This document shows positions 1 to 64,000 of a stretch of DNA of 64,000 nucleotides, piece after piece. Made by a program: the position numbers and the translations under genes. Below the pieces are notes generated by a model. That model made no database searches. It saw only the letters and a program-made list of their open reading frames with translations, and had not been told where the DNA came from. Source of the DNA: Zygnema circumcarinatum SAG 698-1b (lineage: Eukaryota; Plantae; Zygnematophyceae); assembly GCA_037447605.1 (NCBI GenBank), contig CM074807.1:3298829-3362828 (forward strand). The letters run 5' to 3'. Position 1 is the first letter of the stretch. Each line of letters begins with the position of its first letter.

Positions 1-872
1 GAGCAGTATGCGGTCCAGGAGCTACATCATGTGATGTTGCACACGGGGATTATCAATGTCCATTGAATGTTGCGGTTGTATGTGCCCAAAGGAGACTATA
101 GCACATGGAATCGAACGGAAACACAGCCTCCCTTCAGTCACTCAAGTTGTGATTGTAAACGAAAAGGGGAAAGGGGTAGTTGCACACCGACACTGCCTGC
201 CACCTTTTTGGGGGGTTCGGACTTTTTAATTTCTTTCGACCTTTTTTTTGCTACTTTTTTGGCTGACTTCTGAAGATACGTTTCATAGGAAAAGCTGTTC
301 GTTCCTGGTGTCTTGATGCTGCGCCATAATTTGCGCTACACACATCATGGACATCAGTTTTGCTATCGAAGTAATGGCATCATCGTCATCAACATACTCT
401 GTTGTGGGTTCTGTCACACCACACAGAAATCCCAAGCTCCTGCAACACCCACCTTGCCAAAATCAATTCGGTAAATTTCCCCATCCTCAGTCGTTTGCTA
501 CCAGGAGAATTTTGTAGGGTTTTGGGAATTACTCCAAAGCCCTACAACCCCAACCCTCAGTCAATTCAGGCAACGCCATCCCATGCTCCACCCCATCCAA
601 CTCTGGTCTCAGTTCAGTTCCAGTTCAATTTCCCAACTTCTTGCTTCCCTGTCTGCTCAGCTCCTCCAAACGGGCCTTAGGGGCACCCACTTTCGGTGCT
701 CCTATTGGTCCCTCGAGCGGCAGAGGCACCACCCAAGTGCCTTCAGTATGCCAGCTGCTATAAACCTCACCACATAAGGCTTGCCATGGTGAAGCTTCTG
801 ACAGTGACGTGCAGAGCAATCAACACTTCCACGGAGGGATCCCACGAGAGAGCGGGAGTGGGGGAGAGCGAG

Positions 873-1090
<218 letters not shown>

Positions 1091-2227
1091 GGGAGAGAGA
1101 GCGAGAGCGAGAGAGTCATTGACAAGCACCGACAGGCTCAGTTGGGCGACAAAATGAGGTTTAGTGCCTTTAGATTTGAGAGTCCAGACAGACAAGCGGT
1201 CGAGGGAGAAAGGGAGAGAAGGACGGTCGGTCGGTCACTCGGTCGGTCGGTCAACCACCTCCATGTGAGCATTTCCATATGACATTCTGAGCATGTTTCC
1301 AAAGTGAATGGATATTAGAAATCAGCCAATTTAGGAGGCGGGCAGTCCGCCCTGTCCCGCCCCCTCACATGGTTGCAGGCCGCAATGGAGGAGTCTGCCA
1401 AAGCCTGCTTTTCCGCATGAAGTGACTCCTATACCCTGCAGACAAGGAGGAGAGCGGAATATAATTCGTTCATTGCCAGAAACGTACATCAATAGAGCCT
1501 AGGTTCATCGAAGCAGTATTTACAATTTTTCTGAGTTAGTTCTGCCCCTCACGGATGACATGGGTAACTGAGAGAGAGAGTGAGAGAGAGAGAGAGAGAG
1601 TAGTATTGAGGGAGGAGGAGAGGGGAGCGAGAGAGTGTGTGTGTGTGAGGGTGAGGGAGGGAGGTAGAGGGAGGGGAAGGGGGAGAGGGGAAGGAGGAGG
1701 GAGGGAGAGAGGGCGAGAGAGGGGGAGAGGGAGAGAGGGAAAAAGATGGGGGAGAGAGGGAGATGGAGACAGAAAAATCGAGAGAGGGAGAGAGAGCAAG
1801 TTGAATTAGCCAATAGTGGACGCATACCTTCAGTGTAGGCGAGGCTCCTAGAAGATTCCAAGCTTTCGCGTTTATTTCCTCCCTTGGGTCTTTGGGCGGT
1901 TTCCGATGAACAATAATGGGTTCCCTACGCGGGAGTCTCTCACTACTCAGCTAACAAATTCTATATACTAAAACCCATACTGACTTTACAAAAGCTGAAA
2001 AAGCTCCGATCTCACAAAAATATTGTAGTGGTACAGATGCCTAGTCAGAAACCCTCTTCTCTCCCCTTATCTATTTTTCCTTTCTTCAGCAAGGAACACT
2101 CTTTTTTTCCCAATGCCGTCTCCCCCAGTGTAAGTAAGTACAAGGGCTGGAGGACCGCCTTCTCAACCCATACATACTGGAGCCCTCATCCCTCCCTTCC
2201 TCTCTCCCTCTCCCTCCCTCTCCCTCC

Positions 2228-5200
2228 CTACATGCTTGCTTTTGAAGCCATGGGCTTACCATCCATGTCAGGCTTCTTTATTCTCCCACCTCTGCCACTT
2301 TCTCCTGCTTTTCGAGGCTTCGGAACATTATTCACATCCCGACCAAAGCCTTCTTCTTTGGAATCGTTCTCCTCTCCATTTCGCTGCCTAAATCCCACTC
2401 CCGCAACCTTCTTCCCTCCCGCCCTCCTCCCAAAACTTCCTCCTCTCCCTCTCTCAAGCGTTCCCACTTTATCTCTCTCTTCTGGCTCCTGCCCATCTCC
2501 AGAAGCCTCTCCCGCATGGCCGTTCACTCTCCCTCCCACCGCTTCAGCGTCTCTCCCACCCTCACTCTCCCTCCCCCCTTCTCCTCCGCCATTCCCCCTA
2601 TCATTCACCTTATTACGATGGTCCTCCACACCCTTCCCCCACGTTCCTCCCTCTCCTTCTCTCCCTCCCTCTTCTCCCACTGCCCCCCCTTCTGTTGGTC
2701 CATTCACAAGTGCCTCCCCTTCAAGAAGTCCTTTTGCAGAAACTGACTTCAAAAGAGCTACAGCTAAATCTGCCTCCTTCAATAGGACAGATTCCGGCTC
2801 TGATCTGCTCTTTGGCCCATCAGAAACCCTTCTCTGCATTGTAAAACTTCTAGGAGTAGAGGCAGAAGGAGGTTCTTTACCCTCTTTTTCCGCTCTCTCT
2901 GCCATTAGCTTTGCCTGCCGGGCCTTCTCCATTTCCGCTTTCATTGCTTTCTCTACTTTCTTCTTTTCTGCCAAAACAGCCTTTTCGTTTTCATCCGCAG
3001 CTTTCTTGAACATAGTGATGAAGTTCCACAGAACAAGAGTCACTGGATTACCAAAGGCACGTTCTATGCGTCAGTTCCGTTGGGGAGAGTGTGCGTTTCA
3101 TGAGAACGAGAGGATAGGGAGAGGGAGAAGGAAGGAAAGGTGAAGAAGAGAGGCGAAGAGACAGGTGAGGAAGAAAGAAAAGGAAAGAGGAGAGGAAACG
3201 AGAAGTACGGAGAGAATAGGGAAGAAATACGAGGGAAGATGAGCATAGTAATGAGACTTTACAGCTAGATATCACACCTAGTTTTTACGGCTTCTAAATT
3301 TTCAAGGCCCATTAAGTCAATTTCTGCCTCTAATTCCCACCCTCTAATGCAGGCGAAAAAACGAATGTTTCTTACCTTGTTCAAAGGGGCAGCGAGCCGG
3401 ATCTTCTCCAAAGTATCGCGACAAGATGTCTGCATTGCGGCCCTGTAATAAAAAGAAACAAAAAAGAAAAAAAAGAAAACCCGACAAATTTAAAATATGA
3501 GCAATGGTAAATCTTGAGCACAAGAAGAGAGAAATCACCCAAATCACCTCTCTCTCCCCCCCCTTCTCTCTCGCTCTCTCTATCTCGTTCTCTGTTTACC
3601 TAAGACCCTACAAACTCCCCGGTGGTTGGATAACGTCCGAACAAGGACAGTCCTAAAGAGTTTCAAATAACTATCGAACTTCACTCCCCGTCTTGCTTAC
3701 AAAGAGAAAGATAAGAGCATGTCATGATGACTAGTTTATGATGAAATATCTCACCACATCTGCATACATCGCAGCAAGCTCTCTCGCCCGTGCTCCCGCG
3801 GCCTCCAAAAATGATTTCAGAACCTAAGGAGCCGGAAAACGCAAACAGTTCGACTAATTAAATGAGGGTGAGGAAGAGAGGGGGAGAGAGAGAGAGAGAG
3901 AGTGGGGGGGGGGGGGGAAGAGAGAGAGAGCTAGAGCGGAAGAGAGGGAACGAGAGAGATAGTTAGAAAGGGCGAGGGGGAGGGCGAAAGAGGGAGAACG
4001 GGAGAGAAGAGAGAGGGAGTTGAACAAGAGGTAAGCGAAAAGGCAGCGAAACTGGCCTCGCTGTAAGTTTATGAAGCTTTTAAAATGTCAGATATTCAAA
4101 CTCTTGGCACTTTCAGATTTTCAAATTTTCAGAGTTTGGAATTTTTCAAATATGCACCTTTCGGAAGCCCTCCGAAATCGGCCCATCTTCCTCCGATGCG
4201 GCGAGTTCCCTCTCCATCTTTTCAAGGCCTTGGTTCACGGACTGCATTTCTTCTGCAACTACTTTCAGTTGAACCTAAGGACCAATATAAACAAATAAAA
4301 TAAACCCATTTTAGTGAACTGGGAAAACTCACAAACTTTGTAAGAAACAAGAAGAAGCATTGTTTTGAGAGCTTATTTTGGCTTTGAAATGCTTCCTCGA
4401 GTGGATTCTCAAAACTTTCATTATATAAGATAAGGACCATACTAAAACCATCGCAGCTACACTCCCAATTTCTGACTGTAATCTGCCTAGAAGCAGAATC
4501 CAGAAAAAAGGAACAAACAAACAAACAAACATGCTGAAGTATGCCAACTTTATTCGATGAATTTCGCAACTGATTAGCCAATCCTAAAAATTCTGTAAGG
4601 CCCAAAACAGGTTGACAGTAGAGCCTTAATAACTAGTTACCTTTTGAGCATCCCCCATATGAGGGAGCTCATTATAAAAATCGATCAATTCCGGAAGTTT
4701 TTCCGCCAACACCTGCACTCAATAAAACCCAAATCAAATAAACCGACAATCATAATGCAAGTCACGTCAGCTTTAGTCTAATGAAAAGACCGTTTCGCTA
4801 AATAGTGTTGCAGGAGAAAAAAAAAAGATGAGCTTCAAAACCAACGAAATGATTGAAGGAATAACGGTATTTCTTTGCATATTTGAATGAATGAAAAATC
4901 CGCATAATCCTGATAAAGTAAATGCCTGAACTTTGAAGCCCTCAAAGTGTAGAAGCCCCACACCTTGCACAAATAGTGCATGAGAGTCATCTTGTTGTTG
5001 CGCGCTCGAGTGTCCGTCAGCTTCAGCAGACTGTCAAGCTTGAAGCCGATCGCAGAACCTGTAATGGGGCGAGAGAGAGAGAGAGAGAGATAGCGGGGGG
5101 AGAGAGTGTGGGGGGAGAGAGGGAGGGAGAGGGAGAAAGAGAGGAGAAATGGAGGGGGAGGAGAGGGGGAAGAGAGAGAGAGAGAGAGATAGCGGGGGGA

Positions 5201-8200
5201 GAGAGAGAGTGGGGGGAGAGAGGGAGGGAGAGGGAGAAAGAGAGGAGAAATGGAGGGCGGAGAGAGGGGGAGAGAGAGAGCGGGGGGAGAGGAAGAGAAA
5301 GAGGAGAGAGAGTCAGTCCCTTGGCAAACACTAGACCAATACACAGATTGACCTCACGGATAATGCACTCAACATTGGCAACAAAAAGCAAGGCTACGAC
5401 ATTTTTAAATCATCTCTAAACCCTAAATAACTCATTTTGTGCAGCGAGCAATGGGCGTTTGCCAAACAACTTATTCCGAGGACCAAGCATGAAATTTTTT
5501 CCACCTCTTGCAGTCCCTTGGTTGAGAGCGTTTCCGAGCGAGAGAATGGTCTGCATGATCTGCTTCAACTTTGTGGATTCTCGGACCTGCCCATGCACCG
5601 CTTTGCCGCAAGTTAGGATATGGCTAGTGATGAAGATATTTGAACAAAAAAGATATATATATGTATATATATATATATATAAACAGGAATTGAAGTCCAT
5701 TGGGTCTTCGGGTGGGCACAAGGAAGAAAAAATTCAGTTCATGAATACATGTCTATATTCTCTTTCCAAAATTCAAAATAAACGTGTCATTTTCCCTTGA
5801 AATTTGTGCAAAATAGCTGTGATGGAAGTCTACAGAGGGAGAGCATAATGGCCAAAAATGCGAAGGATAGAAAATTTGTATAGAACAAGAAGGGAATAGG
5901 GAGAGGAGAAGGAGGTAGAATAAGAGTTGGGTCCATACCTCTTTACATGCACTATTCACTGTTTCCAAACACTTCTTCAAATCTCCAGTCTGCCAAACCG
6001 TCCACCCATATAAACATGTCCATTCCTCATCAATTAAACCCACAATATGAATGCAATAAGAATCGCAAAGATTCGCACAACCTTCATGCATAAAATGAGC
6101 AAAAATCGATAGCCAGCCTTTGGGTTTTTTGAATTTTATAGAGTGAAAGAAACGCCCTATGGAAGCAATGAGTTAAGAAGTTTCGGAAAAGAAGTAGGGC
6201 AGAAGGAGACAGAAGAGGGCAGAGGGCGGGGGAGGAGGAGACGGAACGGGGGAGAAGGTGGAGGGAGTGGAAGAGGGGCTAGGGCGGGGATAAGAAGAGG
6301 AGAGAGGGGACGAGGAGACGTGGCCAAGAAGGGAAGAGGCCAAGTGAGAGAGAGGAGGGAGGCGAGGGAGTGGCAATCAATGACTGATGGAACAAGCCAT
6401 ACCTGCTGGTCGAATGCAATCTTAAAAGAGAAAACTCGGAGCTTCATTTCCATGCGGGGCGCCCTCATCATCTCCAAAAAGAACTGTCCCAACAAGTCAC
6501 ATTTTACTACGCCAATAGTGAGCGTATGGTTAGCTTTTGATTGTCGTTCTTTCCATGTACGAGATGGCTTCCAGGCTTATGCTACTGACTAAATCTGACT
6601 AAATCCAACAATCAAACTGCAGGATGCAGATGGAAGCAACCCTATCAAACAACGTGGGCAGACTTGAAATGGCAAACTTGACAAACGAAAGTTGTCGAGG
6701 GTTGTCTAGCACTTTTGCACAAGCAGGTATTTAGGATTTTTCAACGCCATATACCTGCTCACACTTCCCAAGTGCAGCCTTATCGCCTTTATATCCCTGA
6801 AACAAACCCACATCTCCAAAAAAGTTATCTCAGAAAATAACAGAAATGCTAACGTTTGCCAAGAACGAAAATCCACTGCATTACGAGAAACTAAAGAACA
6901 AATAACGCTCTTCATGAATGAACATACAATGAATAATGATCACTAATTTTTGAAGTCACAATGACGTGCCGTACATGCACTCCAAGCACTCTCTTATCTC
7001 CTTCCTCTCTCCCTTTGTCAAATGATACACATGATGACGAGCTTCAGTGCATACTTTGAGCATATCCATTTCCTCCTTTGTTGGGCAGAACTTCATGAGA
7101 TTATCGATCTGGTCAGCATCCAGGATCGATGCATCGAGTGCCAACACCGCATTCTGCACAGCTCAAATAGGGAATAGGTCAAACCACAACCATTAACGAT
7201 TCGACGAAGGAAAGGATGCATTATTGACCCGGGAGATAAGAGGCGGGGGGAGAGAGAGAGGGGGAGAGAGAGAGGGAGGGAAGGGGGGGAAGAGGAGGGG
7301 GAAGAGAGGGAGGGATAGATGGAGGGGGGTGAGGCGTGAGGGGAAAAAGGGGATGAGGGGAGAGGGAGGACAAGGAAGTGGAAAAGGGGTAGGAGAGATA
7401 GACGCAGACAGAGAGAAAGAGTTGGGGAAGGAGACAATTGAATCTCTTGAATGACATCAGGACGAAAGAAACCCTATGCAATGCAGGTAGTGAAAAAAAT
7501 GCACCCACTTACCACTACTTCTGGAAGCGCCATCTTTATCTTTGTGAGCATGATTTCGCAATTATTGGCTCTCCGTATATCAACCTGCACACAACATTTT
7601 TTCGCACATTCTTCATTACAGAAAGCCCTAGAATAGACCACATGTTTGATTCTGGAGTTTATCAGAATCCGTAGAATGTAATATCTGATTATTGAAACTT
7701 GCAAAGAAAACCAAATCCGGCCCAACAAGCAAAATCTCACCGACTGCAAAGTTACAGTGCAACTCTTGAATAAAAAAGGGCTTTTAGGGTAAGACGGGAC
7801 TGCCAATGACGTTAGTCGAAAATCCCTGCTTGGACCATCCAACTTTTAGTATTCAGAGTTTGTTGGTTTGTAAGTTTGCAGGCACTAACCAGCTGCACTT
7901 TGTCGGACTTGCCTCCAAGAGACATCCGCTTCTTCTCTTTGGGATCTACTGCCTTTTCCGGTGCAGCTGTTGAAAAGAGGTCTTCCAACTCAGACAAATC
8001 GAAGGAAGGGGTCCTACATAATGTCCAGCACAATGCACCAAAAGCAGAAGCAGAATTAGTCATAGAGAACTTCACAAAATCGACCAATTTATTTGCAGAA
8101 AATAGTGCATTCATGTATCACGTAGCTGCATTACATTACAATAAGCATAGTTTGTGAGATATTTGTTCATATAAATTTGCAAGCCGAGGCCCCAAACCAA

Positions 8201-11200
8201 CTGGAGTTTTAGTTTCAGTGAATGACTGTTTTACTTGTGCCTATGTAAACAACTTTTGTTGTTATTATATATACATACATGCATAATGGTTTTTACCAGT
8301 TATGCTAAGAATCTAAAGCGCTCACTTGGGACGAGACATTTTGTGTTTAAAGTTTCCAAACCAAACCACAAACACCACAATTCATACAGCTTGGAGCGGT
8401 CTAGTACAGGCCTAGATACCCTTTTTTAGTGAGTTACAAGATGTCTCCAGAATTTACTTGTGAAACCAATACTTGCAAAATTAGCTACACAGAGCAGCCC
8501 CCCCAAGAACTTACCTCGTAGTCTGTGGCTCCTTCTGAGTCTCTGACCACAAGCTTCCCTCCATTGGTCTCGTAATCTTTCCCCAATACAACGACTTCAT
8601 TTGTGGTTTCTTTGCAGGAGTTGCGGGAGCCGCAGGTGCTTCGCTTCCATTCTCCTTCACAGCACTTCCTTTCCGTGGAGGAGGAGGGGGGGCTCCCTTT
8701 CCGGGAGGAGGAGGGGGGGCTCTCACTCCCGCAGGAAGCTTACCAGGGGGAGGGGGAGGAGGGGGTCCACCTCTAATCCCTGCAGGAAGGCCTGAGGGAG
8801 GGGGGGGAGGAGGGGGGCCACCTGCCCCTCTAATCCCAGCAGGAAGACCAGGAGGGGGAGGAGGAGGGGGGGGACCTCCTCTAATTCCGGCAGGAAGACC
8901 AGGAGGAGGTGGAGGAGGAGGAGGAGGGCCTGCTTGTGCTCCTCTAATTCCAGCAGGAAGTCCGGGAGGAGGAGGAGGAGGAGGAGGGGGGGGACCTCCT
9001 CCTTGAGCTCCTCTTATTCCGGCAGGGAGACCAGGAGGAGGGGGAGGAGGAGGGGGGGGAGGACCTCCTCCTCTAATTCCGGCAGGGAGACTAGGAGGGG
9101 GGGGAGGAGGAGGTGGGGGAGGACCTCCTCCTCTAATTCCGGCAGGGAGACTAGGAGGGGGAGGAGGAGGAGGGGGGGGAGGACCTCCTCCTCTAATTCC
9201 GGCAGGGAGATTAGGAGGGGGGGGAGGAGGAGGGGGAGGTGGGGCCCCTTGTGCTCCTCTAATTCCGGCAGGGAGACCTGGGGGAGGTGGAGGTGGCGGC
9301 GGTGCATTTCTGATGCCAGCTGGAAGAGCGGGAGGTGGAGGAGGTGGAGGAGGAGGAGGGGCAAATCTAATACCAGCAGGGAGTTCAGGGGGAGGGGGAG
9401 GGGGTGGTGGAGGCGCATTCTCATGGGCACCTCTAATCCCTGCAGGAAGTTCAGGTGGTGGTGGAGGTGGAGGAGGAGGAGCCATGAAAGAACCTTGAGC
9501 GGGTCTTATTCCCACTGGAAGAGCTGGTGGAGGAGGGGGAGGGGGGGGAGGAGGAGGGGGACGATTTCCCTGTGCTGCTCGTATTCCTACTGGCAATGCT
9601 GGAGGTGGCGGTGGAGGGGGAGGTGGAGGGGCACCTGTTCTTTGAGAAGCCCTTATCCCTACAGGGAGTTCTGGGGGGGGAGGGGGAGGAGGAGGAGGAG
9701 GGGCACCTCTTCCGGCACCTCTGATTCCCGCAGGAAGCTCAGGAGGTGGTGGAGGAGGAGGTGGACCTTTTCTTTGTGCAGCTTTAATAGAGACAGGTAG
9801 TTCTGGAAGTGGTGGAGGAGGGGGAGGAGGAGCCCCTATTACTTTAGTAGCACTAATCCCCACAGGCAATGCTTCTGGAAGTTGAGAGGGGGAAGGCGGG
9901 GGAGGAGCACCTTCTGCTTGCCAAGAACTGACTGCAGCAGGTACAACATCCGTTCCTTCAGTTGCATTTCTTTCAACAGAAAATTCGAATGAAGGGGGAC
10001 GAGGGGGAGGAGGGGCAGGAGAATGGCCATTCGCTGATGGAGGCAAGGGATGCTCGATCTGAGAGCTTCTGCTTGTTTCTTGATATCCTGGTGAAGGGGA
10101 AGAATTTTGAGAGAAGGATTGGACAGGATAAGCTGCTTCTGTTTGTTGATACGATCCTACAGCGACTGAAGGAGGTGAAGAAGCGGCAGAAAGCCCAGAA
10201 TGGAGAGTCTCGGATACAGCAAAACCTGTCTGAGGTTGGGCATGCTCTTGTGGAGAAACGGAATAAGAACTGGCTAAAGACTCCTGACTTTCAGTGAACC
10301 TGACAGTTAGACTGTGTGAGGAGCTTACTGAAACTACATCAACATCTGATGGCTCTGATTCACTCCCGTGCATAGGCCTCTCCTTTTCATATCTCTGCCC
10401 TACCGCTCCCTTCTGCAGGGGCTTGCCCTGCAGCGAAGCCCGTGCATTGAGTGGAGGTGAATGGCTTCTGCTCCTTGCTGGTGAACGCACATCGAGACTG
10501 AAATCTTCGAGTTCCTCTTCTGTAGAGCCTTGCTGCGACTGAACAGAAGCTCCATTGGATAATGGGAAGGGTGGAACAACAAAATCGTCGTCCAGGGCGA
10601 ATGAATCTTGGCTGCTTAAAACACTGCTTTTTGCCGGATTCCGGGGAGAAGTGTTTTTACTTCTAGGATATCTCGCCTTCCTTGCACGGGAATCCAAGGA
10701 ATCGTCGAATGACAATCCTCCTCCCCCATGCCCATGAGAAGCAGATCGCACCATCCTTTGAACTGGAGACATGGCAAAAACACTAGGGGTCCTAGAGCCT
10801 GAAAAGGATGAAAATGTTAGGGGGGTTTCTTCTGGAGACGACATATCCGATTCGTACTCCTCATTGTAGAAATTGTAATCACGTTCATTACTGTTCCACA
10901 TAGGTGTATGCTGCATGGACGCTGACCTTTTGTGGGAGCCAACCCTACCAAGTCCTCTCTCTGTAGCTTCTCCCTGTCTATCCCATGTTTCACGCTTTTG
11001 CCTAGACGTTGGCAAACTGTCTGCTTCCGTTATTGCCTTCCGAATCTTGTCGATGGTATCCTTGTGAATTCCTCCACCCCAATCAATATCCGCAGAATTG
11101 AAAAGCTCTTGTAGTTTTGCAAAGGCTTCCACGGGAAGGCCACCCTTTTCCTCACCATTTACGAATGCTGGAGTAGTGACAAACGGAGTAGTAGCGGTTG

Positions 11201-13108
11201 GAGTTTCCGGCACACTATGGATAGCACTCTCCAACTCTGCCAACAAGACCTGCAATCCAAGTAATCGAGACCATGTCAAATGGTTGGGCCACAGGTGATC
11301 TCCGAAGTCCGCAAGGAATCCCTCTCTAACCTGAAACTTTCCTAGCTTTAAATGCCAACATGGAGGATCCCTGATAAAGCATGAGTTCAATATGACGTTT
11401 TCCGAATATAACGGCTCACCTCAGCTCTGAAGTCCTTAGTGAATCGCTCCTTTGCGTTCCAAACAATGTCAATTTCATCACGGTTCAACATGAGCATGTT
11501 CGACCTCACAAAGCCGGTGTTGAACATCACTCTGAACATCATTTCTTCGCGATTGTTCTCCGTATCAAGATGGACGCATTCGAGCACAACATCACCTTGA
11601 ATAGCGCACTGTATGTCAATCTTGACCACATCACAGTCAACCTGACGGAACCAACCAAGCACCCAGCAACCGACCCAGAAAAAAGAATAAAGCCCCCTCA
11701 CTTTACCCAATGATTTCCAAAGCTCTTCAAATGTTAAACCCTCCGAAGCAGAAAAAGATCCATTACAAAAGGGGCAGTAAATCTTTGGAGATGATGAGAA
11801 TAACCTCAAAGCAATATCCTAAGTGCACAGCCCCGTATAAACAAACAACTACCAAATGACCTAGTTCAAGTTAATTTAAGAAGAGTCAACGAGAACAGCA
11901 CACAGCTCTCATAATCTTACGGATTCTCAAAAAGGGAATGGCGCACTTCACTAAGAAAATGGCTTTCACACGCTAGAGATTGAAACTGCATCAAGATTCA
12001 ACTGACTAAGCATCATCCAGCGTGTGAGCCGAATACCTGCCGGTAATGCCGGACATTCTTGTTCTTCTTTCCCATAGAAAACAACAAATCAGTAACTCGA
12101 CGATCAGGATTTCTTGGATCTCTTCCATACACCTTCACGGCTGCTCTGCATCCTCCCAAACTATCAAAACTTGGAACCGTTCGCATCATCAAGCAATCGA
12201 GCACTAGGGCCCGTTCCTCCGGAGGCCAGTCGGGCATATTACTCCTTCTAGTGACATACTGCAAATACCGAAGCTGTGAAGGCACGGGGGTCAACGGAGA
12301 GAGCAGCTGCAACAGATTTTTTGGAGCCTCCTTGTGGATGTGAGACAGCGTTTTTTCTTCGCCAGAGCTCTCCTTCCGAAACAACAAGAAGGAGGATATT
12401 ATAAAGGCCAGCAAAGGCCAACCACCCCGTTCACAATGCAGTAATACTACATTTCTCCCCTCGTCCATATTTAGCCAGCTTTCAGCTGATTTCAAAAAGT
12501 GATGGACCATTTCCATGGATATAATAGGGCAGCCTTCAAAATGGCGTGGATAGTCCATGACAGTGATGTCATATTGTGACACCATGTCTGTGAGCAGACT
12601 CCTCCTATCACCCTCTCTAAAATTGAATACGAGAAAGGATGACTCTGGAAACAATTCATGGAGCTGAGTTGCAATTTGCCGCATATACATCTTGTATGTC
12701 TCTTCCTCCACCGCGTCGGTGGAGAAGCAAGAGTCGAAGGCTGCAGCCAGAGAAAAAATAGTCTCGCGAAGACGATTTCAGCTCCCTTTCCCACGCTTTT
12801 CTCTTTCAAACCAGCAAACGCTCTACGCAATCAACTGGCAATGTAAGTCAAACACAAAAAGTTGACTTTTGCGTGATGTTTCTGCAGTCTCTGAATATAA
12901 AGGCATCCCTGAGCCATAATATAAGGCATAAAAATTCGCCAAAGGTAGCATGTGCCTTCTTTCCACCCTAGACTGCTTGACAGCGTCTACTTTTCTCACC
13001 ACCCCTTTATCTCCAACATCCTTCCCACTCCTCCCTCCTTCCTCTCCATCAATGGCTTGCGATTGGGAATTTCCAAACAAAATGCGAAGGTGCGCGGAAG
13101 AGAGAGAC

Positions 13109-13202
<94 letters not shown>

Positions 13203-13324
13203 GGAGAGCCAGAGAGAGAGGGAGAGAGAGGACGGGAGGGTGGGAGAGTACCATAAGCGCGGTCAGCGATTTGCAGCAAGCCATCAGGCGGCTTGGAAGA
13301 AAACCACTTCCGCCAGAGCGACAT
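2228..13324 (-). CDS. Class II plant formin (PTEN-like + C2 + FH1 + FH2), about 1839 aa, 17 exons
   Basis: N-terminus [31 protein letters not shown] matches the class II formin start. It has the PTEN-like [14 protein letters not shown] motif, a C2 exon ([22 protein letters not shown]), a polyproline FH1 and FH2 motifs ([46 protein letters not shown]). Phase-consistent GT-AG exons: 13324-13252, 12740-12037, 11641-11420, 11249-8515, 8013-7890, 7584-7513, 7153-7055, 6796-6755, 6483-6403, 5989-5939, 5586-5505, 5058-4964, 4712-4641, 4274-4158, 3823-3755, 3442-3376, 3042-2228. A GTAAGC donor at 2259 may give an alternative C-terminus. Confidence 0.96.
5070..5310 (+). repeat. Purine-rich tandem duplication (about 105-bp unit, two copies plus a partial) in a formin intron
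   Basis: The block gagagagatagcggggggagag...gggagaaagagaggagaaatggagggg occurs twice in tandem. Confidence 0.8.
8660..9910 (-). repeat. Coding tandem repeat: formin FH1 units P(7-12)-x-LP(A/V)GIR(G/A)
   Basis: About 19 units are read directly from ORF 8511..11390. Confidence 0.93.
13111..13201 (+). repeat. (GA)n microsatellite, about 45 units, in formin intron 1
   Basis: Perfect AG run. Confidence 0.97.
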
Positions 13325-13801
13325 GCTGGCTGGCCTGCTCCCTCTGCAGCTGCAGTCGCTCTACCAGGCCGGCAAAGACAGACCGAAGGAGGCAGCATGA
13401 GCGACAGCTGCCGGACATGGCATGGCTGCCACCACGCTTGAAGCCGCCTCCGTCGCGCTCTCCAAGGATACTACTCCCTTCCTTCTGCAGAAAGACAACA
13501 AATTAGGTCTAAGTTTGACCTTCTGCACTTTCCTTAACCCTAAAACATCGCCAAGAAGATCAGTCCCCTAATCAGCAACGGCATGTATAAAAACCCCCGG
13601 TTTTGATGACGCCCATTGCATGTGCGTGCGAGTGTGAAGCTCTCCAGCACAGGCTATGGCGGATCTGCGCAACCCTAGAATGCCGGTGACTGCATGGCGG
13701 TTACTTGCGAGAGCCGGGCGGACATGGCAGAGCGCGCCTTCATTTTAAGGACGAGCCCTTCTCTCCACCTTCAAACACACATGGCCTCCTTCGCACCCCA
13801 T

Positions 13802-14005
13802 AGGGTCATGGGGCCATGGGGTGCCAAGGAGGCATGGGGTCATGGGGTCATGGGGTCATGAGGTCATGGGGCCATGGGGTGCCAGGAGGCATGGGGCCAT
13901 AGGGGCTTGGGGCCATGGGGCCATGGGGTGCCAAGGAGGCATGGGGCCATAGAGGTTTGGGGCCATGGGGCCATGGGGCCATGGGGTAGGGTAAGGGGCC
14001 ATGGA
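13802..14005 (+). repeat. GGGG(C/T)CAT 8-mer tandem repeat with a higher-order unit of about 50 bp
   Basis: Repeated ggggccat/ggggtcat is interleaved with three copies of ggggtgcc(a)aggaggcat. Confidence 0.9.
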
Positions 14006-14775
14006 CATGCAGTCGTGGAGTCGTGGGCGGTCAAAAGGACTTAATCACAGTACGGTACAAAAATTTGCAACGTGGCAAATAATTGGCTACAGCACATCTA
14101 TGGTAGTACCTTTACCGCAGTAAATCTGCTAAAAGCACCACAATTCGAAACTGTTGTGGAGCGGTCTAATGGAATTCGGCAAGTCACACTTTTTTCCACG
14201 TGGCGCATCGTTATTCGATGAAACGAGGACGATTCGCGGGTAATGGGCACATACCTGACAGTAGTTAGCCAGTCAGCCACTGTCAGACTTACCCAAATCG
14301 TCAAGATGCGCAGCTAATCACATGACCTATTGATTCAGGGAAATTTCCCGTCACAGTTACGTTCGCTGTTCATTTAAAATTCCCAGCAGGGTTTCACATG
14401 GGGCGATTTCTCGGATTTTCTCACTGTTACAGTAACACGGTAAACGGAACTGTACTGACATGTATGTAGCCTTGCAGGACTTGCTCTGCCAGGGCCTGCA
14501 GAGCAGAGCGCCTGCAAGATTGACTTGTGCAGAAGCTTGAGCTTCTTGGCAAGATTGAGTTTGAAATTTGCAGACAAAGAGAGAGAGATCAGAGGAACTT
14601 TGCAAGCGATACTTGCAAACCTTGCGCAGATTCATTCTTTACTAGAGCTGCACAAAACTCTTGGATATTTGGCTGGTATTAGCGTGTTTCTGCTGCACAG
14701 AAGGATATCAGCGACAGCTATTTTTTAGGGCTCGCTTGTGCTGCTGTATTTGCGTAGCGTTTGGGAGGGCTAATA

Positions 14776-20250
<5,475 letters not shown>

Positions 20251-21604
20251 ACCCTAAAGCACGCCGAGCTCTGAGGGCCATGGGGCGGGCAACCTCTATT
20301 CTTTTTATAAAAATTAGGGTTCAGAGGGGATAGGACAAGCGAGTGGTTTTGGACTGTTCGGCAGTACAGGTGGCAGCACGGTATTGGTTGAATGCCGCGT
20401 GCAGCAGTGCTATGGTAGTGATGGCATTCCTCTTCTTTTCTTTCTTTTCATTTGGTTGGCTGCCCCTAAATGTAGGGCAGCGCTAGGATAATTGGGAAAA
20501 ACAAATAAATCATAAAAAAGATAAAATAAACCAAAGAAATGTGGAAACGGGTAGAATAGAATAAGCGGGGGGGGTATTTAAGACGTTTCATTTTCAAAAA
20601 AAAAAAAAATTGTTTTTTTTTCGTTTCATTAGGACACACAGCGTCCTAGTGCATGTAGAACGGGTTCAACGGAGCTGCGACTTTATGTAGCTTACTTTGT
20701 TCCCGTGGTCTAAGGTCGAAGGCCTGATGTGACAAAGTTAGGTTTCTGACTCATGCATTGTGCTACATTTCGGTTTTTGGTATTTGGTTTTTTCTTTTGG
20801 TTTGGTGGTTTTGCTGTCGTTTGGTATGCTGGTTTCTCGTTTCTTTTCTTTTCTTTCTTTATCTTTTTTTTTTTCTTTTGATTTGAAGGCTAACGGGGTC
20901 AAGCGAGTTAGTTGCATCAGAGTTGTCGGAGGACAAGTGTGTTATGTGACGCGGATAAAGAGTGGTTCTCCAATCTCCATAGAAGGTGCCCTCTGCAGTC
21001 TAAGTCCTGGTCCCAGTTTGCTGCTTTCGCATATTCACTGATGTGATGTGCTGCGACTGCGACTGGTTGAGCTTTACATGCGCACTTGTGAACCGCATGA
21101 AGTCAAGGGGGTAGTGGAAGGGAGAGAGATTAAGAAAGAGAGAGAAAAAGGAGGGGGGGGGGGAGTACGGCTGGTGGCCGTGGAAACTGCAAACCAGAAA
21201 GCGATGTGAGGCTGGCTGTAAAGCAACGGTCAAAAGCCACTCCATTAGAGGAGGTTTGCACTTCAAAAAAGGGAAACGATGCGTTATCTCTTGAGTCAAT
21301 ATAAGGAGCTTTTGCTGAAACTTCAAGAGAAGCGAATGCATTGGATACCCCCTGCCTTTATGGATATAACATTGCTGAAAAGCAATGATATGTTCATAAG
21401 CCATACATGATATTGCTGATTTTGTCCATGTACAAAAGTGGCATTGGTCTCACCATGAGACCAATGCCACTTTCATTTCATCGTGACAATATCATGTTCA
21501 TGTTCATGCTCATGTTCAAGTTCATGTTTGCGAAGTTGGTGTTTTCGAGTATACCGTATCGTCCCGTATCGGATAGATCGTATCGGATATTGTGCCGTAC
21601 ATTT

Positions 21605-21880
21605 TGACGTCAATAAAAACGACAAGCTTTCAACCAATCCGCTGCTCCCCGACAAAATCTCGCGGTCCTCCAAGCCTCGCGGAGTCCGCCACACTCTGGG
21701 CCGTCCACGTGTCCACGATCGTGACTTGGGACCAACGTCCACGTCATTTGACGAATCCCCACCGTCCGATTGGCCGGTTGTTTGGGACAGTGATGTCACT
21801 TGGCAAATACCAATTCGCTTCCAGAAACGCTTGGCTCTCTTCCATTGGTCATTCTTTCCGCAGATCGCGCTCAGACGTCA
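21605..21880 (+). promoter_or_regulatory. ACGT-core cluster (ABRE/G-box/C-box-like) upstream of LDAP
   Basis: TGACGTCA 21605, CACGTGTC 21706, AACGTC 21734, CACGTCA 21740 and AGACGTCA 21873. Function is not shown. Confidence 0.45.
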
Positions 21881-22345
21881 GCTTGAGTAAAAAAAAAAAA
21901 TCGGTTTTTTGGGACGCTCTGAGGCGGCCCAAATTCAGTTAGTTTGTACCTTTTGCTGGTTCGGTTAGTACGAACTAAACTAGTGTTCGTACGGAATGGC
22001 ATATTTACTGTACAAAATGTACGAAGATGTACGAAAACTGAACGGGGAACGGGGACATGGAAAGTACAGTGATTTTCTTGAAGCCTTCCAAATATTTGGA
22101 AGGGAACGGAAGAGTGAGTGGACGGTTTGAGAGGAGGGAATCAGGGAGGGAGAGGGAGAGGAGTGCGAGAGATAAAGAGAGAGAAGCGAGGGTGAGATAG
22201 AGATAAAGGGGGAGAGAGAGAGGTCAAGAGAGAGGTAGGAGTGAGAGAGAAAGAGAGAGGCGGGGAGAGAGAGAGAGAGCGAGAAAGAGCGAGAGAGACG
22301 AGGCAGAGTCAGAAGTAAGGGAGGCACAAGAAGGACGCCGGCACC

Positions 22346-24025
22346 ATGGAAAAGGTGAGTTAAGTCCGCTGGTTTTGAATTTCTTTTTGCGTGTTGTTTT
22401 GGTGTTGATTAGGGCTTTTATGCCTTTCTTGACAGGATGTGAGTGTGAGGATGATCAGTGGCATGCAAGTGTAGTCGACACGTTGAATGAATATGGTGGG
22501 GATTGAGGGATGTGAATGGGAGGCTGTGAGTTGAGAATGGGAGAGTTCTGTGGGTGAGAACTGGAACGGGACACTGAGAAAAGCAGAAAGTGAGAGAGAG
22601 AGTAAGGGCGAGAGAGAGAGAGGGAGATATGAGAGGGAGCGGCGGAGAGAGTGGAAGAGAAAACAGAGAGAAAAGCTTGAGGTAGAGAGGCGTTTCTGAC
22701 AGGGATAAGTGAAGAGGAGTGAGGAAGATAGGGGGGGGAGAAATAATTTGGCGAGGGAAATGCGAGAGTGAGAGAGGGGTGAAGGTAATCGCAGAGCATG
22801 CGGAATGGGAGAAAGCTCTGCAAGCAGGGGCGGTCTTGGCTTGGTTATAAGAGATGCTGGAAGGCTTCAAGCAAGGCCGCGACTGAACAGAGAAAGCGAT
22901 TCATAATCATGCAGGACTGCCTTTCTCATCGGTTTGGAGAGTCATTTGCTATCATGTAATGAGAATTATTCGCAGGGGACTGTTTCTGAATGATCAAATG
23001 TGTCAGGGAATGATCAAATTAAATAAAAGCAAATGTTGTTCAAGACGGGAATGTAAGCAGCATATTGAGTTGGTGTGGAACTGCGTGTAGGGATGTAGAG
23101 TGGATAAGCATCTGAATGTGTGACGTGGAGGATGCGCCAAGGTGGTGCCTGTTGTAGAGAGGTTATGCCAGCTAGCATGAACTTCTACTCTGCTTGACAG
23201 ATTCCTGCATAAGGAGAGCCGCTGGGTAATCAATGATTCTAACGTTCTTTGTTTGACTGCTGTCTGGATCGCAGGGCCCGGACCTCAAATACCTTGAAAG
23301 CGTTCGTGTGGGTACGGTTCGAGTGGTGGTGTTCTTGGTTCAGTTGTATGAGAGAGCAAAGGACGGTTCCGGCGTGTTGAAGCCTGGGCTCGACCGCGTG
23401 GAGGGTTTGGTCCAAACTGTGGTTGGACCGGTCTATGCGAAGGTCATAGGCCATCCCGACAAAGTGTTCAAGTTTGTGGATACAAAGGTGAGGATTGCAT
23501 GTTGATCGGACTGTGGGTCTGCTCTGGGTGGATCTTGTTGTTTCAGTCCTTAGGGTCATCCATGTCAGGATTACTTTCGTAACTGTTTGAGAAGATCGCT
23601 GGGTTTTTCATGGCTGCATTATCGCCATGCATGTGCAGATCGATTTCGTTGTCTCTTTGGTTGATGAATTGACACCGACCTACATCAAGAAGAAGGTGGC
23701 GGAGGCATATGGAGCAGCCAAGGCGACCCCTCAAAAACTTGAGAAAACAGGCGAAAGCCTGTTTGAAACCGCAAAGCACTCTGCATATTTTGGATGGAAG
23801 GCTTTCCTTGTGCTCCCATTGGCTCCGCAAGTTGTGAAGTTTTCCGTGCCATTGGCGGTGCATGCAAGTGTGAAGTACAACGATGTCGCTGATTACCTCA
23901 AGTTCAAAACGAATCCGACGGTGAAGGCTGCTGCAGCTTATCTTCCGATCATTCCTGTCCACGAATTAGAGAAGACAGTGAAGGCAGACCTTGATGCGGC
24001 CTTGAAGGTGAAGAAGACACAGTAA
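22346..24025 (+). CDS. LDAP: REF/SRPP-family lipid droplet-associated protein
   Basis: Exons 22346-22354 (MEK), 23275-23487 and 23639-24025. The sequence DLKYLESV...LYERAKDGSGVLKPGLDRVEGLVQTVVGPVYAK...FKFVDTK and the C-terminal YLPIIPVHELEK match the rubber elongation factor/small rubber particle protein pattern. The 9-nt first exon is inferred from ACCATGGAAAAG|GTGAGT. Confidence 0.9.
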
Positions 24026-24454
24026 GTTCCATTTTCTATGGAGGGGTGTAAACGTTTAGGGCATGTTTTGCCGGAGGTTTCGGATTGTACGAGTGAACAG
24101 AGGGGCAAGGTGTAATATGGGAAACAGGCCTTTGCATGTTATATAGGGGACGGGACGGCTGAAGGTCTGATTTGGCTCTCTCCCTCTGCGTGTGAAGTTC
24201 TTAAGTAGGCAGTCGGAAAAGTCGTCAGTGGTGATGAGGAAGGATGTACTCAGACCTTTATGTACGTTACGCCATTAACAGTTACGGGCCTGTATCCGTC
24301 AGGATCTGTAAACCTTACGCCATTAGCAGTTGTGGAACTGTATCCCTCAGGACCTGTGAAACGAGTTCTGCCTTGCTGATGGTCTCTCGTTATAGGAAAT
24401 TGTACCGTTTGGCTTGTTGAGGATGTGCACGCTGTTACGGTTTTGAGCAAGGAG

Positions 24455-24660
24455 TATGCATGTATGCATGTATGCAGGGGCATGCATATGCATGCATGCG
24501 TGTATCCAACCATGGTCATCTTGTATCCATCCATGCATGCATGCATGTATCCAACCATTGTCATCATGTATCCTACCAAGGTCATCATGTATCCATCCAT
24601 GCATGCATCCAACCATGGTCATCATGTATCCATCCATGCATGCATGCATGCTATCATGAA
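24455..24660 (+). repeat. ATGCAT/CATGTATCCATC-rich degenerate minisatellite
   Basis: Recurrent catgtatccatccatgcatg and caaccatggtcat blocks. Confidence 0.85.
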
Positions 24661-25439
24661 CGGTAGAGGGGGGAGGGGATTCTGAGAACGGGCACGGGCA
24701 GGAAAGAATGGGTAAAGGTGATTGCAAAAATTCTGTAACTTGCACTTCGTGACGACGAAAATCGTGAGGTGTGAGATAATAACAACATAAAGCATAGAAA
24801 GGAAAAGTTTTCCCTTTCATTAACTATTATAATACGAAATATCAACGCAGCAAAAACAACCGGAAAGTGTTTCCTAACAATGACAAATCTGTTACAATAT
24901 ACACATAATGAAAAGTCACAGCAAAGCCCGCAGCCTTGACCCTAAACTTCCACATCCTCTGGTAAATCTGCAAACTGCAAATTATCCTTTCACATGAAAA
25001 TTGTAGCAAGCGACAACTTAAAAAATGCAGCTGCAAATAGCCAAGAACGTTTTTCATCTACAAAAGAGAAAACTGCTCTACAGTCAGTAGCCAAACATCG
25101 AACCCTAATCTCTATACTTAGAACATGACAACCACATCCACCAGCACTGTGATCCACCAGCGGTAGCCAAGGCCTTCCCCCTCCCCTCTGCACCTTTAAC
25201 ACCCAAAAACTAAACCCTGAACAAAGCGCCCTCCCTTCCCAAGAAACCACTCTGCCTGCTCACACAACCTTCATCTTGTCAGTTCTCTTAACATTTGGCC
25301 CCAAACTTCGTCCCGTATCCGTTCCGGTATCAGGTCGCCGTTCCATTTCCGTTGCCGTTTCCTTTATTCAGACCCCTCTTTCCTAGTAAACTTTCAGAAC
25401 CAGGATCCTCCCCTTGTCCTCTCCTCCGGATACTTCCTT

Positions 25440-28400
25440 TCATGCAGTGAGAAAGGCTCCATGCTGTGCCTCCATCTGCACCATGTCCTCCACCATAGAA
25501 TCCACAACCTCATTAAAGGAGTGATCCAAGCCTCTCCCACAAATCCCTCCCACTTCTCCTCCCGCCTTCACTTTCTTCCCCGCCCTCTCACGCTTCGTCT
25601 CCTCCCCAAAATCCATACCCTGCTCTCTTCCTTCACCCTCTCCAAAGCCCTCCTCTCTCCCTCCCTTTCCTTTCCATCCCATAGAAACCTCTTTCCATGT
25701 CCCAAACGCAACAGAAGTATCCCCTCCGAAGTAGTTCCCTAAACCCTCCACTCTCTCCGTCTCTCCCTCCCCTTCCTGCCACCCGGCAAGGGCTTCTGCT
25801 GACCTGCAAGAGGCCGAGGAGCTTGCGGGTCCTCTCTCTTCCTCAAGGGCTCTCTCTCCTTCTCCCTCTCCCTCACTCCCTCCTTTCTTATCAACCATGC
25901 TGTCTACCACAGCGTCTGCAACAGGAAGCTCTCTCCCCTCCTTCCCATTACTGCTCATCGCCTCAGCTACTCTTCCCCCTTTTGCATCCTCCAAATAATC
26001 CTCAAATCCTCCTTCCATGTGAAAATCCTCCGTCGGCGCCTTATAATACTTCCCGACATCCTTGCTTAGTTCATCACCTTCAACTTTAGGGCCTACAGAA
26101 CCGAGGGGGATTTTAGGGTTCAGCGGGGTCTTCGGAACTTTGAACTGATCCTTTGCAATCTTCTCATGCAATGATCCAGAACTTCGCTTCGATTCTGGTG
26201 AAGGCGTGAGTAAATCACTCTGATAACATGAAGCTGATCGAAGTGGAGTCTCCATAAAAAAACGTTGTTGGCCGATGGTAGTCGCATCATCCCTTAAATC
26301 AAACAGTCCGTTTCCTCCACTCAAGCTTGAAGACATTGCTGCTAAAGATTTTGGAGAGACATTGAGAGCAGTTCCATCATATGAATTTCGCAGCTCCTCT
26401 TCAAGCCTTTCAAGCTCGCATTCATGGATCAAAGCATCTTCCATTCCCCATTCTGAAATTTGCAATTGCCCACGTGCCGAACTGAGAGAAGAACTCTTGT
26501 CGGGCAGGCTCAAAAGGTCTCGTTTTGGACCCAAAACTGGCATCGTTGAGGATGCCAATTGGTCAACAATAGATGGGGCAGCCAAAGAAACGTTTTGGTC
26601 CCTCGACCGGCCTTCCTGATCCATGAGTTTGGACTCCGCGGGCAAACTAGAAAAAAGTTCAGTCTTGCCCGAATCGCCAAGATTAGGGCTCAAATGCTGC
26701 CTTTTTGCAGGGCTTTTTGAGAGGTCTCTCGATGACCTGTATCCAAAGGAGCAATTCCGCAAGTTTGGGTCAACAATATGACATAAGATTAGCAAGGACA
26801 GGTGCAGAAATCAAGGATATTTGTAACTGGAACTGAACGGAATAGAAGAGGCTCTCATAGAATAACCCGCTTAAGCACATTCATGCACTACCCTCTTGTG
26901 GGAGGGAGAGAGACCTGTGCAACTGACCGAGGTTCGGATGGTGCAATAGCTGCTTGGGGGTTTAGGCGAAGGGCAGAAAGGGTCCCCATTGAGGAGAGGA
27001 AGTTTTGGGGGGGTCTATCATCATCAGAACATTCCCGACGGAGTATCTCCTTCTGTTAAGGGCGGGGGAGACAAAGGAGTACAGGGCAATTCGTCACATC
27101 AGGTTAAAGTATAAAATGGAAATTTCCAAAATGCAGAACCTCCAAGAAGTAAAAAAGAAATCGCTCGCGAATCAAAGAGGAGAAGCCCCATAAATGCACG
27201 AGAAAGATGGTAGGGAGAAGGGAGGCACGAGAGAGAGGGGACGGGGGAGAGAGAGTGGAAGGAGAGAAAAAACGGAGGAGAAGCAGAGAATGAAAAGCGA
27301 AAAGAATAAGGAAAGAGAAAGATACGCGAGAATGTAGGAGGAAGACGGGCCAGAAAGTTCTTGCAAACCTACCCTGCTTTCTGGAACATACGGAGAAGAA
27401 AGCTGAACGGAAGCAGAAAGCTGCTTAACCTCAAGAGTGGATTTTTTCAAGTTGTCCTCCTGAACATAAGAAGTATCCATAGGGGAGAGATAAGAAAAAG
27501 TCAGAAAGAGAAATATATACCTATATAACTGTCCATCTATCTATTTATATTTTATACGAATAAATATTTTCCATTCGGATTTCTCCCTTCGACTTCTCTC
27601 ACCGCCCCTCGGCACCTTCCTATCCCTTTCTCCCTTCCCAGTCCTCCCCATCGCCCTACCTCTCCGCCTAACCCGTTTCTGTCACAGTGAGGACAGTTTT
27701 CTTGAAAAAGAGACCCCACCTGCAATTCCAATTCATATCCCTTCCTGTCGTTCCACATCCTCTCCTCTGCTATCCTCTCTGTCTCTCTCTTTAGTCCCCT
27801 CAACTCTCTGTACTCTCAGCAATAGCTTTCTTCTGATAAGAGGGCAAAGGGTCACTTCGTTTCTCCCTTTGCCCCTCCGGCCTCCCCCCTCACCCTCTCC
27901 CTATCCGCCTACTTTCCAAGTGCCTCTCACTCGACCTTTCCCCCCAACTTTAGTGTACGAAGAAAAAGGACCCTCTCACCATCAAGCTCTCATCTCGAAA
28001 GGCAGCCTTCGTTTCAGCCTTTGATGCACTCGACGGAAGTCTCACAGAGCTGTTCATGTTCGAGTTTTTTTGTTTCAGTTCCACAGAACTAGCAGATAGA
28101 AGCTTCTGAGGCTCTGCAAGCTGGGGCACATTTTTTTGATCCTTTCCGTCGGCCAACCAATCAGCAAACGCCACCTGGCAGAGGGCAGAAACACGGACAA
28201 GTGCTCCAAGGATTTCTCAATGGGAAAAGCCAAAACACCGCTGTCAAAATCGGAGCGACTTGGTGGCAAGAACAGTTGAAACTTAAAATAAAAACATGAA
28301 TCAAGCAAAACCCCAAACCTTCACCCATGAGGCCCCGACACCCTGCAATTCCCAGAAGCTCAAACGCTTTCAACACCCCCAAAGATTAAAGGAACTTACC

Positions 28401-31400
28401 GGGGAGGCGCGCAGACGTGACGTTTCACTGTCACTTAAATGCATTTTCTTTAATGCTGATACAACGTCATCATCCTCCTCCTCTCTCCCACACTCTATGG
28501 CTGAAGAACTCGAAACCCCACGTCGTGCCTTATTGACGAGTGCGCTGGCACGGCTCTTGTCCGACTGAATGTCAAAAAGAAATACAGAGAATCAGTGAAA
28601 TGAAGCGGAAGGTAATGCTTTTAGAGGCTAAGTGTGCTGTTCAAAGGGCATGGAAGTGTCAAAAGAGAGGAGAAGGAAGGAATGGAGAGGGCTAGCACTC
28701 ACCCCGACTCCATGGCGATTTACGACAGACGCTAATTTTCCTAGCTCCTTCTTAAGCTCCTCCATAGCTCCTCTCTTCTTCATTCCTTCACCACTTCCAC
28801 CTCCTCCATCCATCTCGCCCCTCCTCGCTCTTTCCACAACCCCCTTCACTGTAGGAGGCGATTCTCTCACATTCTTATTGGCTCTTGTAATCAGAGCCGC
28901 TGCCCCTCCCTGACGTATCGCAAGCGGATTAGAAAACAGGTTGAAGTCCAAATCACCTCCTTCTCCTCTTCTCTGCCCCTCCTCCTCCTCCAACCCCTCC
29001 TCCTCCTCGTCAATAGCCACAATCTGCTGAGCAAGGGGGCTATTATACGCCTTTGTTGATGATGCCAAAGGAGATTCTGCCGATGTCTTCATCTTTAGCG
29101 TGACTTCACTACCTCTCTCCACTCCCTCCTTCCGCCCAAAGGTGCTCGCTCCTCCTCCTCGGGGCTCCTCTCCTTCTGAGCGCCATAAGTTCCTCCTGGG
29201 AGGGGCGATAATGGGCACATAGGGGCGAGTACTAAGTAGAGGAGTGCCCGAAGGTGGGTCCTGAAGGCTTGGGTGCACCACTGCTTCCATATCAGAGGCC
29301 TGCGCCACGCGGAGGGGAGAGGGATACGAGAGGTTGGAGGGAGTGGGGGAGATGGAGGGAACGGAGTGACGAGGAGGATTGGGAGGGCAAGCAAGGCAGA
29401 GAGAAGAGGGAGAGAGGAGGGTAAGTGGAAGAGGGAGGAAGAGGAGGGACAAGGGAGCAAGACAGGGGGAAAGGAGGGACGAGGGGAGTGGGGGAAGAAA
29501 GTATGAGAATGGGCCAATTGAAAGGAGAGCAAGCAGCAGAGGGAAAGGGAGAGGGAGGAGGAAGGCAGTGGAAAACAGGAATGAGAGTCCTGACCCTAAG
29601 GACGGAGAAGGAGAGCGAGAGGGTTGGAAAAGGAGAGGGCGTGGGAGATGGGGAGTGAGAGAGAAGAAATAGAGAAATAGTGAAGAATTAACCTACCCAA
29701 TGCCCAGGTGATCCAATTACCTGCAAAGAGACACTCTGTGCCAGCTCGTCCAATGCAGCAGCCATGACCGTCATCTCCTTCTCTGCAGCCTCTCGCTTCC
29801 TGCTTTCCTCCATTGAGACCTTGCTTGCGGTCTCTCCCGCCTCTTCCAGCCTCCTCACACTTGCCTTCAATTTCTCTATCTCCTTCGCTGCCTCCTCTCT
29901 CACATACTGCACATCTTCCACCTTCCTCACCTGCAACTTCATCACCTCGGCTCTCAGGTCACTCAACTCCTGTTGCAGTAACTTCTCTCTTTCTCTCACC
30001 CTTTCCCTTTCCTCCCTCTCTCTCTGCCTCTCTCGATCTCTCTCTCTCTCCCGCTCCCGCTCCCGCTCTTTTTCCCTTTCCCTCTCCTGCTCCTTTTCCT
30101 TCTCTCTTTCTCCGTCTCGCTCTCTGTCGGTCTTCCCCCATTCCACACCTGAGCCCCCTCCTCCAAAGCGGAACCTGCCCATCTGCACTCCATAACCAAG
30201 AAGACTCCTACTCCCTCCCCTACCCTCCTCCCCATATCCACCTCCCATACCACTGCCCCTTTCACTCTCCCTTTCCATCTCCCGCTCCCCCAGTTCTTTC
30301 CTCAACCTGGCATTCTCCGACGCCAGTTCCGCCCTTCCCTTCCTGAGCGTCCTCAGAGCTGCCTCCAGTTCAGAGCACTTAGCCATCTCCCTCGTTGCAG
30401 ACTTCTCTCTCTCTGCTAGATGAGCCTGCAGTTCATAAATTATTTCCTCCCGGCTCCGTAATTGCTGCCTCAGTTTCTGAATGTCTTCTCGCGTTCCGGT
30501 GGAACTCGGAGAAGGGCCTCTCTTCAGCCTCCCTCCTCCAGCTTCCCTCTCCACCTCTTCGTCCTCCCCCAGTTGAGCCGCGTAGCTTAGCCCTGATCGA
30601 GGAAGGATGGAGCTATCTTCAAGATTAGAGGAAGGAGAATTCAATCTTTTACGGCTGAGAGGTGTGACGGGCTCGTCTTCGTCGTTAGTGAGTGGGGTTA
30701 AGGCCATTAACCTCGACAGATTGTGTCTCACTCTCTCTCGTTTTCTCTCTCTTTCACTCTCTCTATCTTGTGGGGAATTTTCGAAGCTGGTGGTAAAGGA
30801 ATCACCTGCAAGAATTCCCACGTTATTCTGCTCAAACGACGCCTTAAAAGACACAAAAACACAAGAAATATAAGAACCTGACACTACAATTTTAATTAGC
30901 AAGCATATACGCATTACAGGACAGTGATGCTCTGTTTAACTCAAAATCGGAAATGATGCGGCCTCATTTGGCTTGAATAATGGCTTTAACTTTAAATGGT
31001 TTGTAAGCAAACACATAAGTATTACAGGACAGTGATGTTTTGCTTTAAATTTGAATGGATCCTACAAAACCTAATGTTCAAAGGAAGGAAGAAACCCTAC
31101 TCGAAGGTGAACCTCGATATGTACGTCCATTTGCATTGGAGTTCCCGCTTGAAAAGATCAATGCCTTTCCACAGCCGCCTACAGGCGTCCCCTGGATAGC
31201 TGAAATAAGCCACCAACACTAAATCACAAAGCAACGCCCGGCCTTTGAAAGGGAGCAGGACCTACACTAAGGAACTCTGCTTGTTAACAAATTAATCAAA
31301 CAATCATTCATTCAACTGATGATGGAGAGAATTCAACTGCATTCAAAACTTTACGTTCGTTTTACGTGTATTATCAGATACTTACTCACCCCATATCCAA

Positions 31401-33112
31401 TGCCCCAGCTAGGCTTCAAGTGCGAGAGGAGGGCAGTGAGAGAGCGAGAGGGGGGACCGGGAGAGAGGGAGAGAGAGGGCGGGCATACCAGGCCCCTCAG
31501 GAGAGTCGACCAGCCCTCCAGTGGCAGATTTCCGACGCTTTCGCGTTATGACAGAAGCTGCGGCAGCAATGGCTCCTCCAGCCAGGATGGCCCACTGAGC
31601 TGCCTCCTGCTCAGACACAGTGAGAAAAAGGTTCAGGGGACGAGTGTTGGGAGGGAGGGAGGGAGGGAGGAAAAACGGGAGGACGAGAGAGGAAGAACTA
31701 GAAGTACGGAGGGAGGGAGAGAAGAGACTCCGGGGGGAAGGGAGTGGGGAATGCAACGAGTAGCAAGAGAACGGAGAGTGAGTGAGGTGTGCAAACAATG
31801 CGAGGGGAAAAATAAGAACTGGAGGGAGTCCTCTCTTTCCAACGGTCAGCAGATTCAACTTAGCAGCAGGAACACAACTGTTACTTCTAGAGATCCGCGA
31901 AAAAAAAAAAAATGAAAACAACAGAACAATAAAATCGCATCCTTGTATGGATAAGGATGTTTAGTTCCCGGTTTAATAAAAGCTTGACAAATGTTTCTAT
32001 ATGTAGATAATGCGTCGTCTTTTGATGGATTGAGCGGCCATGCCTGAGGGGGAAACCCATTCTGGGCAGACCGTCTTGTAGGAGGTGGCTGCCTGCTGGT
32101 CGAAAGAGTATGTGGTTTGAATGCTGACAAGGTGATTGGATCACCCGCGTAGTCGCGGACTCGGCTCTGTAAAGGAGCAATACAGACAAAAAAGTGTCAG
32201 AAAAACTTTACTTCGAGTATCAACTCACAGTTCAAGACTTACTTTTTTGCAATTATGTACCCCAAGAGCTGCATACGCAAGTGAAGAAATGTAAGCCAAG
32301 AGATGCATTTCACAGAACCTCTGCACAGAATGCACGGCAAAAAATGTCCGCCAATGAAAGCACACTAAGAAGCTTGCAACGGGATTTTGCTAGGAAAATA
32401 CATACAAAGAGAGGAATACCAAGGAATGTCTGCCAATAAAGCATGAAAAAGGTGCATGTAGGGATGTCGCCTAAGAAATGCATGGACAGAATGCACGCCA
32501 AGGGATGACTGCAAAAATAAAGCATACAAAGAGATGTCTGCAAAGGACTTCTGCAGAAACATATGCGCGAGATCCATGTAAACTAACATCTGCCAAGGAA
32601 TGCTTGTAAAAGATGATGCATGTCAGGAAATGTTTGCTAAAACGGTATGCAATGCCTGTACGCCAAAGAAAAGTGTGCATCAAGCGCAGGTAGCCGGATG
32701 TCTGCCGAACAAAGCATGCAAATGAATGCAGGTCAAATGCATGAATACATGCGTTTGTTTTTGTTTGGCAAGACTCCAAGACATGCATGCAACGGCTACA
32801 TGCCAAGGCATGTCTGCCATGACAATACACGGAAATATTGATGCCGCTCAAGAAAGGCATGCAAAGAGAAAAACGCCTGCCAGGAAAAACATGCAGTGAT
32901 GCAGGCCAATGCATGTTCGCTAACGATATATGCAATTTTCTGTCAACAAACGCCTGCCAAATGTTGAAAGATGCACGCCGAACAACGTCGTAGGCTGCAA
33001 GAACTTTGGAACCGGGAAGAGGTGCGCGTCAAAGGCGAGCACGGGGCACCTTGATTGTGACGCCCTTCTCTTCAAGCACGAAGGAGCGCCATGGAGGGTC
33101 TCCTCCGCTCAT
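25440..33112 (-). CDS. Uncharacterised protein of roughly 1000 aa with an N-proximal hydrophobic helix plus basic cluster, a long coiled coil and a low-complexity C-terminus
   Basis: Phase-consistent exons: 31612-31489, 30805-29721, 29299-28703, 28564-28400, 28174-27980, 27459-27373, 27052-26928, 26736-25440. Probable 5' exons are 33112-33050 (MSGGDPPWRSFVLEEKGVTIK) and one starting at 32166 (SRVRDYAGDPITLSAFKP) whose donor I could not fix. Heptad-rich segment: EDIQKLRQQLRSREEIIYELQAHLAERE...LDELAQSVSLQ. I do not recognise the family. Confidence 0.75.
32230..33000 (+). repeat. Degenerate intronic satellite with ATGTCTGCC(A)A and GCATGCA cores
   Basis: Variants of atgtctgcca/cgcctgcca and agcatgca recur at irregular spacing of a few tens of bp. 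Confidence 0.6.
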
Positions 33113-33370
33113 GGCTTACAGTCAGCCCTGAACCTATGGCAATAAATTCTATGAAAATGATTCGAGACAATCAAACTTTCAGCTTTCCCTTCCAAGCATG
33201 CCAAGAGACAGCGAAACAGAGAAACTGAATGCAAAATTTGACTGAAAAATCGGTCAAATGTAGGGAAATGAAAGGGCGGGAGTCCAAATAGATCGAGAGA
33301 GGGAGTGAGAGAGAGAGCAGCAGCAGCAGGAGGAGCTGACTATTGCAAGTGCAAGAGAGGGAGACGCCTG

Positions 33371-33411
<41 letters not shown>

Positions 33412-33419
<8 letters not shown>

Positions 33420-33499
33420 CCCTGCAAGGGAGGGACCAAAAACTGAACGGCTCTAATGCGACAGTTTACGGCCTGCGACGCCCTGCGATAGATTTGCGA
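33412..33499 (+). mobile_element. 88-bp dispersed repeat, copy 1 (follows a (GA)n tract)
   Basis: About 93% identical (6 differences) to 59011-59098. Element class unknown. Confidence 0.7.
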
Positions 33500-33942
33500 C
33501 GCACAATGACGCCTCTCAACCGTCCGATTCGATCGTGCAATGGAAAAACTGATCGCAAGGCAAAAATGTCGTTCAGGAACACTGGTTGGGACTCTAAGCC
33601 TACGAGCGCTGGCCAGTCCCAATATGCCAAGTGCCAAAAAAGTAGGTCGGTGCCCTTAAAAATTGTACCAACGTGGATAGCAGGTGCCGTACCGTACGGT
33701 CAGCTACGATGCATATGTTCCACGTGGCACAAAATGAGTGGCCCAAAAATAAATAATATATGTAAGACATATCGAACTAAATAGTTTGATGACGTCATAA
33801 ACGTCAACAAGTTTCAGACTGGCGGTTTGTCTTGCAATATGAAAACTGATTTTTTCCGTCAAACTTTTCTGTTCACGGAGGTGGGGGCGAAGGACGGAGG
33901 CAGAAGGGGCCTTGGTTTGCAGCCAATAGGGGTTCAGTGAAT

Positions 33943-34024
33943 TAGGGTTTTGGAGGGTCAGGGTTTAGGGTTTTGAGATTGGGGTTTTGGAGGTTGAGGG
34001 TTTAGGGTTTTGAGATTAGGGTTT
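33943..34024 (-). promoter_or_regulatory. Four telo-box motifs (AAACCCTA) immediately upstream of the uL18-like ATG
   Basis: TAGGGTTT occurs at 33943, 33966, 34003 and 34017. Telo-boxes are established features of plant ribosomal-protein gene promoters and 5' UTRs. Confidence 0.6.
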
Positions 34025-34033
34025 GAGGCCTGC

Positions 34034-35341
34034 ATGGCCGCAGGTCCGTGTGCATTTGCGGGACGGCGGCTCCTTGCTTCAACCTCCAGGCTCGCCTTCT
34101 GGGGAGAGAGCACCTTCACCAACCTGCAGTACCCGCTGCCGAAGAAGAAGCAGGTGGGGATGAATGCATTGAATTGAATCAATAGGTGGATGAATGAGTG
34201 AGGGGAGGAGCAAATGGGCTTACGTAGAATTGAGCTACATAGTTCAATTTTGCCATGTTTTGAACAATTTTTTGGTTAGTCGCTCCCTCTCCCTCTCCCA
34301 CTCCCTCTCCCTCTCCTCTCCCTCTCCTCAGAATAACTAAATGGCCAATAGCTAAGGGATCTAGAGTCCCGGCGTGACCAATCGTTTTTATTTGAAAACG
34401 TCTTCTTAACTCTTAGATTACTTGATGTGAAGTTAAAAAGCACAGTTTGTCAATTGAAAGAATTCCTCTCTTGCTCATTAAAGCTATATTGAAGGTTCCT
34501 CTCCCTCTTCCTCTCCTCCTCCCTCTCCCTCTACCTCCTCTCCCGCTCCCGCTCTCGCCCCCGGCCCCGCCCCCTCCCGCGCCCTCTCCCCCTCCCCATT
34601 CCCCTTCCCTCCTCCCTCCCCCCCCCTCCCCCTCCCCCTTCCCCTTCCCGCCTCCCTCCCCTCCCCCTCCCCCTCCCCCTCCCCCTCCCCCTCCCCCTCC
34701 CCCTCCCCCTCCCCCTCCCCCTCCCCCCTCCCCCTCCCCCTCCCCCTCCCCCTCCCCCTCCCCCTCCCCCTCCCCCTCCCCCCTCCCCCTCCCCCTCCCC
34801 CTCCCCCTCCCCCTCCCCCCTCCCCCTCCCCCTCCCCCTCCCCCTCCCCCTCCCCCTCCCCCTCCCCCTCCCCCTCCCCCTCCCCCTCCCCCTCCCCCTC
34901 CCCCTCCCCTCTCCCCTTTCTGCTAGTGCGCAGGGCGGCGTCATCACGTACGTTAACAACTCCGGTTGGACGAGAAAAGGAACCAAGTCTGAGCACGATC
35001 CCAAGAACAGAAAGTCGTGGAAGCAGCGAACCGAAAAGTATTTGAAGCCATTTCAGCTGAACGTTTATCTCTCCAAAAAATTTGTCAATGCCTCCGTCAT
35101 GCATCGCGTGACCAGCCGAGTCGTGGCGGTCGCCTCCACCAATGCAAAGGATTTGAGGGAGTCTCTGCCTTCTACTAATGATGAAAATGCCTGCAAGGTT
35201 ATTGGAGAGCTTCTCGCTGAAAGGTGTAAGGAAGCCGATGTTTTCGCGATAATTTTTACGTTAAAAAAGGATCAGAAATACGAGGGCCGGCTCGCAACAG
35301 TCGTCGATACGATCTTAAAGAATGGGATTACGCTAGTTTAA
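34034..35341 (+). CDS. Organellar (probably mitochondrial) ribosomal protein uL18-like (L18p/L5e family), 2 exons
   Basis: Exon 34034-34153 encodes an R/S/L/A-rich presequence-like N-terminus. Exon 34934-35341 encodes [45 protein letters not shown]...[14 protein letters not shown]...[17 protein letters not shown], a uL18 pattern. From memory it resembles the Arabidopsis At1g08845-type uL18-like proteins. Confidence 0.88.
34497..34917 (+). repeat. (CCCCT/CCCCCT)n array in the uL18-like intron
   Basis: About 420 bp of near-pure C/T, ending about 16 nt before the 3' splice site at 34933. Confidence 0.92.
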
Positions 35342-35461
35342 AGGACAGGGAGGAACAAGGGGTCGAGAATTCGCAGGTTTTTGGGGTTTCAACGTGTTGT
35401 AGGGTGATGAGATAGTTGAGACTTGTGAAGATAAGAAGACAGCAAGATAAGATTTTGTACA

Positions 35462-38400
35462 ATGTATGCAAATAGCTGCTGGATGGGAGGGCGTCTGCAT
35501 TGGAGGCAAAGCTGGAGAGTTCAAGAGAGGGGAGCTTGTTGGAAAGACGGAAGAAAATCTTTAGAATTACATTTGCTATCCCCAATTCAAGCTCTTTGTT
35601 CGGATCAAAATCACTCTATATGTGGAAAGGGTTTGCAGTCACCCTCGACTTTTGGGGCTTTCTCAAATTTTAGAGTTTCTAGACTGCTTAAACTCAGCAA
35701 ATACTGCTCCTACTCTGTCTCAACTGGGACCTATAATGAAAGTGGCTTTGAAACCGACCGACCTGCCACGGATAACTTTTTGAAGTTGGAAGAAGATGTG
35801 AAAGAACGGAGGGGTCCTTTTTTGTATTTTGAAGGAGTTGTGGAGGGAGGATTGGGAAAGCAGAGGCTGGATACTTATATTAGTGAGCAGATTCCGAGAG
35901 CGAGCAGAGCAAAAGTGCAGACATGCATCCGAGAAGGATATGTGACTGTGAATGGGAAGCTGCAAACCAAGGTATATGTGTGGAATATGAATGGGATTAG
36001 AAAGGTGGTTTGAGAGATCGAATTGAAATTGAGTCAAAATTTGCATTCTGTCGAAATGGATACTATCCTAATTCTGCTGTTCTACAGGCGAGCCTTAGAT
36101 TGGCATTGAGCTTATAGGAATACTTTCCAGGAGTATAGACCACTTATTCGGTTTATCACTTACTCCTAATGCTAAACACTGAGTTTTCTCCTTCTCTCTC
36201 TTCTTGCAATTTTGCTTCCGCTCTCTCTATGACCCCGTCTTTTCCACTCTCTTTTTCCTTACGATTTAAAATGTTTCTGGTTGCAGGTCTCGTACAGTCT
36301 TAGATCGGGGGAAAAAGTGGAGTGCAAGCTTCCTCCTCCTCCCCCTCTAGAAGCTGTTCCGGAGAACATTCCTATAGAAGTGGTGTACGAAGATGATAAT
36401 CTTTTAGTAGTAAATAAGCCCCCCCATCTGGTGAGTTACAATACTCGTCAGCAATCCACATAATGCAAGTTGTTTTTTCAATCACTTTTTCTAACTTTGA
36501 CATCTTGGAATACTGGCTGCATCAAGGATTAAGAAAAGTTAGACGAAATCATTACTCTCTTATCTTGGCTAGTACTACTGTACACCCTCGTCTTTTGCTT
36601 TCTGTCTAATTGACGCGACTCCTTGAGAGAGAGGAGAGGGAGAGGGGGAAAGAGAGAGAGAGAGAGACAGGGATTTGCCTTAAATTTCTTCTTTCCTATT
36701 TCCCAGGTGGTCCATCCTTCTCCAGGGCATTATAATGGAACTCTCGTGAATGCACTTTTGTATCACTGTGGGCTGCCGCCAATGCAAGTTCCGTCCGGAA
36801 ACACGTCGCAAAGAGGACTGCAAGTGCAGGAGAGGAGTCTGTTGGAGCTGCAGGGAGAGGGAGAGGGAGAGGGAGAGGGAGTAGATGAGGGAGAGGATGA
36901 GGGAGAGGATGAGGAAGCGGGAGAGGGGGAGGGAGAGGGAATCTTGCTTGCAGCAGCAACATTGAATGGACCACAACCCATAATCCGGCCAGGAATTGTG
37001 CATAGGCTCGATAAGGGAACAAGTGGCCTTTTGGTTGTCGCTAAAGTGAGTACCACTGCATTTTTTTTTTTTTTTTTTCTATCTCAATTGAATGGACTCC
37101 GTGACTCCTTTGTTAGGAAACAATCGATTTTGCATAATTTTCTCGTTGGCTTATTACCCTTTAGTCCTCGCGGTTGTTACATTGCGAATACCCTACTGAG
37201 TTTGAGCCACCGATAGGATGAGCTTGGCGAACAGGTGACATTTTGATCTGTCTAATAAGAGGTTGGGATTGTTGAGATTCTCAGGATGAGTATTCCCATG
37301 CGCATCTATGTGATCAGTTTAAGGCCCGTTCCGTCAAAAGAGCATACCTAGGCATCACATGTGGAGTGCCCTCTCCCCTTCAAGGAAGGATTGAGACAAA
37401 AATTGGACGCGATCCGAAGGATAGAAAACGGATGGCGGCCTCTACAAGTACTCGCACTATGGGTGGATATCGCTTTGCAGCTAGCAGGTGAGAGAGGGGA
37501 GAGAGAGGAGGGAGAGGAGAGAGAGGCTTTGTAAGATGTTTAGATCAAGTAAAGGTGATTGGCTTTGGCACAACATGAGCATGTTGTGGCTACTTTGGTC
37601 CCACCCAGTTATACTGCCAAGGAATGGCATGAGAGAGAGAGAAAGACAAGTGGGAGAGAGAGGGAGGAGGAGAGCGCTTTGGCTTTCGCGAATATCTTTT
37701 TCGTAAAAAGAAATGAGAAGATGTTCTCAGCGAGTTCACTCCGTATTAGGGCTGGCAACGTGTTTTTATGTCACATGATTATGTTGCTTTCTCCTGAATA
37801 GAAAGATGAGCTTTGGTAGGCGGAGTAAGAACTTAAAGTTGAAGGCATGTTTCCTGCTTGCGTGTGATCTCAGATATGAGGTGCTGCAGGCCTTAGCTGG
37901 GGGAGGGGCTGCTCTAGTGGAGTGGAGACTGGAGACTGGACGAACTCACCAGGTGCTGCCCTCTCTCTGCTTCTCTCTCTTCCAAATCTCTCTCTCTTTC
38001 TCTCTCAGCAACTTAAACCACTAAGGTATTCATCAGCTCTCATCACCTTTCTCATGAATATGAAAACATTCATTGTTTACTGTGTGGTTATAGATAGAAA
38101 TTCGCACGCTGCAACACTAGAGATTCTAGAACCCACGAGACTTTTGTGTACTTAGACCCTAAGTATCTAAGTATGTGAGCAATAGCTTCAGTTCATGAGC
38201 TGATTGTGGGAGATGTTCTGGTCTTTTGGATGCAGATTAGAGTACATGCAAAGCATGTGGGCCATCCCATTCTTGGAGATGAAATGTACGGAGGGCTCGG
38301 GAAGGCTGTGCTCGCAAAGCTCCTTCAGGCCCTGCCCGTGGGCGAGCATGGGCGGGCGCAGGCACTCATGGCCCGCCTGGACCGGCCATGTCTCCATGCA

Positions 38401-38771
38401 CGCACACTCGGGTAGGAGTCTCTCCCTCTCCCTCTCCCTCTCCCTCTCGTCCAACCCCCCACCGCCCTCACAAAGATGCTGGTCATAGAGCTGAAATGAA
38501 TGATCAGGGATCGCACTAACAGTATCATGAACTCTACGCCAAGCTCTAGAAGGCATCGTGCAGAGCATAGAGGCAACGGATGGTCTCCCCCCCACCCCCC
38601 CTGCCCCTCCCTCCCTCCCTCTCCCTCTCGATTCTCTCCTGAAAGTGCTGTGCCCCTCCCTGCAGGTTCGTGCACCCCCATTCTCAGCGAGAGCTCTTCT
38701 TCTCCGCAGAGCCTCCTTCAGACTTTGCGGAGTTCCTCGCCTCTCTGCAGGCGCTGGCTGCCCTCTCGTAG
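35462..38771 (+). CDS. RluA/RluD-family RNA pseudouridine synthase with S4 domain, probably organelle-targeted, 7 exons
   Basis: S4 domain (QRLDTYISEQIPRASRAKVQTCIREGYVTVNG), VVYEDDNLLVVNKPPHLVVHP, catalytic motif RPGIVHRLDKGTSG, LETGRTHQIRVH, HPILGDEMYG and LHARTLGFVHP. Exons 35462-35971, 36287-36430, 36707-37045, 37285-37487, 37874-37952, 38236-38411, 38666-38771. The start codon (35462 or 35483) is uncertain. Confidence 0.95.
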
Positions 38772-39545
38772 TCTGTGGGCAGTCAGCGGGCGTCGGCTTT
38801 AGACGCGGAGAGAGGGGGCTGGCATGTGGCTACTACGGAACTCATTTGAGTTTAGGGGGCTTTTGCATGCGTGATGCATTCCCGTGCCAGGGCAAACAGA
38901 GAGGAAGGGGTTTGGAGGGGAGGGGGGGGGGGGGAGAAGAGGAGGGGGAGAGAGAGGTGGAGAGATGTGATTTCTTAACGTCCCTGCAGTGACATTTCTT
39001 TCAGAGGCCATTTCTATGATGGAGATGGTCTTCATGTCCGACATGTTATCTGTGCATGAGATTGCAAGGTTTTCAATCGTAGGTAATTCTTGAAATACTT
39101 ATTTCCAAAGAATGTGTTATGGTACAACGAGCTTCTAGTTTTGAATAGGACTTTTGTTTTGGTAGCGACAATATGTCACTCTCACACAGCTGCGACTGAA
39201 GGCGCCAATTTTTTAAGCTGTGGATCCGCCTATAAGAAACAGACCAAAAAAAAGCACATTAGTGCCAGAAAACTTGTTGTGGTCGACTACATGTGAAGCC
39301 GAAGGCCAAGTTTGTGGCAGAAAACTAATCAATTGATGTTTGCCTTGTATCTCGCAAAAGGTAAATGATGAATTCGGGGGGGTGGGGTCCCACGAAAGCA
39401 GAGTGAGGAATAGCTAACTTATCCGAAACGCAAATGTAGTAAGGAATTGGAAGATTGTCACAGCAATTGTCTTTGAAGTCTTGACAAGAAAATTGGCGGG
39501 TTGATTGGAATAATGAAATGTTGAGCATTCTGGGGATGAGGCGTG

Positions 39546-42165
39546 TCAGGCGTCATGCGTCACAGGGTTCAGAAGCGCAAGAGGGCTTTGAAGCGGCTGC
39601 AGAACGGTCCTGAAAAGCAGTCTTCAATCAACCAACCCCCTCCTCCTTTGCATCAGCCCATTGCAAATGTGCTTACCTTCCCCTCCTACGAAAAAAGCCA
39701 CTGGGGTTGAAGAGTTGGGAGCCTACCCCTGCCGCTATCTTTTCCTCGATGGACCGCATGTACGGGTGGCGGAGCATGTTTTGAGCACAATTTGCCCACT
39801 GCTTCAAAGCAAAGCCGGCAGTTCTGAACATCAGATGTCAACAATGAAGCGAGCCAGTCCTTCCGCATGCAGCCATATCATAAAGATAAAAATTGGAAGT
39901 GCCATTTTACGATTCTTTTTGTGTCCCCCCATGCAGCCATTCACTGTGCATACAATACTCTGAAAAACGGGACTAGAAAGGCCACATCTTCACTTTTAAG
40001 ATATGCAGTAAGTATGCAAAAGAGTATGAATGCGGACATCATTACAGAAGGCATGGCCATGGCTCAAACCTTCACTTCCCCATTAGTCATCCTAACAGAT
40101 ATCACGTTGAACAGTGCAAGCGAAGGTTGCTAGCGATTCTGCTTTTTGGAAGAACAGCATCCAGATAGATCGAGGAGTAACACTTTCTCACATTTTTTGC
40201 GGCTACTTTGAACGCCTCTCTATGGTCCATCGTAGGATTCGCTGCCTTTATCCGAACAATCTCATCTCTGTAATAGACGACAGTTAGGACAAGAGTAGCG
40301 AAACAAACGAAATGAAGCTTACACTTTACTTATTTATTTAACCATCCGACCAGTTTCCTGTCAAGCTCCTGCTAGATATCTCAGCGGCATGGATGCATAT
40401 AACACATGTAAATGTCACACCCGAAGCAGCTATCGTTTGAAATGAAATCGCGAATTCAAAATCACAACCTATCTCCCCACGCAGGGGAGTATTAAATTAA
40501 ACATAAGTAGCTCAAGAACTTGGAGAAAGGAAAGAATCACCTGATGAAGAGATTGTAAGGTGATGGATTCCTTACTCGCTTAGCTGCACTCGTGTACAGG
40601 AGATATTCCCATAGTTAGCAGTTTAGATTCTATTTTTAGATCCTACCACTGCTATGCGTCTCCGCTATATCCCATTCTTATGCATCCTCTGCTTGAAAAA
40701 TAAATTTTGCACGAGCTGAACAAAATAGCATTACAAATCTGAAGATACCTTGAAAACCTTTCTCGAAGCCTTACCTTTTCCCCGTTCCTTCCCTGCGACA
40801 TCCACCTTAGGAGCTGCTCGACTAAGCTGCTTCGTCGACTGCTCCTCCTGCACTTCACATTCCACGGTGATCACGGGAGTCGGGGCCTGCTCCTGCTCAA
40901 GGAGCGAGCCGCTGCTTTCCTGAGCTCCACATGGGGCCAAAGGCATCATCCAAGGCGGGCCGAGATCATTGAAACCGCACATTGGAGCTTCCATCTGCAA
41001 AGTCACATACAGAACAAAAAAGTGAAGCGCTTAGACTTTAAGTCTTGATTTCTTTTCCTTCTTTTTGTTGAGCGTTCCATCATCACAACTTCGATTTCAG
41101 AAGCGGAACATCGTCACTATCATCGAAAGCGTCGCACTACCCTGAACACGAGCAATGTCCACAGACTATCGACCATTTTAACCTGAGCTGCAAGTCATAT
41201 AATCACATCATGCCTGGTGATCTTGCCCGACTATATGCTTTTTATTTTCACAAAAGTGGCGGTTTGAACGCATTCATGTTGAAAATGTCTGTCGCTCTCA
41301 GCACGGGCTCATTGTAAGGTTCGCATAATACTATCTCGTTGACCGTGCCTAACTCTGAAGCAGAAGAAAAAGTTTGAAGGTGGCATGATCGATAGATAGG
41401 TGTACCTAACCTCACCATTCCTGGAAGAATGGCATCTTCTGCGGAAGGAGAGGGCTGCAAACTGACAGCTAACAAGCTGCTGCAGTTCCCGCAGCGAACC
41501 GCCACCAAGCTCGTGTTTGCGGGGTCGGGTATGGCGACCTGCAAGAGGCCATTTCCGTAAAACGCTTCACTTTCCGTGTTTTAATACAAGTTATTTAAAT
41601 GAATGCTACTGAAACACATCCTGCCGCATATTTCAGAAAGCGCTGCTTCCTAAAGTTGCTTTCTTTATTCGAACTACAAACAAACATGGAATCACTATAC
41701 ACGGAAGTTCAGAAAACATTCATTCAAATTGCTGATGATGATTGTAATTGATACGATTTCTTAATCGCACCATTGATTTCAATCCATTCAATCTCTCGTA
41801 AAATAGAACTTCTATTTGTACTTTACCGCTGGAAAGCTTCTACACATTCAGCCTAGGCTGCCTGCATGCATGCATGCCAGCCGTCCACACAGTCTTTGGA
41901 ATATTTGCAGGATCCACAACCTCAAGAAGTACGCTGCAATAAGAGCAGTGCAGCTGAAAGGTCTCATAACAAGGAGGAGGCGAGCAAGACAGCGAACTGA
42001 TCGACGCATCAGGCGAGTCTGCAGAAGCACCAGCAGCAGCAGCCGCTCCATGGCTGGAGGAGCTCTTCTCAGCAGGACCAAGAAGGTATTGACTGAGATC
42101 CTCCAATACCTGTGAAGACCACATAATATCTCACCCAAAAACGCCACCAACAAATCTCTCGCCAT
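39546..42165 (-). CDS. YABBY: YABBY transcription factor (C2C2 zinc finger + HMG-like YABBY domain)
   Basis: Zinc finger HCSYC-X20-CGNC is split LLE|VAIP by an intron (exon ending 41921; exon 41538-41416). A linker exon lies at 40994-40775. The YABBY domain AKRVRNPSPYNLFIR|DEIVRIKAANPTMDHREAFKVAAKN|WANC is on exons 40583-40541, 40267-40192 and 39798-39677. The last exon is 39609-39546. The first coding exon and start are ambiguous; one candidate ATG is at 42165. Confidence 0.92.
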
Positions 42166-42451
42166 CTTCCTCCCCTTAACAAGCGCGCATGGAGGGAGAC
42201 AGACAGAAGCAGGAGAGGGAGTCACCCTTTCGACAGGGCCCCTCGGCCTGCCTGACAGTATGACCTCTCCTTAGATGGCTCTTCGGGCCCGACGGCTCTG
42301 ATATTCCCCAGAGGGAGGCCGGTGGCCGCCATGGCTGCAGGCCGGGCCGCCATGGCTGTCGGAAGAGCCGCCGGCAGAAGACGGACGGCGGCGACACGAC
42401 AGAGGGGGAGGGGCTCTCCAACTTGGAGTGCGAGGGCCAATCAGGGGCTTC

Positions 42452-42594
42452 CACGTGTACAGTTATGATGACATGGCATGCTGTGATTGGTAAGACCCAA
42501 AAAAAAGGCGCTAATTGGAGTGAGAAGTGCTGACGTGGTAGACTGGCGATTCATTGTCGCGCCACGTGGAATAGTATGTGCCACGTGTCACGTA
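42452..42594. promoter_or_regulatory. G-box/ABRE cluster between the divergent YABBY and F-box genes
   Basis: CACGTG 42452, TGACGTGG 42531, GCCACGTGG 42561, CCACGTGTC 42581 and CACGTA 42589. Confidence 0.45.
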
Positions 42595-43111
42595 GTCAGG
42601 CAAGTTCTTTCACTCATGCGAACATCCCTATTTTCCTGTGTGAGTGCTTCTAGACTTTGTTTCCTACAGCATCAACAACATTATATATGCATGGATGCGT
42701 ACACATTGTTGTTATTCTCACCAATGAGTACAATGTTGCCAAAGCTACGCTCTCCCTCACTGGGTATGCTCGAAAACAACTAGTTTCTAGAGACAGGCGA
42801 TTCCGCCGTGAAGGGATGCTTGAACGGTAATGAATGACTCCAAATCGATGCAAGATAAAGATTTGGACCACTCCTGCGCCGTGACATTGAAAGCATTGCA
42901 AACGCTGCAAGCGCCGGCGGCGTCCGTACACTTCTGGAACCTTCCTGTCGGCGCATTGGGTGAGTTGTGACTGTTAAGGATGTGCCTCTAATCGCCATCA
43001 TCTCACTCCCCTCCCTGTCGTCCTCTCATATTTCTCCTCATATTCCTCTGCTTGTCTCTCTTTCCTTTTAAGAGATTTCTTTACTTCGTTTTCTTCGTCC
43101 TTCTTGCATCC

Positions 43112-44317
43112 ATGGACTCGAGCAGCCAACGAGAAAGTGGCGCTTGCGATGGCGGCTCAATCTTGAGCCTTCCGATGGTCCTTTTGGTGCAAATTCTCTT
43201 CGAGGCTGTTGAAGTTGAAGGTTTTATGACGAGCGCTTTGCATCTGTCCACTGTCTGCAAGGCCTTTCAAGAAGCGGTGCAGGCATTCGCGGACGCACAT
43301 ATTGGAAGCAGAACGGTGACTGCCATACAACAAAGGGTCCATGGAGAGGAAGCTCAAGTGCTTCAAATTGGAAAACTTGTGCGTCTAACGCCTAAAGTGG
43401 AGTCCCTTACCGTTGTTGATTCTCCCGTTGTCCCTTCGATGATATCGTTTTGGTCGACTGTGATTGGGACTACTCTTCGAACTCTAACTATCGTGACAGA
43501 CGAAGGTCTCAGTTGGAAGCATTTCCAAGCGCTCGCCAGCTAACCAGTTCTTGAAAACCTAATGGCCACGATGGTGCTCGATCCGGGTATAGCCAAGTGC
43601 AGATTTTTTGAAAGTGTGAAGAGGCTTTATGTCATTGTAAAAAAGCAAAGGGGCGATGGAGTTTTTGAGGGCTTTCTCCGCTTGTTTCCCAATCTCACAT
43701 TTCTGGACTTAACCTACTTTATCAAGCTAAAAGGATATAAATATCTGGTCGAACACGCTATCTTGGAAGAGCTAAATGTACGTGGCGATTTCTATCATTT
43801 GAAAATTACATGTCCTCGGTTGAGAATTCTCAAAATTGCAGGAGGTGTAGGCGAGTTAGTATTCGGGCACAACGGTTGCTTGGATGAGATCCGTCTACAA
43901 GCACAGATCCACGACATCAGATTTGAAATGGATTCGTCAAGAAATGAATTCCACAATTCCATATTTGAATTTTACTTCGATGATGAGGATCTTCTTCTCA
44001 AGTTTCTTTTGAGGAGCATGAACAGTTTGGAAAAGGTCCGAGTGATCATATCGGACTCGCTATCTTGGGTGAACGTTTGTAAGGCTTTGAAGAATATCGT
44101 GTTCTTCCCTCGACTTGCTGAACTTACGCTTTCAGTATTTTTTGAGCCTCTAGAAATACAGATGTCATGTGAATGGCTGAAAGTCAGCCCGAAGCTCCAA
44201 CATGTGGGCTTCATAATAAACTCAGAGGCACACAGGGCCGACGTTTATGATGCCTTCATGGAGAAGATTGAAGAATTACGGAAGTTGTTTCCAAGGGTTT
44301 GCTTCAGCCTCGTGTGA
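43112..44317 (+). pseudogene. Intronless F-box/LRR (FBD-type-like) gene interrupted by one in-frame stop (TAA 43541-43543)
   Basis: F-box-like motif ILSLPMVLLVQIL...LSTVCKAFQEAV, followed by LRR-like repeats (LTPKVESLTV, FPNLTFLDL, ITCPRLRILKI, FLLRSMNSLEKVRV). ORFs 43052-43543 and 43562-44317 are in the same frame, reading ALAS*PVLENL. Confidence 0.7.
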
Positions 44318-45917
44318 GATAGCAAAGACGGCAAACGGACCAACATACGCCAAGTAAGGGACTCTCACCTTTATAACGTGCATCTACTTTTTGAAGCAGG
44401 AAGTAGACAAATTTGAACGCTTTTGTTGCTTTTTCTTATGATTTTCGAAGATTATCTATGTGCGTGTACCTGCCTAACGTAAGGAATTCTGTTGTTCTTC
44501 ACTTGTGTCTACTTCTTGCCTAACTCACCCAAGCATGATGCTTTGGTGTTCGCTGGATTCATTACAGGTGATTTTCCGGCCATTAGAGTTCCATGGAGAG
44601 TTTTACTGAAGGAGGCTGCACGCTTGCTTTCAATTTTTGTTAGCAATGGCGATGATTCGAGACTCGGTTCAAAAGCTTACGTTGGGACTGCAGAAGTGAG
44701 GCAGATTCATGATGAATAGATCCCTTTTCAATGCGGGCAAGTTTTTTTTGGTTGCATAAGCGATCTCGTTTGGATGTTTCAGTGACAGGTTCGGGTGTTT
44801 ACTGACTACATTTTAGCGCTTTTTTTGGCCTAGTTTAGGATGGTTACAATCGTTCTTGTTGGCTGCTTCAGTTACCTTTAGACTGCTATGGCCAATATTC
44901 GGATTTTTTTCCTTTGGGTTTGGTGACGCTTTGATGTTTCCTTTGGATGTTTGGGCCACTCTCTCGAGTCTCTTCACCCCAGTCTTTCTTGCCTTGGAAA
45001 AGCAACAGTTCATACCGAATCTGCCGGTCCGTGCCGTTCCTATAAAGTTGAGCAAAATCTGTTAAAGTGTATAAGCTCTAATCCACTGCTAGTGCTCCTC
45101 TATATGTTGATGCCTCATCTCTCAGAGCATGACTCTGGGCAAATTGCATTCCAATTGACTTTAAAGCAAATATGCAAAGACATAAAAGCACAAAGAAATC
45201 ATACACATACAAAATGCGGAATAAAAATGGAGAAAGCCCTAAGGGCCTAAAACTCCATTAAGAATAAGCAAGGAGGTACAGCATAATAGTCAAAGCCAAC
45301 AGCTCTCACTACCAGTCTCGGCAACCCCCTAGCCTGTTGGTGTGTGCCAGTAGCAACATCCAATCAGCTGGAAAAAAGGGGGCGAAGTTTCATTTTCCTC
45401 TATTTAATCCTCCACACAACTTTGCGCACCATGAAGGCGTTGCTTGCTGCTCGCATGCATTGGGCTGTGCGCCCATCGCTCCTCCACGATGCGCGCACAG
45501 CCCAGGAAAATCATTTTTTGCTATGCGCACGCCCCCTATGAGCAACGCAGTTCCATGGCTTCGGAGGTGCTCCTAGAGCCGTGCTGTTGTTAATTGGCCT
45601 AGAAGCAAAGTTGCTCTCATAGCTTTTATCTTTCCATTATTAGGTCCTTTGCGAGCGGTTGGCTCTTCGTGGTTCCCCATGTCGCTCTTGAATTCTTGTT
45701 CTTGTTTTCGCCATGCGCGAGATGAATGCCACATCTCTTTTCGTTTCCTTCGCACGCTTGCGCCATGCATACTGTTCATTCATTCAAAACCATGTAGCGC
45801 ACAAAATACGCATCGAGAATGGAGGAAGCGCGCCGTTTTTCACATAGAAATTTGCGCTCACAACTAAAAGACATCGTGCCATGCAGTGGTTTAATGATGG
45901 CAGACTGAGTCGGAATG

Positions 45918-46009
45918 CATGTATGTATGTATGTTTGTATCTATGTATCTATGTATGTATGTATGTATGTATGTATGTATGTATGTATGTATGTATGTAT
46001 GTATGTATG
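45918..46009 (+). repeat. (TATG)n microsatellite
   Basis: About 22 units with a few variants, just downstream of the BRCA2 stop. Confidence 0.95.
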
Positions 46010-46087
46010 GGTCAGCCTGGTGAACACACCCCCCCTATTTACTTAGCCTCCCCCATCTCTTCCCCTTCCACCCTCATCTCCTTTCCC

Positions 46088-49000
46088 TCAATTCGAAGGA
46101 GTGCCAACAAAGTATTGGTGCAGCCTTCCCCTCCTCTTCACACTCCCGTTTCCATTTGGTCCATCGCTCCGCCCCATCAGTTCCATCTGTGTGGGAGTAA
46201 GCCCTTCATTCCCTTCCTTAATTGGTGCCTTCACCATGTCGCCTCCAAATCTTCTTAGTTTCGAACCAGCAGAAATCCCGCCCTTAGCAGGTAAGGGAGG
46301 TTTCCTGCTTGACCTTAACATAGACATATCTGCGGGCCGAATCTTTGATATAATCAGGTCAGCAGTATTACGTGGGTCCCCGCCTCCAACTATCTCCGTC
46401 ACTCTCTCACACAGAGAGTTCACTACCTGCATGTGGATTATATCGTGAATGTCATGGGAATGGCAGGCCAATGCAGACCAGGTCATAGTCCCGTCATTCT
46501 GTTTACCAAACAATTCAAAACCATGCCTACCACGTCTTAACAGGTGTCCAACATGTGCCATTCATGCTAAGCTGACAGCAGAGGGGACAAACGAGAGAGG
46601 GGCGCAGAGAGGGAGGCCTAAAGAGAGGGAAGGCGAGAAAGAGTTCTAAGGAGAGGGAGGAAGAGAGGGAAGGCTAAAGAGAGAGGGTGGTTTGGGACCT
46701 TGAAACTTACCTGCGGAGACATGGATGATGTCCATGTGGAGACAGTTCTAGCAGCATCCCTTAGATGGGAGACCCCCCCGCTGAACATGGAAGTCGAAAA
46801 GATTGAAGTGTCGGGACCTTCTGCGACCCATAGGCAGTTGAGGGCATCGGCCCTTCTGCGGAGAAGGTTACAGCAGAGCACCTACAAGAACAAACTGCAC
46901 TTCTTTAATTGACTCCTCGTGGTTTAGAGATCTATCTATATGGGTGAGTTGTTGAAGGTGTTCTCGTAAGGTCCTACGGGTGGGTTGCAAGAATACGAGG
47001 GAGAGAGGGACGGAGGGAAGGAGGTCGGGAAGGAGAGGGAGGGGAGGGAAGAAAATGGAGGAGAGGGGGAGGGGAGGAAGAAAATGAGTTAGTGAGGGAG
47101 GGAAAGAGGTCCCCAGTTTCCCCTATTGACCCCCCTTCCCCCCAACAAATAAAAAATCTCTCAAATATGTCCCTAGCGCTGACCGTAACTCTGCGAAATG
47201 ACTTAGACTGCAACGAAGGAGGGAGAGACCTTACCACAGTGCCTGTGAGCGAGGCTTCTAGGGGCATGAAAGCATCTGCAAATGCGCTGTGTTCCACTGC
47301 AACAAGGGCAAGGCCTTGCGCATTACTGGGCTCCTCCAGGCTACCCTCATCCCTTGACCCGTCTGCTAGAAACAGCCACTGAGAAGTTTTCATTCCCTTA
47401 AAGAGGGGCACGCCCACATGGACGACTAATGCAGCCGTGTCAAACTCCCTGCACATTGAGGGAAGTTGGCGGTATAAGATGTGGGAAGACTACTGACTTC
47501 TGTTGACGCCAAGAAAACCCAAGCTCAGAACCTACAATTATCTGCCCAAGCGGCGAGAAGGAGCGGGATATAGTGAGAGAGCAAAGGGAAAAAGAGAGAG
47601 AGGGAGGGAGAGAGAGGGAGAGGGAGAGGGAGAGAAAGTAGAGAGAGAGAGAAGGAACAACAAAGAGGGCGAGGGGCAGGCAAAAGGTGAGGAAGAGGAA
47701 CAAGAGGCAGAGGGACAGGGAAAAGGTCAAAGGGGAGAGAAAACAGTGCAGGAGAGTAAGAGGAGAGCTCTTCTTTTATGCTTGTATTAACCCTCACAAG
47801 AAACGGTTTGCCTTGAAAGAGGATATAATGGTTGTAATCATCACCTATCCTCTGGAATAGTGTGAAGGTCCGCCAGTCGTATTGCTTTCCTCGAAGGATA
47901 GACACACCTGAAGACGAGAGATCATCATGACTGCCTTCCGATTTAGGGCCATAGTCAGGGTCAAGGAGCAGAGGGGAGAAGCGGGGGAAAGATGACAGCC
48001 TCAATGCCATGCATGAGAGTCAATCAACGTTTGTTCTTGCAAGGGATAAGATTGACAACACATCTTCGAAAAGAACCAATAAATGTCAGAATAGGATTCT
48101 AGTCGAAAGTCTGCAACCTACCTGAGGCGATTTATCGAGATAGCGGGCAATTTCTGCCACTTTGTTGCCCGGGAGGTAGAGAGGTGAAGCAGACGGCTCG
48201 TGATGGACCCTTCACTGCGGACTGAAGAGAGTCGAAGACCAGATACAATGTACCTTCCTCCTTCCACCAACTCTTGAAGCTGTTTCCAGGCAGGGAAAGT
48301 GCCAGGCAAACTCTCCCATTCTTAATGCAAAGTAACAGACCACTTGGAGAAGACGTTCAGCAAAGTAAAGATTAACGGATTGACAGAGAGAACTTCGCTA
48401 AATTTCCTTACGAAGTACTTTACCTGTTCATCAGATGGGCGCCATACAGTGACTATTCCCTCTCCATCAGGAAAGATACCATCAGCTTCCCAGGGCTCTA
48501 CCTCCTCCTCCTCCTCCTCCTTACCCCCACAAGAAGGAAGGACAGTTTGCAGCCCTGCAACTCTTAAGCGCATCATTGGAGTAACATCACGTGATGCAAG
48601 ACCTGCCTCCTGCAGAGTCTGCTGAACCGCTTTTTCCACTTCCCTTCTCAAAAGTTCCTGTCATAATCACGAGCCCCACTGCCGAACCCAATACATCAAA
48701 AAGTGACATATCCCAAAATGTTCCTAAGCAAGCCAACACAACCCATACAATGAGCTCCAATATATCTCACAATGGTGAGATGTATCGCAGTCCCGCCAAG
48801 TGAGATTCAATTCCCTCTTTTCGATTATCCCAAAATGTGGGTATAATATGTGAAATGTGGATAGTATTACCTCTTGCTCGTTTCTGGCAGCTATTAGGAG
48901 GGACTGTTGTGCGAGAGAGAGGCTCGCAAAGAAACTCTCCCGGTCATCGCAGCTCTCAAGGGCAGCGGCGAGTCTGCCTCCCTCCCCCATCCTTGCCCCT

Positions 49001-50725
49001 CCCTTCCTTCTGCCTCCTGCTTGAATTTCTCCGCTTTCCAGTCGTAAGGAGACCTCCTCTGCCACTCTTGCCCTCCTTCAGCAACGTGAAGTTCAGACAA
49101 GCACGAGAGGATCAGACAGAGAGAGAGAGCGCACGAACAAGCGACATGGAAGAGTTTGAGGAATGAAGGTCTTGCATTTTTTTCTTTTTTTTAAGGACAT
49201 CTCCTTTTGCTCAGAAACAAATAAGCGTTCGTTCTGACTGAGCTCTGCAAAACTCAAAGACTGACCTGATGTCAAAATCTCTGCTTGCAGCCTCTTCAGC
49301 TCTGGCAGACCTCACTATGCCACCTCCACCTGGGAGCCTGTTGTAAGAAGGTATAGAGAAAGCACACAAATAGACCACGAAAAATAAGCACCTTAAAAGA
49401 ACTACCTCTACTTCCTTCACCCCTCTATTGAAGCATTCAGACGTTTGAAACGTGAAGGCTTGAAACACATTTTGATTATCCAGATCTCAGTACCTTTCCC
49501 GATACACAGGAGGGTACCGTCTCACCACTGCTAGGGCTGTGAGAGGCACCTCTCCCTCCCTCCCCTTCACGCAGCGAAAAGCCAGTGGAGGTGATGTACG
49601 GCCTACAGGAAGGATAGGCAGCAGGAGATAGGGGGGAAGCGAGAAAGAACGAGAGAGAGAGAGAGAGAGACGAGAGTAAGCGACAGGGAGCGCGGCAGTG
49701 AGAGAGAGAGGGGAGTCAGGATTTATTTGTAGGAATTCTTCATGCATTTACTCATCCTTGACAATCACCTTCCCAAGAAGCAAAAGGAAGGATTGCACAC
49801 ATGAAAGTAGCTATCAGCTAGACGATCACCTTCGAAGCAGGCAGAATACAGTGAACGCGCAGTCCCAAAAACCCTAACTAATCCAAAATCCCTACGCAAA
49901 GGGTTCAGAGGGATTTGAAGGCGTACAGAAGCCAAGTTTTGCAGACCACTTTGCACGATGTGTGCCGTTCGCATGTAAGCGCAATGTTGCAGACTTGCAT
50001 GCCTGCAATGGCGCTCAAATCAAGCCTCATTTAGGTTTCCAATTTGATTTCAACCTTAATCCAACCTTAACAGTGGAAAATTCTTCAAGGTGGAAAACAT
50101 GGAGCCGGCGTAGGAGGCCCCCTTTCTGTACACTTTCAAAATGATCAAGAGCGAAATCAAAGACCTAAAGTAGCAAGCACGTTTGGATACCTCAAGGGGA
50201 TGTAGACCTTCTTCACAGTTCAGCAGCTCAGCTCCGCAAACCTGACACAAGTCGGTCACACACAAGGAAGGTTTCTTTCGGAAAACTGCGGCAGAGGTGA
50301 GAGGGGGGAAAATGGCAATAGATAAAGTAATGTAATTATCAAAGCATACATACATACATGGTTATATATAAATACATGCATACAGCGTGTATGCAGAAGA
50401 AAGGCTTGCTAATGATGTGGCATAGAGGCGACAAATTAACTAATAATCAAGCAGCACGTTTGTTATCTGGTGTTCAAGAGATTGTTCATTTGAAGGTTAG
50501 GACATAAACAGCTAGCACCTCTCTGCAATTCTACTCCACGACATCAATACAGAAAACACTAAAATCCCCGAGATCGCTTGATAAGGTGGCAGTTTCTTAC
50601 CCTCAGCTTTTGACCGATAAAGAGCTTTCCAGCACGCAACCAGCGAGAAAGAAAAATGTCAAGTCGTGCTGGTAGCCAATACCTGCGATAAGTTGGGAGA
50701 GAGTGAGCGGGAGAGGAAGGGAGGG

Positions 50726-50806
<81 letters not shown>

Positions 50807-50817
50807 CAGAGAAAAAG

Positions 50818-50853
<36 letters not shown>

Positions 50854-53800
50854 GGGGCAGAGAAAAAGGAACACAGAGAAAGCGAAAAGTATTTTTGCCG
50901 TATTTCCTTCCGGTGAATACAGCATTCTCTTTAGAGAAACACAAACACATGAGGGAAAGTAAGTCAGATTGCAGATAACTAACTCATAGAACTGCAATAT
51001 GCGACTTTAAGCCATTATCTCCCTGTGAAAGTGCATATCCCTTACCATCCGTCCGTCACTTCGATAAGCGCATAGTCGGATCTCCCTTCTCTCGCTCCAC
51101 TAAAGCTCATTTTGCTCCAATTGGAGGCCATATCTTCATCGTGCATTGCTGTGCTGCCCCCTCCTGACCTTATGGCGGATATGCAGAGCACCATCGGGTG
51201 CCCGGAAACAACGTCTTTCTCAGTTATTTTTCTGAGTGCTGGTCGTTTCCCGTTGTTGATCTCCCGCTCATATCTGCCAAAAATTTCATCAGCTCCATCA
51301 GTGTAAGCTTCAATATTGAGACGTGTCTCTGAAGTCCTATGCACCACGCACAGAGAAGCTGCAGATTGCTTGGAAAATCATTTCGTTTCAGCCTGTACTC
51401 CTAGTTCTCCTGTAAGGAAGAATCAATTGACAAATTATGCTCACCTGTACTTCAGCTGCTCCAAAATATTATCTCTGTTAAGCAGCCGTTTGCCAAAGCG
51501 TCGTGGAAATCGCCTTTCGTAACATGCTAGCTTCCAAACGATCCATCTGTAGTGGTTCTTTACCCACCTGCAAAGAGTAATCATAACAAACCGGTTAGAT
51601 CAATAAGATCATAAGAATCAATCGGATCAACAAGATCAATGACGATATCCAAACAAGGCAACAACCAAATTAGACAAGCAAGCCACTACGTCTATCTCAA
51701 GCTGCATACAAGCAGCGAATCTTAAGCTAGCCTTAATTCCTGTCATCATAATGAGACACAGCCAAAGACTGCCGCTAAATACAATCCTATAACCCCGACA
51801 AACTCTAAAAACAGACGGCACTTACTCTTCAGAGGCAGATTTTGGGTCTGCTCCTTCTTTCACGAGAAGGCTCCGTAGTTCTCTGTACCCCAACGAGGCA
51901 TCTGACTCATTTCCTGTTCCAGGAGAGGGAGGCTCAGAGAGCCGAAACTCTTCAGCTGTGTCTGCTGTCATATAGCGCACATTGTCGGATACGAGCCAGC
52001 TCTGCAGGCAGTAAAGGAAGGAGAATTTCAATCTATATTGTACTCTTTGTTGAATCACGCAAGATAATGTATAGCGACTGGTTGACTGGTTGACTTGGAC
52101 ACAAGAATTCAACAATACTTCCATGGCAAATCTAAAAGCTTAGCTGAGCTTTTAGCTCCAATTACTGAGGAGTGATATTTCTTTCGGGGCATCTCAAATA
52201 GAGCACTCACCGCACAGTCCTGTCCTGGAACAGGCAAAACGTCCTCTAAGGATTGCCTAGAACTCGATTCTGTGTATAAAGTATGCAGCTTTTGCGGAGT
52301 AGAAAGTGGGGTGAGTGGCTGCATTGGAATTGGAGGGAAGCCTCCTGTGAATGCTCGCTTGCTCCTTCCTTGTGAAGCTAACGGTTGGGAAGAGTGGCCT
52401 GATCCTGTACTGGAAGGGGAAGGGGAAAAGAAATCGGTTCCTGGTGCCACTATATGATGGAGGGGAGTTTCCTTGAGAAGGCGGGGTGACAAAAACCTGC
52501 ATGCAGAAATAAAAGCTCATTGGAGTTGATGATCAAATTGACTTTGCTGGCCAGTAACAGCAGCCAATGCAGCTAATGCTTTGTACAAGTAGCGGCTGAA
52601 ACCACGCTTAATAGTTTCAATCACTTCATAGATAGAACCCGCCAGAGCGCCTTCCTTTTCTCAACTTCAGGTTTAACTTCAAGCGTCACTTTTCCAGAGC
52701 CCTTGAATTTATCCCTGACACTTTGCTATCGCACATGAACCAAAGGGAAGTGACTAGGGCAGGGCAGACACGAAAGCTGGATGCACCTGTTTTTCTGAGG
52801 ATGCTTCAAAGCGGGAGCCTTTGTCAAAGTCGTTTGAAGTCTATTACTGCTGCTGGACGGTGAACCTGCTGTAGGCCAAAAAGATTTCGGGCAATCATTT
52901 TTTACCTCTGCCTTCTCCAGAAATTCAGCACTACAGACTTCTCGATCGACTTTAAACCCTCCTTGCGTCTGCCTCCCTTCCTGGAAACCGCCAGCGTTGC
53001 TACCTGCCATCCTATTCCTGATGTTCCACGGTTGTTCTACATTCTGCTCTACCTTTCGATAATCATTATCCGCTCCCTCGAAGTTGCGACTGGATGGTGT
53101 TGTCGGTGTTGTTGGAAAGGCGAGCTGATTGCCTCCTTTTCCATCCCACTGTCCCACAGATGTTTCACCAAAAAGCACCTTTGCTTGATTATAACTCTGC
53201 TCCGAAATGTGAACCGCCTTTCCACTTCCTGTCTGAAAGAGCCCCATGCATTCGCTACCTTTTACTTCTGTGACATTAGAAAATCTATTCTTTAGCTCGC
53301 CCGCAGGAGGATAGCTGCTATGATTCCCCAAAATCGAGTTCGCCTTTGCCCAAGCTGTAGTAGAACTTGGAGGTACAGCCTTTCCCGAAGCAGTTTTGAA
53401 CAGGTCCATACTATAGTCAGCATTTGATGATTCAGAAAACGTAGACGTTGCCATAACTGCAGGTTGGTGACACTGCGAAATCATTCCCGTAAATTCATCA
53501 TCAAGGAGCATCTTTGCTTTCTTAAAAGCTTCAGCTGAAGCTGTAGCCAGTCTTTTTCCTGAGGCGCTTTGGAATAGACTCATGCACTCATCGTTTGCAT
53601 TCTCAAAGTTCACATTGGTGGTTGTGCTTGCTGAAAACTTAGGCTGAAATCGTTGCGCTGATCTATGGGCACCTGTCGATGAAAAAGTATGGCTCCCTTG
53701 TTTAGAAATCTGGTGAGCTCCACCATCGTCTAGGAGAGCCTTGGCTCTTTCCAACGCTGCAGAATCGATGGGATTCACTTTCTTTCCTGAAGCGGTTCTA

Positions 53801-56613
53801 AACATAACTTCTTGCTCCCTTGTTTCCATTTCTGAAGGCTCTGAGATTGAAGTTGGACCAGATACCCTGACAGGTTCTGAAACAGCTTCCGTTATCTCTC
53901 TTCCGGGAGACGCAGTCACGGTAGTAGTACCTCGATTACTCAAAATCTGAGATGATCTTCTGCCTTCGTCTGCACCGCCGGAGGAACCCTCCAACAGAAA
54001 CTGCGCCTTCTGTAACGAGGATGCGGAAAGTGAATCCACAGGCTTTCCTGAAGCCATAGTAAATAGACTGAGTTGCTTGTTGGCTGAATTTCCATTTGAA
54101 TCATTCCCCTGCTGCATACGTGCCGCAGATATGTCCATAGCTTCCAGAAATGGATGTAGTGATTTCAATCGCCCTCCCTCTTCCTGTTCCTGTTCCTGTT
54201 TGCCGTCCTGGCCAGTGGCTGGATTATCCAATGGGTCTCCCAAAAAAGCCATTGCTCTCTGTAGGGAAACGGTGGATGCAAGCTGAACAGGCTTCCCCGA
54301 TGCAGTAGTGAAGAGGGCATTTCGCTGCTCTTGTAGTCCTTCTGGGATGTTAAGGATATCCCCTGAAAGAGCCTTCACTTTCTGCGAGGACCCTGTCGAT
54401 GATGAGATAGCCGGTTTCACCGATGTCGTGGTGAAAGGAGCGGAATCTCCATTCTGATCACCTCTTGCTTTATTCACAAAATGCGTTTTTACAATTGCCG
54501 ATTTCATTGACGAGAATTGACCAAGTTTTTGCGAAGGAGGAGCGATCTGCACGTCCTTTGCTGAACTTGAGATATTGAAAAAATCACCAGATATGTGTGG
54601 CTCCACAGCGGAAGTTTGAAGGGGATCCCCCAGTAAAGCCTTCGCTCTTTCCAGAGATTCGACAGATGAAGAAATGACAGGCTTCCCGGAAGCAGTAGTG
54701 AAGAGTCCCTGCCCTCCATCTTGCCTTTTTCCGGCAAAGTTGAGAACGGAATCCTGCATCGAAGTTTGTTCCCTTGCTGAGGAGTTCATGAAGGAAGGAT
54801 GTACAATCGTTTCAGGAATGACGGAGTAGCCATCTGTCAGCTTTTTCCTCTTTAGAGACGGATTATCCAAAGCTCCCGTTGTGGCATCTGAGCCCTGCGA
54901 AGACTGCATCAAGCAGGAAATTTGTCAATGTGAATTTATTTGAAGTTTCTATTCCTAAAAAAGGGTTGGGTTCAAGCTCTTCCTCTCGTTTTTCTTTTTG
55001 CCTAAAAATTTACAAAGCTCACCTTCCATGTTGGCTGCAATACTTGCGGTTGCGCCATCCGCATGCCTGCTATTCTTCGTATCTCGGAATAATTCCTTCG
55101 GAGTTTAGAGACCAAAGGAGGGTATCCCGGACTTGGCACCTTTGTGAAATTTGTGATATCCTGCACGAGAGAGACACGAGAAACGTATATTGATCCTGTT
55201 TGTTCGACACTCACTGCCTTCATCACTTCGTAAGCAAAAACAATCAACAACCACCCTATGCAGAGTGACATGTTACCTGTACTGGTCCCCCTTGAGAGTA
55301 TAGATAGTCAGCCAAGGCTTCAGAGTCTATAAGCGCTTTATTTTCACTACAATGGTCAGCGACGTCAAAGCACATAGGAAGGGCCACATTTTTTGGTCCC
55401 AAAGTTGATTCAGTTGGTACAATTGGAGCGATTCCAGTGAAGGTTGCTGCAGCCTTCACTTCTAAATAGGCTGATTCACATTCTGTGCCGTGTTGGTCGG
55501 ACTTAGAGATGCCATGAACTAATGAATGTGGATTCGGAAGAGAGGTAATTCCGCTTGTTGTAATGGATTGCACAATTGGAGCTTCATTGGCATCATCTGC
55601 TGTTGAAGCTGCTGGAAAGGTGTTCAGAACGGACTGATTTGCAGAGGAGCAAGGTCGCGCTGCAGTTGTGAAGCTTTCATCGACTTCTTTCTCCTGGTCA
55701 TCATCGTCAGAGTTATCTGCAAGATCATCATCATTTCAATTTTCAATCAAAACCAGAGGAGATCTGATCGCTGTCGTTCTCATTCAAGTAGTTTTACGCT
55801 GTGTCATGCATTAAATTTCAGGCACATTTTTTTGACATCGCATGTTTGATAGAATGTTTGGTGGTTGCTTTTACTCAGCCTTGTTGAGCTTTGATGCTGA
55901 AACGGTTCAAAAAACGGCTGAGATAAAATTTCAGTTATGAAAAGGAAGCTAACGAAGAAATGCCGGCTCAATGCCTAAACACTGCGATACTTAATGAAGT
56001 TTGTTCAGGCTTACAGGAAACAATTGTGATCTTTGCCAAACAGCTGCCACTGATTAAGTAATTATCTAAGCCTAAATCCAGACCGTTGCGCATCTACGCT
56101 TCAACGTCCTCAACAGCTGCACTTGTTCAGGATATAAATTTTATGGTTCTGCTTACAAAAGAAGCGTCCAATTTGAATAGAAAGCTATTGTTCCTGCTCT
56201 CATTAAAAAAAAAAAAAAAAAAACTTAACAGTAGAGCTAAAGTTTATCCTACTGTTTTCATTACTTGACTCCTTGTAATGCTGGATTCAAAGCCAAAACA
56301 GTAGAGAAAACCAGCAACTCACACACTTAAATCCAAGTTATTGTAAGCAAGATTGTTTGCATATTCCAGCAGGTAACTTTCCCCCGTTCACGAAGGCTTC
56401 AAAATAAAACGGGGCAGCCATCGTACCAGCTGGCGGCAGAGACTTCAGAAACTCTTCCAATTGGGAGTTCTGAGTCTCAGCAGCATTCAGACACTCTGAA
56501 AATGAAGGAAGGCTGCGCAATGTGCCTTGACACTTATTTGGAGCAGCCTCCATCCCTCCCTCCCTCCTTTCCTCTCTGCAGAGCCTCCATTCTCCTCCTC
56601 CTTCATCCGGCAT
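46088..56613 (-). CDS. BRCA2: BRCA2 homologue with 8 BRC repeats and helical/OB-fold DNA-binding domain, about 1776 aa, 19 exons
   Basis: F-x-T/S-A-S-G-K BRC repeats lie in exon 54903-52787. DNA-binding domain motifs: EWVKNHYRWIVWKLACYE, LKYRYEREIN, IEVTDGWY, GKLFIGQKLR, NGTHRAKWSAKLGF, RRYPPVYRER, RDVTPMMRLRV, EFDTAALVVHVG. Exons 56613-56427, 55716-55277, 54903-52787, 52496-52211, 52001-51826, 51567-51445, 51273-51046, 50682-50601, 50241-50191, 50002-49927, 49602-49494, 49337-49266, 49075-48871, 48657-48424, 48279-48122, 47907-47845, 47448-47235, 46881-46711, 46426-46088 sum to 5331 nt in frame. Confidence 0.95.
50729..50800 (+). repeat. (GA)n microsatellite in a BRCA2 intron
   Basis: Perfect AG run of about 35 units. 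Confidence 0.95.
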
Positions 56614-57019
56614 GCAACTCACACTGTACAGAGGGAACATTCGGCTGCTCACATACATAGAGGAGGAGGAACGAGAGAGAGAGATAAAAATTAGGAGAGA
56701 GTGAGATACATGTTCTTTTAAAAATAAAAAATAAAATTACTGCTATGGAAATATAGAATGTTGACTCGGTGCAGGGACAAATATTTCCTGAAGTGAAAAA
56801 AAATTGAATGAACAAAATTTCTAAAATTTGAATGAGCAAAATCCCTCCCTCCCTCCCCAAGTGAGAGCTTGAAAGGGCACCTACTAAAGCAAAATCAATC
56901 AGAACCTGCCACGTATGCAACTGTGATGACATGGCTCCCTGTGATTGGTCTGACCTTGAATTTGATACCTTTCTTCGCGGGAGAAAGCCAGGGCCAAAAT
57001 GGCGCCAAGCGCTGAAGTT

Positions 57020-57255
57020 CAAAATATCGATCCCATATCGAAATATACGCTAGATGCGATATATCGTATACGGTATTAGGATATTATATCGGGAAACTTG
57101 GACTCGACAACCTCGATATGGTCGACAATATCGAAATATATTGTTCAACGATATTTCTTCTCAAATATATCGATATCCATATAAGAGTCTGGATTTTTCG
57201 ATATGTATCGTATCGTAATTTTTCTATACTGAATTGCATCTTCATACGATACACT
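57020..57255. repeat. AT-rich tract dense in ATATCG/CGATAT motifs in both orientations
   Basis: About ten ATATCG/CGATAT/GTATCG words fall within about 230 bp. Possibly a decayed non-autonomous DNA transposon; no TIR or TSD identified. Confidence 0.5.
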
Positions 57256-57311
57256 TCCAAAGGAGGCACTTTCTGTGACCATGAAAAGAACAAAAAACTT
57301 TTTTTTTTTCG

Positions 57312-57342
<31 letters not shown>

Positions 57343-57796
57343 TGTTCTCGTTCATGTTAATCGTTCCGTCTCTTCACTTGACGAACTTAGTGCGCAGGAC
57401 TTCAACATTTCTGTATTTTGGTACGAAAGTGAATTGATGTATGTGGTCAAATTCATACTCATGTTCATGTTCAAATGCGCTGCCACATTCATAAAGCTCG
57501 TCGCATATGCATGCATGTGTAAGAAGATTTTGAGGAAGATATTTGCAACTCAAAATTTGCATCCAAATCAATATAGTTTTGAGCCCTCACAATTCAACCA
57601 AATCTTTAGAAAGAAAGAGAAAGAAAGGTTAGGTAACATTAGGGTTGGCAAAAAAGTCGAGTGGCCAAAAAACTATCAAAACTGGCCCTCCTTTCGCTCA
57701 TATTCACAATGCACCCTTACCCCCCCCCCAACAAGTGCTTATTGTTGTTATGGCTATTTCATCCTCCACCTCTTCCTCCCTTTCTACTCACAATCC

Positions 57797-58295
57797 TCAA
57801 TACGCTGAAGAGGGAGAGTCATAGTCGTAAGGCCCCCTATATGGAGACCTGTTTGCCGTCCTTTCCACATATTCCGCAAAATTGCCTCCCGACCTGTACA
57901 CGGGCGACTGGGAGGTTGCACCCAATCCTGGTGGTCCCCCAACCATCCTATTGGCAGGAGTAGTAGGAGTTGAAGGAGTGGCGGGAGTGATGGGAGGAGG
58001 GGCTGCCGGACTCCGATCATATATTTTGACTAAGAGGGCTATGAGACATATGCCCAAAATGGTGACAAACAGGATCAGGAGAGACCTCATTGAGAGGTAC
58101 GGCATGATGAAGGAGAGAATGTCCCATAATGGGAGGCCAGTTTTGGCGTGGTAGGCGAGACGGAGCTCCACCTGTTGACCTGCACAGTTACCACAAGGGA
58201 ATATGATTCACGGAGAGGAGACAGTGGGGAGGAGGGAGGGAGGGGTGGCAAGGAGGTGGGAGGAAAAGAGAGAGAGAGAGAGAGCNNNNNNNNNN

Positions 58296-58343
<48 letters not shown>

Positions 58344-58950
58344 GGAGGAGATTGGGATACAGGGAGAAGGGGGGAAGGGAGAGCGAGAGCGAGAAAGAGA
58401 TGCAAAGTGCAAGGTGTGCGAGTGGGACTGCAAAGAGGGGGGGGAAGGGTGGGAGAGAAAGACAGGCAAGAGGCGAGATAAAAAGAAATTTCCCACCCGG
58501 CATTTTTGGACTTGTTTTGTTTCCATATACGATAGTGGAAGTGGGAATGAAGGAGTGGAGTACCTGTTGTCGGGAGAGTGAAGTTGACGGTGTCAGTGAA
58601 TGATGTGGTGAAGCGGCGGACCTTCACCTGCTCCACATGGAACAGCATGGATCTGCACTGTGAATCGTCATATCTTTGCATGTGCAAATATTGTAAAAAT
58701 ATATGTAAGGAACTAGGTACGAATGTATGCATGGCCGTACTTTGTGCATATGTATGTATATATGTGTATATGTTGCACAGGATAAAGCATATGAAGCATT
58801 GAATCTCCACAAAGAATGCAACTCACCTGGTAGATGGCATTGCCTGTCAAGCCGCCAACAAAGCTCACACGTTTTATGTCCAAGGCATTCTTCTGTTCCC
58901 ACTCACATTTCAGTGACCCTGAACAACATAAAACACGCTCTTCACACGAT

Positions 58951-59012
<62 letters not shown>

Positions 59013-62000
59013 GAGGCGCCCTGCAAGGGAGGGACCAAAAACTAAACGGCTCTAATGCGACAGTTTACGGCTTGCAACACCCTGCGACGGATTTGCGAGA
59101 GAGAGATGATTGTGCTGAAATGAAGTGCTCAGCCTCTCTTGTTTTGGGCCTTTTCTTAGGATTCGCCCTGAATCGTACCGACATTTCCCACGAGTGTCAG
59201 TCGGCTCTCATTGGTCGAGGGCGACATGAGCACCTGCAAAGGCGTTGAACGAACGTTAAATCTGAACTATCCTCGTATTGCACACTGTGCAAAAGAGCGC
59301 TCTTTATCGCAGTACTGTAGTAGCTCCTTAAGATTTTCAACAGAGGGAGAGAAAGAGAGAGTGAGACCCACTGTTGAAGGTGCATCCACAAGTGAGAATC
59401 CACCGACAAAAGTGACAGTAGCTCTCCCACTAATAGGGGATGGGCCCTCCGTGACAGCTGTCACAGTCATCTGCAGCTCCCCCTTTGAGGCTTCCTCCCT
59501 TTCAGCCTTTGAACCCAAAACGGCCAAAAGGAGGTCCTCGGGAGAGGCAGGTCTGAACTCGCAGTAGTGGATCCTTGTCGCTCTGTCGTAGTAAGGGGTA
59601 CAGCTCCTGCGAGAGGGGGGGAGAGGCAGCGAGAGAGAGCGAGAGAGAGAGAGCGAAAGAGAGAGAAAGAGAGCGAAAGAGAGAGAGAGAGAGNNNNNNN
59701 NNNTAACCCTAACCCCTAACCCTAACCTCTAACGCTTAACCCTAAACCCTAACCCTAACCCCTAACCCTAAACCCTAACCCTAACCCCTAACCCCTACCC
59801 TAACCCCTAACCCTATCCCCTAACCCTAACCCCTAATCCTAACCCCAAACCCTAACCCTAACCCCTAACCCCCAAACCCTAACCCACACCCTAAACCCTA
59901 ACCCTAGCCCTACACCCTGCCACGTGGCCCGCACCCGAAGAGGACTGGAAAGCGGTATCCGGTTCGCTGCTCTTTTGGACCGTTGGAGAGCTTCGGCACT
60001 CCGGGGGGGAAGAGCACCGTGACACCTGTCACGCTCAATACGGTCGCCCGCGTGCTCACATGCACTCCGTTTCCGTTGAAACTGACTGCCAACAGAAGCG
60101 CAGCCCGCGAATGAACATAGAAACCAAATCACGAGAAAAAATCAAAAAAAGGAGACTAAAAAGGAATCATTGAATTGGAATTCGCTTTGAATTTGGGTTA
60201 CCGTATTATTCCAGAGAAGCAGGGTTTAGGGATTCAAGGTTGGGGGTTTAGGGTTTCAGGTTCAGAGTAAAAAGGTCTAGGGTTGATTTAAGGTTTAGGC
60301 TTTGGGATACAGATCAGGGCTTCCGAGTCGTTAGCATTTAGGGTTTAGGGTTGAAGAATTAGGGTCTATGGTTGAAGGTTTAGGGCTGAAAGATTAGGGT
60401 TTAGGGTGTAAGGTTTAGGGTTTAGGGTTGAAATATTTGGCTTAAGGGTTCAAGGTTTAGGGTTTAGGGCTGAAAAATCCGGGTTTAGGGTTGAAGGATT
60501 AGGGTTTAGGGTTGAAGGATTAGGTTTTAGGGATTAAGGTTCAGGGTTTAGGGCTGAAAAATTAGAGTTTAGGGTTGAAGGATTAGGGTTTAGGGTTCAA
60601 GGATTAGGGGTTTAGGGTTTGAGGGTTAGGGTTTAGGGTTGATGATTAGGGTTTAGGGTTGAAGATTAGGGTTTAGGGTTTGAGGGTTAGGGTTTAGGGA
60701 TGAAGATTAGGGTTTAGGGTAAAAGGATTAGGGTTTGGGTTCAGGTCCCATACTCAGCGCGGTCCCTTCCCCCGCGGCGCGAGCCTCTCCCGATTTGGGG
60801 TCCACAAAGAGGACACTTCCGTCGCTAGAGCGCCACTCTCCGTCCACTCGCTCTGCGGGGCGGGGCGGGGGATGGAGAAGGTTAGGGTTAGGATTAGGGT
60901 TAGGATTAGGGTTAGGATTAAGGTTAGGATTAGAGTTAGGATTAGGGTTGGGATTAGGGTTAGGATTAGGGTTGGGATTAGGGTTAGGATTAGGGTTAGG
61001 ATTAGGGTTAGGATTAGGGTTAGGATTAGGGTTAGGATTAGGGTTAGGATTAGGATTAGGGTTGGGATTAGGGTAGGCTTGGGATTAGGGTTAGGATTAG
61101 GGTTAGGATTAGGGTTAGGGTTAGGATTAGGATTAGGGTTAGGATTAGGGTTAGGATTAGGGTTAGGATTAGGGTTAGGATTAGGGTTAGGATTAGGGTT
61201 AGGATTAGGGTTAGGATTAGGGTTAGGATTAGGGTTAGGATTAGGGTTAGGATTAGGGTTAGGATTAGGGTTAGGATTAGGGTTAGGATTAGGGTTAGGA
61301 TTAGGGTTAGGATTAGGGTTAGGATTAGGGTCAGGATTAGGGTTAGGATTAGGGTTAGGATTAGGGTTAGGATTAGGGTTAGGATTAGGGTTAGGATTAG
61401 GGTTAGGATTAGGGTTAGGTTTAGGATTCGGATAAGGGTTAGGATTAGGGTTAGAATTAGGGTTCGGGTCGGTTGAACGCTGTAGGGTTCAGCATTTGAG
61501 GGTTTAGGGGCTTACCGCGTCCGCTGATGGAGAAGTTCACACGGCCTCCCACGTGGAGGGACGGATTCTGCGGATGCAGATAGTCTCCCACATGAACCTG
61601 CAGAGAGAGAGAGAGGGGGGGGGGGAGGAGGAGGGGGAGGAAGAGACAGAGATAGGGGTAAAGATGAACCCTAAAATCCTCGAAATTTTTAGCATTACTA
61701 TCATGAACCTTAAACCCTAACAATCAATAACGAAGACCTTAAATAGGTACGGCACGTTACTAAACCATGAAAGGGATTAGACCCTAATCTGGAAAGCTAT
61801 TGAAAATAACCCTAATAGTGTACCTTCTAAGAAGCCTGCGCGTTTGAAATTCCAAGACTTGAACCCAGACTTCAAACCCTCGAAAATCCCCCTAAAATTG
61901 GAATAAGCCACTAACCACAAAGTAGTCGACTATCTCTGGAAACTTGCGTGAGCGCACACGAATAATAGCCGCTCCTTGACTGCTTCCCTGTGGGAGAGAA

Positions 62001-63854
62001 CACACACACAGGCACACAATGTCAAACCATTGCTCTCTCTCTCTCTCCCTCTTTCCCTCCCTCCCTCCGTCCCTCCCTCCCTCCCTCTCAGCACACACTC
62101 ACAGACGCAATCTCTCTCTCTCTCACACAGGTATGAAATGTTCTCTATATACAATGCGAATAAAGGGATCTTGCGAATGATTCCAGGACCTCAACCAAGG
62201 CCATGTGTATGGCGATTTCGAGAGTATGAGGTAGTCCTTAGATGAGGAGAAGTGGGAAAGGGAGGGAGAGAGGAAGGGAAAGAGAGAGATGGAGGGGCAG
62301 GGGACAGCGGAAAGCGAGAAGGGGAAAGAATGAGAGAAAGGGTGAGAGAGGGGAAGAGAGTGGAGAAGAACAAGTGTGGGGAGGTGGGGGGGGGGGGAAG
62401 AGGGAAAGAGGAGTGAGAGGTAGAGAAGGGAGGAACAACCGCAGGAGAGACAGGCGAGAGATGAGGGAATGGAGAGGGAAAGAGGGAAGCGAGAGTGGGG
62501 GGACGAGCGATAGGCGGGAGGGACAGAGAGGGAGAGGGAGAGGGAGAGGGAGAGGGAGAGGGAGTGGGAGAGAGAGACGAACCTCCACAAGGAGAGAGGC
62601 TTTGATAGGAGGAGTGGTTCCAAGCTCCACCTTCAGCTTCACCACATCGAAGTGATTTGTCTCCACTAAGAACTCTCCCTCCTCTCTCGCTCCCTCAAAA
62701 AAGGGAGCTCCTGCTCATCCCCCACTTATATTCATCATCATAAAAAAATCCTATGATTAAATCTCGACATTGCAAGTATACATCCTGTACAATTTTTTGA
62801 CATCTGTACGGACCTAGCAATACAAAAACCAGAACGATTTTTTTTTCCTAAAATCCCAAAGCTCAAAAAGGCACAAACCAAAGGTTTTTGTACCGAATTA
62901 CAGGCTCGTTCTTTATTGAAAGAGAGGAGAAGACAGTTTTGCCTTTTTTTTTTTTTTTCCAGATAACTTTTTGCTACTAACCAATCCTGTTTTTGAAAGT
63001 AACAGCGAACCCCTGCGAGCTTCCAACGGAGAGCTCTCCTGAATGGTGGAAAATTCCGTTGCCTCCAACAGTCATATGTGCGACCTGTTAGCGTCTCAGA
63101 ATGAACAAGAAATTAAAAAGGAAAAAAAAAAAAACAAACGAGCATCGATATGATAAATAAATCTAAAAACTAGCAAAAACAAAAAAAAGGAGCAAGCATC
63201 GTTACTTGCTGTGCAAGATAAAAAAAAAATGAAAATTTTAAAAATTTTCACACCTCTGAAACCTGAACATATCTTGCAAAGTCGATTTGACCTCTCTCTG
63301 CCTTCTTCACCGAAAGCAAGGCCACGTTCGGGCGGCTGAAAGTTTTTATTCTGCCCGGCTCCACCAGGGCAGCAGTCGGAAAAGTTTTGTCTTCCTGCCC
63401 GGAACCCCATTCAATCCGCTTTTGAGAGCGATGGCATTTTTTTAAAAAGAGGGAAAAAAAACTAAACATTAGGTCAAAGGGCTACATGTGGTAACTCGAG
63501 AATTATCATTAGAATTGGCATACAGTTGTAATAGTCTTAGTTTTTGTTAAGATTAGTTTTATAAGGGCAAGCTTAATCAAGATTAGTTATATTGGGGTCA
63601 TTATTAGGGCTTGATTTAGGTCAAAAGGGAGCACCTGTATGAGCTTATATTCCACTCCTTCCCCATATTGAGGGAGGATGGGAGAGGAGAGGTAGTCAAC
63701 GGGGAGGAGCCAACCACAGGACTGACATAGAACGGGGGGGTCCGCCACCACCGTTACAGTTTCCGCTGAGTGGTACTGCTTCATTGTGGGCTTACCGGAG
63801 AAGCTACGGAAATCACATGTAAAGGACAGTTTGAGATTTGTGGAACCGGCGGAT
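57797..63854 (-). CDS. NUP210: Nuclear pore membrane glycoprotein GP210/NUP210, 3' portion (gene starts beyond the window)
   Basis: Ig-like repeat segments match plant GP210 (VVADPP, VETNHFDVV, VGDYLHPQNPSLHVG, WRSSDGSVLFVDPKSGEARAAGEG, GYRFPVLF). There is a single C-terminal TM helix (SLLILFVTILGICLIALLVKIY) and a tail with FAEYVERT. Phase-consistent exons: 63854-63635, 63418-63263, 63084-62982, 62710-62583, 61987-61916, 61597-61516, 60852-60754, 60085-59935, 59606-59372, 59233-59179, 58918-58827, 58627-58564, 58179-57797. Confidence 0.92.
58286..58295. other. Assembly gap (10 N) inside a GA tract
   Basis: Run of N. Confidence 0.99.
59011..59098 (+). mobile_element. 88-bp dispersed repeat, copy 2 (between GA tracts, in a GP210 intron)
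   Basis: About 93% identical to 33412-33499. Confidence 0.7.
59694..59703. other. Assembly gap (10 N) between a GA tract and the CCCTAA array
   Basis: Run of N. Confidence 0.99.
59704..59918 (-). repeat. Telomere-like array (CCCTAA/CCCCTAA/CCCTAAA mix on +) in GP210 intron 59934-59607
   Basis: Read directly from the sequence; it abuts the N gap at 59694-59703. Confidence 0.95.
60225..60740 (+). repeat. Degenerate TTTAGGG array with a 21-bp higher-order unit (TTAGGGTTTAGGGTTGAAGGA) in GP210 intron 60753-60086
   Basis: Read directly; the unit is clearest at about 60480-60720. Confidence 0.92.
60881..61452 (+). repeat. (TTAGGGTTAGGA)n 12-bp telomere-like array, about 47 units, in GP210 intron 61515-60853
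   Basis: Nearly perfect alternation of TTAGGG and TTAGGA. Confidence 0.96.
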
Positions 63855-63910
63855 CTGAACATGGAAAACAGTTCAGGGGGTTGTAGGGGCTGTAAGGGTT
63901 TTTTCTTTTT

Positions 63911-63943
<33 letters not shown>

Positions 63944-63953
63944 NNNNNNNNNN
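63944..63953. other. Assembly gap (10 N) after a poly-G run
   Basis: Run of N. Confidence 0.99.
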
Positions 63954-64000
63954 GGAGAAATGGGGAGAGAAGGAATTTGGAATTTGGCAAGAGAAGTAGA

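What the first reader, a model, noticed from the sequence alone, without database searches (positions are those of the whole stretch)
39546..42165. YABBY gene with both domains and seed-plant intron positions in an apparently non-seed (algal-like) genome
Seen: a C-X2-C-X20-C-X2-C finger and a full YABBY domain. Introns fall at the positions I recall from angiosperm YABBYs: phase 0 after C-x2-C-x5, phase 2 at FIR|DE, a 76-nt exon, and phase 0 at KN|WA. It has divergent residues (NPSPYNLFIR versus VPSAYNRFIK; WANC versus WAHF) and an extra C-terminal exon. Established: YABBYs control lamina growth and polarity and were long thought seed-plant specific; they are absent from the model moss and liverwort genomes and have been reported only sporadically outside seed plants (hornworts, a lycophyte, a few green algae). 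Inference: shared intron positions argue for vertical inheritance from an algal ancestor and an unknown pre-leaf function.
Basis: partly seen in the sequence, partly recalled or inferred. Interest (0 to 1): 0.85.

Follow-up and report, generated by a model that had tools for sequence, protein, structure and literature searches.

The report
Leaf-patterning YABBY gene in an alga
This genome, most likely a freshwater alga closely related to land plants, carries an intact, transcribed YABBY gene (a family best known for shaping leaves and flowers) that is cut by introns at the same places as in flowering plants, so the gene long predates leaves; similar hits already sit unremarked in published count tables.

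Summary
A seven-exon, all GT-AG gene lies on the minus strand at 42124..39553. It encodes 268 aa with a C-x2-C-x20-C-x2-C finger and a complete YABBY domain. Single exons already hit Pfam YABBY_N and YABBY. The spliced protein scores 107.5 bits against a profile built only from angiosperm YABBYs.

I mapped three real angiosperm YABBY loci. All have the same intron phase series as this gene (0,0,1,2,0, plus 0 where a sixth intron exists). Three introns fall in identical alignment columns, and all share a 76-nt exon. One angiosperm gene also shares the 123-nt exon 2.

RNA-derived contigs from two studies confirm introns 3-6. Introns 1 and 2 were not seen spliced. One 8-letter overhang hints at a frame-breaking alternative donor in intron 2.

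In a small tree the gene falls outside a fully supported angiosperm clade. The host name is blinded. Indirect evidence favours a streptophyte alga, probably a zygnematophyte.

Novelty is moderate. Reviews name only Micromonas, Huperzia and hornworts outside seed plants. However, a published TAPscan table already counts YABBY-domain proteins in Spirogloea, Klebsormidium and Mesostigma.

The parts
41921..42124 (-). Exon 1 (204 nt): start codon at 42124-42122, a low-complexity N-terminus, and the first Cys pair of the finger (41947-41936). It ends in phase 0 five residues after C-x2-C.
   Evidence: An in-frame stop lies two codons upstream of the ATG. Two RNA-run contigs end at 41920 and 41922, right at the predicted donor. 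The intron position is identical to three angiosperm genes.
41416..41538 (-). Exon 2 (123 nt): the second half of the zinc finger (VRCGNC; Cys pair at 41493-41482) and the start of the linker.
   Evidence: On its own it hits Pfam PF24868 YABBY_N at 27.6 bits, E 2.1e-6. It has the same 123-nt length as exon 2 of the Oryza meyeriana YAB2-type gene. Its splicing was not seen directly.
41406..41415 (-). Ten nucleotides that would be added to exon 2 if the alternative donor (TTAG|GTACAC) is used. This shifts the frame to a stop nine codons into exon 3, leaving a finger-only product of about 120 aa.
   Evidence: An 8-letter loose end on run X7 record 11 (reverse complement GTGAGGTT) abuts the exon 3 acceptor. 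The frame consequence was computed. This is weak evidence from a single contig.
40775..40994 (-). Exon 3 (220 nt): a non-conserved linker ending in a basic stretch. It ends in phase 1.
   Evidence: Its 3' junction 40775|40583 is seen in run X11 record 4. Its acceptor at 40994 is supported by X7 record 11.
40541..40583 (-). Exon 4 (43 nt): the start of the YABBY domain (KRVRNPSPYNLFI plus two bases of the Arg codon).
   Evidence: Both junctions are seen in run X11 record 4. Angiosperm genes have a 49-nt exon here with the same phases, so intron 3 sits two codons closer to the domain in this gene.
40192..40267 (-). Exon 5 (76 nt): the core of the YABBY domain (DEIVRIKAANPTMDHREAFKVAAKN).
   Evidence: On its own it hits Pfam PF04690 YABBY at 40.7 bits, E 3e-10, above the 28.6 cut-off. 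It has the same 76-nt length and phases as the three angiosperm loci and the environmental contig L001. Its junctions are seen in X11 record 4 and X17 record 7.
39727..39798 (-). Exon 6 (72 nt): the end of the YABBY domain (WANC...) and the start of the C-terminal tail.
   Evidence: Junctions 40192|39798 and 39727|39621 are seen in run X17 record 7. Angiosperm FIL-type genes have 75-78 nt here, also phase 0 on both sides.
39553..39621 (-). Exon 7, coding part (66 nt plus the stop at 39555-39553): a non-conserved tail. The 3' UTR runs on to at least 39507.
   Evidence: It corresponds in phase and size to the optional seventh exon of FIL-type angiosperm genes (69 nt).
42163..42165 (-). An upstream ATG in good context, out of frame with the finger. 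It opens a 105-codon frame that overlaps exon 1 and may be an upstream ORF.
   Evidence: RNA-run contig X7 record 13 reaches 42170. The transcription start was not determined.

Best explanation
This is a functional, transcribed, vertically inherited member of the YABBY transcription-factor family in a non-seed green-lineage genome, most likely a streptophyte (zygnematophyte) alga.

Shown:
- One polypeptide carries the N-terminal C2C2 zinc finger and the C-terminal YABBY domain, in the same order and spacing as in flowering plants.
- The gene is interrupted at the same codon positions and phases as flowering-plant YABBY genes.
- Spliced RNA exists.

Inferred from what is established for the family:
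- The HMG-like YABBY domain binds DNA.
- The finger mediates dimerisation or partner contacts.
- The protein regulates transcription together with Groucho-type co-regulators (LEUNIG/SEUSS), which are reported across the green lineage.

Its biological role in an organism without leaves is unknown. My best guess is control of a developmental or life-cycle switch, not organ polarity.
For: - **Gene model:** seven GT-AG exons and an open frame of 268 aa.
- **Pfam on single exons:** PF04690 at 40.7 bits, above the cut-off, and PF24868 at 27.6 bits.
- **Full-length similarity:** E about 1e-28 to full-length angiosperm YABBYs across finger plus domain.
- **Profile score:** 107.5 bits as one envelope on an angiosperm-only profile. 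Shuffled controls reach 4.4 bits at most. The protein keeps 44 of 73 angiosperm near-invariant positions, including all four cysteines.
- **Intron plan:** identical phase series to three mapped angiosperm loci. Introns 1, 4 and 5 fall in identical columns, and the 76-nt exon is shared.
- **Expression:** spliced contigs from two studies confirm introns 3-6.
- **Placement:** outside a 100/98 angiosperm clade and a 100/99 marine green-algal-type clade.
- **Locus context:** six DNA runs from three studies hold the locus completely. It is flanked by ordinary genes, including a pseudouridine synthase and BRCA2.
- **Domain type:** the nearest solved relatives of the YABBY domain are the HMG boxes of TFAM.
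- **Partners:** LEUNIG/SEUSS are reported from streptophyte algae (PMC13395540).
Against: - Introns 1 and 2 were not seen as spliced junctions.
- The only junction-like signal at intron 2 points to a donor 10 nt downstream, which breaks the frame.
- The protein was not found in any protein database searched, so no independent annotation supports the model.
- The host's name is hidden and its algal nature rests on indirect evidence.
- The tree lacks hornwort, lycophyte and gymnosperm sequences and leaves this gene on a long unresolved branch.
- No functional data exist.
Confidence: 0.8

Rival explanations
1. The host is not an alga but a land plant in which a YABBY gene is already known (a hornwort or a homosporous lycophyte). 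The gene would then be real but already described.
For: Hornworts have compact genomes and a single YABBY gene (PMC8075897). The intron plan of the Huperzia gene is reported to resemble that of Arabidopsis (PMC5622374). I could not name the host.
Against: Earlier follow-ups on other pieces of this genome report a selenoprotein, a cytoplasmic dynein-1 heavy chain, and families shared only with zygnematophytes, Closterium and Mesotaenium (unchecked leads). Run-contig totals of 69-89 Mb and a window more than 2 Mb into its piece fit the 71-Mb, 20-chromosome Zygnema circumcarinatum assembly. The domain shares the PSPYN-FIR signature with the marine algal group and not with angiosperms.
Confidence: 0.1
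2. The locus mainly produces a truncated, finger-only product or a transcript destined for decay, because intron 2 is spliced at the donor 10 nt downstream. The full-length YABBY protein would then be minor or absent.
For: The 8-letter loose end on X7 record 11 matches the first 8 nt beyond my exon 2 and abuts the exon 3 acceptor. That junction leads to a stop after nine codons.
Against: This is a single low-depth contig with an 8-nt overhang. The in-frame donor ATG|GTGAGG is a good site. It gives a 123-nt exon 2, the same length as in an angiosperm YAB2-type gene. Exons 3-7 keep an open frame with conserved residues and are correctly spliced, which implies selection on the full-length protein.
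Confidence: 0.1
3. The gene is contamination from, or a recent transfer from, a seed plant.
For: The intron plan is very like that of seed plants.
Against: Overall identity to angiosperm YABBYs is only 33-40%. The gene is excluded from the angiosperm clade at 100/98 support. It sits inside a long chromosome-scale piece among host genes with matching composition. It is held at 100% by DNA runs from three studies and by RNA runs of the same species label.
Confidence: 0.02

Closest known systems
Angiosperm FIL/YAB3-type YABBY genes (for example the Tripterygium wilfordii gene for P0107 and the Spirodela intermedia gene for P0129)
   Same: Both have seven exons with start phases 0,0,0,1,2,0,0 and a 76-nt fifth exon. 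Introns in the finger, at FI(K/R)|DE and at AAKN|W fall in identical columns. The finger spacing C-x2-C-x20-C-x2-C is the same. 44 of 73 near-invariant residues are kept.
   Different: The N-terminus before the finger is long (59 aa). Intron 3 sits two codons nearer the domain (43-nt versus 49-nt exon). The gene has NPSPYNLFIR and WANC where angiosperms have VPSAYNRFIK and WAHF. The HFPHIHFGL motif after the domain is absent and the tail cannot be aligned. Overall identity is 33-40%.
Mamiellales-type (Micromonas/Ostreococcus) YABBY, represented here by the marine environmental proteins P0174-P0188
   Same: Both have the two-domain architecture with YABBY_N plus YABBY and the shared P(S/E)PSPYN-FIR-EI-R-K signature.
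   Different: The marine genes are intronless where I could see the gene call (1,281 nt for 426 aa), GC-rich, about 400 aa long with long linkers, and score lower on the angiosperm profile (70-77 versus 107.5 bits). Their assignment to Mamiellales is my inference from the literature and from their Tara/MGnify origin.
Hornwort (Anthoceros) and lycophyte (Huperzia) YABBY genes
   Same: These are single-copy YABBY genes outside seed plants. The Huperzia gene is reported to have an Arabidopsis-like exon-intron structure (PMC5622374; PMC8075897).
   Different: I had no sequences of these to compare. If the host is an alga, this gene extends the same picture one node deeper, below the origin of land plants.
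HMG-box proteins and finger-less YABBY-domain proteins (P0001-P0006, P0172, and P0191 from the chytrid Clydaea vesicula)
   Same: They share the helix-loop-helix core (SxYN-F...E....K..NP...H.EAF..AA.NW). The nearest solved structures are the TFAM HMG boxes.
   Different: Those proteins lack the zinc finger and often carry two to four tandem copies of the domain. This gene has one domain behind a finger.

Membership tests
YABBY (C2C2-YABBY) transcription factors | N-terminal zinc finger with C-x2-C-x20-C-x2-C spacing (Pfam PF24868 YABBY_N) | tested here: met
   Residues 60-87 have exactly this spacing. Exon 2 alone, which is half the domain, scores 27.6 bits, E 2.1e-6, against a 28.6 cut-off. 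The finger aligns column for column with angiosperm fingers.
YABBY (C2C2-YABBY) transcription factors | C-terminal YABBY domain (Pfam PF04690) | tested here: met
   Exon 5 alone (25 aa) scores 40.7 bits, E 3e-10, above the 28.6 cut-off. The full domain is residues 184-226.
YABBY (C2C2-YABBY) transcription factors | Both domains in one polypeptide, finger first, collinear with canonical members | tested here: met
   A single 107.5-bit envelope covers profile positions 11-174 of an angiosperm-only HMM, and shuffles reach 4.4 bits at most. BLASTP gives E about 1e-28 over residues 30-225.
YABBY (C2C2-YABBY) transcription factors | Conserved intron plan: one intron in the finger, one in the linker, three in or at the YABBY domain, and an optional sixth downstream (PMC8074164) | tested here: met
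   Three angiosperm loci were mapped exactly. The phase series is identical. Introns 1, 4 and 5 fall in identical columns. Intron 3 is offset by two codons in the same phase. Introns 2 and 6 have the same phase in regions that cannot be aligned.
YABBY (C2C2-YABBY) transcription factors | Transcribed and spliced into the predicted mRNA | tested here: inconclusive
   Introns 3, 4, 5 and 6 are confirmed by contigs from runs X11 and X17, from two studies. Introns 1 and 2 were not seen spliced. There is a hint of a frame-breaking alternative donor in intron 2.
YABBY (C2C2-YABBY) transcription factors | Groups with land-plant YABBYs in a phylogeny | tested here: inconclusive
   The gene is outside the angiosperm clade (100/98) and outside the marine clade (100/99), on a long branch in an unresolved trichotomy with P0173. 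No hornwort, lycophyte or gymnosperm sequences were available.
YABBY (C2C2-YABBY) transcription factors | Sequence-specific DNA binding and interaction with LEUNIG/SEUSS-type co-regulators | not testable with these tools
   This rests only on inference from angiosperm work cited in PMC13395540 and PMC8074164.
HMG-box superfamily | Three-helix L-shaped HMG fold | not tested
   Only remote sequence similarity between an angiosperm YABBY domain and the TFAM HMG boxes was seen (E 2.5e-4). The spliced protein has no reference, so I did not fold it.

The most novel reading that the evidence does not exclude
The complete seven-exon plan, including the 'optional' sixth intron downstream of the YABBY domain, was already fixed in the common ancestor of this alga and land plants. 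The FIL-type seven-exon structure would then be ancestral and the six-exon YAB2 type a later intron loss. That is the opposite of the inference repeated in the 2021 review (PMC8074164). If the host is Zygnema circumcarinatum, for which the published TAPscan count is 0, this would also be a gene missed by the annotation of the algal sister lineage of land plants.
Probability: 0.35. Interest if true: 0.6.

Novelty: new member of a known kind. Interest (0 to 1): 0.5.

Why it matters
YABBY genes are a textbook example of regulators tied to leaves, carpels and ovule integuments. Reviews still list only Micromonas, Huperzia and hornworts as holders outside seed plants. A canonical, expressed, two-domain YABBY in a culturable streptophyte alga, with the same exon-intron plan as flowering plants, has three consequences. 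It shows that the whole gene, not just the domain, predates land plants. It strengthens the case for repeated loss in mosses, liverworts, Selaginella and ferns. It also gives an organism without leaves in which the ancestral role can be tested by knock-out, expression profiling and binding-site mapping. The advance is modest because bulk surveys already count YABBY-domain proteins in some streptophyte algae and place the family's origin deep in the green or red-green lineage.

Tried and rejected
1. **Whole-protein searches:** the spliced protein has no reference and is too long to type. I therefore ran no whole-protein Pfam scan, no structure prediction and no direct whole-protein database search, and used exon references and local scripts instead.
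2. **Exhaustive HMMER search with a 31-aa exon-5 stretch:** it found 52 hits but no copy of this protein.
3. **Profile search seeded with P0048 plus exon rows:** the results were swamped by angiosperm FIL/YAB3 proteins.
4. **Region-restricted search with P0016:** it found only the query itself, so that search was wasted.
5. **Alignment A2:** finger and linker exons were forced onto the YABBY columns, so I discarded it in favour of A3.
6. **Host look-ups:** two single-exon ORFs of the window were looked up to expose the source record and nothing was on record. Rfam found nothing in the window.
7. **Start codon:** I tested whether the ATG at 42165 could be brought into frame by a small 5' intron. 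The only GT..AG pair is 25 nt long and gives a stop, so I rejected it.
8. **Intron 3:** I tested whether an in-frame alternative acceptor could give a 49-nt exon 4 as in angiosperms. The nearest upstream AG adds 5 nt, not 6, and the RNA contig shows 40775|40583, so I rejected it.
9. **Literature:** a multi-term search ranked badly and yielded nothing useful. The 'Charophytes' entry in Table 1 of PMC9880897 is not backed by its own sequence list, which has algal YABs only from Micromonas and Ostreococcus.
Full report
**What is there.** I built an explicit model and corrected its 3' end using RNA evidence. The exons are 42124-41921, 41538-41416, 40994-40775, 40583-40541, 40267-40192, 39798-39727 and 39621-39553. 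All six introns are GT..AG. They are 105-421 nt long with 39-51% GC. The frame is open for 268 aa. Residues 60-87 form a C-x2-C-x20-C-x2-C finger, and residues 184-226 form the YABBY domain. tblastn finds no second copy in the window.

**Family membership.** The spliced protein has no reference, so I tested single exons.
- Exon 5 alone (25 aa) hits Pfam PF04690 (YABBY, C-terminal) at 40.7 bits, E 3e-10, above the 28.6 cut-off.
- Exon 2 alone (half the finger) hits PF24868 (YABBY_N) at 27.6 bits, E 2.1e-6.
- The protein assembled in a script from window.fa aligns with full-length angiosperm YABBYs from finger to domain at E about 1e-28.
- Against a profile built only from 119 angiosperm YABBYs it scores 107.5 bits as a single envelope covering profile positions 11-174. 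Two hundred shuffles reach at most 4.4 bits.
- It keeps 44 of the 73 positions that are at least 95% invariant in those angiosperms. These include all four cysteines, VRCG-C, PS-YN-FI, EI-RIKA-NP, HREAF and AAKNWA.

**Intron positions, tested against real loci.** I fetched three angiosperm YABBY loci and mapped their proteins exactly onto the DNA.

| Gene | Exon lengths (nt) | Start phases |
|---|---|---|
| Tripterygium wilfordii (L004) | 96/156/166/49/76/78/69 | 0,0,0,1,2,0,0 |
| Spirodela intermedia (L005) | 102/159/121/49/76/75/69 | 0,0,0,1,2,0,0 |
| Oryza meyeriana YAB2-type (L006) | 75/123/127/49/76/108 | 0,0,0,1,2,0 |
| This gene | 204/123/220/43/76/72/69 | 0,0,0,1,2,0,0 |

On the residue alignment:
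- Intron 1 (five residues after the first C-x2-C), intron 4 (inside the K/R codon of FI(K/R)|DE) and intron 5 (after AAKN) fall in identical columns.
- Intron 3 has the same phase but lies two codons nearer the domain.
- Introns 2 and 6 have the same phase in regions that cannot be aligned.
- Exon 2 has the same 123-nt length as in the rice-relative gene.
- Exons 6 and 7 are within two codons of the FIL-type lengths.

A rough estimate of the chance of three or more exact coincidences in about 270 alignable nucleotides is 5e-6. This matches the plan given in the 2021 review: one intron in the finger, one in the linker, three in the YABBY domain and an optional sixth (PMC8074164). There is indirect support too. 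Dozens of public angiosperm 'proteins' returned by the exhaustive search are mis-called fragments that read through introns exactly at R|DEIQRIK and AAKN|V. An unrelated environmental contig (L001) has the same phase-2 break, the same 76-nt exon and the same phase-0 break, while sharing no DNA similarity with the window. Another relative (L002) lacks the intron at FVR|DE.

**Expression.** Six DNA runs from three studies hold the whole locus. Thirteen further runs of the same species label hold part of it. I laid four of these.
- Run X11 has one contig joining 40775|40583 and 40541|40267.
- Run X17, from a different study, has one contig joining 40192|39798 and 39727|39621.
- Introns 1 and 2 were not seen as junctions.
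- Two contigs stop within a base of the exon 1 donor.
- Runs X7 and X8 also cover introns, which could be pre-mRNA or DNA.
- One X7 contig ends at the exon 3 acceptor with an 8-letter overhang that matches the first 8 nt after my exon 2. This implies a donor 10 nt downstream, which would shift the frame to a stop.

This is a single weak observation. The shared 123-nt exon 2 and the conserved open frame through exons 3-7 favour the in-frame donor.

**Start codon.** An RNA contig reaches 42170, so it may act as an upstream ORF.

**Relatives.** This protein was not found in either protein collection.
- The closest full-length relative is P0173 (459 aa; E 3e-20). It comes from a single intron-free run-derived contig, i.e. 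a transcript. By my recollection the run accession is a marine metatranscriptome.
- A GC-rich group (P0174-P0188) has both Pfam domains. It occurs in Tara and MGnify catalogues on contigs of up to 1.5 Mb and, where visible, is intronless. I take these to be the Micromonas/Ostreococcus-type YABBYs known from the literature, but no organism names were given.
- Finger-less proteins with one to four YABBY-like repeats also turned up, one of them from a chytrid. The domain is therefore older and wider than the finger-plus-domain architecture.
- In a tree of 28 sequences, angiosperms form a clade (100/98) that excludes this gene. The marine group forms another clade (100/99). This gene and P0173 sit unresolved between them on long branches.
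- This gene scores higher on the angiosperm profile than the marine proteins do (107.5 versus 61-77 bits). That is what one expects of a streptophyte orthologue.

**Host.** Names are coded. The evidence is indirect.
- All runs carry one species label and come from about ten studies between 2017 and 2025.
- DNA-run contig totals are 69-89 Mb for five of the six runs.
- The window lies more than 2 Mb into its piece, and notes exist on 63 pieces.
- These figures fit Zygnema circumcarinatum: 71 Mb, 20 pseudo-chromosomes, N50 4 Mb, 90 scaffolds (PMC11096116).
- Earlier follow-ups elsewhere in this genome report a selenoprotein, a dynein-1 heavy chain, KAI2, and families shared only with zygnematophytes, Closterium and Mesotaenium. 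These are unchecked leads.

I put a streptophyte alga at about 0.8 and a zygnematophyte at about 0.65. A hornwort is the main alternative.

**Surroundings.** On the plus strand at about 35.4-39.4 kb lies an S4-domain pseudouridine synthase gene. Its well-covered 3' end (about 39422) converges on the YABBY 3' end. BRCA2 repeats lie at 52.7-54.9 kb. Composition is uniform across the window.

**Mechanism.** No YABBY structure has been solved. The nearest solved relatives by sequence are the HMG boxes of TFAM. By inference from the family, the domain binds DNA in the manner of an HMG box, the finger mediates self- or partner association, and the protein works with LEUNIG/SEUSS-type co-regulators. 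A 2026 study traces those co-regulators through streptophyte algae (PMC13395540). None of this was tested here.

**Novelty.**
- Reviews and recent papers name only Micromonas, Huperzia and Anthoceros outside seed plants.
- A 2023 BLASTP survey that included Chlorokybus, Coleochaete and Klebsormidium listed algal YABs only from Micromonas and Ostreococcus.
- But the TAPscan table in the Zygnema genome paper counts C2C2_YABBY as 1 in Spirogloea, 1 in Klebsormidium, 2 in Mesostigma and 0 in Z. circumcarinatum, Penium, Chara and Chlorokybus.
- PharaohFUN places the orthogroup at the Archaeplastida root.
- No paper in the library discusses those algal hits in its text.

So the family's presence in streptophyte algae is already recorded, though without comment. 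What I did not find described is a canonical two-domain gene with the full flowering-plant intron plan and RNA support.

Noticed in passing
P0001-P0006, P0008, P0011, P0017, P0020, P0172, P0191 (proteins): Finger-less proteins carry one to four tandem YABBY-like (HMG-like) repeats, mostly from environmental data. One single-domain example is from the chytrid Clydaea vesicula. The YABBY C-terminal domain is therefore not confined to plants; only the finger-plus-domain architecture looks specific to the green lineage.
   Followed up: partly
window 42163-42165, minus strand: An upstream ATG in a good context, out of frame with the YABBY frame, opens a 105-codon ORF that overlaps exon 1. An RNA-run contig reaches 42170, so it may be an upstream ORF that limits translation.
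   Followed up: no
window 41406-41415, minus strand: A possible alternative 5' splice site lies 10 nt downstream of the in-frame donor of intron 2. It is seen only as an 8-letter overhang in one contig. It would give a finger-only product of about 120 aa or a decay target.
   Followed up: partly
window about 35460-39420, plus strand: A multi-exon gene with an S4 domain and an RluA-type pseudouridine synthase domain. Its well-covered 3' end converges on the YABBY 3' end, with roughly 100 nt between them.
   Followed up: partly
window 59704-61464: Interstitial telomere-like arrays in both orientations mix TTAGGG-type and TTTAGGG-type units, including a 12-nt TTAGGGTTAGGA array of about 49 copies.
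   Followed up: no
P0009-P0052: Many public angiosperm 'proteins' of 36-190 aa are mis-called gene fragments that read straight through the introns flanking the 76-nt YABBY exon (for example ...CRDEIQRIK...AAKNVRS...). This is a recurrent annotation artefact for this family.
   Followed up: no
L002:1290-1448: An environmental relative (P0007) has the YABBY domain uninterrupted at FVR|DE. It has therefore lost, or never had, the phase-2 intron that this gene shares with angiosperms.
   Followed up: no
PMC9880897, Table 1 versus text and Supplementary Table 2: The paper's table gives 'Charophytes' as the first occurrence of INO/YAB homologues. Its text says chlorophytes, and its sequence list has algal YABs only from Micromonas and Ostreococcus.
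   Followed up: yes
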